Source: Escherichia phage ECML-10
Sequence record: OL631479.1
Direction: 5' to 3' (one strand)
Length of the DNA: 64,000 nucleotides
Shown here: in pieces, positions 1 to 64,000 of the stretch
Layout of the letters: every line of letters starts with the position of its first letter
Numbering within the stretch: the stretch's first letter is position 1
The notes under the pieces: model-generated
Told to the model about the DNA's origin: nothing
Seen by the model: the letters and a program-made list of their open reading frames with translations, nothing else
Databases searched by the model: none
Translations under genes and position numbers: made by a program

Positions 1-78
1 AGCTAAGTCGTTGGCAAAATCTATTGCATCATCCAGTGCACGAAATTCACCTTCATCTTCTAAATAATCCTCATTCAT
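1..78 (-). CDS. hypothetical protein, N-terminal fragment (gene runs off the left edge)
   Basis: Minus-strand ATG at 78 opens an acidic reading frame (MNEDYLEDEGEF...) that continues past position 1; weak RBS. Confidence 0.3.
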   Translation of the reverse strand, partial: MNEDYLEDEGEFRALDDAIDFANDLA

Positions 79-184
79 GGAACGAAAAACGAGCTTAACC
101 TTAAACATAGCATTACCTGTAGACCTCGTAAGTTAAAATTGTAGCACATCATATTGCAGATCTTATCAGGTAACATTATTTTTG

Positions 185-394
185 TCAACAGATTCCGGCC
201 TTATCTCGCCTGTCTGCGTATTCTTTAATCGCAACCTCATCTGCATTAGTGACCAGGTCTTCAAAGTAACTCTCAAGCTCCTCGTCAATGTCAGGAGACC
301 AGCTCTTTTTCCTGTCAGTGTGAATTGCAGACTTGTTGAACTTATTACAGTTCTTTGCTACCGGATTATTCATTAAGCGCTCCTCAGCGTTCAT
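185..394 (-). CDS. hypothetical protein (69 aa)
   Basis: ORF track; start overlaps stop of upstream gene 384..962 by 11 nt; no clear SD. Confidence 0.4.
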   Translation of the reverse strand: MNAEERLMNNPVAKNCNKFNKSAIHTDRKKSWSPDIDEELESYFEDLVTNADEVAIKEYADRRDKAGIC

Positions 395-962
395 AGTAAA
401 TTTTATTTAACATTACCTCATCCTTTGCAGAAAGAATACCGAGATATGCATCACCGAATCTACCTGCAACAACCTCTGCGTGATACATCACTTCGTTAAT
501 ATCGTCAAGAGTGATAACTGGATGACCGTATCTCTCTGAGTATTGTCTCAGAGTGCGATGTAGGGAGTCATCATCATAGGCAGACTTTTTAATATCACAA
601 ACACGACGAATAGCCTTGATGTCGAAAAACCCTGTACGATACCAACCAAGAAAAAGGTTTCGTGCAGTGTCAACATCTACATCAATACCATCAAGAACCT
701 TATCTACAAGATAGCTGTCATCCTTTGGACCTGCTTCCTTAGTGCGAATGTAGTTGCCATCTTTTCCAGGTGACAGCTCCTTCTCATCACCAACCTGAAT
801 GCCATCATTTGGCGGTGTTAACCACTTATCCGGATGCTTACGATCACGAGCGTTAGAATGATTACGCTGGAAACCTGGCTTCCACTTGAAAGTTTTCTCC
901 ATCTGTTCTTCATTCTGATAACGTTTTGCAATCTTTTCACGGTCATCTTTGCGTGAGCTCAT
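384..962 (-). CDS. hypothetical protein (192 aa)
   Basis: ORF track; SD GAGGAGG 6 nt upstream of ATG at 962. Confidence 0.6.
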   Translation of the reverse strand: MSSRKDDREKIAKRYQNEEQMEKTFKWKPGFQRNHSNARDRKHPDKWLTPPNDGIQVGDEKELSPGKDGNYIRTKEAGPKDDSYLVDKVLDGIDVDVDTARNLFLGWYRTGFFDIKAIRRVCDIKKSAYDDDSLHRTLRQYSERYGHPVITLDDINEVMYHAEVVAGRFGDAYLGILSAKDEVMLNKIYYER

Positions 963-1467
963 AGCTGCCTCCTCTTCAAGTTATAGAAAAACTCACTGTA
1001 TCGCTTTGTAACGAGCTTTTCTATCAAACTGGTGCGATTGCATTACTTGGTATGGTTTATACAGCTGTGGAGCGATTTAGGGGCCTCATTATCCGTTTCC
1101 ACACATAAACTTTATCCAAACTCGCGCGGGAGTCTCTCAACCGACTCCTTACGGCGCTGGCAAGCTTTCGTCGGTGGCCCACATTAGTGCTCGGCCTTTG
1201 GCCTGCGCTATCGCTTCGCTCCCACACATGTTAACAGACCTGCATGTATGCACTTCTGTTATTGTGTGCACTATGGAGGCCCGGCATCTCGCCCCCTCGT
1301 AGGCGAGTGCCAATGAAGGGCCGACACTACCTATAGAAAGTAATAAATTTAAAACATGGTACTTAGGATCTAGTATATTCTACATAAGTTAAGTATATGT
1401 ACTTAGTACCATAAGTACTAGATCTTTTATTTTTTATTATTTAGTTATTTTAGTTATATTCTTTATG

Positions 1468-1548
1468 TGTCCGTATCACGGACAGTTAGTGTCCGTATTA
1501 CGGGCAGATGTGTCCGCGTGACGGACAGTAGTGTCCGTATCACGGACA
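1468..1548. promoter_or_regulatory. array of four 17-bp palindromic operator-like sites (TGTCCGTATCACGGACA and variants)
   Basis: Copies at 1468-1484, 1490-1506, 1511-1527, 1532-1548; centre-to-centre 21-22 bp. Confidence 0.6.
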
Positions 1549-1623
1549 GTTACTAGCCTCTGTTCCAGGGCGAACATAAAACATACGAATCCTTATAGTA
1601 CAGATATTTAAGTTTTTACTGGT

Positions 1624-1974
1624 CTAACCAGTTGTTGACATCCGAATAACTTCTTCTGGTGGCAAAACTTTGGAAAATGTGCATCTTTTACCTCTCCCTT
1701 GTGTGGATATTTCAACCACTCCCGCACATTCTAAAGTTTTAACGCACGCTGCTGCTTTTGTTTTCTTTATCCCAACATCTGCTGCAATTTTCCTTGTGCT
1801 GGGTGTGAAGCGTGAATTTCCTCCAAGCTTATACCAGTTGTGCAGGTAGCAGTATACAATCTTGTCATACAAGTCAAGAACAACAACCTCTCCAGTTGTG
1901 TCATTCAAAACTTTTGACATAGACAGTATTTCAAGGGGGACTTTAAGATATAGCAGCTTATCCCCATCTTTCAT
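1624..1974 (-). CDS. putative DNA-binding protein (possible HTH)
   Basis: ORF track; SD AGGAGA before ATG at 1974; C-terminal RKIAADVGIKKTKAAACVKTLECAGVV resembles a helix-turn-helix; adjacent to palindrome array. Confidence 0.5.
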   Translation of the reverse strand: MKDGDKLLYLKVPLEILSMSKVLNDTTGEVVVLDLYDKIVYCYLHNWYKLGGNSRFTPSTRKIAADVGIKKTKAAACVKTLECAGVVEISTQGRGKRCTFSKVLPPEEVIRMSTTG

Positions 1975-2021
1975 ATCTCCTGATTCTCCTTGTGTGGCAA
2001 TTTTCTTTAAAATAGCAGGGA

Positions 2022-2576
2022 TTACTCCCCGCTGTCAATAGCAAGACTCATTGCAATACGGTATGCCTCTTCTAATGGTAAGAGTCTCCCCCACACATCC
2101 CAACCGACATCAAGCTGCCTGCCAAACAACTGTTGTGTGGTTCCGTGAGCATGACCGAACAGTTGGACTGATCCATGAGGCTTTCTGTTCCACTTTGCAA
2201 ACTGGTAATGGCTCATACAGATCAAATTCTTGTTGTGGCGAAGCTCGTAATAATCTACAACCTCGTGATAGAACTCTTTCATAATTCTGACAGTCGTCCT
2301 TGTGTCATGGTTGCCACGAACAAGAATAATATGTCCGTTCAACATATTTAGAATATCCGGGAGTAAGTTGTTGATATTCTTATCATTAGTGCACGCAATA
2401 TCTCCCAAGTGGAACACAGTGTCTGCAGGTGACACAACAGAGTTCCACTCGGCGATGATTCCTGCATTCATACTGTCAAGATTGTGATCATACTGAGATC
2501 TGTGTTTTTGACATGAATCAAACTCCATGACCCGCTGGTGGAGAAAGTGTGTGTCGCTTGTTACAAAGTATTTCAT
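2022..2576 (-). CDS. calcineurin-like metallophosphoesterase (protein/polynucleotide phosphatase)
   Basis: Start moved to internal ATG (MKYFVTSDTHF); motifs DxH, GDIACTNDKN, GNHD, GHAH typical of the family. Confidence 0.75.
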   Translation of the reverse strand: MKYFVTSDTHFLHQRVMEFDSCQKHRSQYDHNLDSMNAGIIAEWNSVVSPADTVFHLGDIACTNDKNINNLLPDILNMLNGHIILVRGNHDTRTTVRIMKEFYHEVVDYYELRHNKNLICMSHYQFAKWNRKPHGSVQLFGHAHGTTQQLFGRQLDVGWDVWGRLLPLEEAYRIAMSLAIDSGE

Positions 2577-2583
2577 ACATTCC

Positions 2584-2994
2584 TCATTTAAGTTTAATGC
2601 AGTTTTTAAGCTGGCGTTCCATACGATCCACAACCCTGTCTGGAACATCATGAATGCTTTTATTACCGTGGCGGTTTTCAACCACGATCACGGTATAACT
2701 ATACCCATGACTGATTGCCATGTCAATATATTCTTGCACATGTTTTTCTTTTGTAAACGTATTACTTACCACGATACGGTCGTATCCCATACGCATCATA
2801 TCTTCTACGTTATCTTTGCACCATTTTGCTGCAAGTGTTACTTTACTTGCATCCCAGTTGTAATTTCCGTCATCGTCGTACCAGAACATGTCGTTCTCAA
2901 AATGTGGATACAGACCTTCTAAAGATAGAGCATTTGCCAGTGTTGATTTGCCAGACCCTGGTATACCACGCACGATATATAGCATTTTAGACAT
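2584..2994 (-). CDS. polynucleotide kinase-like P-loop kinase (T4 Pnkp kinase-domain homolog)
   Basis: Start moved to ATG 2994 (SD GGGGGA); P-loop GIPGSGKST, RIVVSNT and HDVPDRVV align with T4 Pnkp N-terminal kinase domain. Confidence 0.65.
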   Translation of the reverse strand: MSKMLYIVRGIPGSGKSTLANALSLEGLYPHFENDMFWYDDDGNYNWDASKVTLAAKWCKDNVEDMMRMGYDRIVVSNTFTKEKHVQEYIDMAISHGYSYTVIVVENRHGNKSIHDVPDRVVDRMERQLKNCIKLK

Positions 2995-3112
2995 AGCAAT
3001 CCCCCGTTTTAATTTTAATGATAGTATACCTAACTGTTTTGTTAATTTCAAGTGTTGACACTAGGTTGTTTGTGTGGCAGGATAGACTGACAAAATGACA
3101 AATGAGGAACGT

Positions 3113-4030
3113 ATGATGAAGTATTTTAATGCAGACGATCTAGTTGACAAAGGTCTTGTAACCAGTCGATATTATCCAGATCTTGGATTAAAGATCTATA
3201 AATATGCCAGAAAAGTATTCTACAACAATCTGTGGCATTTGTCCCCTCGTTTGCTGGAGTGCCGAGGCATTGTTGTCGGTAATGAAGGAAATGTTGTGGC
3301 ATGGCCCTTCACAAAAGTGTTTAACTTGGGAGAAAATCACACCAACCTGCCTGACAATAAGCTTGTGACGGCGGTAGAGAAAAAGAACGGATTCCTCGGC
3401 GTGGTGTCATCTCATAAAGGTGAACTATTGTTCTCAACAACCGGATCTCTTGATTCCCCATATTGTAACCTCGCAAAGGAAACCATCCGGGAGCAATGTG
3501 GTAATTTAGATCTTATCAAGAAGGTTATGGGCAATGAAAACATGACATTCATGTTTGAAATTTGTCACCCTTCAGATCCGCATATTGTTCAGGAAGATCA
3601 TGGCGCATATTTGATAGGTTGCAGATATAATGATTCTGGAATAATGCTGCCAGAAGCAGCTTTAGATGGGATTGCCAAATACCTTGGCGCAAAACGTCCT
3701 CACACTGTGCGTGAAATTCCGTTCAGCTATGCAAAAGAATTGGCTGCAGAAACAAGAGGTGAAGGGTATATGATTCGTAAGCCTTACTACCCTTATGATC
3801 TGCAGCTGAAGATCAAGTCTCCATACTATCTGGCACGGAAGGCCGTAATGAGGGGTAAAGCTTGGAAGATTTGGGATGATGATATCTTTAAACGTGTTGA
3901 CGAAGAGTTTTACGGCATGGTAAACTTCATTCGTAGCAATTACACAGAAGATGTGTGGAACTGCCTACTGGAGCAGGAACGCAGGGAGATACTCGACCAC
4001 TATTTCCACAACGAGGACTATATGCAATGA
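3113..4030 (+). CDS. RNA ligase, Rnl1 (T4 RnlA) type
   Basis: ECRGI, FNLGEN, KxNG (EKKNGFLG) lysine motif, EGYMIRK and LKIK match T4 Rnl1 motifs; start set to ATG 3113 (SD GAGGAA). Confidence 0.8.
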   Translation: MMKYFNADDLVDKGLVTSRYYPDLGLKIYKYARKVFYNNLWHLSPRLLECRGIVVGNEGNVVAWPFTKVFNLGENHTNLPDNKLVTAVEKKNGFLGVVSSHKGELLFSTTGSLDSPYCNLAKETIREQCGNLDLIKKVMGNENMTFMFEICHPSDPHIVQEDHGAYLIGCRYNDSGIMLPEAALDGIAKYLGAKRPHTVREIPFSYAKELAAETRGEGYMIRKPYYPYDLQLKIKSPYYLARKAVMRGKAWKIWDDDIFKRVDEEFYGMVNFIRSNYTEDVWNCLLEQERREILDHYFHNEDYMQ

Positions 4031-4377
4031 AGAAGTTGATTGTGTGGCTGGATGATTTGAGAGATCCGTCAAATTATGGACTCCCAGACGCTGTTTGGCT
4101 GAAGAATTCCTCCGAGTTTATGGATTTTATTAACGATAAGGGAAAGCTCTACAGACGCGTTTCTGAGTGGCATATGGACAACGACTTAGGAGAAGTATTC
4201 GAAGGATATGATTGCCTATCCATGTTGGAGGAAAAATTTGTATTCGGTAAGCCTCCAGTGGTTGACAACGTGAAGATTTTCGTACATACTTCTAATCCAT
4301 CAGCGGCTCGTAAATTCATGCTTGCAGCTGACTCGTTTAAAAAGTTTGGAATAGAGATTAAACAAAACATCTACTGA
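4027..4377 (+). CDS. hypothetical protein (117 aa)
   Basis: ATGA start/stop overlap with RNA ligase; WLDDLRDP, HMDNDLG and HTSNP conserved-looking motifs, family not recognised. Confidence 0.55.
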   Translation: MKKLIVWLDDLRDPSNYGLPDAVWLKNSSEFMDFINDKGKLYRRVSEWHMDNDLGEVFEGYDCLSMLEEKFVFGKPPVVDNVKIFVHTSNPSAARKFMLAADSFKKFGIEIKQNIY

Positions 4378-4385
4378 GGACACTT

Positions 4386-5147
4386 ATGCGACGACTGATT
4401 ATTATCTCCGGTGCTGGTTTGAGCGCTGAATCTGGTATTCCCACTTTCCGATCTGGTAGCACTGCAATGTGGGAGAATTTCAGCATCGATGAGGTGTGCA
4501 ACATCCACACCTTTGCCAAGAACTACTATAAGGTGCATGACTTTTACAATGCACGTCGTGTAGCTCTGGGCAGTGTTGATCCTAACCTTGCACATCTTCG
4601 GATCGCTGAGTGGTATTCCCGCTGGTCTGGTCGTGTGATCAACCTTACCACCAATGTAGATGATTTGCTGGAGCGTGCTGGTGTAAAACATGAAGATATT
4701 TTACATGTCCACGGGTATTTGCCTGAAATCACCTACGAAGATGCTGAAGGTAATGATGTAATTAAAAATATCGGATACACGGAGGTAGATACAGGTAAGT
4801 ATACCTGGGTTAAGCCCAATGTAGTGTTCTTCGGTGAGGTTGCTCCTAAGTATACAGACATGTATGACCTGTTGACATCTCTCACAAGCAATGATATGGT
4901 GATCCTGGTAGGTTGTTCTAACACAGTTATTAATTTTAACTGGGAATTGTTTCCTGCTACTTGTAAAGGCACAAAACTGCTGATTGTAAACAAGTATGAT
5001 TCGCAGAGTGCAGATGGAAGTGGCATTTCACGTAGCGACCTTTATCAATATGAGGATCGCGGGATCCCTGTATGGTTTAACGGTGCTGTTGACGCTTTCT
5101 CTGATAAAGTATTTATTGAAACTGTAGAAAACTTTATGGAACTTTAA
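4386..5147 (+). CDS. SIR2-family NAD-dependent deacylase/ADP-ribosyltransferase
   Basis: Sirtuin signature GAGLSAESGIPTFRSG near N-terminus and HVHG catalytic His motif. Confidence 0.75.
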   Translation: MRRLIIISGAGLSAESGIPTFRSGSTAMWENFSIDEVCNIHTFAKNYYKVHDFYNARRVALGSVDPNLAHLRIAEWYSRWSGRVINLTTNVDDLLERAGVKHEDILHVHGYLPEITYEDAEGNDVIKNIGYTEVDTGKYTWVKPNVVFFGEVAPKYTDMYDLLTSLTSNDMVILVGCSNTVINFNWELFPATCKGTKLLIVNKYDSQSADGSGISRSDLYQYEDRGIPVWFNGAVDAFSDKVFIETVENFMEL

Positions 5148-5160
5148 AAGGAGACCTTTA

Positions 5161-5874
5161 ATGCTGAATACTAAACTGATCGACAACCTGGAAAAACTGT
5201 CTCAGCCTGAAAACTACCTTTGGTCTGCCAACTGGGTGGAAAACTGGAACCGTGTGGCAGCTAAGGTGAAAAAATCATACACACCATTCGAATTACAGCT
5301 TAGCTTCATTGAGGAAGAGTTCAATGAAGTTTTGGAAGAGCTGGAGAAAGGTGATGGTGGAGATCACTTGCTAAAAGAGGCCTGCGATCTTCATGTTGTC
5401 ACAAGTTATGCCGCTTATCTTGTTAATGACAATCACGAAAAGTGGTCAAACCTGTTTGATAATCCACGAGGTATTAAGTTCAAGATTGGTGAGTTCTATG
5501 ATACACTGATCGCTGCGAAAAACACCTCTAAGCAAAGAGCGTCTGCTTACCGCTTAGCAGAGTTGTCAACAGCTTTGCTGTTCCAGCTTCGCGGTGATGT
5601 GTGCGGGATGATGCGTAAGGTTCTCAAATCGAATGACAGCAAGTTTGCACGGGTCAACCATCTACGGTATTCACACGGTGCCAGTGCAGATATGCCTGCT
5701 GAACAACTCATCGAGTTGGAGATTAAAGATCTTGAGCGACGCTTTGATGGTCGATATGAAGGTTTTGTTGCCAAGGAAGAATTCTACAACGGTAATAAAG
5801 TTATCATATTCCTTGACAGTAAAGGTAAGATCATGAAGCCTTCAAGCTTCAAGGATGTAACAGAGTATATTTAA
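5161..5874 (+). CDS. hypothetical protein; possible MazG-like NTP pyrophosphohydrolase N-domain
   Basis: ORF track; SD AAGGAG; EEEFNEVLEELEKGDGGD resembles the MazG/HisE EExxE..D motif (tentative). Confidence 0.5.
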   Translation: MLNTKLIDNLEKLSQPENYLWSANWVENWNRVAAKVKKSYTPFELQLSFIEEEFNEVLEELEKGDGGDHLLKEACDLHVVTSYAAYLVNDNHEKWSNLFDNPRGIKFKIGEFYDTLIAAKNTSKQRASAYRLAELSTALLFQLRGDVCGMMRKVLKSNDSKFARVNHLRYSHGASADMPAEQLIELEIKDLERRFDGRYEGFVAKEEFYNGNKVIIFLDSKGKIMKPSSFKDVTEYI

Positions 5875-5880
5875 CAACAT

Positions 5881-5906
5881 AGCCGGGTGATCCCGGCTTT
5901 ACTTGT
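5881..5906 (+). terminator. rho-independent terminator
   Basis: Hairpin AGCCGGG-TGAT-CCCGGCT followed by TTACTTGTTG, just after stop at 5874. Confidence 0.5.
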
Positions 5907-5916
5907 TGTGGAAAGT

Positions 5917-6246
5917 ATGCAAGTGAGGCAGATAGTTATGTACAAGCACTCTAGAGATCTTGAAAACGATGCTGTGTTTGGGGATCAGATGAAAGAGTTG
6001 GTTAAACTCATAGACAGGATAGAGGATAAGTTTGACACTAAGATCTACATCGACAGCAAAGTATTCAACCACAAAATATGGACAAATCTGTGTGTTGGGC
6101 TACATGGTGATAAAGATATTGTAAATTTGGTTGTAATAAAGTTCATAGTGTGGCAGAATAAGACTATACGTTATTCCGATCCACACTTACTTGTTTATCC
6201 TATAAAAGACCTACTACAGAAGGAGGACTGCAATGCCGTTATTTAA
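5917..6246 (+). CDS. hypothetical protein
   Basis: Track ORF 5887..6246 begins inside the terminator hairpin; start moved to ATG 5917. Confidence 0.45.
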   Translation: MQVRQIVMYKHSRDLENDAVFGDQMKELVKLIDRIEDKFDTKIYIDSKVFNHKIWTNLCVGLHGDKDIVNLVVIKFIVWQNKTIRYSDPHLLVYPIKDLLQKEDCNAVI

Positions 6247-6502
6247 TCTTGCTAAACCTGTAGAAGCCCACCAGTTTGACGGAAGCTCTTCATCAGTATC
6301 TGATCTGCAACGGTGGATTGATACAGGTGTGTTTACATCGTCACCTGTTCGGACCAGAGATCTTCGTCGCATGTGTGAGCTTGTCGAGCCTTTTGGTAAC
6401 CTTGTCTTGTACCAGGGAGATTGGCTAGTTGACTTTATGGGAGACTGGTTGGTAATGAGTAAAGAAGAGATGTTTAAAATTTTTAAGGAAGAGGCCGAGT
6501 AA
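6233..6502 (+). CDS. hypothetical protein (89 aa)
   Basis: ORF track; SD AAGGAGGA before ATG 6233. Confidence 0.5.
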   Translation: MPLFNLAKPVEAHQFDGSSSSVSDLQRWIDTGVFTSSPVRTRDLRRMCELVEPFGNLVLYQGDWLVDFMGDWLVMSKEEMFKIFKEEAE

Positions 6503-7785
6503 TGCATCAAATCAAAACAACACTGTACGCACTGAACAAAGATGGCAGCTACCAACAGTGGAAAGTATTCACTGATGGCGAAAAGGTTATCGTAGAGTTT
6601 GGCAAGCTTGACGGTAAATTGCAGTACAAAGAGACGGTATGCACACCTAAGAACGTAGGTCGTGCCAATGAGACTACAGCTGAGCAACAGGCCGAGCTTG
6701 AGGCTATCAGCAAGTGGGAAAAACAAGTCCGTCTGGGGTATGTTGAAAACATGGAAGATTGCGAGCAGGGTGTTGATCTTTTACCCATGCTGGTGCATGA
6801 CTACCTGAAGCGTGGCAAGGCACTTAAATTACCTTGCTGGATCTTGCGTAAGTTAGATGGCCTTCGTCTGCTTGTTGTTTTCCAAAATGGTGAGCCTAAA
6901 TTTATTTCCCGTGGTAATAAGTCCTATCCTATTCAAGGAAAGCTTTTAGAGCAACTTCGTTCTTTCCATTCTACCACTGGGATTAAACAACTTGATGGGG
7001 AACTATACATTCATGGTCTTCCTTTGCAGAAAATAGTGTCTCTTGCTAAACGGTGGCGCACACAGGAAGAGATTCAGGCCGAGATCGATAAAGACTATGA
7101 GGCAGATAAAAAACGCCGTCATGCCGCAATTAAGGCAGGCTTATCAACATACAAAAACTTCAACAAGGTAGATATTCCTGTCGATGTTGAGCCTGTTCGT
7201 GATGATTTGCGTTACGGTGGGTACTGTAGCTACGATCTTGAGTATCACATTTTTGATATTCCTAGCGACAAGGTGTGGTGGGATCCAGAAACAGAGTCTG
7301 GACGCTGCAAGGATCTTATGGATGCAGAGGATACCGTTACCACTCTGATGCTTGACCATATCAAGGTTGTTGACGCAGAGCTTGCGTACACAGTTGATCA
7401 TTGCGAAGAATCTGTTGGTATATTCATGTCCGAAGGATATGAAGGTACCATTATGCGTAACTTCTGTGGTAAATATGAGTATGGTCAGCGAACATCTGAA
7501 GCATTGAAATGGAAAAAGTTCAACGACGCAGAGGTGAAAGTTATTGACGTTGAGAAAGATAAGAATGATGAAGGTGTTCTTATCTGTGTTGACAAGGAAG
7601 GTGTTGTTGTTAAAATGAAGATGAAAGGCACGCACGAGGAGCGTAGCTATGACAGGATGCAGAAAATGATCGGCAAGTTTGTCACCTTCAAATATCAAGC
7701 AAGGACAGAAGACAACAACTACCAATTCCCTGTCGGTATCTGCGTCCGAAATGTTAACCCAGACACTTGGGAGGTTCTGGAATGA
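6502..7785 (+). CDS. ATP-dependent DNA ligase
   Basis: Motif I KLDGLR, motif IV EGTIMRN, motif V KWKKF, and C-terminal GKFVTFKY...FPVGICVR like Chlorella-virus/T7 ligases. Confidence 0.8.
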   Translation: MHQIKTTLYALNKDGSYQQWKVFTDGEKVIVEFGKLDGKLQYKETVCTPKNVGRANETTAEQQAELEAISKWEKQVRLGYVENMEDCEQGVDLLPMLVHDYLKRGKALKLPCWILRKLDGLRLLVVFQNGEPKFISRGNKSYPIQGKLLEQLRSFHSTTGIKQLDGELYIHGLPLQKIVSLAKRWRTQEEIQAEIDKDYEADKKRRHAAIKAGLSTYKNFNKVDIPVDVEPVRDDLRYGGYCSYDLEYHIFDIPSDKVWWDPETESGRCKDLMDAEDTVTTLMLDHIKVVDAELAYTVDHCEESVGIFMSEGYEGTIMRNFCGKYEYGQRTSEALKWKKFNDAEVKVIDVEKDKNDEGVLICVDKEGVVVKMKMKGTHEERSYDRMQKMIGKFVTFKYQARTEDNNYQFPVGICVRNVNPDTWEVLE

Positions 7786-7912
7786 TGTAGGATGGTTTAG
7801 TAGATAACGGTAGCCAATTGAATGATGGTTTTTCAATTGGCACCTACATAACCACACTATGCAGTGTTGTTGTTGATCGGGTTAGTTATGAGTAAACTGG
7901 AGAGTATGAAAA

Positions 7913-8410
7913 ATGAAACTTGATAAAAATGTTCAACGAAAAGCTTTCTTGGATCTTATTGGCTGGGCAGAGGGAACAACAACCCACCCTGCCACCAAAT
8001 GTGGAGGATACGATGTTGTAGCATACGGGATGGACGGAAAACCTGAAATCTTTACAGATTTTTCTACGCACCCTTTTGCAAACGGTCGCCCTGGTAAAGT
8101 GTTTAACTCAAAAGGGCAAAGAACTACAGCCTGCGGTAAATATCAATTTCTTGTCAAATACTGGGAACACTACAAAAAACAGCTTAAGTTGCCGGATTTT
8201 GGACCAGATAGCCAGGATAAGTGGGCAATCCAGTTGATCAGGGAACGTAAAGCACTTGAAGACATAGATAACGGTCATATTAAATCTGCTATACGTAAGA
8301 CCTCAAATATTTGGGCTTCGTTCCCATACAACCAGTACGACCAAAATCCAAAAACCATTGACAAGTTGCTTAAGAAATTTGTAGAGTTTGGAGGTGTTGT
8401 TCTGGATTAA
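7913..8410 (+). CDS. endolysin, lambda R-type lytic transglycosylase
   Basis: KAFLDLIGWAEGT, GYDV, FTDFSTHP, YQFL, SNIWASFP align closely with lambda R lysozyme. Confidence 0.9.
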   Translation: MKLDKNVQRKAFLDLIGWAEGTTTHPATKCGGYDVVAYGMDGKPEIFTDFSTHPFANGRPGKVFNSKGQRTTACGKYQFLVKYWEHYKKQLKLPDFGPDSQDKWAIQLIRERKALEDIDNGHIKSAIRKTSNIWASFPYNQYDQNPKTIDKLLKKFVEFGGVVLD

Positions 8411-8418
8411 TGATCAAA

Positions 8419-8446
8419 AGGTAGGCCACTCGCCTACCTTTCTACA
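8419..8446 (+). terminator. possible terminator hairpin
   Basis: AGGTAGGC-CACTC-GCCTACCT followed by TTCTAC (weak U tract). Confidence 0.35.
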
Positions 8447-8464
8447 CCAGAGGTGTGTTGAGAT

Positions 8465-9226
8465 ATGAAGATACATTTCTTTTTTAATGATCACTATCCT
8501 TATTGGTACAAGGATGGTGATCTAATCTTTTGGAAACCTGGCTACAGTAGGAATGGAAATAGGGCTGGACACTACAACAAAAAGACTGGATATTTCCAAG
8601 TGTACAATAAGCTGACAAATGTTAAACGTGGCAGACATAGGGAAATTTTTGACATGTTTTACGGATGTGTCACAGATACTTGGCATATCGATCATATCGT
8701 CTCTAAGAAAAATTCTACTAACGGAGTGCCTGTAGACAAGATAGAAAACCTTCAAATGTTGAAGCCTTGGGATAACTACTGTAAGAGAGCCTTGGAAAAT
8801 GTGCAAAGCAATAACACCTCTACAGTGACTGGTGTGGTATGGCTGAAAAGAGAGGGTAAGTGGAGGGCAAGTAGAAGGATAAATAGGGTAAATGTTAGGT
8901 TGGGAGATTTTGACACTTTCGAAGAGGCTAAGTCTAGGGTTGAATGGTCAATAGCCAACCCGGAAGAGGCTTTAAAGATAGTTCCAAACCCGCACAAGAA
9001 TAATATCCTGCCAGGTATTGATTGGTCTAAGAAAGATACCTGTTGGAGGGCACGAGATAACAAAGGAAGAAACTTAAGATGCTTCAACGACAGGAAGTGG
9101 CTAAATCCGTGGTGGGAGGCAGTTTGTGCAAGAAAGTCTTGGGAAGTAAACTGTCTCTACGGAGGGATGTCACTAACTGAGTGGAAGTTATCCAGAGGCT
9201 ATCCAAGACCTTGTGTTGAGGATTGA
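8465..9226 (+). CDS. HNH homing endonuclease with AP2-like DNA-binding domain
   Basis: HIDHIVSKKNSTNG...NLQML HNH motif; GVVWLKREGKWRASRRINRVNVRLGDFDTFEEA AP2-like. Confidence 0.75.
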   Translation: MKIHFFFNDHYPYWYKDGDLIFWKPGYSRNGNRAGHYNKKTGYFQVYNKLTNVKRGRHREIFDMFYGCVTDTWHIDHIVSKKNSTNGVPVDKIENLQMLKPWDNYCKRALENVQSNNTSTVTGVVWLKREGKWRASRRINRVNVRLGDFDTFEEAKSRVEWSIANPEEALKIVPNPHKNNILPGIDWSKKDTCWRARDNKGRNLRCFNDRKWLNPWWEAVCARKSWEVNCLYGGMSLTEWKLSRGYPRPCVED

Positions 9227-9289
9227 TCATTGACATAACCACACGGACGTGGTACTGTTACCTCATAAAATGTTTGAGGGGGTTTAACC

Positions 9290-9496
9290 ATGAAAGATTT
9301 TCTGTTGGCAATTTTGTTCATGGCGGCATGTCTGGCCTGTGGTGTCGTGTTTGCAGGTGAAACAGCGTATCTTGTCGATGTATATCGTGACAATGGTAAA
9401 CGTATTTGCCTTTATGAGACAAGCCAAGGTGAGCTCTACGAGCTTGTGAAACAAGGTGAGGCAGGTTCCTGCCCTCGCACCAATTTCTTTGAATGA
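9290..9496 (+). CDS. small protein with N-terminal hydrophobic signal-like segment
   Basis: SD GAGGGGG; MKDFLLAILFMAACLACGVVFAG hydrophobic N-terminus. Confidence 0.45.
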   Translation: MKDFLLAILFMAACLACGVVFAGETAYLVDVYRDNGKRICLYETSQGELYELVKQGEAGSCPRTNFFE

Positions 9497-9506
9497 GGGA
9501 GAACAC

Positions 9507-9971
9507 GTGGAAGACGGACGTTTAATGAAGTCTGAACGAAGGCTTATTGTGCAACTGATCCCAGAAACAGCTTGGTATAATAACCTCCGAAACGCTGTGA
9601 AGAAGAGTGAGTGGGATAAGATCCGCAAGAAGTGCTATAGAGAAGCCAACTACACCTGTGAGGTGTGCGGCGGTAAAGGCAGCAAACACCCAGTGGAGTG
9701 TCATGAACTTTACACTTTCGAAGAGGGAGTGATCCGGCTTGTCGGACTGATAGCACTGTGCCCGGATTGTCACACATCGGTGCATCCTGGGTTAGCAAAT
9801 ATCCGTGGAAAGTATGCTCAGGCAGTTAATCAGTTGGCTAAGGTGAATAAGATCACCAAGAGTATGGCAGAGGCGTATTACCGAGACTGCTTTGCAGAGT
9901 GGCGTGAGCTTAGTAAAGTTCCAGAATGGAAGACTGACTTTTCGTGGATAGAGGGTTACCTTGATGGCTAA
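9507..9971 (+). CDS. HNH-like zinc-finger nuclease, putative
   Basis: Start moved to GTG 9507 (SD GAGGGAG); CEVCGG...H...CPDCH Cys/His cluster. Confidence 0.5.
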   Translation: MEDGRLMKSERRLIVQLIPETAWYNNLRNAVKKSEWDKIRKKCYREANYTCEVCGGKGSKHPVECHELYTFEEGVIRLVGLIALCPDCHTSVHPGLANIRGKYAQAVNQLAKVNKITKSMAEAYYRDCFAEWRELSKVPEWKTDFSWIEGYLDG

Positions 9972-10254
9972 GAGACCTGTAAAAGAGAAATTCGATAAGA
10001 CAGCTTTTGTATTCGATACACCTCTGGACGACATCATTAGAGGTATGCAATCATTGTATCGGAAGGCTGAATCTGAGCAGCTGTCGGAATCAGAACTTTA
10101 CTGGCTCGGTTGGTGGGAGTTAAACCTGCCTAAAGCTGAAAGTTCTTCTCTGAGAACTGTTAAAACGTGCGCCCAAGAAAACGCTGCACTTGGAATCTAC
10201 CACAAAAGGAAAAGATCAACAAAAAGCTCTCCAAGAAAGACTAAAAAGTCTTGA
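9964..10254 (+). CDS. hypothetical protein
   Basis: ORF track; ATG 9964 overlaps upstream stop. Confidence 0.45.
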   Translation: MAKRPVKEKFDKTAFVFDTPLDDIIRGMQSLYRKAESEQLSESELYWLGWWELNLPKAESSSLRTVKTCAQENAALGIYHKRKRSTKSSPRKTKKS

Positions 10255-10280
10255 CAAAAGTGTTATTAATCTGATATTAT
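10251..10280 (+). promoter_or_regulatory. sigma70-type promoter (TTGACA-18-TATTAT)
   Basis: -35 at 10251-10256, -10 at 10275-10280, AT-rich context, 34 nt before gene start. Confidence 0.5.
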
Positions 10281-10313
10281 CGGTCAGATATCTATAAACT
10301 AGGAGAACTAGAT

Positions 10314-10622
10314 ATGCTTAAAATTTTTATTGTTGAAGATAAAGATATTGTCCAGTTGTATGCAAACGAGAATCATAAAGGTATGATTCTGAAGAAGGCA
10401 AGCAACCTTCATGAAAACACAATTCAACCTGGCGATGTAATTAAGATCTGTGGTTATATGATACCAGACTCCTTGATGAAAATAACCCACCACTGGGGGT
10501 CTAATCCGTTCCTTTTTGAAAAGTATTGGGATGTTGAGTCACTTATTGCAGAGAGTGATGATGCATTCCATTACAGCATCCAACCATCTTGCAGAATAAC
10601 TAACAGGAGGGTCTTTGAGTAG
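10314..10622 (+). CDS. hypothetical protein (102 aa)
   Basis: ORF track; SD AGGAGAA. Confidence 0.5.
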   Translation: MLKIFIVEDKDIVQLYANENHKGMILKKASNLHENTIQPGDVIKICGYMIPDSLMKITHHWGSNPFLFEKYWDVESLIAESDDAFHYSIQPSCRITNRRVFE

Positions 10623-11754
10623 AGAATATCCACTTATTGAGTCCATAGATTGTCTGGCTGATCTTCTTGAACCTGACGCTATAGTTTATTATGACTTCGA
10701 TCAGGTTGCATATCAAGCTGCAGCAAGTTGTGAAAAAAGGACAATTGAGGTAACACACAAAGCCTCCGGACGTAAGAAGATGTTTAAAACACGAACAGAG
10801 TTCTGGGGGCGGCAGAAGAACACAGTTGGTGGTTGGTTAAAAGCTGAGAATACCAACCGTGAAGCTGCATGTAAAAAGGCTGGCAAGGAGTTTATTCCGT
10901 GGACACGAGAAGATTTCGATGTCTTGGATATCCAAACCCCTGATCCTGTAGAGAACTGCTTGCACACAATTAAGTGTAAAGCGAATGCAGTCCTTAATTA
11001 TCTCGGTATTCCGGAAGATCGGTGCGTGGGGGTACTTGGAGGCACAGGTAATTTCAGACTAGATCTTCCCATGCCGGAAAGATATAAAGCCAACCGTAAC
11101 AATACTCTTCGACCACTGCTGCTTGGAGATGCAAGACAGTATCTCCAAAAGCAGTATAATGCTCAAGTGATCAACGGTATCGAGGCTGACGACTGGTTAG
11201 CTATCCAGCAATTTGAAGGTTGGAACCACTACCAAAAAACAGGTAAGTTCAACAAGTTTATTATCTCTATTGATAAGGACCAAAGAACACTGCCGGGGCT
11301 TGTGTTCGATCCCATGCGAAACGATAAGGGAGATTTTGTAAGGGAAACCCCTATGCTGATCGATAACGGTATGGGGAACATCTTCATGAAGCCTAATGGA
11401 GAGGTTGGTGGTTACGGAATGCTGTTCTTCGGATACCAAATGCTGTGTGGTGACTCTGCCGACAATATCAAGCCGTATCAAGGACTTATCGGTAAGGGTA
11501 AGTTCGGGGATGCCTCAGCATTCTACCTACTGTCTCAGTGCAGCACTCCAAAGGAGATGTGGGTGGCTATTATTGATCAGTACAAGAAGTGGTTCCCGAA
11601 AGGTGTTGTTAAGTATACTGACTTCAATGGTGTTGATCGTAGAATTTCCGTAGGTCAATGGATGAGTATAATTTTTGACTGTTTGTATATGAAGCGAACA
11701 TTCAATGATCAAACAAAACTTGTTAACGTTCTTAGAAATGTTGGAGCAATTTGA
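10615..11754 (+). CDS. 5'-3' exonuclease / flap endonuclease (T5 D15-like)
   Basis: GIEADDWLAIQ, SIDKDQ, LCGDSADNIKPYQGLIGKGKFG match FEN motifs; TTG start with SD AGGAGG. Confidence 0.65.
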   Translation: MSREYPLIESIDCLADLLEPDAIVYYDFDQVAYQAAASCEKRTIEVTHKASGRKKMFKTRTEFWGRQKNTVGGWLKAENTNREAACKKAGKEFIPWTREDFDVLDIQTPDPVENCLHTIKCKANAVLNYLGIPEDRCVGVLGGTGNFRLDLPMPERYKANRNNTLRPLLLGDARQYLQKQYNAQVINGIEADDWLAIQQFEGWNHYQKTGKFNKFIISIDKDQRTLPGLVFDPMRNDKGDFVRETPMLIDNGMGNIFMKPNGEVGGYGMLFFGYQMLCGDSADNIKPYQGLIGKGKFGDASAFYLLSQCSTPKEMWVAIIDQYKKWFPKGVVKYTDFNGVDRRISVGQWMSIIFDCLYMKRTFNDQTKLVNVLRNVGAI

Positions 11755-12086
11755 TGACTAAAAATTCTGTAGATAGTGCAATTATGGAAGCTGTTTTTGA
11801 GGATGATCATACAACAGGGACACTTAAAACAAAAAATACATTCGTTGTTGCCACAGGTATGTGGCGGTTGTATGAAGATGACACCATTTCATACATCCTG
11901 TACACTGATGATTACGCAGATGACCGTGTATGGTCTGCTGTTTTAAAAGAGGATTGTGAACTGATTGAGGGCGAGCGGTTATGCATGTTCCCCAGTGTGG
12001 AAACAGATGTTAAGCTTTGCTCTCTCGTCTTGTTCAAAGATAAGGCTTATGCTCCTGATGAAGGAGAGGAGGATGAGGAAGTATGA
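11754..12086 (+). CDS. hypothetical acidic protein
   Basis: ORF track; ATG 11754. Confidence 0.5.
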   Translation: MTKNSVDSAIMEAVFEDDHTTGTLKTKNTFVVATGMWRLYEDDTISYILYTDDYADDRVWSAVLKEDCELIEGERLCMFPSVETDVKLCSLVLFKDKAYAPDEGEEDEEV

Positions 12087-12712
12087 GAGAGCGTCTATTA
12101 TCCATAGACCAGTCGTTGACACACACAGCTTGCGTTGTATGGGACGATGGAAAGCCTGTTCATAAGGTTGTGTTACGAACTCAAAGCTCATCTGCAAAAG
12201 AGAAGAAACCAGGGACGGTTTCTTTTGCAACAGCTGCTGAGCGTATTGACTGGATCTGCAAACAGGTCAGATATTATATCCACACGCACGGAGTTGACAC
12301 CGTGGTTATGGAAGGACTTTCCTTCGGATCTCGCGGGGATGCCACACGTGAACTGGCTGGGTTGTTTTACGGTCTCGAAGTTATGCTTTGGGATGCTTTA
12401 GCTGATTGTGAAAATGACGGCCTGTTTAAGGTTCACACAGTGACACCAACAACTGCCAAAAAGTTTGCTCGTAGTCATCTTCCTGAAGAACTTGCTTTTG
12501 AGGAGAAGAAAAAGCTTGACAAAAAGACAGGTAAAGAGCATACTGTGAAGAAACCTGTTACGATGGATAAAAAGTTGATGGTTAAGGCCTGCGAAGTATC
12601 TGAACCAGGGTTCCTAGATGGGATCAATTTGGTACAAGGTAAGGCCGATCTCGCAGATGCTTATTGGATAGGCAGGGCGCATCTGGAGGGGTTATCGCAA
12701 AGCGTAAAATAA
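12083..12712 (+). CDS. RuvC-like Holliday junction resolvase
   Basis: LSIDQSLTHTACVV, VVMEGLSFGSRG, KADLADAYWIGRAHL match RuvC catalytic D/E/D-containing motifs. Confidence 0.6.
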   Translation: MRERLLSIDQSLTHTACVVWDDGKPVHKVVLRTQSSSAKEKKPGTVSFATAAERIDWICKQVRYYIHTHGVDTVVMEGLSFGSRGDATRELAGLFYGLEVMLWDALADCENDGLFKVHTVTPTTAKKFARSHLPEELAFEEKKKLDKKTGKEHTVKKPVTMDKKLMVKACEVSEPGFLDGINLVQGKADLADAYWIGRAHLEGLSQSVK

Positions 12713-13269
12713 GAAAGAAAGCTGTCAAAGCCCCCGTTCATAGCGGGTGGCTAAAAGATTCTAAGGACATAGCCAACTTTCGAAAAGAATTGTCAGAGGA
12801 GCAGGATGGTCTTGATCCGATCTTGTGCGAGCCACTTCGTAAGCCTTGTTTAGATCATGATCATCTGACTGGTCGTTGCAGGGGTGTTTTGTCTCAGTGC
12901 ACTAATACCTTTGAGGGGTATGTGCTTAAATACTGGATGAAATACTGTAACGAGTATACAGATTGCAGTTTATCAGAGGCGTTGCGCCGGATGGCTGACT
13001 ATCTGGAGAAAGACTACAGCGACTTCCCGCTCCACAAAAACTACAGAGATGATATGACAAAGTTCTTGAGGAGATGCTCTAAAGCTACGATTATTGCACG
13101 AGCAGAATCAGATCTCAATCTTGTCATTAATCCAGAGTGCACCAAGCATGAGGCTATTGAGTCCTACATGCAGGAGTTTATAAAGAAAACTGAGGAGAGA
13201 GATTTCTATGGGGATGAAAAAGGTATTCAATCCTTGCGACTCAGTCCTGATCAGGATGAAATACCGTAA
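12664..13269 (+). CDS. endonuclease VII-family nuclease (T4 gp49-like)
   Basis: CEPLRKPCLDHDHLTGRCRGVLSQCTN motif; start uncertain (no ATG; TTG at 12664 overlaps upstream gene). Confidence 0.6.
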   Translation: MDRQGASGGVIAKRKIRKKAVKAPVHSGWLKDSKDIANFRKELSEEQDGLDPILCEPLRKPCLDHDHLTGRCRGVLSQCTNTFEGYVLKYWMKYCNEYTDCSLSEALRRMADYLEKDYSDFPLHKNYRDDMTKFLRRCSKATIIARAESDLNLVINPECTKHEAIESYMQEFIKKTEERDFYGDEKGIQSLRLSPDQDEIP

Positions 13270-13429
13270 CTGGAAAGGTGTTGTTGCAGATCGCTGCGTT
13301 ACTGAGCCTAATTTATGGTTTGGCTCTACAGAGTATCATAAAGAAGAGCAGTGGTTGATGCATGCCTTTGATGTAGACAAGGGCGAATATCGTGACTTCG
13401 CTTTAAAAGACATTCTTCAGTTTTACTAA
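13208..13429 (+). CDS. hypothetical protein (73 aa)
   Basis: SD GAGGAGAGAG before ATG 13208; overlaps 3' end of upstream gene by 62 nt. Confidence 0.4.
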   Translation: MGMKKVFNPCDSVLIRMKYRNWKGVVADRCVTEPNLWFGSTEYHKEEQWLMHAFDVDKGEYRDFALKDILQFY

Positions 13430-13441
13430 GGAATTTTGACG

Positions 13442-14425
13442 ATGATGGCAAAGTTAACTCTTGAGCAAATTTTAACACTAAAGCAGCAGGGATACACTAA
13501 TAGACAAATTGCTCGTGAATTTTTAGGCCGTGAGTCACGTGAGAGTTGGATCCGACTACAGCTTAAACGTGCACAAGAGAATATGTCAGAGATTGTAGGA
13601 GAAGCAACGGAGCGCTTCCTTGAAGAACACAAAGGAGCTAAAGTTTGGGTGTATGATACAGAAACATCACCAACAAACGGCTGGTTCTTTGGGCACTATA
13701 AGACCAACATTCAAACCTGCGGTATTGAAATTATGCCCTATATGCTAACTTTCGCAGGTAAGTGGTTAGACAGTCCTAGTGTGGTTGACTGCGCTCTTCC
13801 CGATTACAAAATGTGGGATGAGGATATTCACAATGACCTCGAATTGATTCAGGACTTGTGGTATTATCTGGATAAATGTGATGTCGCAGTAGCCCACAAT
13901 TCAGGTTTTGACTGTGGGTGGGCAAACCAACGATTTGCATTTCACGGGTTGCCTCCAACAAGCCCATACAAAGAGGTTGACACCCTTAAAATGATCAAGA
14001 AGGCATTCCGTTTGAATGCAAACACTTTGGAGTATGCATGCAAATACTTCCAACTTGCCAGACAGAAACTGATTGACCACACATTTGAAATGTGGATCAA
14101 GTGTGTTCATGGTGATCTTGAGGCGTTTAAACAGATGCGGGAGTACAATGTTGGTGATATCCTATCTCTGGAAGGCCTGTATTTGCTGGCACGCCCGTTT
14201 GCTAAGCAGCACCCCAACATGTCATTGTACTACCAGGATGAGGAGCCAAAAGTTCGTTGCCCACGCTGCGGTGGAGAACACCTTCACGAGGAAGAAGCTT
14301 TGGCGTATACTCAACTGAGTGCATTTAAAACATATCGCTGCGAAGGTTGTGGATCTGTTGTTCGTGACCGTAACAACATCCGTACCAGAGAAGAAATGAA
14401 AAACACCCTGATTCAGATAATCTAA
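13442..14425 (+). CDS. DEDD-family 3'-5' exonuclease with C-terminal zinc ribbon
   Basis: VYDTETS and AHNSGFD exonuclease motifs; CPRCGG...CEGCG; start moved to ATG 13442. Confidence 0.7.
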   Translation: MMAKLTLEQILTLKQQGYTNRQIAREFLGRESRESWIRLQLKRAQENMSEIVGEATERFLEEHKGAKVWVYDTETSPTNGWFFGHYKTNIQTCGIEIMPYMLTFAGKWLDSPSVVDCALPDYKMWDEDIHNDLELIQDLWYYLDKCDVAVAHNSGFDCGWANQRFAFHGLPPTSPYKEVDTLKMIKKAFRLNANTLEYACKYFQLARQKLIDHTFEMWIKCVHGDLEAFKQMREYNVGDILSLEGLYLLARPFAKQHPNMSLYYQDEEPKVRCPRCGGEHLHEEEALAYTQLSAFKTYRCEGCGSVVRDRNNIRTREEMKNTLIQII

Positions 14426-14434
14426 TCAAGTATA

Positions 14435-14458
14435 GGGAGGCTTGCGCCTCCCTTTTCC
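14435..14458 (+). terminator. rho-independent terminator
   Basis: GGGAGGC-TTGC-GCCTCCC followed by TTTTCCTTTT. Confidence 0.6.
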
Positions 14459-14471
14459 TTTTGGAGGCACT

Positions 14472-15290
14472 TTGAGCAAGAAAGAGTCCAACGACAAATA
14501 TTACACAAACCCTGAGTATGCAGAATATCTTGTTGGTAAAGTAAAAGATAAGTATGGAAATTGTGCATACGTTGAGCCTTCTGCTGGAAGGGGTTCTTTT
14601 TCAAAACTATTTTCAGAGATACTGTCTTACGATCTAGTACCAGATCCTGAATTTGAAGGACCAACACCGTGCATTCAGGCAAACTTCTTGGAGGTGCATC
14701 CCAAGGCAGATGTCTTCATAGGTAACCCACCATTTGGCAAGAATTCATCTTTAGCTTGCAAATTCTTTAACCATTGTGCATCATTGCTAGAGCTTGGAGG
14801 GGCTATAGCCTTCATCTTGCCACGGACATTTGAAAAAATATTTTTTGCAAACAAACTGGACATGTCGATGCACCTTGTCTACAGTGAAAGGTGCCCTAAG
14901 AACTCGTTTCTACTTAATGGCAAACCTTATGACGTGCCGTGTGTTTTCCAAATTTGGGAGAAAAAGGCGTGCAACAGGGATCCTGTAGAGATTGGGGAGA
15001 ATAAGTTATTTTCTTTTAGCACTCCAGATGACTACGACTTCTGTGTAAGACGTGTTGGGTATAATGCTGGAAAAGTATTGGGGGAGGATGACCCAAAATC
15101 TGAAGAATCAACATATTTCATAAAATCTTTAGTTGACGGTGTTGACAGAGTGTTTGCTGAATGCTATTCTTCTTTTCAAGAAGAAGCAGGTAAGACTGCC
15201 GGAATGAAGAGTATAGGTAAGAAAGAACTACAATACATTTTGGAGACTAGGTATGATCAAAAGCATAGACTTGACCAAAGAACTTACTGA
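14472..15290 (+). CDS. DNA N6-adenine methyltransferase
   Basis: Motif I VEPSAGRGSF, motif IV GNPPFG, YYTNPE; start set to TTG 14472 (SD GGAGG) because track start lies inside the terminator hairpin. Confidence 0.65.
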   Translation: MSKKESNDKYYTNPEYAEYLVGKVKDKYGNCAYVEPSAGRGSFSKLFSEILSYDLVPDPEFEGPTPCIQANFLEVHPKADVFIGNPPFGKNSSLACKFFNHCASLLELGGAIAFILPRTFEKIFFANKLDMSMHLVYSERCPKNSFLLNGKPYDVPCVFQIWEKKACNRDPVEIGENKLFSFSTPDDYDFCVRRVGYNAGKVLGEDDPKSEESTYFIKSLVDGVDRVFAECYSSFQEEAGKTAGMKSIGKKELQYILETRYDQKHRLDQRTY

Positions 15291-15711
15291 TGCAAAAGCT
15301 TTTGGTGAGACAGCGGTACAAAGGGGGCAGGCGATGGGACTGGCACTACCTTTCGTATTAAAAGAGCACTTTACAGATTTTCAACTTATCAAGGGTGATA
15401 AGGGAATGCTTATCCTGGAGCATAAGTTGAGTAAGAAACGCTATAAAGTTGTTTTTAATTCTAAAGCTCCAACAAAACTGGGATTCAGAACTTACAATCT
15501 TAACCCATCCTACACTAAGGGTGTTGGAAGGGTAGAACAACAGCATTTCAGTGCCAGAGCTTCTTTAGCCCCTTTGATGCTAAATTTCTCAGGGGTGGCT
15601 TTAGGATACCTTGATAAGAAAAGAGTTCTTCATGTCCGTTTCACAGACTTTGTAACGCTTCTAGCCAACAACGAGGTTGATGAAAAGGGACGTGTAAAAA
15701 CAAACTTCTAA
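15253..15711 (+). CDS. hypothetical protein (152 aa)
   Basis: ORF track; SD GGAGA. Confidence 0.5.
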   Translation: MIKSIDLTKELTDAKAFGETAVQRGQAMGLALPFVLKEHFTDFQLIKGDKGMLILEHKLSKKRYKVVFNSKAPTKLGFRTYNLNPSYTKGVGRVEQQHFSARASLAPLMLNFSGVALGYLDKKRVLHVRFTDFVTLLANNEVDEKGRVKTNF

Positions 15712-15738
15712 TAACGCATAGTATGATTGGAGAACGCA

Positions 15739-15930
15739 ATGACACTAAAGTTAACAATTCCAGACAGCTTTTCAGAAGACTTTATCCCAGAAATGATGGG
15801 TAAGATGCGATCATTGCTTGATCAGATCGAGGAAGCTGTTTGGGAAGACGATGCTGTAGTGGCTAACGAGCTGGTAGATAAGTGTAAAAGTATTATTGAT
15901 GCAGTTGAAGAATACCACGGAGGTTTTTGA
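15739..15930 (+). CDS. hypothetical acidic protein
   Basis: Start moved to ATG 15739 (SD GGAGAA). Confidence 0.45.
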   Translation: MTLKLTIPDSFSEDFIPEMMGKMRSLLDQIEEAVWEDDAVVANELVDKCKSIIDAVEEYHGGF

Positions 15931-16544
15931 TGGATATTATTGTTCTTAACGCCCCACCCAGCAGTGGTAAGGATCACATTGCAGATCTCTTGTTGGAAGC
16001 TATTCCTAACTCACACCACCGTGAGGTTAAGGAGATGCTCTTCAGTGTGGCAATTAAGGCAGCTGGTGTAACTCCTCAACTCTGGAATGCACTTTATGAC
16101 CGCCACTACAAAGAAGAGCCTTGCCCTTTCTTAATGATAGACGGCAAGCATGTTTCTCCGCGAGAATGGATGATCCATTGTAGTGAAAATCTGATTAAAC
16201 CTATCTTTGGTGAAGATGCTTTCGGTAAAGCCGCAGTCGCATCTTTGAAGAAAGATTTCCCTAAAGGTAAAGGGGTTGTTGTTTACTCCGATGGTGGATT
16301 CAAAGAGGAGCTGGCATGCCTTAGCGAGTACGCGTACAGCACAGGTGGAGATCTGTTGTTGTTCCGTATTCACCGTGTCGGATATGACTGGGGAAATGAT
16401 TCCAGAACCTATCTAAGTCTGGAAAAGAACGGAATAAAAGGAATTGAGTTCGATGTTGTAAACCCTGAAGGTGCACCTTGGGAATGTGCATCGGAGATTG
16501 TGTGCAAGTATATTGATGCTAAAGAGGCCCAAGAAGAATGTTAA
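15930..16544 (+). CDS. dNMP kinase-like P-loop protein
   Basis: NAPPSSGKDHIADLL resembles T4 gp1 dNMP kinase P-loop; ATGA overlap with upstream gene. Confidence 0.45.
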   Translation: MDIIVLNAPPSSGKDHIADLLLEAIPNSHHREVKEMLFSVAIKAAGVTPQLWNALYDRHYKEEPCPFLMIDGKHVSPREWMIHCSENLIKPIFGEDAFGKAAVASLKKDFPKGKGVVVYSDGGFKEELACLSEYAYSTGGDLLLFRIHRVGYDWGNDSRTYLSLEKNGIKGIEFDVVNPEGAPWECASEIVCKYIDAKEAQEEC

Positions 16545-17131
16545 TCGGTATTGATGTAGATTTGACACTGGTAGATTCAGGAACAGCATGGTGGGAGTGG
16601 TTGGAGCGTTTATATGGTCCAGCCAGTAAGACAGTCACTAAACCTTCTAATGGGTTAATGTATTACGATCTGTCAAAGTATTGGCCTGATCGCCCCAAAG
16701 AAAACATCATAGGGCCTTTTGATTTCTGGAGTGACCCGTTCCTCTACGACTTTCTTAAGCCTGAAGAGGGGGCTATTGAGGTTATGAAAGATTTGGTGGC
16801 TCGTGGTCACAAGCTTGCATTTATCTCGGTATGCAAGAAAGGTCACCTTGCATCTAAATCAAGGTTCTTAAAGCGTTGGACTAGTGATTTTATGGATCTG
16901 GACGATCACACCCAGGGTCACGGCTTCTACGCCACGCATTTCAAGGGAAATGTGGCTGTAGATGTTATAATTGACGACAGGCATGAATACCTGAACCAAT
17001 TCGCTTCACGCCCTGAAGTTATTAAAATCCTAAAAGATACGCCTTATGAGCAATTTGAGGAGTTAAAGGTTAGTGTTGACTATACCGCTAATAGCTGGTA
17101 TAAAATAGGAAAGTTTTTAGAAGGTATTTGA
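16538..17131 (+). CDS. HAD-family 5'-deoxyribonucleotidase-like phosphatase
   Basis: HAD motif I IGIDVDLTLVD; KLAFISV motif-II-like; C-terminal DDRHEYL. Confidence 0.6.
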   Translation: MLIGIDVDLTLVDSGTAWWEWLERLYGPASKTVTKPSNGLMYYDLSKYWPDRPKENIIGPFDFWSDPFLYDFLKPEEGAIEVMKDLVARGHKLAFISVCKKGHLASKSRFLKRWTSDFMDLDDHTQGHGFYATHFKGNVAVDVIIDDRHEYLNQFASRPEVIKILKDTPYEQFEELKVSVDYTANSWYKIGKFLEGI

Positions 17132-17132
17132 A

Positions 17133-17333
17133 ATGGGCAGATGTTCTAAAGGTGGCGATCCTGTAGTCAGATACGGTGACTGGCTAGAGGTGTATGATCT
17201 GGGAGGTAAGCTGGTGTATGCCTCCAGGATCACCCAAGACATGTGCTCCGATATGTTCAACAGATACCTTGCATTTAAGGCCAACATAAACCCAGACGAA
17301 ATTTCCAAAATTAAAACAAGGAGAGCTAAATAA
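17133..17333 (+). CDS. hypothetical protein (66 aa)
   Basis: ORF track; stop overlaps next start. Confidence 0.45.
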   Translation: MGRCSKGGDPVVRYGDWLEVYDLGGKLVYASRITQDMCSDMFNRYLAFKANINPDEISKIKTRRAK

Positions 17334-18316
17334 TGCTAAAACTGTGCACTGCAAAGATCATTGCTGACAGCATTTCCGAGAAAGGTAAGCGCATCACAAC
17401 TTTTGAGCTAGAGTATCCTCGAATTATTCACTCAGAGCTTATGACGCACCGAGTGTTCAGCCGAAACGCCATGTCTTCCCGTGCAGTGCCTGTCGGAAAG
17501 ATGCTGCAACAGATTGTGGAGAATCCGGCAATGCCAGTTCGCTTCGGTGTAAATAAGCGAGGAATGGAAGATGGTGGGGAACACGATCAAAAGATCCGTG
17601 TAGAGTACACTGATATGGAGCTAACTCCGGAAGAGTTTTGGAAAGAAGCTGCAAAAAACGCCGCTTGGCATGCAGAGAAGTTTGCCCTTGCTGGTTACCA
17701 TAAGCAAGTATGTAACCGCTTAGTGGAGCCTTTTCAGCGCATGAAAACAGTTGTAACAAGCACCGAGTGGAATAATTTTTTCCACCTCCGTTGCTGGCAC
17801 GATGCGGATCCTACGATTCAGATGTTAGCTAATTGTATGTGGGAGGCTCTTGTGAATAGCACTCCTGAAATCCTTAAACCGGGTCAATGGCACACTCCAT
17901 ATGTAGAGCACGTTTATTTGGACGGGGAGTTTAACTACGCTGTACGTGACACAGAAGGAAAGCTCTGCATTCTCGATACTAAAGAAGCTCTGTCTATCAG
18001 TGCTAGTTGCTGTGCACAAGTATCTTATCGAAATATTGACAGCACGTTTGAAAAGGCAGACAGTGTGGCTAAAAAATTGATTGGTGGGGATCGTATTCAT
18101 GCAAGCCCTTACGAGCACCAGGCAACACCTATGGATCACGATAACGCAATGGAACGTTTAAACTACTACCTGTCTTCATGTGAAATCACACAAGACATCA
18201 GTACTTGGCAGGAAGGTGTAACCCATCAAGACCGTGATGGTAAATTCTGGTCTGCCAACTTTTGTGGGTGGGTTCAGCACAGACAACTGCTTAATAACCA
18301 CTTCGTGAAAGGTTAA
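17333..18316 (+). CDS. thyX: flavin-dependent thymidylate synthase ThyX-like
   Basis: THRVFSRNAMSSR resembles ThyX signature RHRxxSxNxxSxR (first Arg replaced). Confidence 0.5.
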   Translation: MLKLCTAKIIADSISEKGKRITTFELEYPRIIHSELMTHRVFSRNAMSSRAVPVGKMLQQIVENPAMPVRFGVNKRGMEDGGEHDQKIRVEYTDMELTPEEFWKEAAKNAAWHAEKFALAGYHKQVCNRLVEPFQRMKTVVTSTEWNNFFHLRCWHDADPTIQMLANCMWEALVNSTPEILKPGQWHTPYVEHVYLDGEFNYAVRDTEGKLCILDTKEALSISASCCAQVSYRNIDSTFEKADSVAKKLIGGDRIHASPYEHQATPMDHDNAMERLNYYLSSCEITQDISTWQEGVTHQDRDGKFWSANFCGWVQHRQLLNNHFVKG

Positions 18317-18345
18317 TCCTATCACAGCGATAGGTAACTTTTGTG

Positions 18346-18374
18346 TTGACTAATAGTATTAGATAATCTATAAT
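18346..18374 (+). promoter_or_regulatory. sigma70-type promoter (TTGACT-17-TATAAT)
   Basis: -35 at 18346-18351, -10 at 18369-18374. Confidence 0.5.
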
Positions 18375-18414
18375 AATGGCTCACTTTGTTGGTGAGCCAG
18401 AAATGGAGACAGAT

Positions 18415-18876
18415 ATGAGTAATGTTATGATTCCTAAAAAGACATTTATTTCAGTTACTTTGGATTTCCTATCTACCGTTCCCGGGTTTAACGTTCGCAC
18501 ACGAAACGGTCTCCGAGCTGCACTCTTTGCCGTAGGGTTTGATTTAAAAAGTATTGATGTTCTTCGTGGAAAAAACGTTCGATGCAAAAATAAGCCAACA
18601 CATTATCGAAAGGCAGATGTATTTGCTGGTGTCATGCGTGCAGACTTTAGATACCCGCAAATGTATAACGGTGTAGATATTTTAGATGTGGATAAAGCAC
18701 CTGGTGAGGCAATGCTTGTTCAAGATCTTCCGTATGATATTCCTGTAGAGGATCGTGTTAATGTAAGAAAGTATACAAAACAATCTGAAAAGGCTGAAGA
18801 TATTCATATTGTTGATGAACCTTTCAATTTTGAAGATCTGCATCGCCTGGAAAAATTATTCGGTATTGAAAGCTAA
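18415..18876 (+). CDS. hypothetical protein
   Basis: Track start 18376 lies upstream of predicted transcript start; moved to ATG 18415 (SD GGAGA). Confidence 0.45.
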   Translation: MSNVMIPKKTFISVTLDFLSTVPGFNVRTRNGLRAALFAVGFDLKSIDVLRGKNVRCKNKPTHYRKADVFAGVMRADFRYPQMYNGVDILDVDKAPGEAMLVQDLPYDIPVEDRVNVRKYTKQSEKAEDIHIVDEPFNFEDLHRLEKLFGIES

Positions 18877-18886
18877 GGTGGTGAAG

Positions 18887-19117
18887 ATGAGTCATAACTC
18901 CAAGTGGAAGGATCTTGGTTTTGCAAGTCGGTCAGAGTATGTTGGTTGGCTTTGGTTCAACGGCCTGACAAATGATATTAAAATGTATGATGATGTTTAT
19001 TATGACGAGTATACAGGCAAAATTATAAATATCTCTGTAGAAGAGGATACCTTTATCCAGCAAGATACTGATACCTGCCTTGATAAATACGTTGATGAAG
19101 TGGAGGAAGCAAATTGA
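18887..19117 (+). CDS. hypothetical acidic protein
   Basis: Start moved to ATG 18887 (SD AAGGTGGTG). Confidence 0.5.
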   Translation: MSHNSKWKDLGFASRSEYVGWLWFNGLTNDIKMYDDVYYDEYTGKIINISVEEDTFIQQDTDTCLDKYVDEVEEAN

Positions 19118-21429
19118 TCACCAAGGTAATTAAAAGCAACGGATGTGAAGTGGCATTCGATCCAGAACGTTTAAATAAGGCAGCTATTTTCGGTGACGAC
19201 GGTAACGGCAATTGGTCACATATTGCACTGGATGCATACAAACGACTGTATGATGGATGTACAACCAAAGAAGTTAACCAAGCTATCATAGACTCCTGTG
19301 TTAGCCGTAAAGACGAAGCACATTCCTGTATGGCTGGTCGTGTTCTTATTGGTCAGATTTATAAAGAGGCTTTTGGAGGGTTTACAAAGATCCCTTCCTT
19401 ACCATCATTTTACAACGACATGGTTGAGAAAGGGTATTGGGAGGATATGGGATATAGCTTTACCGAGCTAAACACTTTAGACGCTGTTATTGACCACAGT
19501 AAAGATCTCGGTTATGGCTATGCAGTCCTTAAACAGTTTCGCGACAAATACGGGATCAAGGATACTCTTAAAGACACCTTGTTTGAATCTCCCCAGATGA
19601 TGTTTATGGGGATAGCAATGGCTGTCATGAAGAATATGCCGAAAGAACGTCGTATCAACGATGTTGTAAAATTATACACTTATCTGTCCGACTTAAAGAT
19701 CAATGCCCCGACACCGTACTTAAACGGGCTGCGCACAGGTAAGACAGGGTATGCATCTTGTTGTGTAATAAAAGCTGACGATACAGCAAAATCTATTGGT
19801 GTGGCACGTGAAGTTGCGTACACAATGACGGTTAACCAAGCAGGTATCGGCTACTATTTATCATCAAGATCTGCAGGTGATGGTGTTCGCGGTAACACTA
19901 TTAAACACATGGGTAAGATTCCATATTATCGAGGTATTGACGCTGGGGTTAAGGAGAACAGGCAACAATCACGTGGCGGTTCTGCAACAGTATCATTCCT
20001 TGCACTAGACCCGCAGATTGATGAGCTAATCCGCTTGAGAAACCCTATGACTGTTGCTTCAAAAAGAATCAACACCATGGACTACTCCATCGGTATTAAT
20101 AGGTCGTTTATCAACCGTGTGGCTAAGAATTTAGATTGGATGCTTGTTTCTTATAAGCACGCTCCTCAACTGCATGAGGGTATCTTCACCATGTCTATGG
20201 AGGAGTTTGATGCAGAGGTTGATCGTATTGCTAAAGATGACAGTATCCCTAAAACATGGATCCGAGCCAGAGATCTTGCTGTTGAACTGATCACGCAGCG
20301 TACTGAGGTGGGAAGGCTGTATGTATACTGGACAGATGAGATGAATAGACATACACCTTTTAAAGATGTGATCTATTCAAGTAACCTGTGTGCAGAAATA
20401 GCCCTCCCTACAAAAGGCTATTCAGATATGCGTAATATCTTCAAGTACGATGCTGATGATGGAGAGGTTGCATTGTGCTTCCTGTCATCTCTTGTAGCTG
20501 GAAGGGTTACTCCAGAGGAGTATGAGGATGTTGCATACTACACGGTGCTTATGATTGACAATGTTATGGAAATCATGACATATCCGTATGAAAATATGGA
20601 AAGCACAGTTAAAAAACGCAGATCCATCGGGGTTGGCCTTACCAATGTTGCACATTTTATTGCCAGCCACAAGGTTACTTACGGATCTCCTGAAAGTAAA
20701 CAGCTTGTTCACGATCTTGCAGAACTTCACAGCTACAGCTTGCATAAGGCAAGTTTACGGTTGGCAAAAGAGCGTGGTGTCTGCGAGTGGATGCATAAAA
20801 CAAAATATCCAGAAGGTTGGTTACCAATCGACACCTATAACAAAGAGGTCGATAGCGTGGTGAAAGATCCTTCTCTTAAACAGGATTGGGAAGGGTTACG
20901 TAAAGAAATTATTGAAAATGGTGGGCTACGTAATAGCGTTCTTGAAGCATATATGCCTAATGAAAGCTCTTCGCTGGCAACAAACACCACTAACGGGGTT
21001 TATCCTGTCCGTGAGCACATTATCTTTAAAAAGTCGCCACAAGGGCAGGTGCTGTTTATCGTTCCTGACTATGATGAGTTGAAAGAGTATTACACCTCGG
21101 CTTGGGACGTTGATACTAACGACATGATCGATATGTATGCTGTGATTCAAAAATTTACAGGTCAGGCAATCAGCGCGGATTTATACATAGACTACACCAA
21201 GTTGAAAGATGGTAAAATTTCAATGAAGGAGCAGCTAGGGTACCTTATCCGTGCCACTAAATTCGGGATGAAGACATGGTATTATTTAAACTCCAGGGTT
21301 GGTGCTGGTGACTCATTGGCAGAGGAACTTCATGCCAAGAAACAGGCTGAAGATGAAACCAGAAAGAACTACCCTTTGATTGCAGATAGTTCGGTTGAAG
21401 ATCCGTATTGCGAAAGTTGTGCACTATAA
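19114..21429 (+). CDS. nrdA: ribonucleotide reductase class Ia large subunit
   Basis: 771 aa; N-terminal ATP cone; active-site SNLCAEI; TTG start with SD GGAGGAAG. Confidence 0.9.
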   Translation: MITKVIKSNGCEVAFDPERLNKAAIFGDDGNGNWSHIALDAYKRLYDGCTTKEVNQAIIDSCVSRKDEAHSCMAGRVLIGQIYKEAFGGFTKIPSLPSFYNDMVEKGYWEDMGYSFTELNTLDAVIDHSKDLGYGYAVLKQFRDKYGIKDTLKDTLFESPQMMFMGIAMAVMKNMPKERRINDVVKLYTYLSDLKINAPTPYLNGLRTGKTGYASCCVIKADDTAKSIGVAREVAYTMTVNQAGIGYYLSSRSAGDGVRGNTIKHMGKIPYYRGIDAGVKENRQQSRGGSATVSFLALDPQIDELIRLRNPMTVASKRINTMDYSIGINRSFINRVAKNLDWMLVSYKHAPQLHEGIFTMSMEEFDAEVDRIAKDDSIPKTWIRARDLAVELITQRTEVGRLYVYWTDEMNRHTPFKDVIYSSNLCAEIALPTKGYSDMRNIFKYDADDGEVALCFLSSLVAGRVTPEEYEDVAYYTVLMIDNVMEIMTYPYENMESTVKKRRSIGVGLTNVAHFIASHKVTYGSPESKQLVHDLAELHSYSLHKASLRLAKERGVCEWMHKTKYPEGWLPIDTYNKEVDSVVKDPSLKQDWEGLRKEIIENGGLRNSVLEAYMPNESSSLATNTTNGVYPVREHIIFKKSPQGQVLFIVPDYDELKEYYTSAWDVDTNDMIDMYAVIQKFTGQAISADLYIDYTKLKDGKISMKEQLGYLIRATKFGMKTWYYLNSRVGAGDSLAEELHAKKQAEDETRKNYPLIADSSVEDPYCESCAL

Positions 21430-21435
21430 TTTTAA

Positions 21436-21457
21436 AGGGGCTTCGGCCCCATTTTAG
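21436..21457 (+). terminator. rho-independent terminator
   Basis: GGGGC-TTCG-GCCCC followed by ATTTTA. Confidence 0.55.
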
Positions 21458-21468
21458 AGGTTAGAATA

Positions 21469-22557
21469 ATGGCTGTATTTAATGCTGAGAACACCGCTCA
21501 TAAAACTGGTGACTATCCGCTGTTTCTAGGACAGCAAATGGGTATGTATGACTCTATCAACAAAAAATATCCACAACTGTTTGAACTATACAAAAAACAA
21601 AAAGAGCAAGATTGGGCAGAGGATGAAGTGGATTTGTCGCAATCTATTTCAGATTTTGTAACATGCTCCAAGTCAACTTATGACGTGATGGTGCAGACCT
21701 TGATGTGGCAATGGGAGGCTGATAGCGTTGCGGCAAGATCGATCATCTGCCTCTTTTCACCATTCATCACTAATAGTGAGCTTTTCACTCTATTGATGAA
21801 ACAGTCAGAGATTGAAGTTCTTCACGCACTAACTTACTCAGAGATTGTTAGACAATGCCTCCCCAATGCCCGTGAGATTATAGAAGAGATTCAGGAAAAC
21901 CAAAACGTTCTGAGCAGATCTGGCGTTATTGTCAAATACATGCAAGAGCTCGAGGTTATTGGTGCAAAATACCGACTGGATCCTTCTAGTGTTGAAGAAG
22001 ATGTTGTGCGGAAATGCATTCTTAGAGCGCTTTTTGCACTTTTAGCCCTGGAAAGTATTGAGTTTATTGCAAGTTTTGCATGCACTTTCGCAGTAGCTGA
22101 ACAGGGTATCTTTGTTCAGGTGGCGCAGCTTGTTCAAAAAATCATGCTTGACGAAATGCTACATTCGAAAGGTGATTTTGCCATCATTGATATCCTGCTT
22201 AATGATCCCACATGGGAGAAAAGCTTCCTTGAGATAAAGGGGGAGTTAAAAGAGATTCTTGATGAAGTACGAACCAAAGAGTACGGTTGGAGTGACTATA
22301 TTTTCAGCGAAGGAAGGGCGATTATAGGTCTTAACTCACCGTTGCTTAAAGAATGGGTTGACTATAACTGCTCACCGATTTATGATTACTACGACATCGA
22401 CAAAGACTTTGTGCCGCCAACAAAGGACCCGCTACCGTTTATGCAGGTGTGGATGAAACCTTCATTGCAACAGACGGCGAACCAAGAAATGTCGAACACT
22501 GACTACCGCGTCAACACAACTGTTAACGACGCTGAAGAAGAAATTTGGGAGTTTTAA
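21469..22557 (+). CDS. nrdB: ribonucleotide reductase class Ia small subunit
   Basis: 362 aa directly downstream of nrdA; size and position typical of the radical-generating subunit. Confidence 0.8.
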   Translation: MAVFNAENTAHKTGDYPLFLGQQMGMYDSINKKYPQLFELYKKQKEQDWAEDEVDLSQSISDFVTCSKSTYDVMVQTLMWQWEADSVAARSIICLFSPFITNSELFTLLMKQSEIEVLHALTYSEIVRQCLPNAREIIEEIQENQNVLSRSGVIVKYMQELEVIGAKYRLDPSSVEEDVVRKCILRALFALLALESIEFIASFACTFAVAEQGIFVQVAQLVQKIMLDEMLHSKGDFAIIDILLNDPTWEKSFLEIKGELKEILDEVRTKEYGWSDYIFSEGRAIIGLNSPLLKEWVDYNCSPIYDYYDIDKDFVPPTKDPLPFMQVWMKPSLQQTANQEMSNTDYRVNTTVNDAEEEIWEF

Positions 22558-22560
22558 TAT

Positions 22561-22839
22561 ATGAGCTGCGAAAAATCTTTTTTCATCATCATTTACGGTA
22601 AGGATAACTGCCCACATTGTGTCAGAGCAAAAGAATTTGCAATCAGCAAAGGTCTGCCTTTTGTATATAAGACACTTGGCGAGGGCTACACAAAAGAAGA
22701 GCTTATTGAGAAGTGTAGTCCAATCGTCCCCCGAACGTTGCCGCAGATCTTCTTAGAAAGCGATCTTGACAGTATCCATATAGGCGGTGCCGACGATTTC
22801 ATCTCTTTTGTTAAGAATGGTTTTGGAGAGAAAAAGTGA
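22561..22839 (+). CDS. glutaredoxin-like redoxin
   Basis: CPHC active site, GGADDF motif, 92 aa, between nrdB and nrdD. Confidence 0.7.
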   Translation: MSCEKSFFIIIYGKDNCPHCVRAKEFAISKGLPFVYKTLGEGYTKEELIEKCSPIVPRTLPQIFLESDLDSIHIGGADDFISFVKNGFGEKK

Positions 22840-23681
22840 AAGTTGTAAAACGGGACGGTAGAGAAGAGTTCTATAACGGAATTAAGGTGATCAAGGCGGC
22901 AGAGTCCGCCTTATTTGAGTCTGGACATACTGAAGAAGAAGCTTACCGGATCGCCTGCGAGGTTAATGAAGTTGTTGCTAACAATCTACCAACCGACCAG
23001 TGCACGATCTCTGTAAAAAATATCCATATCCTTGTTGAAGACGCTCTTATGGATATGGGTTTAAAATGTGCAGCCAGAGAATACATCCAGTATAGGCAGA
23101 CAAGAGATAATAACAGAGAGGCAGGTGGAAAACTGCTCGCAGATATTAGTGGCTTCTTGGATCGCACTTGTGATGAATTTACAAAAGAAAACGCAAATAA
23201 GCCTACCAATCATGTACACACTCATCGTGACCTGCTTGCAGGCATCCTTAGCAAACACCTTGCATCAACACAGATCCTGCCAGACCGTGTCTCAGAAGAG
23301 CACAATAAAGGCTTCATCCATGTGCATGATCTTGACTACTTGATCAGTCCGTTAACAAACTGTTGTTTGGTAAATTATCCAGATATGTTGGAAAACGGAT
23401 TCAACATTGGTAACGCCCATGTCAGTAAGCCGAAGTCAATAGGGGTTGCAACAACAATCCTTAGCCAAATCTCTAGTGCGGTAGCTAGTGCTCAATATGG
23501 GGGTCAGACTATGAGCCATATTGATCATTATCTGGCACAGTATGCTGAAGCGACCTATGAGAAGAACCTTAAATTTTGCCAGGAACATTGGTTGCCAGAT
23601 GCTGAGACTGTTGCAATGCAAATGACAGATAAAGACGTATTTGACAGTATGCAGACATTACTTTATCAAATCAACACGTTA
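22836..23681 (+). CDS. nrdD: anaerobic ribonucleotide reductase NrdD, exon 1 (3' boundary approximate)
   Basis: MKVVKRDGREEFYNGIK ATP cone aligns with E. coli NrdD N-terminus; frame stops at 23697 just after conserved NTL. Confidence 0.7.
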
Positions 23682-24483
23682 ACCTCTGTCAACGGTTAAC
23701 AAACTGGCCGTTGTAAAACTCTCCTAACCTCATAAGAGGGGTCGGTAAATCCGGCTAACGGGGAACGCTAAGGCGAAAGCTATGCCAATCCCGTGACTAG
23801 TTCTTACAGGAGTTGGAACGGTTGTAACGACTAACGAAAGGCAGAGATGCTTGACAAACATTTCTGAACCAAGTAGTGTAGGGGTTAGTTGAAATACTAA
23901 CTTCGAAATGGAGAGGCTCTATGAAAAAGATCATTCTTAATGGTGAAGAATCAAACTATGTGATTGATGAGGTTGGAAACGTATACGGAAAACGTGGAAT
24001 GCTACACCCAATATTGTGGGGAGGTTATGGAAAAGGTAACAAGCATGTTAAACGCCGTTATATGTACTCTTTCAACCACAAAGGTAAAAAGATTCGAATC
24101 CAAACCTCAAGGATTGTTGCCTTGTATTGTTTGCCGGATGTCCCAGAAGACCCTGAAAACTGGGAAGTGAATCATAAAGATGGCAATACATTGAATGATC
24201 ATCCGTCTAACCTAGAGTGGGTTTTGCCGGAAGATAATAAGAGACATGCTTTCCGAACAGGACTTTGTCCAGGTAAGTGCTATAGGAAAGTGCAGGCATA
24301 CAAAGGGAAAACCTTGGTGGGTGAATATCCTTCACTCTATGCCTGTGCAAAAGCCTTAAATTTGAACGTAGGTAACGTTCATAGGGCTATCGAAGGAAAT
24401 GCCGAAGGTAAGCATCTCACAATAAAGGGTTATTATCTTATTGAAGTAGAGTAAGAGATAGTCTGGCCCTGTGGAAACACAGG
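23682..24483 (+). mobile_element. probable group I intron interrupting nrdD (boundaries approximate)
   Basis: About 800 nt between two nrdD halves whose products align contiguously with E. coli NrdD; contains a free-standing HNH ORF; exon 1 would end in T and the proposed intron in G. Confidence 0.5.
23921..24454 (+). CDS. intron-encoded HNH homing endonuclease
   Basis: VNHKDGNTLNDHPSNLEWV HNH motif; NUMOD-like YVIDEVGNVYGKRG; SD GGAGAGG. Confidence 0.7.
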   Translation: MKKIILNGEESNYVIDEVGNVYGKRGMLHPILWGGYGKGNKHVKRRYMYSFNHKGKKIRIQTSRIVALYCLPDVPEDPENWEVNHKDGNTLNDHPSNLEWVLPEDNKRHAFRTGLCPGKCYRKVQAYKGKTLVGEYPSLYACAKALNLNVGNVHRAIEGNAEGKHLTIKGYYLIEVE

Positions 24484-25756
24484 GAGGAGACAGCAGACTC
24501 CATTCATCACATTAAGTTTAGGACTGGATACCTCGGTCTTTGGTAGAATGATTACCAAAAACTACTTGAAAGTCCACAAAATGGGTCTTGGTGAAGAACG
24601 TATCACACCTGTGTTCCCTAAAGTGCTGTTCTTCCTAGAAGAGGGTGTCAACATGAACCCTGGAGATCCTAACTATGATTTGAAACGATTAGCTCTGGAA
24701 TGCTCTGCAGAGCGGATTTATCCTGACTTTGTTTCTGTTCCACTAAATCGTAAAGTGACAGGCTCGACAGATGGTAAAGTAACGAGCATGGGTTGCCGGA
24801 GTTTTCTTAGCAAATACAATGACTTGGAAACAGGCGAGGAGAAATACCTTGGTAGATTTAACTTAGGCGTTGTTAGCCTTAACCTGCCAATGATTGCGGC
24901 AAAAGCTAAGACGGAAGGTGTTGATTTCTTTGCCGTTCTTGACGAGTATCTGGATTTGGCATATGAAGCTCACCTTGTAAGGGTTAACCGTCTGAAAGGC
25001 ACCAAAGCAGGGCAGAACCCTATCATGTGGTGTGAAGGCGCTCTTGCTCGCCTGGATCCTGAAGAGAGTATTGATAAACTCTTCTATGACGGGTACGCTT
25101 CCATCAGTATTGGGTATATTGGTGTGTATGAAACCTGTCAGATTTTGGGCAGGGAGGGTGACAAGGCTTTAGCTCTTGGAATACTTCAGCACATGAGAGA
25201 TGCTTGTGAGCGATACAAGAAGGAAAGTAGACTAGCGTTTAGCTTGTACGGCACCCCTTCTGAGAGTCTATGCTATAAAGCTGCAACCTGTCTGGATCGT
25301 GAATATCCTGAAGTGTTGAAGCACGAGCATGAATATCTCACCAACAGTTTCCATCAGCCAGTATGGATCAATAGCTCTCCTTTTGATAAGTGGGAGTATG
25401 AGGAAGGTTTTGCTATGATCTCCTCTGGTGGCAACATCGGATACGTAGAGACACCAAATCTGAAAAACAACTTAGATGCTTTGGAAGCTCTTGTTGATTT
25501 CGGATATAAACACATTATGTATTTTGGTATCAACCAGCCTGTGGATAAATGTCTCAAGTGTGGTTTCTCTGGTGAGTTCAGTGCAACAGCTAAAGGCTTT
25601 GTATGCCCAGAGTGCGGAAACCATGAAGAGGGAACGATCAGCGTAATTCGACGTGTGTCTGGATACCTTTCCAGTCCTAACTCTCGTCCTTACAATAAAG
25701 GTAAGCAAGCGGAAGTTATCGAGCGAGTTAAGCACTACGGAAGTTGTGGTTGCTGA
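24484..25756 (+). CDS. nrdD: anaerobic ribonucleotide reductase NrdD, exon 2 (5' boundary approximate)
   Basis: GLDTSVFGRM...EEGVNMNPGDPNYD aligns with E. coli NrdD; C-terminal Zn ribbon and glycyl-radical motif RVSGYL. Confidence 0.7.
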
Positions 25757-25822
25757 TACTTGACAAAAGCCACAAGGATGTGGCACACTTAGTTCAAAGA
25801 TTAGAGCTAAGAAGGTTCAGCA

Positions 25823-26950
25823 GTGTCCAGAAAACTTACAACAGATGAGTTTATAAAGAGGGCAAAAGCAGTTCATGGAGATAAGTATGATTACTCTAAG
25901 GTTGAGTATGTAAATGCCTGCACCAAGGTTATAATTATCTGCCCATATCATGGAGAATTTGAACAAGCTACCCACCAACACCTTGCAGGACGAGGCTGCC
26001 GGGAATGTGGAAAGCTAAAAATGGCACAAAGCCACATTATACCACATAAGGAGTGGTTGAATGTTATCCAAGAGGTCAATCCTTATGTCGAAGTGATTGG
26101 AGAAATAATAAGCTGCAGAACAAAAGTGCCGTGCCGCTGCAAAATTTGCAGTCATGAATGGTCAGCAATGCCTTATCTTCTTAAACAAGGACATGGGTGC
26201 CCTAGATGCGGCAAGCTAAAATTCGCACAAAGCAGAGCTATAGCCCATACCGAGTGGGTCGAGGACATAACGAAGAAAAATACATATATTGAAATAGTAG
26301 AAAGGGTTAAAAATAGCGATACACCAGTATTGGCACGATGCAAAATTTGTAGTCATGAATGGTTAGCAAGACCATCCCATCTTAAACGAGGGCATGGGTG
26401 CCCTAGATGTAAAGGCAATGCAAAGAGATCCCATGTGGAATGGGTAGGGCATATAAAGGTTGTCAATCCAAGTATTAAAGTGCTTGGAAAAATTAAAAAC
26501 GGCAGTGCAAAAGTATTATGTAGGTGTAAGATTTGTGATTATGAATGGTCTCCTGCTCCTATTAGGCTCAAGCAAGGACATGGGTGCCCTAGATGTGCTA
26601 ACTACGGCTTTTTATCGTACAATCACGGCAAACTTTACATTATGGTTGATGACTTAGAAGTACCAACACTTATGAAGATCGGTATTAGCGTCAGTGTCGA
26701 AGAGAGAAAAGATAGGATATTGAAAAGTGCCAAAAGGGCAGGGGTAGGTATTTATGATCTCTACCTGGCGAAAACGTGGGAAGGATCAACTCAAAACATG
26801 GCAGATTTAGAAAAATCTGTGCATAAGGCCTTCAGCAAGTATAAAATAAACTTCCCTGTAAAATTTGATGGTAGCACAGAATTCTTCTACTACAGGCCTG
26901 AAGTGTTTGACACGGTGGAAGAAGTATACAGGAAGATTTGTGGTAAATGA
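25823..26950 (+). CDS. T5orf172-domain (GIY-YIG superfamily) putative homing endonuclease with four N-terminal Zn-ribbon repeats
   Basis: Four CxxC...GHGCPRC modules; C-terminal KLYIMVDD...LMKIGISVSVEERKDRI resembles the T5orf172 domain; GTG start. Confidence 0.6.
   Translation: MSRKLTTDEFIKRAKAVHGDKYDYSKVEYVNACTKVIIICPYHGEFEQATHQHLAGRGCRECGKLKMAQSHIIPHKEWLNVIQEVNPYVEVIGEIISCRTKVPCRCKICSHEWSAMPYLLKQGHGCPRCGKLKFAQSRAIAHTEWVEDITKKNTYIEIVERVKNSDTPVLARCKICSHEWLARPSHLKRGHGCPRCKGNAKRSHVEWVGHIKVVNPSIKVLGKIKNGSAKVLCRCKICDYEWSPAPIRLKQGHGCPRCANYGFLSYNHGKLYIMVDDLEVPTLMKIGISVSVEERKDRILKSAKRAGVGIYDLYLAKTWEGSTQNMADLEKSVHKAFSKYKINFPVKFDGSTEFFYYRPEVFDTVEEVYRKICGK
26104..26610 (+). repeat. intragenic tandem repeats (about 190-200 nt period) encoding the Zn-ribbon modules
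   Basis: Near-identical stretches GCAAAATTTG(C/T)AGTCATGAATGG and GGACATGGGTGCCCTAGATG recur three times. Confidence 0.6.
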
Positions 26951-27002
26951 TCGTAGAAAGATATGCATATCTTAAATATGCTATTAACTAAGGAGGTTCA
27001 GT

Positions 27003-27119
27003 ATGTCATCGGGTATCTATAAAATCTGCAAGTGCGGTTGTCATTGTAATCTTCGTTGGTGCAAGGCACTGGACGATTTTATTTGGCATTGCCCTAAATG
27101 TGATGCGGAGTATCTATGA
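27003..27119 (+). CDS. Cys-rich 38-aa micro-protein (putative zinc ribbon)
   Basis: SD AAGGAGG before ATG 27003; 8 Cys in 38 aa (CKCGCHC...CPKC); stop overlaps nrdG start (ATGA). Confidence 0.4.
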   Translation: MSSGIYKICKCGCHCNLRWCKALDDFIWHCPKCDAEYL

Positions 27120-27589
27120 ACATTGCCGGATACACAGAAATATCTTACACCGAAGGGCCAGGTATTAGAACTGCCTTATGGGTATCTGGGTGCCCACACG
27201 CCTGCCCTGGTTGCTTTAATCAGGCATTTTGGTCAAAAGATAAAGGAAGAGAGTTCACTGAAGAAGACTTGCAAAAAATCTTGTCAGATTTAGATAACCC
27301 GTCTGTGTGCGGTATCTCTCTGCTGGGTGGAGAACCCTTAGCATACTATAATGAGCCAGATATTATTAACCTGATGGAGAAAATTAAGGAAAAATTTGGT
27401 GACAAGAAAACTATTCTTGTATATACTGGGTTCACATTTGACCATATCTCTAGCGATGTTCTTAAACTGGCTGATATCATCATTGACGGTAAGTATGTAA
27501 AAGATTTACCAACCAAGAAACCGTTCCGAGGTAGCGATAACCAAAGAATGTTTAAAAAAGTATCAGGCGGTTGGGTTCAGGTAGACTAG
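27116..27589 (+). CDS. nrdG: anaerobic ribonucleotide reductase activating protein (radical SAM)
   Basis: Radical-SAM cysteine cluster GCPHACPGC; 157 aa. Confidence 0.85.
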   Translation: MNIAGYTEISYTEGPGIRTALWVSGCPHACPGCFNQAFWSKDKGREFTEEDLQKILSDLDNPSVCGISLLGGEPLAYYNEPDIINLMEKIKEKFGDKKTILVYTGFTFDHISSDVLKLADIIIDGKYVKDLPTKKPFRGSDNQRMFKKVSGGWVQVD

Positions 27590-27592
27590 TTG

Positions 27593-27622
27593 TTGACAAA
27601 GCTTTGTTTAGATAGGTATAAT
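27593..27622 (+). promoter_or_regulatory. sigma70-type promoter (TTGACA-18-TATAAT)
   Basis: -35 at 27593-27598, -10 at 27617-27622. Confidence 0.55.
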
Positions 27623-27653
27623 TATCGTAAAATGAAAGCAGAGGAGGTGCCAA

Positions 27654-27767
27654 ATGGCTAAAAAAGCCTTGAAGAAGGCGTACAAGAAAGAGATTGCGCT
27701 TGAGCTTAAGAAAAAACACAAGCGTGAAAAGAAACATCATGAGGATGAAGAGGGGGTGCAACAGTGA
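27654..27767 (+). CDS. small lysine-rich 37-aa protein
   Basis: SD GAGGAGG before ATG 27654; MAKKALKKAYKKEIALELKKKHKREKKHH; below track size cutoff. Confidence 0.4.
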   Translation: MAKKALKKAYKKEIALELKKKHKREKKHHEDEEGVQQ

Positions 27768-28114
27768 CACAAGAACGTATCGATTTGGCTAATAAGTTTG
27801 TAGATCTCATTTTGCCACGGTTAGTTACTCAACATGCAGACGCTATTTCTACTAATCTTGATGGCTTACGTCTAATGCTAAATCGCACAGATGACCCTCG
27901 TATTCGGGCTGATTTAGAAGCCTCTGCCAACAAACTGGAAAAGTTCTTGCAAGTAGATACGCAAGAAGCCTTACACAAGATTATGGTGGAAGGTTTCTCT
28001 AAAGAATTTACCATTAAAGAGCTTAAGGAGCTGATCCACCAAGAAGAGATGAATATCCGAGTTCAGGCTGTTGCAAGCAGCATGGAGGCGGCTATTGAAA
28101 AACTGTTGCAGTAA
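27764..28114 (+). CDS. hypothetical protein (116 aa)
   Basis: ORF track; GTG start overlapping upstream stop. Confidence 0.5.
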   Translation: MTQERIDLANKFVDLILPRLVTQHADAISTNLDGLRLMLNRTDDPRIRADLEASANKLEKFLQVDTQEALHKIMVEGFSKEFTIKELKELIHQEEMNIRVQAVASSMEAAIEKLLQ

Positions 28115-28152
28115 AAGTACTTGGCACATCTCAATCTGAAAGGAGTCCCAAC

Positions 28153-28941
28153 ATGGGTCGAGCTAAAGAAACAAAACGCATGCGTGATGAAGCTAGAGAG
28201 GCTCGCAAATCTGATCGCCTGCGTAAGGCTGCTGAGAAATTTGCTGACGAACGAGAGCACACCGCTCCAGCTCTCCGACCAATGAATAAAAAGCAGCAAA
28301 AGTATCTTGATTATCTAGGGTCACGTAAGATTATTATTGTAAACGGTGTGTTTGGATCCGGTAAGACATTCATGGCATCTGCATATGCAGGTGATCTTCT
28401 GCGTAAGAATGAGATTGATAAGATCATTGTTGCACGTCCTTATGTACAGACCGGAAAATCAAGCGGATACAAACCGGGAACGTCAATGCAGAAGCTTTGG
28501 CCTTACCTTCGTAGTATGATGGACACGATTTGTCGTCGTGTTGGCAAAGGTGCTTTTGCCGCAATGCTGGGAGACGGTCAGAACAGCCGTATCGAGATTT
28601 GTGAAGTTGAAAGCATTCGTGGTCGTAGTTTCGATGAGCGATGCTTTGTCCTGATTGACGAGGCACAGCAAACTAACCCTGAAGAAATGTTGTCAATTAT
28701 CACAAGGATCTCTGATCAGGCCACCCTTGTAATTATGGGCGATAATAGCCAACGTGACATCCCTGGTAAATCTGGCCTTGCATGGGTGACGGATTTCTTT
28801 ACTCGTCATCCAGATCCTGAGGTTGGAATGATCAGCTTTGATAGTCCAGACGATGTCGTTCGTTCCGGGTTGGGTCGTCAGATTGCACTCAATCTTATTG
28901 AGGATCGTGCAAATCATATTTGGACCCCTGTTTCCGAGTAA
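28153..28941 (+). CDS. phoH: PhoH-like ATPase
   Basis: P-loop GVFGSGKTFMA; 262 aa; SD AAAGGAG. Confidence 0.8.
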   Translation: MGRAKETKRMRDEAREARKSDRLRKAAEKFADEREHTAPALRPMNKKQQKYLDYLGSRKIIIVNGVFGSGKTFMASAYAGDLLRKNEIDKIIVARPYVQTGKSSGYKPGTSMQKLWPYLRSMMDTICRRVGKGAFAAMLGDGQNSRIEICEVESIRGRSFDERCFVLIDEAQQTNPEEMLSIITRISDQATLVIMGDNSQRDIPGKSGLAWVTDFFTRHPDPEVGMISFDSPDDVVRSGLGRQIALNLIEDRANHIWTPVSE

Positions 28942-28985
28942 TACAGAAGGGTGGTTATTCCACCCTTAAATATCTAAAACAGTTG

Positions 28986-29014
28986 TTGACAAATAGGCAA
29001 GCTTTAGATATTAT
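28986..29014 (+). promoter_or_regulatory. sigma70-type promoter (TTGACA-17-TATTAT)
   Basis: -35 at 28986-28991, -10 at 29009-29014. Confidence 0.5.
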
Positions 29015-29042
29015 TATCGGACAAAACAAGGAGAAGGACAGT

Positions 29043-29354
29043 ATGGCCACAATACAAGAGAAACTGAATAAAATATACTGCCTGTTTGTCTATAACGGCG
29101 AGACAATTTTGGCATATAAAGGATCCAAGAATGTATGGATCAAGGACAGTGGTGGTAATATAATCAATTTAGCGTTGCTACGTGAGCGCCGACACAGATT
29201 CTTTATCGAGTCTAGAATTATTGAAAGTAGTACCTGCTACAGAACAGGCGATAAAGTAATTGTTGACAATGATACGTGGTATGTGGTAGACTGGCAATCA
29301 TTGAGCTGTGATGCTTCTGACAATCGTAAGTACTCTATAGTGATTGCTAAATAA
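29043..29354 (+). CDS. hypothetical protein
   Basis: Track start 28920 is upstream of the promoter; moved to ATG 29043 (SD AAGGAGAAGGA). Confidence 0.5.
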   Translation: MATIQEKLNKIYCLFVYNGETILAYKGSKNVWIKDSGGNIINLALLRERRHRFFIESRIIESSTCYRTGDKVIVDNDTWYVVDWQSLSCDASDNRKYSIVIAK

Positions 29355-29414
29355 AGGTAAATGTGAATCAGGTTTAAATAAATAGCTTTCAACTTCCAAT
29401 ATTAAGGATTTCTC

Positions 29415-30464
29415 ATGAATTTAACACCTCGCAGCACCATGGTACACGGCATGAAAGAAAAACAGAACGGTTTCGAACCTATGAGTAATAAAATGTTCGG
29501 TATGCCGGGTGGTATTATGGAAACATACAGCTACCCAACACCAGTTGTTGACCACGTTCTTTATATCGACGATTTGGAAGACTTACAAGATCATATGTCT
29601 CGTCTGCAGACGATCCGTATGGCTCAGCCGGAAGAAAGCATTCGGGTGATCATCAATAGCCCTGGGGGTTGCGTGCACATTGCAATGGCTTATCTGCAGG
29701 CATTCCGCGAGTCTCAGGCAAGCGTTGTTGCACATGCTGAAGGGATGTGTTGCTCTGCTGGAACAATCTTATGGCTTGGTTGCAAAGAACGTACTGTGGC
29801 TCCGGACACAGAATTTATGTTCCACTACTATCAAGGTGGCACTTATGGTAACGGTGTGAACATGAATACTCAGGTCAGCTACTGGAAAAAACGTTTTGAA
29901 CGCCTGATCGAAAAATACTACGGTGAGGTGCTGACAGAAGATGAGATCGCATCCATCACAGCTGGTGGCGAAGTGTGGTTGGACGGAGAAGAGCTGGCAG
30001 CACGCACTGGAGCTATTATTCTGGATGAAGGCAACATACAACGCATCCAGAACGGACAAAAACCGAAAAAGCTTCTGGCAAAAGGTGATGAGGAAGGCGT
30101 GTTAGGTGAAGCAGGTCTTCCGGAGATTCACCAGTGCACATCTTTAGATGAGTTAGTTCATGCTGTTGAATCTGCAAAAGAGGGTGGTTCGAAAGGTGAT
30201 GTTCACACTGTGTTCCTGAATCTGCAGATGGAAAGTGGCGAGACCGTCCGAATTGCCCTGGGTGAGATTACTTCAGAAGATCTGCAGAGATTCTCTGTCG
30301 TTGAACTTCAGGATATTCTGTCTCAATTGAAGACCACTCTGAACGGCGGTGAAGAGGTTAAGGTGAAAGATAAGACTCGCAAGCGTCTTGTGGACAATAT
30401 TATTAAAACAGCAAAAGAGCTCAATGAAAAAATCCTGGGTGCAGGAATTGTCGAAGAAGCTTAA
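29415..30464 (+). CDS. ClpP-like serine protease
   Basis: VINSPGG, GMCCSAG (Ser) and FMFHYYQGG (His) resemble ClpP catalytic motifs. Confidence 0.6.
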   Translation: MNLTPRSTMVHGMKEKQNGFEPMSNKMFGMPGGIMETYSYPTPVVDHVLYIDDLEDLQDHMSRLQTIRMAQPEESIRVIINSPGGCVHIAMAYLQAFRESQASVVAHAEGMCCSAGTILWLGCKERTVAPDTEFMFHYYQGGTYGNGVNMNTQVSYWKKRFERLIEKYYGEVLTEDEIASITAGGEVWLDGEELAARTGAIILDEGNIQRIQNGQKPKKLLAKGDEEGVLGEAGLPEIHQCTSLDELVHAVESAKEGGSKGDVHTVFLNLQMESGETVRIALGEITSEDLQRFSVVELQDILSQLKTTLNGGEEVKVKDKTRKRLVDNIIKTAKELNEKILGAGIVEEA

Positions 30465-30476
30465 ACATTAATTCTA

Positions 30477-30499
30477 AAGCCCTCTTCGGAGGGCTTTTA
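30477..30499 (+). terminator. rho-independent terminator
   Basis: AGCCCTC-TTCG-GAGGGCT followed by TTTTAT. Confidence 0.65.
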
Positions 30500-30515
30500 T
30501 GATCTGGAGATTTGC

Positions 30516-31049
30516 ATGACTTGTGCTAGAAAACCTGATGAACAACGTAACGCATACGATGAGTATGTGACACCGGAGTGGTGTGCAGAAGGGCTGTATG
30601 ACCTCATTCCGTTCCCAGAAGATTGGACCTATTTGGAGCCTTGCAGAAATAGCGCCTCAGGCGTGTTCTACTCCCGTATGCCGTTAGGATCTGCATGGGG
30701 AGAAATCCAAGAAGGTGTTGACTATCTGAATACAGAATACAACCATGTTGACTGTATTATCACCAACCCACCGTACAGCTTGGCTCGTGAGTTTGTAGAC
30801 AAGGCGTTGAAAGATGCTGACGTAGTTATTATGCTTTTGCGTCTTAATTTTCTGGAAAGCAAAGCCAGATTTGAATGGTGGCTTGATAATGCACCTACCA
30901 CTGTGATCACAATATCTAAGCGTCCATCATTCCAATCGAATGGCAGAACTGACGGGCAAGCATATGCATATTTTGTATGGGACAAGAAAAACCGTCTAGA
31001 CTTGCCGCCATTTATGTGGTTGGCACCACCAGAGGCAGATTTGAAATGA
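30516..31049 (+). CDS. DNA N6-adenine methyltransferase (phage Dam-like)
   Basis: CIITNPPYSLAREF motif IV (NPPY). Confidence 0.7.
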   Translation: MTCARKPDEQRNAYDEYVTPEWCAEGLYDLIPFPEDWTYLEPCRNSASGVFYSRMPLGSAWGEIQEGVDYLNTEYNHVDCIITNPPYSLAREFVDKALKDADVVIMLLRLNFLESKARFEWWLDNAPTTVITISKRPSFQSNGRTDGQAYAYFVWDKKNRLDLPPFMWLAPPEADLK

Positions 31050-31330
31050 AAATGAGTGCTAAGGACAAGTTGCACCAGTTAGCGCTAAAACGTCCTGTAA
31101 CGCTCCCTGACGAGCTTAACTCCATTTATGATGCGATTGTAGGGGAGATACAAAATAAAGCGTTAGCAGGCTTTCTGGGATGCGGATTTTCGATAAATCT
31201 ACCCTCACATCTCTCAGATTACTTCCCGCATATTGTTGGGGATTTGAGGGCAGGAGGTCTGCAGGTAGATGTTGTTGGCATCTCTCCAGAGAAAAATAAC
31301 ACGGTTGCCTACTTGACAGTAACCTGGTAG
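31046..31330 (+). CDS. hypothetical protein
   Basis: ATGA overlap with upstream gene; start moved to ATG 31046. Confidence 0.5.
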   Translation: MKMSAKDKLHQLALKRPVTLPDELNSIYDAIVGEIQNKALAGFLGCGFSINLPSHLSDYFPHIVGDLRAGGLQVDVVGISPEKNNTVAYLTVTW

Positions 31331-31364
31331 TTGTGTATTGTTGTTATCAACAAGGGGGTCATTT

Positions 31365-31604
31365 ATGTACAAGTCATTTTCAATTTACTCAAGACAGGCG
31401 AAACACTACACAGAGATCCTGATTACTCAGAAAAAATCTGTAGAGGGTGAGTGGGAGTATCACCATAAAATGTTGCGTCCAGCTTGGGTTTTTGATAGAC
31501 TTATTGCTATGATCCCTCTTGGAGAAGTATACCCTCTGACAGGTCATAGGGATGCTTGGGATTTAATTGATTACATAGATTCATTTAAGGAGCCCAGTGT
31601 ATGA
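31365..31604 (+). CDS. hypothetical protein
   Basis: Start moved to ATG 31365 (SD AAGGGGG). Confidence 0.45.
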   Translation: MYKSFSIYSRQAKHYTEILITQKKSVEGEWEYHHKMLRPAWVFDRLIAMIPLGEVYPLTGHRDAWDLIDYIDSFKEPSV

Positions 31605-31999
31605 AGATTGAGATCACTAAAGAAGGTAAGAAAGTGTCTGGAGACTATGCAACAGTAATTCGAGATTTAATGTTTGAAACCACCAAGTTCGGCACATCTA
31701 AAGTTGGTCAAACGGTGAGTGTGCAAGGTAATATCACCTCAGGAGAGAAGATAATCATCGTGATCAAAGGACAAGATCCTGTGGAAGGAACAGTGGGCCG
31801 AGGAGGCTACCTGTGCATTTCTGAAGAACCGCGCATGCTGGTTGCTGATGACTCCACAGGTAAAAAGCGGGTATGTAACACTGACGAGGTGATGATTATC
31901 TATCCAGTCAACCCAGATGATCCTGCAACATGGATTGTGGGGAATGAAATCTTCTCTTTAGAAGAGTTATCCTTCCCAGCTCCGCGCTCTGTTCAGTAA
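31601..31999 (+). CDS. hypothetical protein (starts MKIEIT)
   Basis: ORF track; ATGA overlap. Confidence 0.5.
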   Translation: MKIEITKEGKKVSGDYATVIRDLMFETTKFGTSKVGQTVSVQGNITSGEKIIIVIKGQDPVEGTVGRGGYLCISEEPRMLVADDSTGKKRVCNTDEVMIIYPVNPDDPATWIVGNEIFSLEELSFPAPRSVQ

Positions 32000-32038
32000 T
32001 AATTTATCTTACCAGGGACGGTAGAAGTAGGAGGTAGC

Positions 32039-32272
32039 ATGAAAGTTAAATTTCTTACAGATTTAGGGTACCCTTCCTTGGTTGACTGCGTTGGTAAAAT
32101 TGTGGAAGCAAAACGACTATCTGCAAACGATAATGTTGTCATGGTTAAGGGAAAAGATTTACTATCTGCAGGTGCAGAGTCTGGCAGGATCTCTCCTGAC
32201 TATACGTATTACCTGTCTTTAAGTAATCTACCAGAACGAGGCGGCAAAGGCCTTGAAGTTGTGGAGGAGTGA
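32039..32272 (+). CDS. small acidic protein, MK(V/I)K family member
   Basis: SD GGAGG; MKVKFL start, C-terminal LEVVEE shared with paralogs. Confidence 0.5.
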   Translation: MKVKFLTDLGYPSLVDCVGKIVEAKRLSANDNVVMVKGKDLLSAGAESGRISPDYTYYLSLSNLPERGGKGLEVVEE

Positions 32273-32796
32273 CAGGTATGCTACTGGTTGATTGGAAAGA
32301 TTTTTATGGCGATAAAGACCCGAAAGCATTTATATATAAGCCTTGGAGATACTCAGAGAGTCAAATTGCTGCAATAAACCTTACAGCAAAGCGCCGAAAA
32401 ATTATTGAAAGTAAATATAGATACGCCCAGCTAGTGGCTGGTGTTTCTCCACAGGTAGAGGGTTTTGTACTTAAACTGTACGAAAAGTTTATGAATTACG
32501 ATTTGTCATTCGTGAAGGTGGGCGAGGATTTATCCCCTGGTAACAACGTAACCCGTTGGAAAGTTTCGTGTGACAAAAAACTCCCGATCAGTATTGAGGT
32601 GTGTCGATACTGGGGGTATCATGATTGTGGATTGTATGACTACCATGATGTGGAAATAAAGCCACGCAATCATCTAAGCGACCCAGAAAAAGATTACTTG
32701 AAGCATGTGATTCTTTCCATGTTTGGAGGGTATATCACAGAGAAAAATAGCGAAGACAGAGTATCCTTTCTTAACAGTTTGAACCAGGAGATGTAA
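32269..32796 (+). CDS. hypothetical protein (175 aa)
   Basis: ORF track; SD GGAGGAG. Confidence 0.55.
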   Translation: MTGMLLVDWKDFYGDKDPKAFIYKPWRYSESQIAAINLTAKRRKIIESKYRYAQLVAGVSPQVEGFVLKLYEKFMNYDLSFVKVGEDLSPGNNVTRWKVSCDKKLPISIEVCRYWGYHDCGLYDYHDVEIKPRNHLSDPEKDYLKHVILSMFGGYITEKNSEDRVSFLNSLNQEM

Positions 32797-32797
32797 T

Positions 32798-33034
32798 ATG
32801 GCCATAGATACTGTGTTGGTTTGGTATTGCGCATTGACCTTTCTGACAATGGTTGTTTTAGCAACTCTTTGCATCATATCTTGTAGAAAAATTAAGTTTG
32901 ACGACTTTATAACTATAATCACTGCCGCACCTTTTTGGCCTGTCGTTCTCTTCATTGTTGTTATGTGCTTGGTAGATCACTGTAAAACCGTCAGAAAAAT
33001 GAAGGAGGCAGATAAGAATGGTAACAGTGACTGA
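32798..33034 (+). CDS. small membrane protein (2 predicted TM segments)
   Basis: Hydrophobic stretches VLVWYCALTFLTMVVLATLCIIS and ITAAPFWPVVLFIVVMCLV. Confidence 0.5.
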   Translation: MAIDTVLVWYCALTFLTMVVLATLCIISCRKIKFDDFITIITAAPFWPVVLFIVVMCLVDHCKTVRKMKEADKNGNSD

Positions 33035-33254
33035 AACTGTTTATACTGTTCTTAGGGAGATTGCATTCTATACAGACCTTAGTTCAGTATCTTCATGGGA
33101 AAAGAGTGTGTATTTAAAATGGTGCGTGAAATTAGAGGTGACCTTCTAATGTTTCAAGCCATGTTTATTGAAATGCTCTCCGGAGTATTACTGCTGGTAG
33201 CCATTTTGGGTGGTGCGGCACTAATGTATAATTATCTTGAAAAAGGGGACAGTA

Positions 33255-33440
33255 ATGACAAAAAATAAATCCTTAGAACAGGCTGAAAACCTTCTCCACG
33301 AGCTGGTAAAGGAGTGGAAAGTTGAATACTCAGATTTTAATGCAAGAGAGGGGGAAGATTATTGGCCTACGGAGCGCTCAGAGGGAGAGTGGTATCAAGA
33401 TTTCATAGAATGGTTATATCAGACGTGTGATGAGGGGTGA
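33255..33440 (+). CDS. hypothetical acidic protein
   Basis: Start moved to ATG 33255 (SD AAGGGGA); a 39-aa hydrophobic ORF at 33149-33268 overlaps in another frame. Confidence 0.4.
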   Translation: MTKNKSLEQAENLLHELVKEWKVEYSDFNAREGEDYWPTERSEGEWYQDFIEWLYQTCDEG

Positions 33441-33898
33441 CGATGTTTGTTAAATATGTAAAAACGTGCCTCAACAACCTTGGTAGAGAGCATTGGTACA
33501 CCTTGCTTGAAAAAGGAGAAATTTTAACAAAATCTGGAAAGATAACTTTGATACCCTTGGATGATAAAGACCCGTCACTACTTGTCATAGATGATTACGT
33601 TACAGGTGTGTCGTACGAGGTCTCTGTGGAGAGGTTAATACGCAGATCTGGAGGGCCTTATGACCGAAGAGAGTATGTTTTCGATTCTGTTACAGAGAAG
33701 GAGGATCCGTCTCTAATGTTTAGGATGGTAATCAGGGATATGAAATCATCTATAAATAGGATCGTAAAGGACATTAAAGAGCCTTTTAGGGTAAAAGTTA
33801 AGAAGTTTTTTGATTCTAAGATTAACATACTCGCCGTTGTGCTAGGCGTAATTCAACTTCTGTTAATTTTGCACTATCTTGAACTGTTGTTCAAGTAG
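33437..33898 (+). CDS. hypothetical protein with C-terminal TM helix
   Basis: ORF track; ILAVVLGVIQLLLILHYLELL. Confidence 0.5.
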   Translation: MTMFVKYVKTCLNNLGREHWYTLLEKGEILTKSGKITLIPLDDKDPSLLVIDDYVTGVSYEVSVERLIRRSGGPYDRREYVFDSVTEKEDPSLMFRMVIRDMKSSINRIVKDIKEPFRVKVKKFFDSKINILAVVLGVIQLLLILHYLELLFK

Positions 33899-33958
33899 TG
33901 TGCAACAAGGCACAAAGGATGTGCCATGATTAAATAAACTAAGAAAGAGGTAGAGAGA

Positions 33959-34306
33959 ATGCCAAAGATTAAGTCGGTATTAATGTGGGCAGCTGTTGTA
34001 GCTTTTGTAGGATACTGGACTTGGGAAACTGAATTAAAAGATATCGGATATACCAGTCTTGAGAGCAAGGCATGCATTGGCATAACCGATGCATTCAGGC
34101 AAAATGCTATGGATCACGAATGTGTTGATGCAGATATAGATGAGAAACTGTCTAAGGACAAGGATTTTTACCATGGTCATGCCTTGCTTGATAGTGGTGA
34201 CACTGTGGAATTCTGGTCGTGGTTCCGTGAAGATGGAACAATAAAGACAGCAGTAAAGATTTCCAACAAAGAGTTAATGCTGTTGCAGCAGAAGGAGGTG
34301 CAATGA
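33959..34306 (+). CDS. membrane-anchored protein (N-terminal TM)
   Basis: SD AAGAGG; VLMWAAVVAFVGYWTW. Confidence 0.5.
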   Translation: MPKIKSVLMWAAVVAFVGYWTWETELKDIGYTSLESKACIGITDAFRQNAMDHECVDADIDEKLSKDKDFYHGHALLDSGDTVEFWSWFREDGTIKTAVKISNKELMLLQQKEVQ

Positions 34307-34590
34307 TTTGGATATCCTACACTGATGGCACCATGCTGTATACCGCAGGTACTAGGTATGAAGTTCAGGAGGACGATAAAAAATTTATCGTAAAAACATT
34401 TGACAAGGACGACAACCTTTTGCTAGAATTGACTTACAAGGTTGGAGAGGTATCCGATATCCAATTGGATTGTGGTCATAAAGATAATCCACTCAAAAAA
34501 CCTGGAATAGGCAAGGCTTCAGAAGAACGTTTGTCTCGTATTGCAGAAAGCGTTTCTCCCCAAAAATCTAAGAAGAGGAGTAGAAAATGA
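34303..34590 (+). CDS. hypothetical protein
   Basis: ORF track; ATGA overlap. Confidence 0.45.
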   Translation: MIWISYTDGTMLYTAGTRYEVQEDDKKFIVKTFDKDDNLLLELTYKVGEVSDIQLDCGHKDNPLKKPGIGKASEERLSRIAESVSPQKSKKRSRK

Positions 34591-34787
34591 GTGACAAAAT
34601 TCTTAAATTTAATACCTACTATGAGAATGATTTGAACGATCTGTATTATATAGTGCGTAGCGAAAACCCGAATGTAGTACTGTTTTGCCGAGAACCTTTC
34701 AAAGGAGAGGAGATTGAATCTACCATGAATGTGGATCAGATTTCACACCTGCTGCTCCTTGGATCATTAAAAGAGGCAGTATTCTAA
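34587..34787 (+). CDS. hypothetical protein
   Basis: ORF track; ATGA overlap. Confidence 0.45.
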   Translation: MSDKILKFNTYYENDLNDLYYIVRSENPNVVLFCREPFKGEEIESTMNVDQISHLLLLGSLKEAVF

Positions 34788-34806
34788 ACCAGGATGGAGG
34801 GTTTTT

Positions 34807-34992
34807 ATGAAGCACTATTGTCTGTCTGGCAGAATGGGTGCAGATTGTGATTGGGTTTTCTTAAAACTTGTCAGTATTCGAGAGTTCATTCCAGAGGAAG
34901 AGCAAGAAAGTGAGCTGATGTCATGGATCAACCATTACGGTAACACTTTTCGGCATGTTAAGGTGGAAGAGTTGCCAAGCGAGGCTGATTGA
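34807..34992 (+). CDS. hypothetical protein
   Basis: ORF track; SD GGAGGG. Confidence 0.4.
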   Translation: MKHYCLSGRMGADCDWVFLKLVSIREFIPEEEQESELMSWINHYGNTFRHVKVEELPSEAD

Positions 34993-35087
34993 CTATGATT
35001 GCATCAATATTAACGTTTATGGGTGGCGTGGCATTCGGATTCATTGTTTGCCTGTTTATAGTGATTATGTCTATGCGAGGCTGAATT

Positions 35088-35381
35088 ATGAAACTTTTTG
35101 AGTGGTTTAAAAAGTTTAAATATAAAGCTGTAGCCATCGTGCCGTGGTCCATTCAGTGGGTGGACGATGAGGGATTACCAATTCCAGGTGATAAAGACAC
35201 GGGATACTGGATCATGCTTGAGAACGGGTTCGGTAAACGGAAATATTCCTGCACGGATACCTCAGGAGCATCTTTTAGGAGAATTCCTGGGTATAAATGT
35301 ATGATTGTGTGGAAGATGTCTGGTGTACCTCCGGCCAATGCACAATATCTTACTACCAATCCAACCACAGAAGAGGACTAG
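35088..35381 (+). CDS. hypothetical protein
   Basis: ORF track. Confidence 0.45.
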   Translation: MKLFEWFKKFKYKAVAIVPWSIQWVDDEGLPIPGDKDTGYWIMLENGFGKRKYSCTDTSGASFRRIPGYKCMIVWKMSGVPPANAQYLTTNPTTEED

Positions 35382-35383
35382 TA

Positions 35384-35665
35384 ATGAAAAAGATTTGCGA
35401 TACAGATGTGGAGTTCAAGGTGTGTAGTAAGGAGACCTATTGGGAAGTGAGACAAAAGGTATATTTGTTTGGACTTATCCCATATTGGTCCAAATTCTAC
35501 TGGGGAGCAGATGAATTAGGGAGATATGCCACCAAAGCTATGGCGCTTATAGGTATAGCTGAATATATTGCTGCTAGGGACAGGGCTGGAAAAACCTGCT
35601 ACTACACTGCTGACGAGATTCGTAACAGTGTTTACGTCCCCCAACCACCTGAAGGAGACCGTTGA
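35384..35665 (+). CDS. hypothetical protein
   Basis: Start moved to ATG 35384 (track start overlapped upstream gene). Confidence 0.45.
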   Translation: MKKICDTDVEFKVCSKETYWEVRQKVYLFGLIPYWSKFYWGADELGRYATKAMALIGIAEYIAARDRAGKTCYYTADEIRNSVYVPQPPEGDR

Positions 35666-35889
35666 TGAAAGTTAAAGTTTTAGATTCAAGCTTCTATATT
35701 GGTCAGGAGCCTTTAGTGGGTAAAGTGTTTACCGCTGTCCATAACGAAGATTATCCTGACCTTTTAAAAATAAAGGGTGCAGATCTTATTGCCGCTGGTG
35801 CATCTCAGGAATGCTTTGACAGTCAGTGGACCTACAACTTTGCCCTAGGTGAGGATGTAGAGATAGTGGAGGACGATCATGAAGGTTAA
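35665..35889 (+). CDS. small acidic protein, MK(V/I)K family member
   Basis: MKVKVLDSSFYIGQ start; C-terminal EDVEIVEDDHEG. Confidence 0.5.
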   Translation: MKVKVLDSSFYIGQEPLVGKVFTAVHNEDYPDLLKIKGADLIAAGASQECFDSQWTYNFALGEDVEIVEDDHEG

Positions 35890-36133
35890 AATTCTTGATT
35901 CTAACGTCTACTTGGGGCAATCCTTCCTGAAAGGAAAGGTCGTACCTGCGGTATACTTTGAAGGGTTGCCGTGGGATGATCCTGTGCGGCAACATCACAG
36001 TTATGTAGGCCACAACGTGGTGTTTATCTTGGGATCAGACCTGATCACCGCTGGTGCACCTGAATATTATTTCGGGGAAGAGTCCTATTATGCCTTTGGG
36101 GTAGGGTCAGATGCAGATATTGTAGAGCTGTGA
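35879..36133 (+). CDS. small acidic protein, MK(V/I)K family member
   Basis: MKVKILDSNVYLGQ start, very similar to preceding gene; C-terminal GSDADIVEL. Confidence 0.5.
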   Translation: MKVKILDSNVYLGQSFLKGKVVPAVYFEGLPWDDPVRQHHSYVGHNVVFILGSDLITAGAPEYYFGEESYYAFGVGSDADIVEL

Positions 36134-36145
36134 TGGGTAACCGTT

Positions 36146-36544
36146 GTGAAAAATAAACTGTTCAAAGTTACAATGAAAATTCGCGGAGCTTGGAGCGTAA
36201 AGCAAGGGCGTATCCCAGAATTTGAGAAAGATTTCTACGTAGTCTCCACCTCGGAGGAGGCTGCATGCTGGCAGGCTGGCTATGCCTATGCAAGAACCTG
36301 GTACGAAGGATACCAGACTGGGGGCTATGACGGAGAAATTGTCAGCAAGGGTGTAGAAGAAATTAATGTGTTGACAAGTGAAAAAGTTTTTGTTATAGTG
36401 CATCCAGATTCCAGAGTGAAGCATTACTGGAATGCCAGAACAAAAACTTGGACACCGTTTGCAGACTCTGCTACACCACTTTTAAACCAAAAAGCTCTTG
36501 ACTCTGCCCCGAGCTATGGGGTTGTTGAAGAAAAGCTAAACTGA
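36146..36544 (+). CDS. hypothetical protein, paralog of 38355..38750
   Basis: Shares HP.S...YW....WTP motif block with 38355..38750. Confidence 0.5.
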   Translation: MKNKLFKVTMKIRGAWSVKQGRIPEFEKDFYVVSTSEEAACWQAGYAYARTWYEGYQTGGYDGEIVSKGVEEINVLTSEKVFVIVHPDSRVKHYWNARTKTWTPFADSATPLLNQKALDSAPSYGVVEEKLN

Positions 36545-36561
36545 AACAGTGAGGTGTCACT

Positions 36562-36852
36562 ATGATGGATTTAATTCTAAATATTGATAACGCAGAAGAA
36601 TTTAAAGACGATGGTGTAACAAGCATGGACAAACCCTGCTCTGCTAAGGTTGACTCAAAATGGACCTACAAGTTTGACGGAGAGATCTTTGCAAATGATG
36701 AGAAGGTTGTAGATGCTGCAGCCATTTTAAACGCTCTAGGGTACGACCCTGTGAATTCTTTGATCAAGGATCCTGTTGAGTTTGCAGAGTATGTTCGAAA
36801 AATGGCAGATCTTGCTGCGGATATTTTAAAAACTATAGACAACAAGCTGTAA
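36562..36852 (+). CDS. hypothetical acidic protein
   Basis: ORF track; SD GAGGTG. Confidence 0.5.
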   Translation: MMDLILNIDNAEEFKDDGVTSMDKPCSAKVDSKWTYKFDGEIFANDEKVVDAAAILNALGYDPVNSLIKDPVEFAEYVRKMADLAADILKTIDNKL

Positions 36853-36934
36853 AAACTGTTGACACAACGCTTCAGATTTAGTATCATTGTTTTCAAAGAG
36901 GGTTTGGTTCCCTCTTCTTTAAAAGGAACACGTT

Positions 36935-37252
36935 ATGCAAATTGAAATCACTGGCAACGTAGAAATCACTGAAGGTATGGTGTCTTTCATTTCCCACAAA
37001 ATGTCTAAGCTGGAGCGTTTGCACCCCTCTGCCAACTATACACGTGTGAGTGTAAAAGTTGAAAATGATCACCAGGAAGTCATGGCGTTCATTTTTGACA
37101 CTTCCGGAAAAGAAGTTATTGCCAAAGCTAAAGGCAGTGACGCTTACGAGGCAACTGACCGTATGGTAGATGTTGCAGCACGTCAGTTGGCTAAATGCGG
37201 TGGAAAGAAAGGTAAAGGGAAGGGCAAAGTAAAGATTGACTTTGGAGAATGA
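36935..37252 (+). CDS. hpf: ribosome hibernation promoting factor (HPF/RaiA/YfiA family)
   Basis: MQIEITGNVEITEG, KLERL, VSVKVEN and GKEVIAKAKGSDAYEATDRMVDVAARQLAK align with E. coli HPF/YfiA (from memory). Confidence 0.7.
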   Translation: MQIEITGNVEITEGMVSFISHKMSKLERLHPSANYTRVSVKVENDHQEVMAFIFDTSGKEVIAKAKGSDAYEATDRMVDVAARQLAKCGGKKGKGKGKVKIDFGE

Positions 37253-37389
37253 GGTGCTACAATGGGCGTGATTAAGAAATTAGTACCAAATGTAGAGATT
37301 GCATGCTTTGAAATTATGTTTGCAATCGCAGTTGTAGTTAATGTGTTAGGTTACGGCTATTAATATCAAATAATTGAGGAGACCTCTAA

Positions 37390-37659
37390 ATGAAAATTAA
37401 ATTATTCAAAACTGAGCTGGCAGACAAAAACTGTGGACTGGTTGAAGGCATGATCGTTGAAGCACAACCAGTGGACTACATGAAGGTAGTTCGTGATGCC
37501 TTGGGTGAAGGCTTTGATCTGATGGAGCCAGCTCTGCGAGAAGATGTTATCGAGATGGCTAAAAAGCACACACCTGAAGGCTTGGTGGTGTTTGTTGCAC
37601 CGGGTAACGGAGAAGAGTTGATTGTAACTCCTGATGTGTATGAGATTGTAGAAGAGTAA
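37390..37659 (+). CDS. small acidic protein, MK(V/I)K family member
   Basis: MKIKLFK start; C-terminal VYEIVEE; SD GAGGAGA. Confidence 0.5.
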   Translation: MKIKLFKTELADKNCGLVEGMIVEAQPVDYMKVVRDALGEGFDLMEPALREDVIEMAKKHTPEGLVVFVAPGNGEELIVTPDVYEIVEE

Positions 37660-37754
37660 TCCTGCTTGGATTAGCATACTTCTCTCAATAAAAAGAAAAG
37701 TTTGTAATTATTTGTGGGAAAGGAATCCCCATCTCTTGCCAGAGGTGATACTAT

Positions 37755-38018
37755 ATGATTGTTTATTTTAAAACTTCAGGTGGATACCCTGATTCTCAAA
37801 GCTTGATCGGAAAAACGTGCACAGCATACTCACCTCTTGATGAGGAGGTAAGCGATATTCTACGAGATATGTATCGGATTGATCCCCAAGAAGCTTTTGA
37901 TCAAAACCTTGTATTTGTCAAGGGCTCAGACATGAAGTCTTTGGGAGCATTCCCTGAAGCAGATGATGATGCCGTTTATTCGTTCATGACTCCTTTTGAA
38001 GCTATGGTTGTTGGGTGA
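37755..38018 (+). CDS. small acidic protein
   Basis: ORF track; SD AGAGGTGA. Confidence 0.5.
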   Translation: MIVYFKTSGGYPDSQSLIGKTCTAYSPLDEEVSDILRDMYRIDPQEAFDQNLVFVKGSDMKSLGAFPEADDDAVYSFMTPFEAMVVG

Positions 38019-38022
38019 GAAT

Positions 38023-38355
38023 ATGAAAGTACGATTTATTGGTGAAACAATTCCTGTGCATCTCCGGTCGCCTGAAGATTCTGCAGATCTTGCATCTCAG
38101 AAGGCGAGAGGTTATGATAAGAAAGTAATCTCAAACGATGTAGAACTTGAGGCTACTAGTTTACCTGACCCTGCTGCATTCTTTAATCATTATGGATACT
38201 ATTTCAGCAATCTGATGAATATCGGTGAGCTTGTGTTTATTAGTGGTGGAGAAATTGTTAGCAAGCTTGGCGGCGATCCGGATGTCTTTCATGAAACCTG
38301 TCCTTTTGCATTTGTGGTAGGTTCAGATGTGGAAGTTATTGAGGAGGTGCGGTAA
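38023..38355 (+). CDS. small acidic protein, MK(V/I)K family member
   Basis: Start moved to ATG 38023 (MKVRFIG); C-terminal GSDVEVIEEV. Confidence 0.5.
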   Translation: MKVRFIGETIPVHLRSPEDSADLASQKARGYDKKVISNDVELEATSLPDPAAFFNHYGYYFSNLMNIGELVFISGGEIVSKLGGDPDVFHETCPFAFVVGSDVEVIEEVR

Positions 38356-38750
38356 TGGTAAGACTATACCGTGTTGAGTATAGCTCAGATACTGTATACA
38401 ACGTAAGAAGCAAAGATCGCAGCGACAGAGTGCAAGAAATGTATGTTCTTGCCGACAGTCCGCTATCTGCAGCGTTCAAGGCAGGGGCTCTTGCATCTCG
38501 TTGGAAATTTGAAGGTGGATCTTTCTATGAAGAAACCCTTGAAGATTCTGTTGTTATTTCTTCTGTAGAGGTTTCAGATGACTACGAAGGGAAAAAGTTC
38601 GTAATGCGGCACCCACACAGCAACATTGCGTACTACTGGGATGTTCTGAACAACGAGTGGACCCCAGATCTTCAGAAGGCTACTGTGCTAACACCGTTTT
38701 TGGCAGATAAGTTTCCACCAGAAGGTAATTTATCCGCACTGTTTCAGTAA
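38355..38750 (+). CDS. hypothetical protein, paralog of 36146..36544
   Basis: FVMRHPHSNIAYYWDVLNNEWTP matches VFVIVHPDSRVKHYWNARTKTWTP. Confidence 0.5.
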   Translation: MVRLYRVEYSSDTVYNVRSKDRSDRVQEMYVLADSPLSAAFKAGALASRWKFEGGSFYEETLEDSVVISSVEVSDDYEGKKFVMRHPHSNIAYYWDVLNNEWTPDLQKATVLTPFLADKFPPEGNLSALFQ

Positions 38751-38826
38751 TTTTCTTGCACACAGGTGTTGACAACGCCAACCCTGTGTGAAATAATACC
38801 TTCATCTTAACAAGACAGGAGACCGA

Positions 38827-39087
38827 TTGATGAAGATTAAATTGAAAAACCTTGAAACGGCAGAGATTCAGGACGGTGTAGATTTCCGTTCTAAAGATGG
38901 TGACATCTTAGAGGTAAATCTTCCAACCTACACGCTGATTAAAGGTTTTGGCAACGTTCCGGAAGAGGATATTCCAGAAATTCTTATGATGTTGATTCTT
39001 GACGGAACTGTGTTTGTAGGTGAAGGTGAGAACGCTATTGCAATCCCAAGCCATTTTTATGAAGTAGTCGACGAAGAGGTGCTGTAA
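38827..39087 (+). CDS. small acidic protein, MK(V/I)K family member
   Basis: MMKIKLKN start; C-terminal FYEVVDEEVL. Confidence 0.5.
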   Translation: MMKIKLKNLETAEIQDGVDFRSKDGDILEVNLPTYTLIKGFGNVPEEDIPEILMMLILDGTVFVGEGENAIAIPSHFYEVVDEEVL

Positions 39088-39438
39088 ATGAAAGTAGAAA
39101 TTACCGGTTTTGATGTGAATGCGGTTCCGGAAGATATTTTATCTAAATTGCCGGAAGGTTTTGGTAACGGTGTTGTGGTGGATGCTGTTCCTCCTACCAA
39201 AGACATTCTGCTGCAGTATGGTGTAGCAGAGGAAGATGTTGATAAAGTTCTTACAATGATGGCAATCGATCGTGTTGTCGTTGTTAAAGGTCTCGATAAT
39301 TTTGAGAGTGATCCTCTGATTATTCGTGGAGATGACTACAAAATCATCGATAATGAAGGCCAAGAGTTCTATGAGCCTTGTGCAGAAGATATTCTTAACT
39401 TATTACTGGAAGCAGGCACCGAAGAGGAGGACGAATAA
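39088..39438 (+). CDS. small acidic protein, MK(V/I)K family member
   Basis: MKVEITGFD start; acidic tail. Confidence 0.5.
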   Translation: MKVEITGFDVNAVPEDILSKLPEGFGNGVVVDAVPPTKDILLQYGVAEEDVDKVLTMMAIDRVVVVKGLDNFESDPLIIRGDDYKIIDNEGQEFYEPCAEDILNLLLEAGTEEEDE

Positions 39439-39767
39439 TGAAGATTGACCCGTTACTGAAGGCTCGTGCAGAAAAAGCGTACACCATTAAGCTGACCAAC
39501 CTGGTTCCTACTTGTCATCCAGATGTAGGTTGGCCCGAAGGTTTGGTGGAGGGAACTGTAACAGCTGCATACCTTCCTAACATCAAATACCTCATGGAGA
39601 TCTTAGAGATGGATGAGGAAACTGCAGAACAGTTCCAGTTGGATATGAAACAGAGTGGGACTCTGGTTATTCACGGGTGGTATAATACTAAAGATGCAGA
39701 AGACCCTCTGGTAACTTCTAATCTGGCATATGAAATCTTAGGGCCTTTGAACCTGGAGGAAGACTAA
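39438..39767 (+). CDS. small acidic protein
   Basis: ORF track; ATGA overlap; MKIDPLL start. Confidence 0.5.
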   Translation: MKIDPLLKARAEKAYTIKLTNLVPTCHPDVGWPEGLVEGTVTAAYLPNIKYLMEILEMDEETAEQFQLDMKQSGTLVIHGWYNTKDAEDPLVTSNLAYEILGPLNLEED

Positions 39768-40054
39768 TGAAAGATCTGGTTAAGATTAAGATTAAAGATA
39801 CCAATGGGGAGCTCAGCCATTTTGGAATTAATGATGGTGACGAGCTGATCGCACACCTGCCTACCAAGGAGGTTGTAAGCAAAGCAGTTGCCGGAGAAGA
39901 AGCTGCAATGCAGGCTGCAGGTGTGGATGAAAACTATGTAGCTATGTGCATGTGCCGAGATCAGGTTGTTCTGTATAAAGCGTATCGACCAAACGGAGCC
40001 ACGGAGTGGCTTGTATTCCGACCCGAAGGATATGAAATCTTAGAGGCACTATGA
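39767..40054 (+). CDS. small acidic protein
   Basis: ORF track; MKDLVKIKIK start. Confidence 0.5.
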   Translation: MKDLVKIKIKDTNGELSHFGINDGDELIAHLPTKEVVSKAVAGEEAAMQAAGVDENYVAMCMCRDQVVLYKAYRPNGATEWLVFRPEGYEILEAL

Positions 40055-40143
40055 TAAATCTTGCCAAGGTTGCAACGGCACTGTTAATTATTTGCTGGTC
40101 AGTAACCTTAACACTGTGTCTTGTATTTCAGTGAGGTGCTTGT

Positions 40144-40407
40144 ATGAACATCCTGATGTGGGTTATAGCAGTGGCGTTTGTTGCATGTTTTTGCTGCTGG
40201 GTTGCGGTGAGGATTTCTGTAGCTACCCTTCGGAAGTTGGGGTTCTCAGAATGGGATATTAATATCCTTTCTTTTCGCAATGAGACAATATCAGCCGCCC
40301 TGCTTTGTAAGAAATTCAAGTGGGAACCTTGTGAGGTCATGAACTATCTAAGAACGGGAGATATCCCTGAAAGATTTAAAAAAGTTCTTGACGGTAAGGA
40401 TAAATGA
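40144..40407 (+). CDS. small membrane protein
   Basis: MNILMWVIAVAFVACFCCWVAV hydrophobic N-terminus. Confidence 0.45.
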   Translation: MNILMWVIAVAFVACFCCWVAVRISVATLRKLGFSEWDINILSFRNETISAALLCKKFKWEPCEVMNYLRTGDIPERFKKVLDGKDK

Positions 40408-40435
40408 TAGTATAGTGACTAACAAGAGGTGAGGA

Positions 40436-40576
40436 ATGACAGATTTTACTGAAGCTTTAATGATGGCCTTGTCTGTTTTAGCGCTATCGGTGTGTTTTGG
40501 GGCGTTATTCACATCTCTGGTTAAAGTTTTACATACAGTATTATTACCCAAGGAGCGCAGTAATGACGAAGATTGA
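40436..40576 (+). CDS. 46-aa hydrophobic micro-protein
   Basis: SD AAGAGGTGAGGA before ATG 40436; ALMMALSVLALSVCFGALF TM-like; below track cutoff. Confidence 0.35.
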   Translation: MTDFTEALMMALSVLALSVCFGALFTSLVKVLHTVLLPKERSNDED

Positions 40577-40814
40577 CTTGAATGCTGGCGACCATGTTGT
40601 TGTCAAATGCATCGGAGATTATCTTGGATTCACAATCGGCAATACTTACGAGGCGGTAGTGGCGAAGGTTTATCATGATAAAGTCCTCAGTCTTGTATTT
40701 GACTGCGATGATGATGGGGATGACCGATACGTCTGTGAGGTGCTGGCACGAGACGATAGTGAAGACCAGAAATTCCTGGTTATTGAACTGAACGGTATTT
40801 TTGTAGAACGTTAA
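40563..40814 (+). CDS. hypothetical protein
   Basis: Start moved to ATG 40563 (SD AAGGAG). Confidence 0.45.
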   Translation: MTKIDLNAGDHVVVKCIGDYLGFTIGNTYEAVVAKVYHDKVLSLVFDCDDDGDDRYVCEVLARDDSEDQKFLVIELNGIFVER

Positions 40815-40842
40815 TTTAAAACAACATAAGGAGACTCTTACT

Positions 40843-41148
40843 ATGGCTAAATCTAAAGTTGAACTGTTCACCTCTCTTCCTTCTGACACTGCAGAGCGTG
40901 ATCGCCTTCGCAAAACAATCGAAGAACTGGTGGAACTCCAACTTCAGATTAAAGATCTGAAAGATGCCATCAAGGATATCATTCTTGTTGAGAAGCAGGA
41001 TCATCTGTATTCTCCTAAATTCATCAAATCTCTGGTGGCTACCGAGTTCGATATTCGATATGAGGCTGAAAAACGTCGAGCTAAAATCGAAGAAGAGGTT
41101 GAGCACATGTCCGAGGCAGACATTCTGTTCAAACGCTCTGTAGAATAA
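40843..41148 (+). CDS. hypothetical protein, predicted coiled coil
   Basis: SD AAGGAGA; charged heptad-like sequence. Confidence 0.5.
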   Translation: MAKSKVELFTSLPSDTAERDRLRKTIEELVELQLQIKDLKDAIKDIILVEKQDHLYSPKFIKSLVATEFDIRYEAEKRRAKIEEEVEHMSEADILFKRSVE

Positions 41149-41156
41149 TGACAAAG

Positions 41157-41181
41157 AGAGGGGCTTGGGCCCCTCTTTTTA
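41157..41181 (+). terminator. rho-independent terminator
   Basis: AGAGGGGC-TTGG-GCCCCTCT followed by TTTTT. Confidence 0.65.
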
Positions 41182-41203
41182 CTATCTATGAAGGAGATTT
41201 GAG

Positions 41204-41530
41204 ATGGGTATACCGATCACTGTAAAAGAATTGAATGAACGTGATGCAGGTGGTCTATGGCCTGCACGAAAAATACGCTGCGTCTACATGAAAGAGAACC
41301 TTGAACATCTTGATCAACAGATCAAGGTCGGTGATATTTTCGAGGTCTTCTATTCCAATCGTCGCAACTGGGAAACCATTCAGCCTTCTGGTTTTGTTCT
41401 TGCCAAACTTGACACTGGAGAAGTGATTATCCCAGGGTTGGATATTGTCTTCGAAATTATCCAGGAGTGGGATCCGGATAAGATTAGATATGAAGAGTTA
41501 TTCGGTGAAGGTATTATCAAACCTGTGTGA
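41204..41530 (+). CDS. hypothetical protein (108 aa)
   Basis: ORF track; SD AAGGAGA. Confidence 0.5.
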   Translation: MGIPITVKELNERDAGGLWPARKIRCVYMKENLEHLDQQIKVGDIFEVFYSNRRNWETIQPSGFVLAKLDTGEVIIPGLDIVFEIIQEWDPDKIRYEELFGEGIIKPV

Positions 41531-41538
41531 GGTGGATT

Positions 41539-41838
41539 ATGTCTACAAAGACGGCTAAATACTCCTACATGCCATCAACCTCTGCAGAGGTAGATTTTAG
41601 TTTCGATGTGTTTCCACTGTTTGAGGTGGTTCTGGCATACCCAACAATACTATCTACTCCGGAATCACTTGTGCCTGTTAAGTTGCAGAACGCCATGCAT
41701 TCTATGCACTACAACAATAAATGCAGGCACAGATGGTGTCAGGACGAGGAAAAAGATCTGGATAGTTTGAGAGATTTTGACAGTCACCTTTTGACACCTT
41801 TCAGCTACTCCAACCTTGATAAGCCATCATGGGTATAG
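41539..41838 (+). CDS. hypothetical protein
   Basis: Start moved to ATG 41539 (SD GAGGTGG). Confidence 0.45.
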   Translation: MSTKTAKYSYMPSTSAEVDFSFDVFPLFEVVLAYPTILSTPESLVPVKLQNAMHSMHYNNKCRHRWCQDEEKDLDSLRDFDSHLLTPFSYSNLDKPSWV

Positions 41839-41862
41839 CAAAATATCAAATTTAAGACACCT

Positions 41863-41890
41863 AGGACGCTCTGTGGCGTCCTTTTCTTTA
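41863..41890 (+). terminator. rho-independent terminator
   Basis: GGACGC-TCTGTG-GCGTCC followed by TTTTCTTT. Confidence 0.6.
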
Positions 41891-42051
41891 TCTGGTGCAC
41901 GATTGCATACCTTGGACAGATAATCTCCTTACAGAGCGTTTAAGAGCTTCCTACAAACAACTCTCTTTTTCGAGCGTAGCGAGAACGCACGTCCGTTTTG
42001 ACCCAAATCCCCATACGCTCGGATTTTAACCAAACCCTCGCGGCGTTTCTA

Positions 42052-42080
42052 TTGACACATTACCGCTCCAGTGATAGTAT
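42052..42080 (+). promoter_or_regulatory. sigma70-type promoter (TTGACA-17-TAGTAT)
   Basis: -35 at 42052-42057, -10 at 42075-42080. Confidence 0.45.
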
Positions 42081-42198
42081 CCACACATAGTTTGTAGAAT
42101 ATGGAATACACAATGAGAACATTGTCCGAAGTTTTAGTAGTGATCCTGATGATCATTACGTCCATAGCGGCTGTTGCCGGAATACTCACGGGTGGAAC

Positions 42199-42411
42199 AT
42201 GATCAACACGCATGCACCTGAAGAGACATCCGAAGGAGTGACCATATGTCCATTGTCTGAGCCAGTGAAAGAGGAAAACTTCGATTCTGAAGATTCTCCA
42301 TCTTCGCTCCAGGTAGATCCTGAGGCTGATGACCTAACGTGGGAAGACATCGTAGACATCTGGTTCTCCATTATGCCTGAGCACGAAGAGTTCAGAGGTG
42401 GTAGACTATGA
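42199..42411 (+). CDS. hypothetical acidic protein (70 aa)
   Basis: ORF track; weak SD. Confidence 0.4.
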   Translation: MINTHAPEETSEGVTICPLSEPVKEENFDSEDSPSSLQVDPEADDLTWEDIVDIWFSIMPEHEEFRGGRL

Positions 42412-42532
42412 AGCACCGAGCCCACACAGGTTCCTCATGCTAAAGCATGGCCTGAAGAGGCAAACGTGTATAATTCCAGTGCATTGGAACGTATAAAACC
42501 CTGTTCACACTCTCATTTCCAGAGGAGATTTC

Positions 42533-42748
42533 ATGAAGATAGAAATATTTGGTGGAGCTGACAACACTCGTGGCCTGATTTACCTTGAATTCGATGAAAC
42601 ATACCTGCCAGAGGTGTTAAATATAGACTCTGTTGCTGAGGCTTTGGGAGTAAACCCTAAAGAACTCCACTCTTGTGCTGAGATCGATGGTTGGGAAGAG
42701 ACCATGAACATTGATTTCAGTGAAGTAGAGGATGAACCGCTGGACTGA
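42533..42748 (+). CDS. small acidic protein, MK(V/I)K family member
   Basis: MKIEIFGG start; SD GGAGA. Confidence 0.5.
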   Translation: MKIEIFGGADNTRGLIYLEFDETYLPEVLNIDSVAEALGVNPKELHSCAEIDGWEETMNIDFSEVEDEPLD

Positions 42749-44329
42749 CACACAATTAGCTGCCCGGCTAAAGTGCTGGAAGCACCTATAACACATCTTT
42801 CAACTAAATTTCCCACCACCACAATCACTTACCTCCCACACATGACTGTTTGCTTGTTTAGTGAGCAGTCATGCCTTGACATTCTTGCCTATCCTGATAA
42901 AATTAAGTTCTTCTCTTTTCTTTTACCGAGTAATTCGGGTTTTCTGTTCTCTTCGGTTTGAAGGGGTATGGAGATACACCTGAGTGAACAGGGTGAACAA
43001 CCGAACATTTGGCTATGGCATTAGCATGGCGAAGCGGACGGGTGACGAAAGAGGGGCCGGAGGACACCAGTCACTGCCATATGATATATGGGTGATAACC
43101 TGAAGAGTCTGAATAAGTGTTTAAGTACCAGTCAGAGGAAAAGGTGAATGGTAGCCGAAGGGGGAGGGGGTTTCTTGTATCTTTAATTTGTATATTATGT
43201 ATACATTCGTAAACCAATCTCATCTGAATCTGTTTACCACACAAAGTGGATAGAGACAAATATTACCTATTAAACTTGAATTATTTATAGAAAATACTAC
43301 AACACTACTTAAGTATTTGATTTTACACACAAATCCTGCAGATATTCACCCCCCATATTTAACATACTTGTAACATATTCCATACTCTACCTGACCGATC
43401 AACTCACCCAACTACATCCTCCATATTTCCCCTGTCTGTACTACCCCTGCCCAGCCGGGAGTCCCGTCATATCTGGCTTTCCAGCAAATATCACACCCAC
43501 AAATATCATTGCCTGAAGAGGGTTTCATCCCATAATACATGCCTTACCTGAAGAGCGCTTCATATACCCCGTAAATTTTTTAATTGACACCCTCCCCGCC
43601 GCCGGAGGGGGTTGGCTTTTCCCACACAGACCCGAAGAGCCAGCCAGAAATATCTGAACAGGTCCAGCTATGCCACGATTTTGACCTGACCTACAGGAGT
43701 GCTTCCCTGTCAGGAGCCGGTAGCGACTGGAGTGCTGCCAGGCGGACGAAATGGGAATACTTCTCATTCTTATAATAATTCTCAAATATCGAGGCAGTGA
43801 GGCAAATTAATAGGTGAGGCCGTTCACACAGTGGCACAACATTTGCAACCTATCTTGTGTGGGGGAATGAGAATACCTATCATTGTGAGAATAGTTATCA
43901 TTACGGGCAATTTAACATAATACCCATTATGCGCACCACTGGCGATCCATACAGGGATTGATAACATGAGTTACTGTTTATGCATATAACAATTATATTT
44001 CTTACTATTTGTGTGGGATATAGTTAGCAGCCAATAGATTAGATATTGACCTGTAGACTTCTGACCGTCCAGACGTCTAAACGCCCACACAACAAGGCTT
44101 ATACATACATCGCTGAATGTAAACAGGGCCGCAAAAATGCTACCATACCAGATTGTAAATTTTTCATACAGCACTTGACAAAGAGGAGAAAAACTTGTCT
44201 GACACTTTAGACACAATAGTGACATAATGGTGACACACTGGGCATACTCAACACACTGGATACAATAACAGTTGTTACTATTGCATGCTTCACTGTTCAC
44301 GTATAGATTGTTTACACAGAGATGATAAG

Positions 44330-44620
44330 CCATGCCATTCGTTTGCATGACAATAATTAACTTGTTTACAATCTTTCACTGGCTATGCCAGGTGACCTTT
44401 GGTCACCCCTTCGGGTGTTTCTATGACATAATATAAAAGCAGGGCAACTATTAGAAGATCTATAGTTGCCTTGCTTGTTATGTCACGATTAACTAAATAC
44501 AAGGCAACTATGATCTGATTAATAGTTTGCAGACAAACTATCACGGGGGTGATGGTTACTGCTTTTATATTATGTCGCGACTCCGTCGCGCCATGCCATT
44601 CGTTTGCATAGTTGCCTTAT
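44330..44620. repeat. complex of direct and inverted repeats (GGCAACTAT iterons, 18-bp inverted pair, CCATTCGTTTGCAT direct pair)
   Basis: GGCAACTAT/ATAGTTGCC four times; GACATAATATAAAAGCAG at 44424-44441 with reverse complement at 44561-44578; CCATTCGTTTGCAT at about 44334 and 44596. Confidence 0.55.
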
Positions 44621-45234
44621 TGTTACGAATAAAACAATTGCATTGTTAATGATTTCTTATCTTTCTCTTAGTCATCTAATGATTCCAGTCAGTATAGTAA
44701 TGTACAGTAAACATTAGACGACTAAAGATTTCTCTGTTTATTATAACTCACCGTTATAATTTCGAGCTGTTTACGAAAAATGTTGACATCCTAGCCGATT
44801 TATGTTATGCAGTTTACACGAATAATTATTTTATGCAGGTATTGACTATTCCGTTATTCTATGGTTGGAATAAATACTTAGCAGGCTATAGACTGGTGAG
44901 CGTACGTAAATTCTGAGATCTGGCGGCTATAGTTATACTCGATTTTTCACGTAGAACACGCTTTTGTGGTTATGTAAGTGCATGAATTATAAGAATTTTT
45001 ATTTGTTGACAAGATATTGAAGATATGCATCAGGTTAAAATTTATGCAATAGCGGCATTACGTGCAATTTTGGAAGGAAAAGCGTGTAAAAATGGCCCTG
45101 CTACCACACAATGAAAGGTTATGCAATAGCTATTTTACATGTATATTTGTACAGTGTGTGGGATTGATGGCTCGTCAATTATTCCACTTGCCAGGTAGGG
45201 CCGTTTGTGGTAGGAAAAGAGAAGACAAAAAGAA

Positions 45235-45251
45235 AGGGGCTTTAAGCCCCT
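45235..45251 (-). terminator. rho-independent terminator for minus-strand block
   Basis: AGGGGC-TTTAA-GCCCCT; minus-strand reading is followed by TTTCTTTTT. Confidence 0.55.
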
Positions 45252-45270
45252 GACCGTTCATCTTGTTGTA

Positions 45271-45534
45271 TTATTTGTTGCTCATCCAGTTTTCCCAAGC
45301 TGCCTGATAATCTGCCTCACTACGGCGGATCTCTTCTTGTTCTTCAAGTCGGATCTCTTCTTCCAGGTACCCCAAGATGTCAGCCTTTTTGGTCTGGCGT
45401 AGCATCCAGTCATCTTTTTTGCGGGTAAAGATCTTATAAGCTTTCTCGCAAACCTCTTTTTTGCTACCTTTCTGGACTTCCAGAACACGATAAGCCATAT
45501 ATTGAACTAGTTTGAGCTGGTCAAGACGTTTCAT
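45271..45534 (-). CDS. hypothetical protein (87 aa)
   Basis: SD AAAGAGGAAAAA before ATG 45534. Confidence 0.55.
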   Translation of the reverse strand: MKRLDQLKLVQYMAYRVLEVQKGSKKEVCEKAYKIFTRKKDDWMLRQTKKADILGYLEEEIRLEEQEEIRRSEADYQAAWENWMSNK

Positions 45535-45596
45535 GATGTTTTTCCTCTTTATGTGGTTTTTGTTCAGTGGGCCTTTTGGCCCGTGTCATTATCTTA

Positions 45597-45869
45597 TTAC
45601 TTACGGCGGCAGAATTCAAGCGTTTTTAATTGATAATCTTCCTCAGCCTGGAGTACAACCGCCTCGATCATTTCGTTGGCATTGTTGAAGCCATACCCTT
45701 TAGCGAACTCATCCGCACCACCTTCGTGATCATGTTCTGCGTTCATCGCTTCCACGAAATGGAATTCAAGATTATTGAGATAAGGGCTTGATGTTCCGTC
45801 CTCTTTTTCGATGAGATCCCAAATAGCATTAAAACGTGATTCGACTTCTTGATTAATCCAGCTTGACAT
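45597..45869 (-). CDS. hypothetical acidic protein (90 aa)
   Basis: SD GAGAGGAAAA before ATG 45869. Confidence 0.55.
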   Translation of the reverse strand: MSSWINQEVESRFNAIWDLIEKEDGTSSPYLNNLEFHFVEAMNAEHDHEGGADEFAKGYGFNNANEMIEAVVLQAEEDYQLKTLEFCRRK

Positions 45870-46080
45870 AATGTTTTCCTCTCTTCTGGTTGTTGTGTGG
45901 GCACTTTTGCCCCTTCAAGATAAATGTTACCCCACCACCTGGCAGATGTCAACGGTTTTTATAGTTCTTATATGACAGGCAGGCCCGGTGATTGTCTCCC
46001 CCCGTCGCCAGGTGCCTGCCGTGTAATAAGTATAACAAAAAACAGGACCATTGCAAGCCCTGTTTTCTAGTTAATAAGGA

Positions 46081-46272
46081 TTATATTTTTTCGCCTATGT
46101 AGTCCGGTCGGTTTTTCTCTGTCATGCGCTTTAGCAATTCTTGCATGTTACTTATGGCTTGTAGTGTATCCTCTTCCAGACTTGAATCAACATAATCAGG
46201 ATCGTCTATGACCTTTCTATGATTATGATAACGCAGTACCGCCAATACCTTTCTAACTTGTTCAACATTCAT
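46081..46272 (-). CDS. hypothetical protein (63 aa)
   Basis: ORF track; weak SD. Confidence 0.45.
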   Translation of the reverse strand: MNVEQVRKVLAVLRYHNHRKVIDDPDYVDSSLEEDTLQAISNMQELLKRMTEKNRPDYIGEKI

Positions 46273-46421
46273 TTTTATCGCTCTTTAAAACAAGGTGCCA
46301 ACCGTTTCTAGTAGATCACTGACCACCAGGACAATACTGATCAGCACATATCTAACCATAAGGGGAAAGAGCGCCAGCGATCCCGCCACAATCCCCAAGG
46401 TAATGATTATCTTTTTCACGG

Positions 46422-46706
46422 TTAACGGTTAACGTAAGCTTTACCGTTCACGGTTATGGGTAGATCCTCCAGGTCTGGATCTTCCTTAAGGTCGCGAGCA
46501 AGCTCACCGCACCGGATACCCTCGAATCCGTAGTACTCTGTTGTACCGTCATTAAAAGTTTTAGCGGCAAGGCATAAGCGATAAGTAACCCCGATTTGAT
46601 TGACGGCATGGATATCCGTTAGATCAACCTCTTTTGCCAGCTCTTTAGCCATTACAGGCGCATTAAGTCCAACAACCAGGGCAACTACTGCGATCATCTT
46701 TTTCAT
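46422..46706 (-). CDS. secreted/periplasmic small protein (signal peptide)
   Basis: MKKMIAVVALVVGLNAPVMAKE signal-peptide-like N-terminus; SD AGAGGA. Confidence 0.55.
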   Translation of the reverse strand: MKKMIAVVALVVGLNAPVMAKELAKEVDLTDIHAVNQIGVTYRLCLAAKTFNDGTTEYYGFEGIRCGELARDLKEDPDLEDLPITVNGKAYVNR

Positions 46707-46797
46707 TGTGTCTATCCTCTTTCTGCTACGTTTAAGGCGGCGGTAACCGCCTGTTTATGTTTTGTTGGTTAATTTTCGGGTATCGGTATAAATTAAA

Positions 46798-47031
46798 CTA
46801 TGCTGTACGCTCAACTATAACAACGGCTTGAGGGATCTCACCTTCAACCACTATCAAGGCTTTTTTCTGCGTGATAGATATCTTTACCCGCTTCAGTGTG
46901 GCGGTAAAATCTTTCATTTCGTCACGTGGTGTTTTAGTGCAATGCCAGATCTCGGGCTTGCCGATCTGTAAGCTGCGCAAGAATTCCGTTTTACCTGTTT
47001 TATTCGTGATCATTTGATTCACCTTATCCAA
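46798..47031 (-). CDS. hypothetical protein
   Basis: ORF track; alternative ATG at 47013. Confidence 0.45.
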   Translation of the reverse strand: MDKVNQMITNKTGKTEFLRSLQIGKPEIWHCTKTPRDEMKDFTATLKRVKISITQKKALIVVEGEIPQAVVIVERTA

Positions 47032-47180
47032 TACCGTGGGAAGATAGGATCATGTTAGCCATAGTTGCAACCACTCCAACCGATAATGCCAGGCCAACTA
47101 CTACAACCGTGAAAATTTTATCTAACATGATTCTACCCTCATTAATGGGCGTTGCCTTATTGCCCCGCCCTACGAAATAC

Positions 47181-47208
47181 ATTCTACCTGATTTACAATT
47201 GTTGTCAA
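47181..47208 (-). promoter_or_regulatory. sigma70-type promoter on minus strand (TTGACA-16-TAGAAT)
   Basis: Plus-strand tgtcaa at 47203-47208 and attcta at 47181-47186. Confidence 0.45.
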
Positions 47209-47214
47209 ACTATT

Positions 47215-47394
47215 TTAACGATAATCATCATATGCTTTATTGACCTGGCGAATATAACATTCAAAAGCTAGATCAATAGATTTATATTCACGGATATATT
47301 CACCATAGGAAACCACATACATTTCTATAGCTTCCTCATATGCGAGGAGAATAGAATCTAAGCCTACGATCTCAGTCTTTGCAATAATAGCCAT
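47215..47394 (-). CDS. hypothetical protein (59 aa)
   Basis: SD GAGGA before ATG 47394; just below track size cutoff. Confidence 0.4.
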   Translation of the reverse strand: MAIIAKTEIVGLDSILLAYEEAIEMYVVSYGEYIREYKSIDLAFECYIRQVNKAYDDYR

Positions 47395-47470
47395 GATTTT
47401 TATCCTCTTTGTGGTTGGTGGGGCTTGTTGCCCCCATTTGATTTATATATTACAGTCTTATATGGTCATG

Positions 47471-47704
47471 TCAACTATTTTCAAAAAATTTTTCTGCTGT
47501 GATATTTTTCCCGGTAGGGTTCGCTACTTTTAAAATTCTATCATGCACCGGACGCCCGAAAGAATAAGATCCGTATACAGTAAACCAATAATTGCCGTCA
47601 GGCTGTACTATTACCGTCGCATATGGTACGCCTTTTTCGTTTTTGCTGACAAAATAGATCACATTGCCATTAATAGCCTCGGCGCGTTTAATTTGTTCCA
47701 TCAT
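47471..47704 (-). CDS. hypothetical protein (77 aa)
   Basis: SD AGGTGA; 5' leader hairpin GGGGCC-GAAAA-GGCCCC upstream. Confidence 0.55.
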   Translation of the reverse strand: MMEQIKRAEAINGNVIYFVSKNEKGVPYATVIVQPDGNYWFTVYGSYSFGRPVHDRILKVANPTGKNITAEKFFENS

Positions 47705-47767
47705 GATGATTCACCTATCTTTATTTTTTCATAGTTTCAGGAGGGGGCCTTTTCGGCCCCGCCAGGT

Positions 47768-48052
47768 TTATTTATTGATAGCGTGCAGCGGGAAAGGTAC
47801 GCCAGGTTGATAGATAACCTTTACAACCTCATCAGGACAAAAGAAATTGCAGAACTCACCGCAATAGGCCTCATCCTCTTTCAACTCTTCATCAACATAC
47901 TCAAAAAAGTAGTCGATGCTTGGATAATCTTGACCAGGGTTATAATCAACCATAGTGAGGACCAGTTCAAGATCATTGCGGATGATATGCATACCAGCTT
48001 TTAAATACTTCGCTTCCATTTTTACTACATCGCCAGCGGTAACAATAGCCAT
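47768..48052 (-). CDS. hypothetical protein
   Basis: Start moved to ATG 48052 (SD AGGAG). Confidence 0.5.
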   Translation of the reverse strand: MAIVTAGDVVKMEAKYLKAGMHIIRNDLELVLTMVDYNPGQDYPSIDYFFEYVDEELKEDEAYCGEFCNFFCPDEVVKVIYQPGVPFPLHAINK

Positions 48053-48184
48053 GGTTTTAACTCCTGTTTCTGTTAATGATTGGAGGCATAACCCCCCTCG
48101 ACAACTCTTATTATCCATATTGTAGGGCTTGATGCAAGTACTTCTTTAAAAAATTTTTAAGTGCCTTGGAGGCCGCTGTAACGC

Positions 48185-48219
48185 CAAAATAATAAAGGCC
48201 ATGCAACCGCATAGCCTTT
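48185..48219 (-). terminator. possible terminator hairpin
   Basis: AAAGGCCATGC-AACC-GCATAGCCTTT (one mismatch); minus-strand reading followed by ATTATTTTGG. Confidence 0.4.
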
Positions 48220-48277
48220 ATGTGATTATATCGCTGCAGGCCCTGCTAGGGGCCTTATTTTGCATCATTTGCCGGAA

Positions 48278-48586
48278 CTATACAGAGAAAACATCGTTCA
48301 CAATAGCGATCACAATGCCGCCCACCTTGTCACGGTCAACAATGCACAAATCACCATAGATCATGTGGTAGTCTGGATGATCTTTCACGGAATAGTCAAT
48401 GAGCGTTTTCTTGTCGTCCAGCTTTGTAACTTCCATTCTCATAACGATATGAGAATCATCAAAGGCATTATTCCGAAAAGTCATAGCCTGACCACCATGG
48501 CACCCAGTGATCTCCACTTCCACACCGTCTACGATCTGACCATTAAAGAAATAAAGATTATTAGCCAGGATAAACATGTTTATCAC
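48278..48586 (-). CDS. hypothetical protein (102 aa)
   Basis: SD AAGGAG before ATG 48586. Confidence 0.55.
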   Translation of the reverse strand: MINMFILANNLYFFNGQIVDGVEVEITGCHGGQAMTFRNNAFDDSHIVMRMEVTKLDDKKTLIDYSVKDHPDYHMIYGDLCIVDRDKVGGIVIAIVNDVFSV

Positions 48587-48635
48587 TCCTTGTTAACTGC
48601 GTGTTATTTTTACCACGATTAAAATTTACTTTACT

Positions 48636-48659
48636 GATGGCCCTGGCGTCAAGGCCATC
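48636..48659. repeat. conserved stop-codon-adjacent stem-loop element, copy 1 (GATGGCC-N10-GGCCATC)
   Basis: Element tttactttactGATGGCCctggcgtcaaGGCCATCtaaaaataaattta; core ends 12 nt before stop of 48671..48871. Confidence 0.6.
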
Positions 48660-48670
48660 TAAAAATAAAT

Positions 48671-48871
48671 TTACAGGCCTACAATCTCTTTGATTCGTTT
48701 AACTGCTGCCTCAGCGCCTTGGGGGTAGAAATTATGGTAACCGATCACGCGAGTGATACTAATTGCAGTTTGATGATCTTCATAATAGCCCTTGAAGATT
48801 TCTTGACCGTCAATCAGCACGGCAATTTTTTCTTCTTTTTTGAAGTTAATAACGCGGATATTGTTGCTCAT
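48671..48871 (-). CDS. hypothetical protein (66 aa)
   Basis: SD AAAGGAGAAA before ATG 48871. Confidence 0.55.
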   Translation of the reverse strand: MSNNIRVINFKKEEKIAVLIDGQEIFKGYYEDHQTAISITRVIGYHNFYPQGAEAAVKRIKEIVGL

Positions 48872-48974
48872 TTTGTTTCTCCTTTCTGGTTTTTGTGTTG
48901 GTGGGGATTAGCTCCCCGTTGATTATTATTATCCATATTTCGGACCGGATTGCAACACCCCGGAAGAAAAATTT

Positions 48975-49008
48975 TTTGAAAAAGTTAGGCCCCCAGGGAT
49001 CGGGGGCC
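48975..49008 (-). terminator. rho-independent terminator
   Basis: GGCCCCC-AGGGATC-GGGGGCC; minus-strand reading followed by TAACTTTTTCAAAAAATTTTTC. Confidence 0.55.
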
Positions 49009-49012
49009 GTTA

Positions 49013-49132
49013 TCAGTTACTTACAGCGATAAAATACATCCCTACGCCTAACAATATTTCAAGGGCGATGATCTCAAGCCATACCATAACCCGGCGCACC
49101 TTATCGGTGCGGGGCTTATCCTTGGTTGTCAT
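49013..49132 (-). CDS. 39-aa membrane micro-protein
   Basis: SD AAAGGGGGAGA before ATG 49132; hydrophobic VMVWLEIIALEILLGVGMYFIAV; below track cutoff. Confidence 0.4.
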   Translation of the reverse strand: MTTKDKPRTDKVRRVMVWLEIIALEILLGVGMYFIAVSN

Positions 49133-49374
49133 CGTCTCCCCCTTTCATCCTGGTAGTAGTGACGTGGTTTACAATGGCCCCCAGGAGTACCATCACCACG
49201 CACATCACAAGAAAAATTATCTCTGTCGTTGTTCGATCCATTGTTATAAAATTCCTTAAGATCAGGCCTGAAAATAAAGCGTTCGTTATTGAATCCATCA
49301 CGCCAGGCGGCTGGCTTCAAATCTTCATCAAAGGGATTAATTAACGTGGTATTATTTAAACGGCTGGCCCACAT
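49129..49374 (-). CDS. hypothetical protein
   Basis: Start moved to ATG 49374 (SD GAGAGGAA). Confidence 0.45.
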   Translation of the reverse strand: MWASRLNNTTLINPFDEDLKPAAWRDGFNNERFIFRPDLKEFYNNGSNNDRDNFSCDVRGDGTPGGHCKPRHYYQDERGRR

Positions 49375-49723
49375 ATTTTCTATTCCTCTCAAATAGGCGA
49401 TCCGCCTCAGTTAAACAAATCTCATGGGCGTGATCTCTGGTTTTAGCTTCATCGAAAACCTGTTGTGCAAGGCTGCAGCGTAGGGAGACTGGAAGATCAC
49501 TATAATAGGCGTTGACAAATGTTTGCGCGTCATACAGGTCGGAAAATACTTTACCCTTTCTATTATCGCCTTTGTCAACAATTGCAAGGATAACAAGTAC
49601 AATAGTTGCAACCACCCCCAGGAAAATAGATATAATAAACCATAAAAAGGCGGATCTACCCATCTTGCCAGCGATCCAGGCGTTAAACAAGGCAACTAAT
49701 ACGGCCAAAATAATAAATTCCAT
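49352..49723 (-). CDS. membrane protein (2 N-terminal TM helices)
   Basis: Start moved to ATG 49723 (SD AAAGAGGT); MEFIILAVLVALFNAWIAG and FLWFIISIFLGVVATIVLVILAIV. Confidence 0.5.
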   Translation of the reverse strand: MEFIILAVLVALFNAWIAGKMGRSAFLWFIISIFLGVVATIVLVILAIVDKGDNRKGKVFSDLYDAQTFVNAYYSDLPVSLRCSLAQQVFDEAKTRDHAHEICLTEADRLFERNRKYVGQPFK

Positions 49724-49787
49724 TCTATGTACCTCTTTTGCAGTTCTGTTTAACAATAAGGCGGCAAATATGCCGCCTGTTACCTGA

Positions 49788-50168
49788 TTAAAAATTATCG
49801 CCGTAAATCTTTCCGCTTTCTGCCCACACCACCACGCGGGGCATACTATCCCACACGTCTTGTTTTAGATTGAGCGCGTGCAATTCTTCGGTGGTGCCCA
49901 TACCAGGCACGGGCTGATTGTATACTGCAAAACGACCACCTGCATAATCATAGGCCAGGGTTAAATCACACTGAATCATCTTTTTGATCATGGCGTTGAG
50001 CATAGCGTTAGCCGCATACTGGTCACGTTTTAAAGGCAACTCTTTGATTAGTTTGCGATAGTTTTCAATGTGATCGCACACTGTTTCACGTGGAAGATCT
50101 TTCATATCCTCGCGAAAGGTAACCAGGTTAAACATAACGGTGTCAATAGCTTTAGTAGTGTTTTTCAT
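49788..50168 (-). CDS. hypothetical protein (126 aa)
   Basis: SD AAAGAGGAAAAC before ATG 50168. Confidence 0.55.
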   Translation of the reverse strand: MKNTTKAIDTVMFNLVTFREDMKDLPRETVCDHIENYRKLIKELPLKRDQYAANAMLNAMIKKMIQCDLTLAYDYAGGRFAVYNQPVPGMGTTEELHALNLKQDVWDSMPRVVVWAESGKIYGDNF

Positions 50169-50482
50169 AATGTTTTCCTCTTTGTTTTGTGTGGGGCAAA
50201 CGTCTTGCCCCCCTTGAGTTTTAATATAGCAAGTTTTTAGATTATTGCAACACTTTATTTATGAAAAACTCATCTCTCCATATTCATCCACATCAAACCG
50301 CCAATCATTGGCCTCAATAAGGCCGATCAGGTTTTCGGTAGTGAACTGTTCTAGATAGGCCTCCTCCAGGTCTACGTAAACCTTGCGGGATAGCTCCCGT
50401 ACCGTCTCGGTGATCAGCTCTTCCAGGTCTTCCACTTTGTTTTCTTTGTTAGTGGCGGGAAGTTTTCCCGTTTACATGCTTA

Positions 50483-50510
50483 AGTATACTTATCGAGATT
50501 TACTTGTCAA
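50483..50510 (-). promoter_or_regulatory. minus-strand promoter (TTGACA-16-TATACT) with downstream GGGAAAACTTCCC hairpin
   Basis: Plus-strand tgtcaa at 50505-50510, agtata at 50483-50488; hairpin at 50457-50469. Confidence 0.5.
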
Positions 50511-50760
50511 CACTATTTTTTAAATTATTGTGGCGCAAAATGTTTAAAATCTCTTCAACGTCATCAACACGGCGGCAATTTTTAAACGCTACCAATTGCC
50601 CCAAGATTTTGATCACTGGGCGGCCTTGCCAGTGCCCCTGGAGAAAGCGCGCTTTAACTTTATCGGTGGAACTATCACGCCACCAAACTGCTTTATTATT
50701 GCAGTAGTAAAAATTATTCAGGACAACATCAACTTTATCAAAATTTTTTAATTTACGCAT
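50500..50760 (-). CDS. hypothetical protein (86 aa)
   Basis: SD AGGAAGGAG before ATG 50760. Confidence 0.55.
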   Translation of the reverse strand: MRKLKNFDKVDVVLNNFYYCNNKAVWWRDSSTDKVKARFLQGHWQGRPVIKILGQLVAFKNCRRVDDVEEILNILRHNNLKNSVDK

Positions 50761-50795
50761 GGCGTTTACTCCTTCCTTCTTGCTTTGATGTGGTT

Positions 50796-50824
50796 AGTAT
50801 ATCCGGACTGTTCCAAGGTGTCAA
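50796..50824 (-). promoter_or_regulatory. minus-strand promoter (TTGACA-17-TATACT)
   Basis: Plus-strand tgtcaa at 50819-50824, agtata at 50796-50801. Confidence 0.5.
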
Positions 50825-50969
50825 TCTTTAAATAAAATCACTGTTAATGATATTTTTAACACCATAAAACGGCCCTAGGTGATGTTTTCAGGTCAATAAA
50901 GGGGATTGCATAGGTAGGGGCTTTTGTGGCGTTTGTGGGGCCAACCAGGGGCGCTATTCGTAGGATAGA

Positions 50970-50999
50970 AATAAAAAGCCCCGCACAATGGCGGGGCGT
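50970..50999 (-). terminator. rho-independent terminator
   Basis: GCCCCGC-ACAATG-GCGGGGC; minus-strand reading followed by TTTTTATTTC. Confidence 0.6.
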
Positions 51000-51005
51000 T
51001 GGTTG

Positions 51006-51203
51006 CTATTTGTCTTTATGGCGGTACCGTTCCGCCTGTCGTTCACGTTCCAAAAGCAGGCCCGGCAGTTTACGATCATAATGATTCCGCCAGATCTTCC
51101 CAAATCTTTTTGGCTTATTTAGTTTATTGTTACGCTGGCGGCGTTCCGGCAGCTCTTCGGAATCATGAGATCGCTTTACAATCTTTTCAAAATTAATCTT
51201 CAT
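51006..51203 (-). CDS. small basic protein
   Basis: Start moved to ATG 51203 (SD AAGGGGGG); Arg/Lys-rich. Confidence 0.5.
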   Translation of the reverse strand: MKINFEKIVKRSHDSEELPERRQRNNKLNKPKRFGKIWRNHYDRKLPGLLLERERQAERYRHKDK

Positions 51204-51540
51204 ATATTCCCCCCTTGCTAACTTCAATATTGGCCTGAATAGCCCGGATACGGCGCTTTATAACTTCCTGATCTGTGTGATCGTATCCCCAAAAGTCTAC
51301 AATTTTTGCGCCCCCCGCTTCCAGGCGGTACAGTGTTTCCTGCATTTTGTAAGCCGGGATCGGTCGCGGTGTTACTTGGTCACCTTCTTTATTTTTATAC
51401 TTTATAATATAATCTTCATTATCGTTGAATGTCCAAAATGGATATTCTGCAAGGGCGGTACTTTCCTTTTTATCCTGGATCTTGTTTACAATTAAAGCCG
51501 TAGCAATAGCGCCAATAATAAAACTAGCCCCGCTGATCAT
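51193..51540 (-). CDS. membrane-anchored protein
   Basis: Start moved to ATG 51540 (SD AAAGGAGA); MISGASFIIGAIATALIV. Confidence 0.5.
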   Translation of the reverse strand: MISGASFIIGAIATALIVNKIQDKKESTALAEYPFWTFNDNEDYIIKYKNKEGDQVTPRPIPAYKMQETLYRLEAGGAKIVDFWGYDHTDQEVIKRRIRAIQANIEVSKGGIYED

Positions 51541-51615
51541 GTACTTTCTCCTTTCATTGTGTTGATAAACTATCTTTATAGATGGCCCTGCTACCAGGAC
51601 CACCGAAAAACCAGC

Positions 51616-51861
51616 TTATTTGACGATACCGACAAAACAGATCCCGCCTTCCCCTATATAGGCAATATCGGTAATTTGATAATTTGTCAAGATCCGCGTG
51701 TTCAGATCATTAATAAAATCGGTCATCGCGTTGGTGTAGTTGTCTTCCGTGTCTAAGGCATAATCCCAGGTGTAAACCTTTTTACGTCCGAAGCCTTTTA
51801 CCATGATACGGGCGCTTTTGGTGTTGGTAGGGGCATAATATTTGGTGATTAGTGCTGCCAT
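51616..51861 (-). CDS. hypothetical protein (81 aa)
   Basis: SD AGGAG before ATG 51861. Confidence 0.55.
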   Translation of the reverse strand: MAALITKYYAPTNTKSARIMVKGFGRKKVYTWDYALDTEDNYTNAMTDFINDLNTRILTNYQITDIAYIGEGGICFVGIVK

Positions 51862-51915
51862 GGTTTTAACTCCTATGCATTAGTTCAGTGTTAACAGTAT
51901 AACGTTTACTTTATT

Positions 51916-51939
51916 GATGGCCCTGGAGTCAAGGCCATC
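51916..51939. repeat. conserved stop-codon-adjacent stem-loop element, copy 2
   Basis: tttactttattGATGGCCctggagtcaaGGCCATCtaaaaataaattta; core ends 12 nt before stop of 51951..52292. Confidence 0.6.
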
Positions 51940-51950
51940 TAAAAATAAAT

Positions 51951-52292
51951 TTACTCGTTTTCTTCCAGTTCTGCAAGCTCTTCTTTCACTTCTTCAAGCT
52001 CTGTATGCAATTCCTGGTATTCTTCATCGTCCTCAATATCCAGGCTGTCGATGTAGTCGCTAAATCCGCAGCGGTAAGCGATAGGATCTAGCTCCTTGAG
52101 GATACGCGACGGAAGAAAAGAAATGTTTCCGATCATAATTTCGCCGTAGATCTCGTCTAACCATTCATCATAGTTTTCGTCGTACTTGTCCTCGTCGATT
52201 TCAAAGTTATCGATCTTGTTCTCAAGGTCTGCGATCTGTTTTTTCAGCGCGGCGATCTGCATAGCTTTTTCTGCGGCGGTCATAGTAGTCAT
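51951..52292 (-). CDS. hypothetical acidic protein, predicted coiled coil
   Basis: SD AAAAGGAGAAAA before ATG 52292. Confidence 0.55.
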   Translation of the reverse strand: MTTMTAAEKAMQIAALKKQIADLENKIDNFEIDEDKYDENYDEWLDEIYGEIMIGNISFLPSRILKELDPIAYRCGFSDYIDSLDIEDDEEYQELHTELEEVKEELAELEENE

Positions 52293-52343
52293 AGTGTTTT
52301 CTCCTTTTGTGTGCTCTGGGAAGTTTTCCCGTTTACGTGTTTA

Positions 52344-52371
52344 AGTATATCGATCTAAGTTAGTTTGTCAA
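52344..52371 (-). promoter_or_regulatory. minus-strand promoter (TTGACA-16-TATACT) with downstream GGGAAAACTTCCC hairpin
   Basis: Plus-strand tgtcaa at 52366-52371, agtata at 52344-52349; hairpin at 52317-52330. Confidence 0.5.
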
Positions 52372-52491
52372 TTAAAAATTTAAGAAAAATTTTGCAAAAC
52401 TGTTAGCGCTACTCATTAACATTTGCGCCAGGATGTAACCGACAACGCAAACGATAATAGTTATCTTTGTGTATTGGCGTGTAGTGCTCAT
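52369..52491 (-). CDS. 40-aa hydrophobic micro-protein
   Basis: SD AAAGGGGG before ATG 52491; below track cutoff. Confidence 0.35.
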
Positions 52492-52536
52492 CTTAAAGCC
52501 CCCTTTTTCGCTTAGTTGAGATTAGTTTACTTTATT

Positions 52537-52560
52537 GAAGGCCCTGGAGTCAAGGCCATC
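52537..52560. repeat. conserved stop-codon-adjacent stem-loop element, copy 3 (one mismatch in stem)
   Basis: tttactttattGAAGGCCctggagtcaaGGCCATCtaaaaataaactta; core ends 12 nt before stop of 52572..52976. Confidence 0.55.
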
Positions 52561-52571
52561 TAAAAATAAAC

Positions 52572-52976
52572 TTAGTAAGTTTTCAGTACTTTACCGTCCA
52601 ACCTGTCAAGCTGGATCTCGATAGCTGCAGAAAACCTATTGTAAACCACATCGCCCATAGAATCCAACCAGTCTATGACATTATACACTTGCTCTTTGTT
52701 CTTGCAGGTCCGGATCCGTTTCATGATGTAAGCCGGATCAATATTGGTACTCTCGTTGGTGTTCCCCTGTACCTGGTTTGCCGTATTAGTTACATCTTTA
52801 ATGGCCTTTACCACCACCTGGAATGGCTTTAAGGTGCCTTTTGCGTTCATCTCACGCGCTTTTGCGGCGCGGTTGTTATATGTTACACAACGGCGGCAAA
52901 TGTTGACCAAATGCATGTCAATAATTTTTTCATCGTTTGCCAGTTCGTTCATGATGCGGCGTACGTTCTTATTCAT
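52572..52976 (-). CDS. hypothetical protein (134 aa)
   Basis: SD AGAGGAAAAG before ATG 52976. Confidence 0.55.
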   Translation of the reverse strand: MNKNVRRIMNELANDEKIIDMHLVNICRRCVTYNNRAAKAREMNAKGTLKPFQVVVKAIKDVTNTANQVQGNTNESTNIDPAYIMKRIRTCKNKEQVYNVIDWLDSMGDVVYNRFSAAIEIQLDRLDGKVLKTY

Positions 52977-53055
52977 AGCTTTTCCTCTGTGTTGGCGGGA
53001 TGTTCCCCGCCTTTTGTGTCTAGTTTACTTAAATTTTGCAGCGTGTCAATGATTT

Positions 53056-53454
53056 TTATTCGTGGGCGCATGTTACAATGTGCTTTTTATAGCCTAGGTG
53101 GTCAGCAAGTGCCGACAAAAACTCTTCTTCGTAGATCCAGCCGTCGGCAGTGATCCCCATAGCATTTAATGCGCTCTCAAGTGCTGCGTTAGCTTTATCA
53201 TAACCGTGACCGCCCGCCTTGCCGCCAGTATAGCCGTACTTATTGTTCTTGTTGTCGTGTATCCAAAAAACGCAGTAGTGAGTGTTCCCGCTGGCGGCGG
53301 CATAATACCGGATCTCAGCTACTTCGTGCAAATTATTGTCATCGTCCAGGCCCACCAGATTATAAGCCTTGTAAAATCCACGATCACGGCGGCAGTTCTT
53401 GACATCAGAAAAAGAAAAGTCCGCATTATCAAAATTAAAGGTAGTGGTTTTCAT
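53056..53454 (-). CDS. hypothetical protein (132 aa)
   Basis: SD AAGAGGA before ATG 53454. Confidence 0.55.
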   Translation of the reverse strand: MKTTTFNFDNADFSFSDVKNCRRDRGFYKAYNLVGLDDDNNLHEVAEIRYYAAASGNTHYCVFWIHDNKNNKYGYTGGKAGGHGYDKANAALESALNAMGITADGWIYEEEFLSALADHLGYKKHIVTCAHE

Positions 53455-53486
53455 GATTTTATCCTCTTAGTGTCTTTTGTGCTTTT

Positions 53487-53515
53487 AGTGTATTTTGTGT
53501 CAGGCCATATGTCAA
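53487..53515 (-). promoter_or_regulatory. minus-strand promoter (TTGACA-17-TACACT)
   Basis: Plus-strand tgtcaa at 53510-53515, agtgta at 53487-53492. Confidence 0.45.
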
Positions 53516-53518
53516 TAC

Positions 53519-53716
53519 TTATTTTTTATTAAACCAGTGGTTGATCTGGCCTTTTGTCAGGGCGCAACGATTAAGTTGGTGCCGGGTATAGCTCTGACCG
53601 CGACGGAATTTATAAAGGCCTTGCCCGTTGTTGATGGTTACGTCCACCTGGCAAACCATTTGATCGGTGACCACCTGGCGAGTGCTGCGACGTACTTTGA
53701 TTCCGTAGGCGTTCAT
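53519..53716 (-). CDS. hypothetical protein
   Basis: Start moved to ATG 53716 (SD GAGAGGA). Confidence 0.45.
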   Translation of the reverse strand: MNAYGIKVRRSTRQVVTDQMVCQVDVTINNGQGLYKFRRGQSYTRHQLNRCALTKGQINHWFNKK

Positions 53717-53795
53717 GATTTTTTTATCCTCTCTGTTAATTAGTGTGGTGTTGTTCACCTTGCGAGGATAAGAATAACAAGAACTGTCCGAGCTG

Positions 53796-53957
53796 TCAAC
53801 CATTAGTTAAAATTATTTTTGCCCCTGCCAGGTTAACCATCATTTTTTCGTACTCTTCTTTATGTTCCAACGCTCCCGCCATAGCCTTTTCAACCAGGGC
53901 GATAGCCTCAGCGTCATTAATAGCTACATTTTCCAGGGGGATTATATTACCTTTCAT
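53796..53957 (-). CDS. 53-aa hypothetical protein
   Basis: SD GGGGAGGT before ATG 53957; below track cutoff. Confidence 0.4.
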   Translation of the reverse strand: MKGNIIPLENVAINDAEAIALVEKAMAGALEHKEEYEKMMVNLAGAKIILTNG

Positions 53958-54149
53958 TTTTGTACCTCCCCTTCAATTGTTACCTATCCTATAGCATAGG
54001 CCCACCAGGTTTACAAGCCTTCATTCTCTCCTGCCTGGTCAGTTAGGTCCTGCCAGGCTGGCCCCGCCAGGTTGCAGCGGTTAGCGCATCAGGTTAGAAA
54101 AATTTTTTGAAAAGTGTTGACAGCGGCCCCGCCAGGTGGCACAATATAC

Positions 54150-54400
54150 CTATCGAAAGGACGGCAGGCACCGGTGACGGGGGAGACAACCACCGGGGAT
54201 GGGCGCTGCATAAAATGAGAACGGTTATCATTATCATTTAAAAATTTATGCAAAAAATCCTTGCTTTCTTTGTCCTGTGTGATACTATAATAACAAGCCG
54301 GGGCAACAGGGGCCGGGAGACAATCACCGGGCCTGCCCGTTATTCTGCAAACGAGAATGATTATCATTCAAAATTCTAAATGAGAACTCCTCGCATTTAA
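54150..54400. repeat. two copies of a duplicated noncoding unit carrying Fur-box-like palindromes
   Basis: GGGAGACAA(C/T)CACCGGG and ...GAGAA(C/T)G(G/A)TTATCATT... occur twice; GAATGATTATCATTC is a perfect 15-bp palindrome. Confidence 0.5.
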
Positions 54401-54419
54401 TAAATTTAATTAGCATGCT

Positions 54420-54960
54420 AATTACCCTCCGTAACAATTTCCTATAAAACAGTATCCCATAAAATATTCCCATATAGAAATTTTAAAAATCCATTTCTGA
54501 AAACGAAAAATCGATTTCGTCCCCAAAAATTTCAGGTCGAGATCCGGAACGATTTCCAGAAAATCCGATTCAGAAAACGAAAAACAGATCGAGTACTGAG
54601 AAATTTATCGAGAAAAATTTTCAGAAAATCCAAGCCATGAAATGAAAAGTAGATCGAGTACTTGGAAAGCTGCACCGCAACTTCAAGATAGTGGTTAGAT
54701 TGTTACCATAGAAGGTTAAGGGCAAGTGGAGGAAGTTCTAGTAGAGGGAGGTTAGCATGTGTGGGAAATCTATAATGGTGGCCTGGAATATGGTGCAAAC
54801 GATAGGATGAGTTATTCAGCTTGTCGCGCCTACTCTGAAAAATCCATTTTAGTTTTCGATCCATTTTCTGATTTTCTAAGAATTTTAAAATATCCAGCCC
54901 GGTGAAATATCAAAAGGAGGAAATCCATTTTAGAAATCCCCCTTACACTTGATATGCCAG
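54420..54960. repeat. AT-rich iteron-dense noncoding region
   Basis: Repeated GAAAATCC, TTCAGAAAACGAAAAA, AGATCGAGTACT and AAATCCATTTTAG motifs; no credible ORF. Confidence 0.55.
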
Positions 54961-54973
54961 GAATTTTCAAGTA

Positions 54974-55303
54974 TCAGCTGTCTTTGTTTTTAGGTTTGTA
55001 CATGCGTAAAGGTATGGTCTTTGTAACATTCCATTTCCTCAATCCTTCCCAGCTCCAGTTGTGGGCGTGGTATCCGGTTATGCATGCACTACTGGAGTGA
55101 TCGTAAGCATAAGAGAACGCTAAGCGCACCAGGTGGGGCCAGTCCTTCCATGGTTGTGGACCGTAAGCTTTTCTCCAACACCGACACAAACTAAATGTCT
55201 CAAGGATAGGAAGGATAACAAACCCATACACTGTCACCAAAATAGTCAGTGCAATGATTGTCAGGAACACATACCCTGCAGTTGAAATGATGATCTCTGT
55301 CAT
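54974..55303 (-). CDS. membrane protein (N-terminal TM helices)
   Basis: SD AAAGGGGA before ATG 55303; ISTAGYVFLTIIALTILVTVYGFVILPIL. Confidence 0.55.
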   Translation of the reverse strand: MTEIIISTAGYVFLTIIALTILVTVYGFVILPILETFSLCRCWRKAYGPQPWKDWPHLVRLAFSYAYDHSSSACITGYHAHNWSWEGLRKWNVTKTIPLRMYKPKNKDS

Positions 55304-55497
55304 TTGTCGTCCCCTTTCTTACGGATATAAATGTGAGAACCTGCCTGTATATAAATTTCTCGACCATCTTCTGCGAAGATGTGGAATACACGGTCACCTT
55401 CGTACTCAATACGAGATATCTTCATAATGGTCTTTCCACCTGGGATACGGATCTCGTCCCCCACAGCGATGTTCCATGCAGATTTAAGCTTAAACAT
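55300..55497 (-). CDS. hypothetical protein
   Basis: Start moved to ATG 55497 (SD AAAGGAGGGTG). Confidence 0.5.
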   Translation of the reverse strand: MFKLKSAWNIAVGDEIRIPGGKTIMKISRIEYEGDRVFHIFAEDGREIYIQAGSHIYIRKKGDDK

Positions 55498-55735
55498 CTG
55501 CACCCTCCTTTGGGAACTTGAACTCTGGCATAGCCATATACGCTACAACAGGGTTGTGATCAAAGTAGAACTGACCGTTAATTATCCCGGTTTTACTCAC
55601 ATAGTTACCAGATCCTGCAAGAACAACCTCGCAAGCTCCGAAATCTACATTGCCATCCTCATCAGCCATGGCTACGATATACTTTCCTAGAGGCATGTTT
55701 TTAACGCCGTCTACAAATGTCCACCCTTTGTTCAT
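55490..55735 (-). CDS. hypothetical protein (81 aa)
   Basis: SD AGGAGA before ATG 55735. Confidence 0.55.
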   Translation of the reverse strand: MNKGWTFVDGVKNMPLGKYIVAMADEDGNVDFGACEVVLAGSGNYVSKTGIINGQFYFDHNPVVAYMAMPEFKFPKEGADV

Positions 55736-55755
55736 ACTTTATCTCCTGCACTTTC

Positions 55756-56088
55756 TTAAGGTAACCAGTAAACAATCTCGCCTTTCAGCTTCATGTCGTT
55801 TCCAACATAAATTTCCCAGCCATCCATCTTAGCAACTGTAGGCCCAAAGTCATCCGCACCCCTTACCTCTTTCCAGGCTCCGTAGTCAGGTTGCCAGATA
55901 TAGAATCCACCTTCTTTGTCCCATGCTCCGTACACTACGTTTAACAGGTTTCCCATTGCAACAATGGTGGGCCGTGGGAATAATACATCTACAGATGCGC
56001 CACAATTTCGGGTATCTTTTAAGTTGCAATCCCAAAAGATGTCTGCCAGTGTGGCGGCGATAGCTTTACGTCTTTCTAATGTTACCAT
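55756..56088 (-). CDS. hypothetical protein (110 aa)
   Basis: ORF track; weak SD. Confidence 0.5.
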   Translation of the reverse strand: MVTLERRKAIAATLADIFWDCNLKDTRNCGASVDVLFPRPTIVAMGNLLNVVYGAWDKEGGFYIWQPDYGAWKEVRGADDFGPTVAKMDGWEIYVGNDMKLKGEIVYWLP

Positions 56089-56097
56089 GTATCATAC

Positions 56098-56289
56098 TCA
56101 CTTGTTGTTAATAAGTTCTAAAACTTTCTGTCTTACTTTGTCAAGGTCTGTTGATTCAAAAACTGTGCGATATCCCCAACTTTGCCCATAGGAGTGACTG
56201 CAATCTCCGTAGCACCATTGCTCAATTTGATAGTATTCAAGGAAGGGGTGCTGTCTAACTATGATGCCATCCCGGTTAAAAATTACCAT
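56098..56289 (-). CDS. hypothetical protein (63 aa)
   Basis: ORF track. Confidence 0.45.
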   Translation of the reverse strand: MVIFNRDGIIVRQHPFLEYYQIEQWCYGDCSHSYGQSWGYRTVFESTDLDKVRQKVLELINNK

Positions 56290-56352
56290 AATACGTCGCT
56301 CTCTGTTAGTCTGTGCGTATATTATACACTGTAGTTTTCAGATGTCAATCTT

Positions 56353-56547
56353 TTACAGGTTACTCCAGTATGCTCGGCATTTACATTTCGGGCAATGAGG
56401 CTCTTTTATGTAATAACCATCAGTCTTTGGAACACTTTTTGGTGCAGTTTTAAGATTGTACCGAGTAAAACACCGGAAGCAGGTTACCTCTCCAACCTGT
56501 TGATCGTTTATCCACTCGCCAGAGTAAAGCTCTCTCTTGTTTCTCAT
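56353..56547 (-). CDS. small zinc-ribbon protein
   Basis: Start moved to ATG 56547; CFRCF...CPKCKC Cys cluster. Confidence 0.45.
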   Translation of the reverse strand: MRNKRELYSGEWINDQQVGEVTCFRCFTRYNLKTAPKSVPKTDGYYIKEPHCPKCKCRAYWSNL

Positions 56548-56576
56548 AATTCTCTCCCAAATCCTCTGCAATCTTA

Positions 56577-56744
56577 TACCAAAATCTCCAGCCAGAAAGC
56601 ACACGGGAACACTTTGATGATTGAATCTTTACCTGGTTCAGCAGTTCTTTTTCCGTAGGGTAGGTAGAAATACCCTCCTGCAGATTCGAACACAGCCCCT
56701 TCGGTTGTATCTATCACAGCCAGAATTAAGATTTTAGTCTCCAT
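56577..56744 (-). CDS. 55-aa hypothetical protein
   Basis: SD GAGAGGGAG before ATG 56744; below track cutoff. Confidence 0.35.
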
Positions 56745-56797
56745 AGTGCTCCCTCTCTCAATCGTTGTGGTGACTATACCATCTCAAAAACCAGCTG

Positions 56798-57256
56798 TCA
56801 ACACTTTTTGTACTCCACCACGATAATATTCATATCAAAAGTGGCAAGGTTAATAACGTCCTCTACGTGCTCCCACTTCAAACCGCCTATGCCGCACCCG
56901 ATCTTAGGGATGTAGAATGGTAAAGTCGATCCACTGAATACCTCATTGACTAGCTCAAAGCCTTTCAGGATTGAGAAATATTCAGCATTAGGCCCTGGGT
57001 AGAACTGAGTATACAGATTGATTCCGTAGACAATACCTCTCGGAGATAAGTGCTCCCATCGGGAGAACGCACCCAGTTTACTTAGGCAACCATATCTAGT
57101 CTCTTTGTCAGCTGCCAATGCTTGAGGGAACTCACGGGAAATCTGTTTTGCTATCCCCTTGCCCATTGTGTGGAAGCAGTTACAACCGTGGATCAGGTGA
57201 CCAGCACCGCTCTTAAAAAGGGAGATTAAATCTCCCTCTACAGTATCAATAATCAC
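56798..57256 (-). CDS. macro-domain protein (ADP-ribose binding/processing)
   Basis: EGDL, HLIHGCNCFHTMGKGIAKQI and PKIGCGIGGL match macro-domain motifs; start set to GTG 57256 (SD AGAGGAG). Confidence 0.6.
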   Translation of the reverse strand: MIIDTVEGDLISLFKSGAGHLIHGCNCFHTMGKGIAKQISREFPQALAADKETRYGCLSKLGAFSRWEHLSPRGIVYGINLYTQFYPGPNAEYFSILKGFELVNEVFSGSTLPFYIPKIGCGIGGLKWEHVEDVINLATFDMNIIVVEYKKC

Positions 57257-57671
57257 GGTATGCCAGCTCCTCTTCCGCAATTTCAAAAAACTCAGTCCAG
57301 CACTGTGGCATATTGGAGTTACCGAAGTGGCTTTCATAGTAAAGGTTCTCACCACTTGGAAGATAGAAATCTGTTACCTCATAGAATCCACAATCGTCGC
57401 ACTCGCCTTCTTCAAACTTAGCCTCAACCTTAATACCGAGGAAGGTGAAAAGTTTATGGATATCTTCAGTTTCGAACTCCCAGTGAATGTTGTTTTCCGC
57501 ATCGGTGTAGAACTGGATCAGCAGACCATTGTCCAGTTTACCAAAATACTCTGTGAAGTAACTTCCTTCCCAGAAATCTTTATGACAAATAATATCCATG
57601 CGTTTGCCCATAATAATGGTGTGAGCGTTTTGGGCATCGTCACGAATCAGTTTTGGCATTTCATAGATCAT
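57246..57671 (-). CDS. hypothetical protein (141 aa)
   Basis: SD GGAGAA before ATG 57671. Confidence 0.55.
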   Translation of the reverse strand: MIYEMPKLIRDDAQNAHTIIMGKRMDIICHKDFWEGSYFTEYFGKLDNGLLIQFYTDAENNIHWEFETEDIHKLFTFLGIKVEAKFEEGECDDCGFYEVTDFYLPSGENLYYESHFGNSNMPQCWTEFFEIAEEELAYRDY

Positions 57672-57739
57672 CTTAGTTCTCCGGGTTCAACAGGTGGTGG
57701 TGCTACAGGAAGATCATAAAACATGGCTATCACAGTCTC

Positions 57740-57937
57740 TTACACAGGAATTGCTTCAAATAGACCGTTATCTATACCGTCCTTCAGATAGAGATTATAT
57801 TCTATGTCGGTATCTGTATAAAGGGCAGCATCCAGCATTCTATCCGTGAGTCCATCCATCGGGTGGAGAAACCACCACCCACGCCAGTCAAAGTAACAGC
57901 CTGGTGCATCTTCTCTTACACGGATTCGATAAATCAT
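57740..57937 (-). CDS. hypothetical protein (65 aa)
   Basis: SD AGGAGG before ATG 57937. Confidence 0.55.
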   Translation of the reverse strand: MIYRIRVREDAPGCYFDWRGWWFLHPMDGLTDRMLDAALYTDTDIEYNLYLKDGIDNGLFEAIPV

Positions 57938-58033
57938 GGGCAGTGGCCTCCTGTTAGCTATACATCCCAGTTTTCTTCGTTCATCACGTCCTCCCGTTCT
58001 ATGAAGTTATAATTGCACACCTTTCAACCTGTG

Positions 58034-58450
58034 TCAACAGAAAACTTCAACAAATTCTTCCACAGTTTTAATGTCGTGGGAAAAAGGTTTACGGCTATAG
58101 CGGGCAATAGCACTATCAACCACCGCCCGGTACTCCAAATCTTCAGAATATTTCATGAAGCATTGCAGCGTCTCTGGGCAGATAGCTAAATAGCTCCACC
58201 ACCCCTCTTCAGATTGGTAGTCGAATCCCATACTCTCCAACCATGAAGCATATACTCCTGCACCCTCTAGCCAGTGGGTATTTTCATCAAGAAATTTATT
58301 CACCGACATGTGTGCTTCCAGGCACTCGTCAAGCTCTTTTCCGTTAACCAGCCATGCACTGACTGTGGCGCATCCGAGGTCTACAGATTGAGTTGGCAGG
58401 TTGTATTGGTCATAGTTCTCAGGTTTAACAATGATATCTTCTAATGTCAT
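58034..58450 (-). CDS. hypothetical protein (138 aa)
   Basis: SD AAGGAGA before ATG 58450. Confidence 0.55.
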   Translation of the reverse strand: MTLEDIIVKPENYDQYNLPTQSVDLGCATVSAWLVNGKELDECLEAHMSVNKFLDENTHWLEGAGVYASWLESMGFDYQSEEGWWSYLAICPETLQCFMKYSEDLEYRAVVDSAIARYSRKPFSHDIKTVEEFVEVFC

Positions 58451-58512
58451 TTTTCAGATCTCCTTATACAAAAATGCCCCACCCTTTCGGGCAGGGCTAT
58501 GTTAGTTAGGTG

Positions 58513-59136
58513 CTAAAAGTATTCATAGAGGTATCCATCTGGGGCTGGAATTTTTTCATGAATGTAGTAATCAACACATATTCCGGTTTCTCTTCTGCAA
58601 GAATTGTGGGATACCCATTCTTTGAGAACGTTGCCATTCATGTCCAGCCTCCTTACATTTTTACACCGTCTACCGCTGGTGCTTCTATGCAACAGAATAT
58701 CCTCTGTCTGCTTGTCTTTATTTTCTCCCCAAGTCGTTAAACGGATATTATCAAAAGAGTACCCTTTGAAATCATCTATCCTGTCACAAGAAGGCTTTTT
58801 CCTTTTGTCGTATCCGCTGGCTACCCACTGGTCATACAACTCTTTGTAACCGTTTAGGTATAGCCACTCCTTAAACTCTTTTTTGGTGTAAGTCGGAGGT
58901 GGGTGACCTCTCTTCTTACTGTTGCACTTTTGAGTCTTGTACAACACGCGGATCACACCTTTTTCTGAAGAGTCGTGGGAAAATTGGTCAGCCTCCCTGC
59001 TGGCCTTCTTGCAACACTCTTTGCACTTATTAAGATGACCGTCAGACATCTTTGGGTGTTTGTAGAACTCGGAGAGGTTTTTCACCTCTCCGCACTTGAT
59101 GCACCTCTTACAATGCGTGGATTCTACTTTTGCCAT
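58513..59136 (-). CDS. putative HNH-type homing endonuclease with N-terminal Cys-rich finger
   Basis: [10 protein letters not shown]...CKECC finger; [23 protein letters not shown] resembles HNH_3; C-terminal [20 protein letters not shown] resembles endonuclease DNA-binding modules; start approximate. Confidence 0.5.
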
Positions 59137-60379
59137 ATTGCAAACCCACCGGAGCGAAAGGTATGTCATCACAGAAGTCGTACTGTGCTGGATTCTGATC
59201 CATCGGGTCATCTTCCTCATCATTTACAGGAGGGGCGTCTACAGTGTTTTGCTGTGGAGCTGCTTCCTGTTTGGCAGCCTGAGGTTCTTGATGGTCAGTT
59301 GACCCAGCACCGTTCTTGATCCAATCGTACAACGGCTCAGCCAGATTAGTCAAGACATCTTTTGCTTCTACAGTAATTGCCGCTGCAAAATCATCAACTT
59401 TCGTTTTCTTGTCAATACGGCGACAAGCGTTCAACACTGCATTACCGACACTGGCACCTACTTCATCTTCAGTTCGGTTGGTGGCTTGAGCATACTCTTT
59501 CTTAAGCTCAATGGTGACTACGTGCAGTGTTTTAGCCACGCCCAGTGGGTCGTCTACCTTAAACCCGCGATCCAGGATGATCTGCAACGCATTGATGCTA
59601 TGCCCCGTTTCCACACCGATAGGGTCGTAAGAGGATTTACGCTTGCCACCGGAGCCTTGAGTGCCGTTCTCTGCCTTAGGAGGATAGGCCTTGAAACCAC
59701 TGATAATGTTTCCAGTGTCTTTGTCAACAATGGCTGCAACACGACCACCTACCACCAGGTCTTTAAGCTGCTCATCAGTGACAACCATAGCACCTTCGCC
59801 AATCTTGTGGTCATTAACAGTAACCACGTTGCCAACAATCTGAGTCACATCACCATAGATGCGTAAAACGTCCTGATTGGCATTCTGCTGAGGTTTCTGC
59901 TTCTGGCCTTGTGATTGTGCACCTTGTTGCTGTTTTTGCTGCTGAGTCGCTGCTGGAGCCTCTCCTGCACCCAGCTTGACCATCTTAGCCAGTGAGCCTT
60001 TGTAATAGGTCTTACCGTTATGCTCGTTTGCCTTCAAAGGGATATTTACGATCCATCCTGGCGTTACGGTTTCCCACTTGTCATCAATCTTAACAGAGAC
60101 AGAGTCTTGATGCCCCGGTTTAAGCAGCTTATCACCCATGCTGATCCAGACTTCTTCACCGCCTTGAAGCAGGTTATCAGAGGAATCCAGTTCAGAAATC
60201 AGTAAAGAGATAGTGTGGCTGGATTCAATTTTCTTACCTTGCCACACGGTGGTTTTAATACCTGTTGCAGGATCAGCCCCTTTAATAGGTTTAATGCTAA
60301 CACGCTTGATCATGCCGTGAGCCAGTAAAACAGTTTCACGCGGATTCATCGGGTTAGCGAATTGTTGAATAACGCTCAT
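59108..60379 (-). CDS. hypothetical protein with Gln-rich linker and acidic tail containing DDIPF
   Basis: 423 aa; [20 protein letters not shown] low-complexity linker; C-terminal DFCDDIPF resembles SSB tail motif; ATG overlaps upstream stop. Confidence 0.55.
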
Positions 60380-60744
60380 TATTTGTCTCCTTGTTCTTCG
60401 TTAGTGTTTGCCGTGTGTGCAAACCCTGCTTGAATTAATTTGTCCTGAACTTGAGCCAACAGGCCCATTGCAAAACTTGTGGTCCCAGAGAGGGCCATCA
60501 ACATATCTCGTTGTTGAGCTACCCAACCTAAGGCATAGTCCAAACGACGATATTTTTCTTCTTCACGCAGAGCCTGAAATAATTGTTCAGCCTCCGGTTG
60601 TTGTGTGAGCTCCTGAAGTCTTCCCATGAAAGAAGAAAGCACTAGCAAAAGAGACACTTGATCTTTACTTAACCCTAAGAAAAATTCTTGAGGTTGTTCT
60701 TGCTCGTTCATCGCAACCGACTCTTGATCGTTCATTTGTTCCAT
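60379..60744 (-). CDS. hypothetical protein (121 aa)
   Basis: SD GGAGAT before ATG 60744. Confidence 0.55.
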   Translation of the reverse strand: MEQMNDQESVAMNEQEQPQEFFLGLSKDQVSLLLVLSSFMGRLQELTQQPEAEQLFQALREEEKYRRLDYALGWVAQQRDMLMALSGTTSFAMGLLAQVQDKLIQAGFAHTANTNEEQGDK

Positions 60745-60827
60745 TATGGAATCTCCGATTTTATTTGAACAACATAGAAGGAGACACTATTTTAGCATCC
60801 CCTTCTGTAAATTACAATAGGTATTTG

Positions 60828-61073
60828 TTAGCCAATCACTTCGAAAGTTCCCCAATTCCCGTCCAGCAGGCAGGTGATCGGATCCCCATCGTCGTCAAAG
60901 ATTTCAAAGTTTTCAGCATCCAGGATGTGGCCCTCGAACACAATACTTTCGTCGCCACCACCAGAGATAACAGCGTATTCCTTACCTTGTGTCAAGTTTT
61001 GACACCCTTTGCCACCAAAACCTACTTCAACACAACGTACTTTCTGTCCTGCGCGAGCAACTACTTCAGCCAT
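60828..61073 (-). CDS. hypothetical protein (81 aa)
   Basis: SD AGGAGA before ATG 61073. Confidence 0.55.
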   Translation of the reverse strand: MAEVVARAGQKVRCVEVGFGGKGCQNLTQGKEYAVISGGGDESIVFEGHILDAENFEIFDDDGDPITCLLDGNWGTFEVIG

Positions 61074-61090
61074 CTTAAGGTCTCCTGATA

Positions 61091-61393
61091 TTAATCGTCA
61101 AGTTCAAAATAGATTTTAACAGCTTCATCAAAGATTGGAATCCCGATGTTGTTGATAAGCTGCCAAACTACCATATCTTTACCGGGGTCTGGGAGAATGT
61201 CAACCTTTCTCCATGCGCTGTATATCCAGTTCGGACCACCTTCTGCACTAACTGGCAGATTTTCACCAGCCTCCTGCAGATACTTATACAGCAAAAGATA
61301 TTCTGGATACTCTAGAACACTGTCCTCTGTAGTGTATAGCAGTTCACGGTATACTTTTAAGAACCCTGCGGGGGTGATGTTTTCAGTCTTCAT
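61091..61393 (-). CDS. hypothetical protein
   Basis: Start moved to ATG 61393 (SD AGGAGAGG). Confidence 0.5.
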   Translation of the reverse strand: MKTENITPAGFLKVYRELLYTTEDSVLEYPEYLLLYKYLQEAGENLPVSAEGGPNWIYSAWRKVDILPDPGKDMVVWQLINNIGIPIFDEAVKIYFELDD

Positions 61394-61772
61394 TTGCTGC
61401 CTCTCCTGCATTCATCAGATCTGCCATAGCGTCACCAACGAAGAGAACAACCACATCGTTGACAGCGTCAGTATCATCTTTGTTGACGTTGCTGAATTTA
61501 GGACACACAGCAATGATCATATAGACACCGTTACCCACCTGAACTGTCCGTGTGGTGCACATCATGGCGGTATTTGTGCCTTCTTTGAAGGCGAAGCCTT
61601 GAAGACGCTCCTCTAAAGTGTTACCGGTAGATTTCAGAAGCGCCAGCTCGTCCAAGGCATAGATGATATCTCCGGAAGTTAGTGTTGCCTTGCCATCAGA
61701 CACCATAATCACTCCATCAGCACCGTCAAGCTTAGAGGCTTCAAAGATATCAATATCCCAAATATTTTTCAT
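61383..61772 (-). CDS. hypothetical protein
   Basis: Start moved to ATG 61772 (SD GAGGAAG); ATGA overlap with upstream stop. Confidence 0.5.
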   Translation of the reverse strand: MKNIWDIDIFEASKLDGADGVIMVSDGKATLTSGDIIYALDELALLKSTGNTLEERLQGFAFKEGTNTAMMCTTRTVQVGNGVYMIIAVCPKFSNVNKDDTDAVNDVVVLFVGDAMADLMNAGEAANED

Positions 61773-62032
61773 CACGCTTCCTCGTCGTCTAAGGAGTTGA
61801 AGATTTCACCGAAGTATTCTAAGACTTCTAGCTCCCGTGTGGTGCAGAAAACACAGTCACCGTTGTCATCCTCGATAACGGCCTCTTTACCCAGCACATC
61901 TACTTCAAGTTTATCGTTCAACAGGACAGCCCCTGTGTAAACTTTGTCGGCTGTGCAGTCCCGAAAAGCAGAGTCCTTCTCCAGATAGTCTGGCTTAACC
62001 TTGGCTTTAATTCGTTGATATTGTTTGGTCAT
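61772..62032 (-). CDS. small Cys-containing protein, paralog of 62096..62350
   Basis: Start moved to ATG 62032 (SD AAAGGGGA); AFRDCT...DDNGDCVFCTTRELEV matches AFKDCT...DDEGDSVWCTVNEVVFV. Confidence 0.5.
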   Translation of the reverse strand: MTKQYQRIKAKVKPDYLEKDSAFRDCTADKVYTGAVLLNDKLEVDVLGKEAVIEDDNGDCVFCTTRELEVLEYFGEIFNSLDDEEA

Positions 62033-62095
62033 TACTGTGGTCCCCTTTCGTTTGGATAGGGCCATTATAATAGGTCCTATCACTGTTGTCAAGTA

Positions 62096-62350
62096 TTAAT
62101 GTTCAGGTTTTACAAAAACTACCTCGTTAACAGTGCACCAGACAGAGTCCCCTTCATCATCTTTAAAGGTAAGGCACTGTGCTGAGTTTTCCAGCTCATC
62201 AATCTCTTCTTGTGATAAAGGAGCCCCTTCTTCCAGAAGGGCTTTTACCAAAGGGTTCTCACAAAACTCTGCTTCATAAATTGCACCGACTGTGCAATCT
62301 TTAAAAGCTCGGTCATTTGCAACGCATTCTGGCTTCAAAGTAATTTTCAT
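62096..62350 (-). CDS. small Cys-containing protein, paralog of 61772..62032
   Basis: SD GAGGAGA before ATG 62350. Confidence 0.55.
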   Translation of the reverse strand: MKITLKPECVANDRAFKDCTVGAIYEAEFCENPLVKALLEEGAPLSQEEIDELENSAQCLTFKDDEGDSVWCTVNEVVFVKPEH

Positions 62351-62426
62351 CTTGGCAGTCTCCTCAGTTATTTAAAAATCAACGCTCTGTTTGTGTGAAG
62401 CATCTTATATCTAATCTTACTTCTTG

Positions 62427-62798
62427 TCAATGGCTATTTTCAATCAGCCACGCAGGGTCGAGGTAAATTTGTTGGCGTGTTGCCCAATGACAAACTTCAT
62501 TGTACATCTGAATCTCTTTGTCTGTCAATTCACGAATAGGCTCATCTATACCCTCATTTTTGTGGTAATCCCAGTCGGCATCGATTTCCCACAGCCATGA
62601 CTTGTTGTCACCACGCTTACGCACACAAAAGTCACCCGGACGGCCTGCCAATGCATTTAAGAACTCGTTCTCCGCTCGCTCTTGGAGAATACTAAGGAGC
62701 AAAACGTTAGAACATGACCGTAGAATATGCTTCAGCTCACAATCATCAATCTCAACTTCAATACGTTGTTTGACTGTGTGGGTACCTTTTACTAACAT
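62427..62798 (-). CDS. hypothetical protein
   Basis: Start moved to ATG 62798 (SD GAGGAGG). Confidence 0.5.
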   Translation of the reverse strand: MLVKGTHTVKQRIEVEIDDCELKHILRSCSNVLLLSILQERAENEFLNALAGRPGDFCVRKRGDNKSWLWEIDADWDYHKNEGIDEPIRELTDKEIQMYNEVCHWATRQQIYLDPAWLIENSH

Positions 62799-62808
62799 CC
62801 TACCTCCT

Positions 62809-63003
62809 CTAAACGAACTCTGCAAGGGTTGTGTTGTTCACTGCACCGCAGTAAATGGAGTATCCCAGCCCATTAGAGTGCAGAAACCACGGCGTTCCGA
62901 AATTATCTTTCACGTAGACATCGCCGTTGCTTGTAAAGGGCCAATATTCTTCGCCAAGGGTAAAATACCTACTCATACCTTCAGCAAGATACTTTACTTT
63001 CAT
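62809..63003 (-). CDS. small protein, member of a three-gene paralog run
   Basis: SD GAAGAGGA; GTPWFLHSNGLGYSIY motif shared with neighbours. Confidence 0.5.
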   Translation of the reverse strand: MKVKYLAEGMSRYFTLGEEYWPFTSNGDVYVKDNFGTPWFLHSNGLGYSIYCGAVNNTTLAEFV

Positions 63004-63227
63004 AGGTCCTCTTCTACAGCTACAAACTTGGCAAGCAGGGTGGTTCCGTAGATATGATACTCACCGTTTGCCAGATGGGAGATAAACCAGGCAATCCCTT
63101 CCTCGTCTTTAATCATCTTGTTTGCACGATTTTTATCGTAATAAACCTCGTAGGTCTTTCCTTCTTTAAAGAATGACAGGTCTGTCATCTTTTCTTCTAC
63201 AAAAGTAGCTTTAACCAAAGTTGTCAT
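63000..63227 (-). CDS. small protein, member of a three-gene paralog run
   Basis: SD AAGGAGA; GIAWFISHLANGEYHIY. Confidence 0.5.
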   Translation of the reverse strand: MTTLVKATFVEEKMTDLSFFKEGKTYEVYYDKNRANKMIKDEEGIAWFISHLANGEYHIYGTTLLAKFVAVEEDL

Positions 63228-63508
63228 TGATCGGTCTCCTTCTTGTTAAGTCTGAATACTGCAATAATAACATTCCCAAGGTGCAGTGTCAAATCATTTC
63301 CAAGATACCACAACATTCCACGGTCATCTTTGATGAAAGGGTAACAATCTGGTGCCTTCCAGACATTGTACACTTTCCCAACCTGAAAGAAATCAGGCCC
63401 TGTTGGGATTTTGGTACCAGGCCACACTTGAGATACCTGAACACACTCCACCTGCATAATAACAGGGATAGTCATAGATGTAAATGTTTTTGTTGGTTCT
63501 ACTACCAT
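63224..63508 (-). CDS. small protein, member of a three-gene paralog run
   Basis: Start moved to ATG 63508 (SD AAAGAGGAGA); RGMLWYLGNDLTLHLGNVI. Confidence 0.5.
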   Translation of the reverse strand: MVVEPTKTFTSMTIPVIMQVECVQVSQVWPGTKIPTGPDFFQVGKVYNVWKAPDCYPFIKDDRGMLWYLGNDLTLHLGNVIIAVFRLNKKETDQ

Positions 63509-63557
63509 AAAAGTCTCCTCTTTGCTCAACAACACTTCCATGTGTTGATAGTTTACA

Positions 63558-63914
63558 TTAGTGACAATCACCCCAATTACGACCACACAAGTATTCACCT
63601 GTGATCTGGAACGGGACTCCCATCATTTTAGAAGCTTGCCAGAAGCAATGTACCACCATTTCGCCCACAGGACTCCAGATAAGTTCAAGCTTTCCGTCAT
63701 CGTTCAGGATAGGATCGTACACCGTGTTTCCGTCTCTGTCAACCACTTCGTTTCCGTTTTCATCCTTGCGTGCCTTTTTGTACTTATGACCGTCAAACAC
63801 ATGAAGTTTGGCCTCCTGCTCTGCCTTAAATGCTTCCAATTCTTCAATTGTGTCGAAGGTGTACACAGTCTTATACTTAGGCGTGTCAGGAACCTGAAGT
63901 TGGTACTCATCCAT
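63558..63914 (-). CDS. hypothetical protein (118 aa)
   Basis: ORF track; weak SD. Confidence 0.45.
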   Translation of the reverse strand: MDEYQLQVPDTPKYKTVYTFDTIEELEAFKAEQEAKLHVFDGHKYKKARKDENGNEVVDRDGNTVYDPILNDDGKLELIWSPVGEMVVHCFWQASKMMGVPFQITGEYLCGRNWGDCH

Positions 63915-64000
63915 CTGTTCAGGTAGGTCGTTAAGCTACCCCGCACCATTACGTGCATAGCCATACAGTTTCCTGTATGGATCGGACTACCTCACTGCCT

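What the first reader, a model, noticed from the sequence alone, without database searches (positions are those of the whole stretch)
48620..52577. Conserved 50-nt stem-loop element at a fixed distance from stop codons of three minus-strand genes
TTTACTTT(A/T)(C/T)TGA(T/A)GGCCCTGG(A/C)GTCAAGGCCATCTAAAAATAAA(T/C)TTA occurs at 48625-48673, 51908-51953 and 52527-52574. In each copy the 7-bp GC-rich stem ends exactly 12 nt from the TAA of the upstream minus-strand gene, although the three protein C-termini are unrelated. The stem is not followed by a U tract in either orientation, so it is not a canonical terminator. The loop contains TTGAC(T/G). An RNA processing or stability hairpin or a protein-binding site are possible.
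Basis: seen in the sequence. Interest (0 to 1): 0.6.

Follow-up and report, generated by a model that had tools for sequence, protein, structure and literature searches.

The report
Promoter-in-a-hairpin cassette joint of rV5-like phages
A conserved ~54-base intergenic element in an rV5-like coliphage looks like a host-type early promoter whose -35 box sits inside an RNA hairpin placed just after the upstream gene's stop codon, and small gene cassettes are gained, lost and swapped between phages at this element.

Summary
Three near-identical copies lie at 48620-48673, 51900-51953 and 52521-52574 on the minus strand. I found a fourth, diverged copy (e4) at 51565-51618. The window is a Vequintavirus (rV5-like). 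About 120 sequenced relatives each carry about three copies, all in this 4-kb early region.

On the gene strand each copy reads stop codon, T-run, 10-bp GC stem with tetraloop, then AATAAAGTAAAYT. Two readings overlap, and both have support.

- **RNA hairpin:** a 21-bp bipartite hairpin is favoured on the sense strand only, with wobble-preserving and compensatory changes. e4 keeps the hairpin without TTGAC.
- **Sigma70-type promoter:** T-rich upstream tract, TTGACN, 18 nt, TAAAYT. The -10 region, AAGTAAACT, recurs in canonical promoters of this phage and of phi92-like phages. In phage KKE7M it occupies exactly the place of a native -10.

Recombination junctions fall inside the element. A 620-bp cassette between copies 3 and 2 has been lost repeatedly, and a promoter-gene-element cassette is shared at 96% identity with a phage of another subfamily.

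Best fit is a PeSL-like promoter/stem-loop cassette with a new geometry. It is not a canonical terminator. All activities are inferred, and nothing was measured.

The parts
48620..48673 (-). Copy 1 (c1) of the element: TAA stop of the 66-aa gene, T-run, hairpin, AGTAAAGTAAATT. It lies upstream of the ~100-aa gene (ORF 48278-48586; ATG near 48577).
   Evidence: 75.9 bits
51900..51953 (-). Copy 2 (c2): follows the stop of the 113-aa gene (51951-52292) and lies upstream of the 81-aa gene (51616-51861).
   Evidence: 72.4 bits
52521..52574 (-). Copy 3 (c3): follows the stop of the 134-aa gene (52572-52976) and lies upstream of the 39-aa gene (52372-52491). In this window one stem pair is broken (U.U).
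   Evidence: 74.8 bits
51565..51618 (-). Diverged fourth member (e4): follows the stop of the 81-aa gene. The hairpin is GGUGGUCCUG-GUAG-CAGGGCCAUC followed by UAUAAAGAUAG. It has the same 3' arm as the other copies and no TTGAC.
   Evidence: family D1; 66.3 bits
48636..48659 (-). Upper 10-bp stem and tetraloop of c1.
51916..51939 (-). Upper 10-bp stem and tetraloop of c2.
52537..52560 (-). Upper stem and tetraloop of c3.
51581..51604 (-). Upper stem and tetraloop of e4.
48623..48652 (-). Putative promoter in c1: -35 TTGACG (48652-48647), 18-nt spacer, -10 TAAATT (48628-48623). The predicted transcription start is near 48616.
   Evidence: The orthologous site in phage Gotham is annotated by PhagePromoter.
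51903..51932 (-). Putative promoter in c2: -35 TTGACT (51932-51927), 18-nt spacer, -10 TAAACG in this window and TAAACT in the other genomes sampled (TAAATT in KKE7M). The predicted start is near 51896.
   Evidence: The Gotham annotation covers the orthologous site.
52524..52553 (-). Putative promoter in c3: -35 TTGACT (52553-52548), 18-nt spacer, -10 TAAACT (52529-52524). The predicted start is near 52517.
51954..52520 (-). Cassette bounded by c3 and c2. It holds the 39-aa gene (52372-52491), a sigma70 promoter TTGACA-16-TATACT (52371-52344), a leader hairpin (about 52318-52330) and the 113-aa gene (51951-52292). It is absent from ime, magaca, ECP26 and contig L011, which keep one hybrid element (ECP32, with two places, probably also lacks it).
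53022..53049 (-). Comparator: canonical early promoter TTGACA-16-TAAACT with ..TTTAAGTAAACT, followed 10 nt later by a leader hairpin. It is P194 in the rV5 paper.

Best explanation
The element is a composite intergenic regulatory cassette of rV5-like phages, and the same ~54 nt are read in two ways.

- **On DNA:** it is a host sigma70-type early promoter for the gene downstream. It has a T-rich upstream tract resembling a distal UP subsite, a -35 TTGACN, an 18-bp spacer and a -10 TAAAYT.
- **On RNA:** transcripts reading through from the promoter of the gene upstream fold it into a 21-bp bipartite hairpin. The lower A-U stem starts at the stop codon, followed by a 2x3 internal loop, a 10-bp GC stem and a tetraloop. 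It has no U tract. It most likely forms or protects the 3' end of the upstream message, either as an RNase III-type processing site or as a barrier to exonucleases, rather than terminating transcription.
- **As a recombination joint:** because the copies are near-identical and mark gene boundaries, they also act as portable joints. Homologous exchange between copies deletes, inserts or converts the cassettes between them.

Shown here: the repeat family, the strand-specific structure with covariation, the promoter-like anatomy and its positional equivalence to native promoters, and the recombination junctions.

Inferred: promoter activity, RNA cleavage or stabilisation, and the enzyme involved.
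For: **Repeat and conservation**
- The core occurs three times against 0.09 expected.
- 120 phage records carry about three places each, all Vequintavirus apart from KKE7M.
- The core shows essentially no diversity across about 15 genomes that are 85-96% identical, while flanking codons and leaders vary.

**RNA hairpin**
- The sense strand folds at -21 to -23 kcal/mol (z -4.3 to -5.2). The antisense strand folds at -12.5 to -16, or -9.2 for e4.
- 96.3% of cells pair, against 35-55% in slid registers and 84.8% on the antisense strand.
- Four lower-stem pairs change on both sides.
- Three upper-stem pairs change only through wobble.
- e4 keeps the geometry and the stop-codon register without TTGAC.
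- The c3 copy in L040 gains 2 nt that break sigma70 spacing but keep the hairpin.

**Promoter**
- The scan lists c1 and c3 as TTGACN-18-TAAAYT.
- The PhagePromoter features in the Gotham record are exactly these 30 nt.
- The window's canonical promoter at 53049 is TTGACA-16-TAAACT with AAGTAAACT, and is P194 in the rV5 paper.
- phi92 has TTGCAA-16-TAAACT with AATAAAGTAAACT.
- Phage muut has TTGACA-16-TAAACT, then 11 nt, then a leader hairpin. In KKE7M the element's AAAGTAAATT stands at the same position and the same 11-nt distance.
- The only strongly variable core positions are the sixth base of the -35 box and the base after it.

**Recombination**
- A single hybrid element (c3 upstream flank, c2 downstream flank) is found in L011, ime and ECP26. 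magaca matches the hybrid junction as one piece.
- The flanks of ime and magaca are 99.4% identical to those of phages that carry the cassette, so the loss is recent. The ECP26 flanks are FV3-like, so that loss was a separate event.
- The promoter-gene-element cassette is shared at 96.4% identity with a Justusliebigvirus, and the homology ends at the end of the element.
- The loop alleles TC, GC, AC and TT each occur at all three paralogous sites in different genomes, which points to gene conversion.
Against: - No transcript ends, cleavage sites or reporter data exist for any Vequintavirus in the library searched.
- By hexamers alone the promoter match is weak: 9 of 12, an 18-bp spacer and a GC-rich spacer. 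Matches of this quality are common, with 28 found against 19 expected in shuffles.
- The window's own c2 has TAAACG, which lacks the -7 T.
- The UP-like tract, the -35 box and the -10 box coincide exactly with the 5' lower stem, the upper stem and loop, and the 3' lower stem. Conservation therefore cannot separate the two readings.
- The covariation rests on few independent events, mostly c-type against e4, in closely related sequences.
- c3 tolerates a broken pair in this window and a 6-nt deletion of the 3' arm in Gotham. rV5_ev146 lost c1 and c3 altogether, so at least these copies are dispensable.
- Gene conversion could by itself keep the copies alike.
Confidence: 0.55

Rival explanations
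1. It is a pure RNA element: an intercistronic processing or stabiliser hairpin acting only on polycistronic early transcripts, for example an RNase III site like those between T7 early genes. On this view TTGAC and TAAAYT are by-products of the stem and of the A/U-rich lower helix.
For: - Strand-asymmetric folding and wobble-only changes.
- e4 is as conserved as c1-c3 but has no TTGAC.
- The c3 copy in L040 keeps the hairpin while its sigma70 spacing becomes 20 nt.
- The T7 early RNase III sites are likewise a repeated family of 9-13 bp upper stems with tetra/pentaloops, placed 8-40 nt after stop codons, without U tracts (site positions are from my own knowledge of Dunn and Studier 1983).
- KKE7M has stop-proximal hairpins without promoters, followed by the same GCCATCAATAAAG.
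- The upstream genes have their own promoters, so a further promoter is not needed.
Against: - AAGTAAACT recurs as the -10 region of canonical promoters in this phage and in phi92-like phages.
- In KKE7M it replaces a native -10 at the same spacing to the leader hairpin.
- TTGAC is invariant in 28 distinct c-type sequences while the next two bases vary freely.
- The chance of TTGAC, a -10-like hexamer at 16-19 nt and a T-rich tract occurring together is low (my own rough estimate, about 1%).
Confidence: 0.22
2. It is a promoter with a DNA-level operator. The palindrome GATGGCC-N10-GGCCATC overlapping the -35 box and spacer would be the binding site of a dimeric phage or host regulator that switches these three promoters, and the RNA fold would be incidental.
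For: - The palindrome overlaps the -35 box and spacer, as classic operators do.
- Three co-regulated sites per genome would fit a small regulon.
- The promoter evidence is as given above.
Against: - The extended pairing relies on G.U pairs, which are mismatches in DNA.
- In e4 the DNA half-sites match only 5 of 7, yet RNA pairing is 97.9% on the sense strand against 78.3% on the antisense strand.
- The changes seen in the stem are those tolerated by RNA: C to U in the FFH2 c3 copy, and e4 against the c-type copies.
- No candidate regulator was identified.
Confidence: 0.1
3. It is an unusual transcription terminator or attenuator that ends the upstream single-gene transcripts. The Murica record annotates c1 and e4 this way.
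For: - It sits immediately after stop codons.
- The stem is stable.
- The Murica annotation marks c1 and e4 as terminators.
- The stem-loops of PeSLs terminate transcription in reporter assays (PMC2839356).
Against: - The 3' tail AAUAAAGUAAAC has only 2 U in 12, and the T-run lies on the 5' side on both strands.
- The terminator scan does not list it, although it finds the canonical terminators nearby at 49008, 49778 and 50997.
- The downstream genes lie close by on the same strand.
Confidence: 0.06
4. It has no regulatory function. It would be a repeat kept alike by gene conversion, or a selfish, MITE-like passenger, that merely provides homology for recombination.
For: - Patchwork of loop alleles among the copies.
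- Copies are dispensable in rV5_ev146 and degraded in the Gotham c3 copy.
- There are only three copies, all clustered.
Against: - Orthologous copies are invariant across genomes that are 85-96% identical, while neighbouring non-coding bases vary.
- e4 is too diverged to be homogenised with c1-c3, yet it keeps the structure through compensatory changes.
- The orientation and the register to the stop codons are fixed.
Confidence: 0.05

Closest known systems
PeSLs (promoter-early stem-loops) of T4-like phages (Arbiol et al. 2010, PMC2839356; Comeau et al. 2014, PMC4122927)
   Same: - A short conserved intergenic cassette that combines an AT-rich tract, a sigma70-like early promoter and a stem-loop.
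- It lies between small genes of unknown function in a variable early region.
- The copies serve as crossover points for deletion, insertion and exchange of single-gene cassettes between related phages.
- Degraded copies exist.
   Different: - It occurs in other phage lineages: Vequintavirinae, and one Stephanstirmvirinae.
- In PeSLs the stem-loop lies upstream of the AT-rich tract and the -35 box. Here the -35 box is inside the hairpin and the AT-rich tract and -10 region form its lower stem.
- It has an 18-bp spacer and a weaker -10.
- There are only 3 (+1) copies per genome, against dozens for PeSLs.
- PeSL promoter and terminator activity and mini-circles were shown experimentally. Nothing has been measured here.
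RNase III processing signals between the early genes of phage T7 (R0.3, R0.5, R1, R1.1, R1.3)
   Same: - A repeated family of about 45-55-nt hairpins with a 9-13 bp GC-rich upper stem, a small loop, an internal loop and a lower stem.
- They lie just after stop codons in a polycistronic early operon of a coliphage and have no U tract.
- G.U pairs are present.
- Minor E. coli promoters (B, C) and T7 promoters lie next to or inside them.
   Different: - There is no sequence relationship. My model of the element hits R0.3 and R1 only at E 6-8.
- The lower stem here is almost pure A-U.
- Cleavage has not been tested.
- The T7 sites carry no consensus -35 box in the loop.
Canonical early promoter plus leader-hairpin cassettes of rV5-like and phi92-like phages (for example window 53049-52980; muut and phi92 upstream of the gp235 homologue)
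   Same: - An AT-rich upstream tract, TTGACA or TTGCAA, and the -10 region (A/T)AAGTAAACT.
- They bound single-gene cassettes.
- In KKE7M the element stands in for such a promoter.
   Different: - In canonical cassettes the spacer is 16-17 nt, and the GC hairpin lies about 10 nt downstream of the -10, at the 5' end of the transcript.
- In the element the hairpin lies upstream of the predicted start and encloses the -35 box. The leader has no hairpin.
Intrinsic (Rho-independent) terminators
   Same: A stable GC-rich hairpin directly after a gene.
   Different: There is no U tract after the stem in either orientation. Canonical terminators in the same region do have one.

Membership tests
PeSL (promoter-early stem-loop cassette) | Sigma70-like early promoter (-35, about 17 nt, -10) | tested here: inconclusive
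   The element reads TTGACN-18-TAAAYT, a 9 of 12 match. The -10 region is shared with canonical promoters and is positionally equivalent to one in KKE7M compared with muut. Activity was not measured.
PeSL (promoter-early stem-loop cassette) | AT-rich tract upstream of the -35 box | tested here: met
   (A/G)TTTATTTTTA lies 8 nt upstream of TTGAC in all copies.
PeSL (promoter-early stem-loop cassette) | Stable stem-loop just upstream of the promoter | tested here: not met
   A stable hairpin is present, but it encloses the -35 box instead of lying upstream of the AT-rich tract. The geometry therefore differs.
PeSL (promoter-early stem-loop cassette) | Intergenic position among small genes of unknown function in a variable region, with indels and exchanges whose junctions fall in the element | tested here: met
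   A hybrid c3/c2 element is found in L011, ime and ECP26, and magaca matches the same junction. The KKE7M cassette ends at the element.
PeSL (promoter-early stem-loop cassette) | Promoter and terminator activity in reporter fusions, and mini-circle formation | not testable with these tools
   This needs lacZ fusions and inverse PCR, as in PMC2839356.
PeSL (promoter-early stem-loop cassette) | Host lineage: T4-like myoviruses | tested here: not met
   The window is a Vequintavirus.
T7-type RNase III processing signal | About 20 bp of bipartite helix with an internal loop, in an intergenic position of an early polycistronic transcript, without a U tract | tested here: met
   The helix has 10 + 8-11 bp with a 2x3 internal loop and starts at the stop codon. 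The T7 sites were folded for comparison.
T7-type RNase III processing signal | Sequence or profile similarity to the T7 sites | tested here: not met
   Model R1 scores T7 R0.3 and R1 at only 11-12 bits, E 6-8. No Rfam family matches.
T7-type RNase III processing signal | Cleavage by RNase III | not testable with these tools
   This needs an in vitro cleavage assay, or a comparison of transcript ends in rnc+ and rnc- hosts.
Intrinsic terminator | GC-rich hairpin followed by a U tract | tested here: not met
   The tail is AAUAAAGUAAAC, and the terminator scan does not list the element.
E. coli sigma70 promoter with UP element | Near-consensus -35 and -10 boxes with a 16-18 bp spacer | tested here: inconclusive
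   The -35 box matches 5-6 of 6. The -10 box matches 4 of 6, with A-11 and T-7 present except in the window's c2. The spacer is 18 bp.
E. coli sigma70 promoter with UP element | A/T-rich UP element at about -57 to -38 | tested here: inconclusive
   The T-rich tract matches about 9 of 11 positions of the distal subsite consensus, which I recalled from memory. The proximal subsite is replaced by the GC stem.

The most novel reading that the evidence does not exclude
One 54-nt sequence would be read three ways. On DNA it would act as an early promoter. On RNA it would act as an RNase III-type processing or stabilising hairpin that closes the upstream message at its stop codon. It would also be the portable homology that moves self-contained promoter-gene-hairpin cassettes within genomes and between phage subfamilies (Vequintavirinae and Stephanstirmvirinae). 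That would make the PeSL principle general for large virulent coliphages rather than a T4-family peculiarity.
Probability: 0.25. Interest if true: 0.6.

Novelty: new variant of a known kind. Interest (0 to 1): 0.45.

Why it matters
rV5-like phages are widely used in typing, biocontrol and therapy cocktails against E. coli, yet their early gene regulation is known only from consensus scans. This element would add a class of early promoters missed by the stringent published scan, because of its 18-nt spacer. It would also add a probable RNA processing or stabilising signal.

The findings further suggest that the promoter/stem-loop linker mechanism of modular gene shuffling, described only for T4-like phages, also operates in two other subfamilies and across them. 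That bears on how accessory early genes, many of them likely anti-defence or host-takeover genes, spread.

It also gives a compact natural part for engineering: a promoter and an mRNA end in 54 nt.

Tried and rejected
- **Canonical terminator:** rejected, because there is no U tract on either strand.
- **Genome-wide regulatory motif:** rejected. There are only 3 (+1) copies, all within 4 kb.
- **Rfam:** no family matches.
- **IMG/VR scans with two patterns:** almost all hits were chance matches. Only about three rV5-like contigs were found.
- **Metagenome scan:** Only L112, L137 and L172 were real.
- **rV5_ev146 deletions as element-mediated events:** rejected. Its junctions lie elsewhere, at short microhomologies.
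- **Different gene after c3 in contig L112:** it is just a diverged homologue of the 39-aa gene.
- **tblastn of the 81-aa protein:** run to find orthologous intergenic regions in other genera. The homologues sit in unrelated phage types, so this was not pursued.
- **Alternative -10 boxes:** TAAAGT at 13 nt from the -35 box, and TATACT at 25 nt in c2, have the wrong spacing.
- **DNA cruciform or operator:** disfavoured by the G.U-dependent pairing and by e4.
- **Literature:** no transcript mapping exists for Vequintavirinae, and no paper holds the motif.
- **Partial match at 45087-45106:** it has no 5' arm and is not a hairpin.

Full report
**1. The observation**

The 18-nt core occurs three times in the window, at 48639-48656, 51919-51936 and 52540-52557, against 0.09 expected by chance. 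All genes in this region are on the minus strand, so I read the element on that strand. It runs: stop codon TAA, then ATTTATTTTTA, GATGGCCTTG, ACNC, CAGGGCCATC, ARTAAAGTAAAY. After another 25-40 nt come a Shine-Dalgarno sequence and the next ATG.

Three independent methods find a fourth, diverged copy (e4) at 51565-51618. These are an HMM of the three copies, the repeat finder (family D1) and a covariance model. e4 follows the stop of the 81-aa gene. It has the same 3' arm and AUAAAG, but a different 5' arm and loop, and no TTGAC. The stop codon is in the same register in all four copies. There is no U tract on either strand. The three upstream proteins end differently.

**2. Where it comes from and how widespread it is**

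The window is a Vequintavirus, an rV5-like coliphage. A 71-nt query finds the element in 120 phage records, with about three places in each. All are Vequintavirus except KKE7M, a phi92-like Justusliebigvirus of another subfamily, which has one copy. The model finds no further members in the 64-kb window.

So this is a small local family conserved across a genus, not a genome-wide motif. It is not in Rfam. It is not among the 33 promoters and 20 terminators of the rV5 paper, whose filter required 10 of 12 matches and a 15-17 nt spacer. No paper in the library holds the sequence. Two GenBank records annotate it automatically, and they disagree. Gotham calls c1 and c2 promoters (PhagePromoter; exactly TTGACT-18-TAAAYT). 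Murica calls c1 and e4 terminators.

**3. The RNA reading**

As RNA the sense strand folds into a bipartite hairpin. It has a lower A-U stem of 8-11 bp that begins at the stop codon, a 2x3 internal loop, a 10-bp upper stem with one U.G pair, and a tetraloop.

| Measure | Sense strand | Antisense strand |
|---|---|---|
| Folding energy, c1-c3 | -21 to -23 kcal/mol (z -4.3 to -5.2) | -12.5 to -16 kcal/mol |
| Folding energy, e4 | -23 kcal/mol | -9 kcal/mol |
| Cells forming a pair, all 37 sequences | 96.3% | 84.8% |
| Cells forming a pair, e4 only | 97.9% | 78.3% |
| Covariance model score | 66-76 bits | 27-42 bits |

I aligned 37 distinct sequences from about 16 genomes. With the 3' partners slid by 1-3 columns, only 35-55% of cells pair. 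Four lower-stem pairs change on both sides, for example C-G to U-A within e4 and G-C to A-U among the c-type copies. Three upper-stem pairs differ between c-type and e4 only through wobble (A-U to G.U, C-G to U.G, U.G to C-G). The upper stem is 99.7% paired. The FFH2 c3 copy has a C-to-U change that keeps pairing by wobble. The c3 copy of the most divergent contig (L040/L112, about 85% identical to the window) gains a base in the loop and one in the 3' flank. That keeps the hairpin but stretches the -35 to -10 distance to 20 nt.

Across orthologues the core has essentially no diversity apart from two loop positions, while flanking third-codon positions and leaders vary.

There are caveats. The sequences are closely related and the number of independent events is small. 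c3 is clearly less constrained: it has a broken pair in this window and a 6-nt deletion of the 3' arm in Gotham.

**4. The DNA reading**

The same sequence is TTGACN, 18 nt, TAAAYT, preceded by a T-rich tract (one search lists c1 and c3). On hexamers alone this is unremarkable: 28 such sites were found against 19 expected. Three further observations raise it well above chance.

1. The window's canonical early promoters are TTGACA, 16-17 nt, then TA(T/A/C)ACT, with AT-rich upstream tracts and mostly a GC leader hairpin about 10 nt downstream. One of them, at 53049, is TTGACA-16-TAAACT with ..TTTAAGTAAACT. This is P194 of the rV5 paper. The element's AAAGTAAACT is therefore this phage's own -10 region.
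2. phi92 has TTGCAA-16-TAAACT with AAAAATAAAGTAAACT upstream of gp235.
3. The locus between the gp233 and gp235 homologues has three alleles.
   - Phage muut has only the native promoter: TTGACA-16-TAAACT, 11 nt, leader hairpin, SD, ATG.
   - phi92 has an extra gene (gp234) bounded by two such promoters.
   - KKE7M has the rV5-type cassette inserted from -10 to -10. The left junction is ..AAAATC|GATATACT. The right junction is ..CAATAAAGTAAATT|ATATTCATTAAGGCGG. The element's TAAATT therefore sits exactly where the native TAAACT sat, 11 nt from the same leader hairpin.

Within the element, TTGAC is invariant in all 28 distinct c-type sequences. The sixth -35 position (T, G or A) and the next base (C or T) are the only freely varying core positions.

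Some points count against the promoter reading:
- The spacer is 18 bp and GC-rich.
- The window's c2 has TAAACG.
- e4 has no -35 box.

**5. Why conservation cannot separate the two readings**

The T-rich tract is the 5' strand of the lower stem. The -35 box is the top of the upper stem plus the loop. The -10 region is the 3' strand of the lower stem. Conservation therefore cannot tell the two readings apart, and I conclude the element is probably both.

e4 is as conserved as the others, has no TTGAC, and has degenerate DNA symmetry with perfect RNA pairing. This shows that the hairpin alone is under selection. The KKE7M, muut and phi92 comparison shows that the 3' half behaves as a promoter -10 region.

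**6. What the hairpin probably does**

It has no U tract, whereas canonical terminators nearby do, so termination is unlikely. Its size and layout are those of the T7 early RNase III sites: about 21 bp in total, a 10-bp upper stem, an internal loop at its base, and a position right after stop codons in early operons of a coliphage. I folded the T7 sites for comparison. They too are a repeated family with 9-13 bp upper stems, lie 8-40 nt after stop codons, and sit next to minor E. coli promoters. The T7 site positions are from my own knowledge. There is no sequence similarity between the two families.

A generic barrier to 3' exonucleases is equally possible. KKE7M also has stop-proximal hairpins without promoters that share GCCATCAATAAAG with the element, so such intercistronic hairpins are a common theme in these phages. 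With the leader hairpin downstream of the upstream promoter, a unit of promoter, 5' hairpin, ORF and 3' hairpin would be a self-contained expression cassette. This step is inference.

**7. Recombination**

- *Hybrid elements.* Contig L011 and phages ime and ECP26 carry a single hybrid element, with the c3 upstream flank and the c2 downstream flank. They lack the 620 bp in between, which hold the 39-aa gene, a promoter and the 113-aa gene. magaca matches the same hybrid junction as a single piece, and ECP32 has only two places.
- *Recent and repeated loss.* The flanks of ime and magaca are 99.4% identical to those of phages that carry the cassette, so the loss is recent. The ECP26 flanks are FV3-like, so the event happened more than once.
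- *Exchange between subfamilies.* The promoter plus 113-aa gene plus element is shared with KKE7M at 96.4% identity. The homology ends at the element.
- *Gene conversion.* The four loop alleles (TC, GC, AC, TT) each occur at c1, c2 and c3 in different genomes, which indicates conversion between copies.
- *A counter-example.* The deletions in rV5_ev146 that removed c1 and c3 are not element-mediated.

**8. Comparison with known systems**

The closest known system is the PeSL of T4-like phages (PMC2839356, PMC4122927). A PeSL has an AT-rich tract, a sigma70-like promoter and a stem-loop, lies between small genes of unknown function, and mediates modular shuffling. The present element meets the positional and recombinational criteria. 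It differs in lineage, in geometry (the hairpin encloses the -35 box instead of preceding the AT-rich tract), in copy number, and in having no experimental support. I therefore file it as a new variant of that kind, working partly like a T7 RNase III site, and not as a member of either family.

**9. Verdict**

All functional statements remain inferences from sequence. My confidence in the composite explanation is about 0.55. Interest is moderate (0.45), because this is a neat, unreported regulatory and recombination module in a practically important phage genus, but of a kind with clear precedents.

Noticed in passing
window 50457-50510 and 52318-52371: Two sigma70 promoters (TTGACA-16-TATACT) share the following leader, TAARCAYGTAAACGGGAAAACTTCCC, which contains a small 5' hairpin. 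Most canonical early promoters in 44-54 kb are followed about 10 nt later by a GC-rich leader hairpin. The same architecture is repeated at least 5 times in the phi92-like locus L017 (repeat families D1-D3).
   Followed up: partly
window 54468-54668: Three direct repeats of about 62 nt (61-76% identical) lie in non-coding DNA upstream of the early gene block. Their function is unknown.
   Followed up: no
L017 (KKE7M) 1054-1408: There are three 79-nt direct repeats, followed by three palindromes (ATGATAATCATTCTCAT...) that resemble the E. coli Fur box as I recall it from memory.
   Followed up: no
window 44717-45270: This is a stretch of about 550 bp with no convincing ORF. It contains a 36-nt direct repeat (45037-45072 and 45114-45149) and a fragment, GGTAGCAGGGCCAT (45087-45106), that matches the 3' half of e4 but has no 5' arm.
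   Followed up: partly
L016 (rV5_ev146, LR699804): This rV5 variant lacks window 52988-52479 and 51056-45993 through deletions at junctions of 10-15 nt of microhomology. About 5.5 kb of early genes, including c1 and c3, are therefore dispensable.
   Followed up: partly
L196, L197 and L017 (locus between the phi92 gp233 and gp235 homologues): The locus has three alleles in phi92-like phages: no insert (muut), gp234 (phi92 and many others), or the rV5-type 113-aa gene (KKE7M). Each insert is bounded by promoter sequences.
   Followed up: yes
GenBank MG0656xx records: About 17-22 records named 'Campylobacter phage', with Campylobacter jejuni given as host, are near-identical to rV5-like or phi92-like coliphage genomes. 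The organism and host labels look wrong.
   Followed up: no
window 51616-51861: The 81-aa protein is 100% identical in Escherichia phage BP9 (PP488543), which is likely the source or the closest relative of the window. More distant homologues (about 45% identity) occur in Seuratvirus-type siphoviruses such as CAjan and Greed.
   Followed up: no

What the first reader, a model, noticed from the sequence alone, without database searches (positions are those of the whole stretch)
50455..52375. Duplicated promoter module TTGACA-N16-TATACT followed by a GGGAAAACTTCCC hairpin
Two minus-strand copies (plus-strand coordinates 50457-50510 and 52317-52371) share about 40 nt: a near-consensus -35, a TATACT -10, then TAAGCA(T/C)GTAAAC and a 5-bp hairpin GGGAA-AAC-TTCCC. 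Other minus-strand promoters at 50796-50824 and 53487-53515 use the same -10 variants (TATACT/TACACT). This points to a promoter subclass, possibly temporally regulated, with a leader hairpin.
Basis: seen in the sequence. Interest (0 to 1): 0.55.

Follow-up and report, generated by a model that had tools for sequence, protein, structure and literature searches.

The report
Phage early promoters with leader hairpins
Two copies of a strong host-type early promoter in an rV5-like E. coli phage are each followed by the same small hairpin; they belong to a wider set of promoter-plus-hairpin cassettes shared by several large coliphages, so the promoters are ordinary, while the hairpin's role (probably shielding early messenger RNAs) is untested.

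Summary
The window is a Vequintavirus (rV5-like coliphage). On the minus strand, 52371-52318 and 50510-50457 both read TTGACA-N16-TATACT, then 13 nt, then GGGAAAACTTCCC. They share 45/55 positions and a 19-nt exact run (chance 0.01). The upstream copy is rV5's annotated sigma70 promoter P192. The downstream copy precedes ORF185, which this phage has truncated by a 457-bp deletion.

The leader hairpin is real and more general. Six or seven of 18 early promoters here carry a G-run/C-run stem starting 10-13 nt after the -10 (P~2e-8). A third promoter (53049) carries the related stem GGCGGG...CCCGCC. The stem GGCGGGAA...TTCCCGCC also recurs behind early promoters of phi92-like phages and of jumbo phage 121Q.

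Stems are kept while loops change, no U-tract follows, and the rest of each leader is U-poor and unstructured. My best reading is modular early-promoter cassettes, akin to the T4-like PeSLs but with the stem-loop moved into the transcript, where it probably protects or insulates early mRNA. No transcription start site has been mapped and the function is inferred. Interest is modest.

The parts
52344..52371 (-). Promoter P192: -35 TTGACA (52371-52366), 16-nt spacer, -10 TATACT (52349-52344). It lies directly after the stop codon of the 39-aa ORF193.
   Evidence: annotated as sigma70 promoter P192 in rV5
52318..52330 (-). Leader hairpin GGGAA-AAC-TTCCC, starting 13 nt after the -10. RNA fold energy is -5.5 kcal/mol.
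52290..52317 (-). A/C-rich, U-poor, unstructured leader carrying the Shine-Dalgarno AGGAG (52305-52301) and the ATG (52292-52290) of the ORF192 homologue (51951-52292, PHROG 9294, function unknown).
50483..50510 (-). Promoter P185: -35 TTGACA (50510-50505), 16-nt spacer, -10 TATACT (50488-50483). The -35 overlaps the last codons of ORF186.
   Evidence: predicted promoter in Gotham
50456..50470 (-). Leader hairpin CGGGAA-AAC-TTCCCG (6 bp). Most relatives carry the 8-bp form GGCGGGAA-AAC-TTCCCGCC starting 10 nt after the -10 (-14.6 kcal/mol, z = -5.2).
50429..50449 (-). Junction of a 457-bp deletion between near-repeats AACAAAGAAAA and AACAAGAAAA. The deletion removed the Shine-Dalgarno sequence and about 150 codons of ORF185. 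The 58-codon C-terminal remnant is 50259-50435.
53022..53049 (-). Promoter upstream of the ORF194 homologue: TTGACA-N16-TAAACT.
52994..53011 (-). Third member of the same stem family: GGCGGG-GAACAT-CCCGCC here (-13.3 kcal/mol); GGCGGGAA-TGT-TTCCCGCC in rV5, Alma, V18, ECP26 and FFH2.
47420..47474 (-). Promoter TTGACA-N16-TAATAT (47474-47447) with leader hairpin GGGGC-AACAA-GCCCC (47434-47420).
47147..47208 (-). Promoter TTGACA-N16-TAGAAT (47208-47181) with leader hairpin GGGCG...CGCCC (47170-47147). The hairpin, leader and downstream genes are shared with Justusliebigvirus phage inny.
50193..50250 (-). Promoter TTGCAA-N16-TATATT with TG before the -10 (50250-50223), and leader hairpin GGGGCAA-GACGT-TTGCCCC (50211-50193), upstream of the ORF184 homologue.
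45899..45952 (-). Promoter P168 (TTGACA-N17-TAACAT, 45952-45924) with leader hairpin GGGCA-AAAG-TGCCC (45912-45899).
50796..50824 (-). Promoter P186 (TTGACA-N17-TATACT) with no hairpin. It serves as a comparator and shows that TATACT does not define the hairpin class.
   Evidence: annotated in rV5
52521..52575 (-). Second cassette type (repeat family D1): a T-rich upstream stretch, the palindrome GATGGCC-TTGACTCC-AGGGCC(T/A)TC enclosing a -35-like TTGAC, then TAAACT 18 nt on. It flanks the ORF193-P192-ORF192 module on the upstream side.
51900..51954 (-). D1 copy flanking the ORF193-P192-ORF192 module on the downstream side. Recombination between this copy and 52521-52575 explains the absence of the module in phage ECP26.
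48620..48674 (-). A further D1 copy. A degenerate copy lies at 51565-51619.

Best explanation
The two copies are paralogous early-gene regulatory cassettes of a Vequintavirus, read by the host sigma70 RNA polymerase. Each cassette has five parts: an A/T-rich upstream stretch, TTGACA-N16-TATACT, a short A-rich start region, a G-run/C-run stem-loop, and an A/C-rich unstructured leader with a Shine-Dalgarno sequence.

The stem-loop lies downstream of the start site, so it is transcribed from its own promoter. It would sit about 4-8 nt from the 5' end of the early mRNA. I infer that it acts in the RNA as a 5'-proximal block that slows 5'-end-dependent attack and scanning by RNase E (and RppH). It would also keep the ribosome-binding site free of pairing with whatever lies upstream.

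The cassettes also serve as recombination joints, so genes together with their promoter and hairpin are gained, lost and exchanged within and between coliphage lineages. That is why two or three promoters in one genome carry the same stem.

Shown: sequence anatomy, recurrence, conservation pattern, module shuffling. Inferred: promoter activity, start site, and RNA-level function.
For: Identity: the window is 94-95% identical to rV5-like phages. P192 is annotated as a sigma70 promoter in rV5, and both copies are predicted promoters in Gotham.

Recurrence: 6 of 18 minus-strand promoters in 44.5-64 kb (7 counting P192) have a perfect GC-rich stem of at least 5 bp starting 10-12 nt after the -10, against a 1% background; binomial P about 2e-8. 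The same census gives 5/18 in Justusliebigvirus phage inny (P = 2e-6) and 4/7 in jumbo phage 121Q (P = 3.5e-6). RB49 gives 1/19, because its stem-loops lie inside the promoter.

Stem family: GGCGGGAA-N3-TTCCCGCC follows P185, P192 (short form) and P194 in Vequintaviruses. Loops are AAC, CAA, TGT, ACA or GTACA. The same stem occurs in 121Q, in inny and in L021.

Structure is kept through sequence change. P194 in MiataMamis reads GGCGGUUG-AUACU-CAGCCGCC, with three inner pairs replaced (-15.6 kcal/mol). P184 in ECP26 has a different 9-bp stem. Among variants that differ in stability between strands, 8 favour the mRNA strand and 3 the antisense strand.

Not a terminator: none of these hairpins is flagged on the sense strand, whereas genuine hairpin-plus-U-tract terminators occur nearby, for example at 50997-50978.

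Leader: after each hairpin the predicted fold is open up to the AUG. T content is 9%, against 26% for the strand.

Start site by analogy: the related cassettes share ACATC(A/G)AGA with T7 A1, whose annotated +1 is the 8th nt after its -10. That puts the 8-bp hairpins at about +4.

Background knowledge: RNase E is 5'-end dependent and is hindered by base-paired 5' ends and by obstacles to scanning (PMC3997798; abstract of PMC11194081).

Module shuffling: ECP26 lacks ORF193-P192-ORF192 exactly between two D1 copies. The window's 47208 cassette and its genes are 87% identical to inny, with the breakpoint at AAAATAGT|TTGACA.
Against: No transcription start site has been mapped in any of these phages, so the distance from the 5' end is a guess.

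In this window the two hairpins of the finding are the weakest of the class (-5.5 kcal/mol with z = -1.07; -7.8 kcal/mol with z = -2.0). They start 12-13 nt after the -10, leaving about 5-6 unpaired nt, which is poor for classical 5'-terminal protection.

Gotham has lost the hairpin at the 47474 orthologue but kept the gene, so the hairpin is dispensable at least there.

The repeated use of one particular stem sequence in three lineages is not required by a stability-only role. It could instead mean sequence-specific recognition, or simply common descent.

Three variants pair better on the antisense strand.

For the related PeSL cassettes the only tested function of the stem-loop is attenuation of upstream transcription (PMC2839356).

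My promoter list was assembled by consensus matching, and some cassettes are paralogues, so the binomial P overstates independence.
Confidence: 0.5

Rival explanations
1. A PeSL-type attenuator. The stem-loop acts on transcripts arriving from the upstream gene, terminating or pausing them or forming a protective 3' end after processing. Each small early gene would then be expressed mainly from its own promoter, and early transcription would not spill downstream.
For: RB49/phi1 PeSLs have the same ingredients: consensus sigma70 promoter, A/T-rich upstream stretch, G(n)-loop-C(n) stem-loop, Shine-Dalgarno sequence, and location among ORFan genes. One PeSL stem-loop reduced downstream lacZ about as much as rrnB T1 (PMC2839356). 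I saw the RB49 cassettes directly, and they share the ACATC start region. The annotators of phage Alma labelled these hairpins 'terminator'. The genes here are densely packed, each with its own promoter.
Against: No U-tract follows any of the hairpins; what follows is A/C-rich. Real terminators with U-tracts exist in the same region. Placed after the start site, a terminator would also cut off the cassette's own transcripts. RB49 and PST avoid this by placing the stem-loop inside or upstream of the promoter.
Confidence: 0.2
2. A sequence-specific recognition site. The palindrome GGCGGGAA-N3-TTCCCGCC would be an operator in DNA, or a protein-binding stem in RNA, for a phage or host factor that co-regulates P185, P192 and P194, for example by shutting off a subset of early genes. 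This is the closest form of the reader's 'temporally regulated subclass'.
For: The same half-sites are kept at three promoters in Vequintaviruses and recur in phi92-like phages and in 121Q, while the central 3-5 nt vary freely. That is the pattern expected for a dimer binding two half-sites. The site overlaps about +4 to +25, a position from which a bound protein could block RNA polymerase.
Against: Other early promoters carry unrelated stems at the same position: GGGGC/GCCCC, GGGCA/TGCCC, GGGCG/CGCCC and GGGGAGAG/CTCTCCCC. Orthologous sites change half-site sequence while keeping the pairing (MiataMamis P194). The half-site centres are only 8 bp apart for the 5-bp core. No candidate regulator was found: neighbouring proteins have no Pfam domain, and their PHROG families have unknown function. 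Horizontal spread of cassettes explains the recurrence without any binding factor.
Confidence: 0.13
3. A neutral by-product. The shared 40 nt simply reflect duplication or gene conversion of a promoter segment. The small palindrome has no function of its own, or functions only as a recombination hot spot.
For: The two hairpins in this window are weak. One orthologous hairpin was lost without loss of the gene (Gotham). The cassettes are demonstrably recombination joints. A patchwork distribution of the GTAAAC linker between P185 and P192 across genomes suggests exchange between the two cassettes.
Against: The core GGGAA/TTCCC is invariant at P185 in 10 of 10 genomes and at P192 in 8 of 9 genomes that carry it, while the adjacent linker and loop vary. 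Position-specific hairpins are enriched far above background in three lineages. Stems are maintained through compensatory change.
Confidence: 0.1
4. A terminator for antisense (plus-strand) transcription. On this reading the hairpins stop stray transcripts running against the early genes before they collide with the promoters.
For: Read on the plus strand, three of the hairpins are followed by T-rich tails and are flagged as terminator-like (52994-53011, 50193-50211, 47420-47434).
Against: The two hairpins of the finding are not flagged on either strand. The T-richness follows automatically from the A-rich start region of the promoters. No plus-strand genes or strong plus-strand promoters lie in 45-54 kb. 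G.U-containing variants mostly favour the mRNA strand.
Confidence: 0.05

Closest known systems
PeSL (promoter-early stem-loop) cassettes of T4-like phages RB49/phi1, PST and nt-1 (Arbiol et al. 2010, PMC2839356; Comeau et al. 2014, PMC4122927)
   Same: Both have a near-consensus sigma70 promoter with an A/T-rich upstream stretch, a G-run/C-run stem-loop, a Shine-Dalgarno sequence and a start codon. Both are repeated many times among small ORFan early genes. Both show gene gain and loss with breakpoints in the cassettes. They even share the ACATC... start region, and rV5 shares several early ORFs with RB49.
   Different: In RB49 the stem-loop lies between the -35 and -10 or over the -10; in PST it lies upstream of the promoter. 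In those phages it is therefore not part of the cassette's own transcript. Here, and in 121Q and phi92-like phages, it lies after the start site and is transcribed. The host phage here is not T4-like. The window's second cassette type (D1, palindrome around the -35) is closer to the original PeSL layout.
5'-terminal stem-loops that stabilise E. coli mRNAs (ompA and papA leaders; the phage T7 gene 10 leader). These examples come from my own knowledge; the references are listed in PMC3997798.
   Same: A short stable hairpin close to the 5' end, followed by an open ribosome-binding site. Its sequence matters little. It protects against 5'-end-dependent RNase E attack (PMC3997798; abstract of PMC11194081).
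   Different: Those hairpins begin within about 0-4 nt of a mapped 5' end and their effect has been measured. Here the start site is unmapped, the offset is probably 3-8 nt, and nothing has been measured.
Annotated sigma70 early promoters of rV5 (Kropinski et al. 2013, PMC3606486) and the Certrevirus early-promoter consensus AAAA-N3-TGTTGAC-N19-TATAAT (PMC7344957)
   Same: P192, P186, P168 and P195A/B of the window are the orthologues of promoters annotated in rV5. The A-rich upstream stretch plus (TG)TTGACA matches the Certrevirus consensus.
   Different: Those papers describe only the -35 and -10. P185, P194, P184 and the 47208 and 47474 promoters are not annotated in rV5, and neither paper mentions a hairpin or stem-loop in connection with the promoters (term searches).
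Promoter-proximal RNA hairpins that act on RNA polymerase: lambda nut boxB with N protein, and HK022 put (from my own knowledge)
   Same: A small hairpin in the nascent RNA just downstream of early phage promoters.
   Different: boxB is recognised through a conserved purine-rich pentaloop and is paired with a boxA element. Here the loops vary freely (AAC, CAA, TGT, ACA, TAG, CAC) and no GCUCUU-type boxA is present. put RNAs are about 70 nt with two stems.

Membership tests
sigma70-dependent promoter | -35 TTGACA-like and -10 TATAAT-like hexamers 16-18 bp apart, correctly oriented upstream of a gene | tested here: met
   Both copies match 11 of 12 positions with a 16-nt spacer. Each is 30-55 nt upstream of a Shine-Dalgarno sequence and ATG in relatives. 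Conserved in 9-10 related genomes.
sigma70-dependent promoter | Transcription actually starts 6-9 nt downstream of the -10 | not testable with these tools
   No start-site data found for Vequintavirinae, phi92-like or 121Q-like phages.
PeSL cassette | Strong sigma70-like promoter with an A/T-rich upstream stretch, ending in a Shine-Dalgarno sequence and start codon | tested here: met
   compared directly with RB49 cassettes
PeSL cassette | Adjacent stable stem-loop, typically a G-run, a loop and a C-run | tested here: met
   All seven hairpins have a G-rich 5' arm and a C-rich 3' arm.
PeSL cassette | Stem-loop placed inside the promoter (between the -35 and -10, or over the -10) or just upstream of it | tested here: not met
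   Here it starts 10-13 nt downstream of the -10. In RB49 it sits in the spacer or over the -10, and only 1 of 19 promoters has a downstream hairpin. The D1 cassette of the window (palindrome around the -35) does meet this feature.
PeSL cassette | Many copies, concentrated among small non-essential ORFan genes | tested here: met
   At least 7 hairpin cassettes and 4 D1 copies lie in 45.9-53.1 kb among genes of 39-136 codons with no Pfam domain.
PeSL cassette | Insertions, deletions or replacements of genes with breakpoints in the cassettes | tested here: met
   ECP26 lacks ORF193-P192-ORF192 between two D1 copies. In the comparison of the window with inny, the module junction falls at the -35 of the 47208 cassette.
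PeSL cassette | Stem-loop attenuates upstream transcription; cassettes form mini-circles | not testable with these tools
   Both are experimental properties (PMC2839356).
Intrinsic (Rho-independent) terminator | GC-rich hairpin followed directly by a U-tract on the transcribed strand | tested here: not met
   None of the promoter-proximal hairpins is flagged on the minus strand; their tails are A/C-rich. Three are terminator-like only when read on the plus strand.
5'-terminal mRNA-stabilising stem-loop | Stable hairpin within a few nt of the primary 5' end | tested here: inconclusive
   Stability is good for most cassettes (-8.6 to -16.8 kcal/mol) but weak for the two in the finding. The offset from the 5' end rests on an assumed start at the 7th or 8th nt after the -10, by analogy with T7 A1.
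lambda-type nut site (boxA + boxB) | Hairpin with a conserved loop recognised by an N-like protein, plus a boxA element | tested here: not met
   Loops differ between orthologues and paralogues, and no boxA-like GCUCUU is present.
Any curated RNA family (Rfam 15) | Covariance-model match at or above the gathering score | tested here: not met
   The only match in 44-56 kb is Clostridium-PBP at 34.9 bits, against a gathering score of 94.4 (E = 0.13), at 50166-50237.

The most novel reading that the evidence does not exclude
The stem GGCGGGAA...TTCCCGCC sits a fixed few nucleotides after early promoters in three separate coliphage lineages: Vequintavirus, phi92-like Justusliebigvirus and the jumbo Asteriusvirus 121Q. 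The most novel reading is that it is a specific recognition element rather than just a stable hairpin. It would tag a set of early phage transcripts, or their promoters, for a shared host or phage factor. One example would be exempting them from phage-induced host mRNA decay; another would be switching them off together.
Probability: 0.12. Interest if true: 0.7.

Novelty: new variant of a known kind. Interest (0 to 1): 0.4.

Why it matters
The promoters themselves add little: one is already annotated in rV5, and the class is the usual host-type early promoter. Three things are new.

First, there is a recurrent leader design: a G-run/C-run hairpin a few nt after the start site, followed by a U-poor open leader. 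It is statistically tied to early promoters in three large-coliphage lineages. The rV5, Certrevirus and 121Q-related papers I searched do not mention it.

Second, promoter-plus-stem-loop cassettes with breakpoint-associated gene shuffling, so far described for T4-like phages, also operate in rV5-like and phi92-like phages. Modules are exchanged between these subfamilies.

Third, moving the stem-loop from inside the promoter (RB49) into the transcript changes what it can do. That gives a clean natural comparison for testing whether such hairpins act as attenuators or as 5' mRNA protectors.

Practically, these short cassettes are candidate strong, insulated expression parts. They are also markers for module boundaries in therapeutic rV5-like phages.

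Tried and rejected
- **Rfam** (12 kb, permissive E-value): one sub-threshold chance hit only.
- **IMG/VR pattern scan** for TATAMT-N8-16-CGGGAA-N3-TTCCCG: 27 hits, about what I estimated by hand for chance. Only four loci (five sites) had a plausible -35. Several others were ordinary terminators. The exact motif is therefore not widespread there.
- **Distant homologues of ORF192** in IMG/VR (40-48% identity): none carries the cassette upstream.
- **Upstream of the ORF185 homologue in 121Q:** a perfect promoter but no hairpin, so the hairpin does not travel with that gene.
- **Pfam and PHROGs for the neighbouring proteins:** no domain, or a family of unknown function.
- **MAFFT alignments A1 and A2 of the hairpin family:** arms were put out of register wherever loop lengths differ. 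I did not run the count of structure pairs on them and folded each variant separately instead. The covariation evidence is therefore case-by-case, not a formal test.
- **rV5's annotated promoter set as an unbiased sample:** only 10 fall in the segment fetched, and the authors' stringent list omits P185, P194 and P184.
- **RfaH ops element (GGCGGTAGCGTG), from my own knowledge:** it shares GGCGG with the stem, but the critical T6 and the 3' half are not conserved. Rejected.
- **rrn/lambda boxA:** P185's CACUAACAA resembles UUUAACAA, but the U-rich core is missing and other leaders lack it. Rejected.
- **Literature searches** for start-site or transcriptome data on these phages found nothing usable.

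Full report
**What the window is.** The 4-kb stretch around the finding is 94-95% identical to about 120 rV5-like phages (genus Vequintavirus), such as navn, rV5, FV3 and JES2013. The finding lies in the long minus-strand block of small early genes. In rV5 these are ORF164-238, which the rV5 paper treats as one transcriptional unit driven by host-type promoters (PMC3606486).

**Checking the observation.** On the minus strand both copies read TTGACA, 16 nt, TATACT, 13 nt, GGGAAAACTTCCC.
- The repeat finder reports them as a 54-nt pair at 80% identity.
- The 19-mer GTAAACGGGAAAACTTCCC occurs twice, against 0.01 expected.
- Copy B pairs one base further out (CGGGAA...TTCCCG).
- As RNA the two hairpins are modest: -5.5 kcal/mol (z = -1.07) and -7.8 kcal/mol (z = -2.0).

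**What the copies are in relatives.**
- The upstream copy is annotated in the rV5 record as 'Sigma70-type promoter; P192'.
- Phage Gotham carries PhagePromoter predictions on both copies.
- P192 lies directly after the stop of a 39-codon membrane-peptide ORF (ORF193). It sits 51 nt before the ATG of ORF192, a 113-aa protein of unknown function.
- The downstream copy precedes ORF185, a 207-aa protein found in many large phages.
- In the window a 457-bp deletion between the near-repeats AACAAAGAAAA and AACAAGAAAA has removed ORF185's ribosome-binding site and about 150 codons. Every full-coverage relative listed carries the extra 457 bp. Here, therefore, this promoter drives only a remnant.

**The pair is old and has a third member.**
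- P185 and P192 are 73-82% alike from the -35 to the hairpin in every Vequintavirus examined. The window has the longest exact run.
- In most genomes P185 carries the longer stem GGCGGGAA-AAC-TTCCCGCC, starting 10 nt after the -10 (-14.6 kcal/mol, z = -5.2).
- The promoter of ORF194 (window 53049-53022) carries the same stem with another loop. It is GGCGGGAA-TGT-TTCCCGCC in rV5, Alma, V18, ECP26 and FFH2. The loop is ACA in a metagenomic relative. The window itself has GGCGGG-GAACAT-CCCGCC.
- The -10 hexamer is not constant among orthologues (TATACT or TATAAT), and P186, another TATACT promoter, has no hairpin.

**The hairpin is part of a general design.**
- Other minus-strand promoters carry unrelated G-run/C-run stems at the same place: 45952 (rV5's P168), 47208, 47474 and 50250. 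Each is followed by an A/C-rich leader and a Shine-Dalgarno sequence.
- I used a fixed rule: a perfect stem of at least 5 bp with at least 4 G-C pairs, a loop of 3-14 nt, and a start 9-14 nt after the -10. Six of 18 promoters qualify (seven with P192). A random site qualifies 1% of the time. Binomial P is about 2e-8.
- This P value is generous, because some cassettes are paralogues and I assembled the promoter list myself. Five independent stem types still leave it very small.
- After each hairpin the predicted fold is open up to the AUG. The leaders are 9% T, against 26% for the strand.

**Structure or sequence?**
- Within orthologous sites the stem is kept while the loop and the linker drift.
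- Two cases show wholesale compensatory change. P194 in MiataMamis is GGCGGUUG-AUACU-CAGCCGCC, with three inner pairs replaced, and is as stable as the usual form. P184 in ECP26 has a different 9-bp stem.
- Among variants whose stability differs between strands, 8 favour the mRNA strand and 3 the antisense strand. This is suggestive, not significant.
- One orthologue (Gotham, at the 47474 site) has lost its hairpin.
- MAFFT could not keep the arms in register, so I give no formal covariation statistic.

**Not a terminator.** None of these hairpins is followed by a U-tract on the sense strand, and the scan does not flag them there. It does find proper terminators nearby, such as 50997-50978. 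Three hairpins are terminator-like only on the opposite strand, which follows from the A-rich start region. The Alma record labels them 'terminator'; I regard that as a software call. Rfam has nothing for the region.

**Other phages.**
- Upstream of genes around the ORF185 homologue of jumbo phage 121Q, 8 of 12 gene starts have TTGCAA-N16-TATAAT, then gttttACATCGAGA, then a hairpin. Several of those hairpins are GCGGGAA-N3-TTCCCGC.
- An IMG/VR contig that proved to be phi92-like (Justusliebigvirus), and phage inny itself, carry GGCGGGAAA-TGG-TTTCCCGCC and its relatives. The census for inny is 5/18 (P = 2e-6) and for 121Q 4/7 (P = 3.5e-6).
- Av-05 (Avunavirus) has two or three such cassettes.
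- The exact motif is otherwise at about chance level in IMG/VR, by my own estimate.
- The start region ACATC(A/G)AGA resembles that of T7 A1, whose annotated +1 is the 8th nt after the -10. By that analogy the 8-bp hairpins begin at about +4, and those of the finding at about +5 to +6.

**Relation to PeSLs.**
- Arbiol et al. and Comeau et al. described promoter-early stem-loop cassettes in T4-like phages. These combine a consensus sigma70 promoter, an A/T-rich upstream stretch, a G(n)-loop-C(n) stem-loop and a Shine-Dalgarno sequence. They are repeated among ORFans and mediate gene shuffling, and one stem-loop was shown to attenuate transcription.
- I looked at RB49 directly. Its stem-loops sit between the -35 and -10 (GGGGATC...GATCCCC) or over the -10. 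Only 1 of 19 promoters has a downstream hairpin.
- The window's cassettes share every PeSL ingredient except that position.
- The window's second repeat family (D1: 52521-52575, 51900-51954, 48620-48674, and a degenerate copy at 51565-51619) has a palindrome around a -35-like TTGAC. It is closer to the original layout.
- Shuffling is visible twice. ECP26 lacks ORF193-P192-ORF192 exactly between two D1 copies. The window's 47208 hairpin, leader and two genes are 87% identical to inny, and the 48 nt upstream of the -35 match a different inny locus, so the junction is AAAATAGT|TTGACA.

**How it most likely works.**
- Because the stem-loop is downstream of the start site, a terminator there would also cut off the cassette's own transcripts. 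RB49 and PST avoid this by their placement.
- Three features together look like a leader built for a stable, efficiently translated mRNA: a stable hairpin a few nt from the 5' end, a leader that cannot pair, and scarcity of U.
- RNase E is stimulated by an accessible 5' end, and the abstract of PMC11194081 describes obstacles in transcripts that protect downstream sites from it (PMC3997798; abstract of PMC11194081).
- I therefore put about 0.5 on 'early-promoter cassette whose transcribed hairpin protects or insulates the mRNA'. I put 0.2 on a PeSL-type attenuator of upstream transcription and 0.13 on a sequence-specific operator or RNA-binding site. That last rival is favoured by the reuse of one stem in three lineages. 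It is disfavoured by unrelated stems at the same position and by compensatory change. I put 0.1 on a neutral relic or recombination site and 0.05 on an antisense terminator.
- The two hairpins of the finding are the weakest and most distal of the class, so they may be decayed members.

**Verdict.** It is partly wrong: there is no TATACT subclass and no evidence on timing. The feature is a new variant of a known kind, with modest interest (0.4).

Noticed in passing
window 52521-52575, 51900-51954, 48620-48674, 51565-51619 (minus-strand sense): Repeat family D1. It has a T-rich stretch, then the palindrome GATGGCC-TTGACnCC-AGGGCCATC enclosing a -35-like TTGAC, then TAAACT or TAAATT 18 nt on. It sits between a stop codon and the next gene. 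No T-run follows it on either strand. The loop position varies among relatives (TTGACT, TTGACA or TTGACG). It looks like a second promoter-plus-palindrome cassette type, closer to the RB49 PeSL layout.
   Followed up: partly
window 51900-52575, compared with L013 (phage ECP26) 6890-7060: ECP26 lacks the whole ORF193-P192-ORF192 module. Its single D1 copy has the upstream flank of window copy 52560 and the downstream flank of copy 51939. This is a clean deletion or insertion by recombination between two D1 copies.
   Followed up: yes
window 50429-50449 (junction); ORF185 remnant 50259-50435: A 457-bp deletion between AACAAAGAAAA and AACAAGAAAA removed the ribosome-binding site and N-terminal three quarters of ORF185. 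This conserved 207-aa early protein (PHROG 5162) is also found in Av-05 and in jumbo phages (121Q, RaK2). Every full-length relative listed carries the extra 457 bp.
   Followed up: yes
window 46800-47260, compared with L049 (phage inny) 17886-18302 and 12657-12704: The 47208 promoter cassette with its hairpin, leader and two small genes is 87% identical to a Justusliebigvirus (a different subfamily), and nearly identical from the hairpin onward. The 48 nt before the -35 match another inny locus 5 kb away. This is module exchange with the breakpoint at the promoter.
   Followed up: partly
window 54468-54668: Three diverged direct repeats of 62-74 nt (61-76% identity) lie in an apparently non-coding stretch of the early region. 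A long imperfect hairpin is at 54530-54493. No explanation.
   Followed up: no
L018 (phage 121Q), L021/L049 (phi92-like), L048 (RB49), L046 (T7 A1): Early promoters of several unrelated coliphages share the start region ACATC(A/G)A(G/A)A, as in T7 A1's ccATCGAGAGGG. In RB49 it reads acacACATACC or ccATCAAGAC.
   Followed up: partly
search results: Seventeen GenBank records named 'Campylobacter phage', with C. jejuni given as host, are 91-95% identical to this E. coli Vequintavirus over the region. They are probably mislabelled, or E. coli phages carried along in those preparations.
   Followed up: no
window 50166-50237 (minus): A sub-threshold Rfam match to Clostridium-PBP RNA (34.9 bits against a gathering score of 94.4, E = 0.13) overlaps the ORF184 promoter leader and its hairpin. 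I take it as chance.
   Followed up: no
L047 (rV5 100001-137947) feature table: Several rV5 early ORFs (167, 205, 206, 209, 210, 231) are annotated as similar to RB49 hypothetical proteins. The two phage groups therefore draw on a common pool of early accessory genes as well as on similar regulatory cassettes.
   Followed up: no
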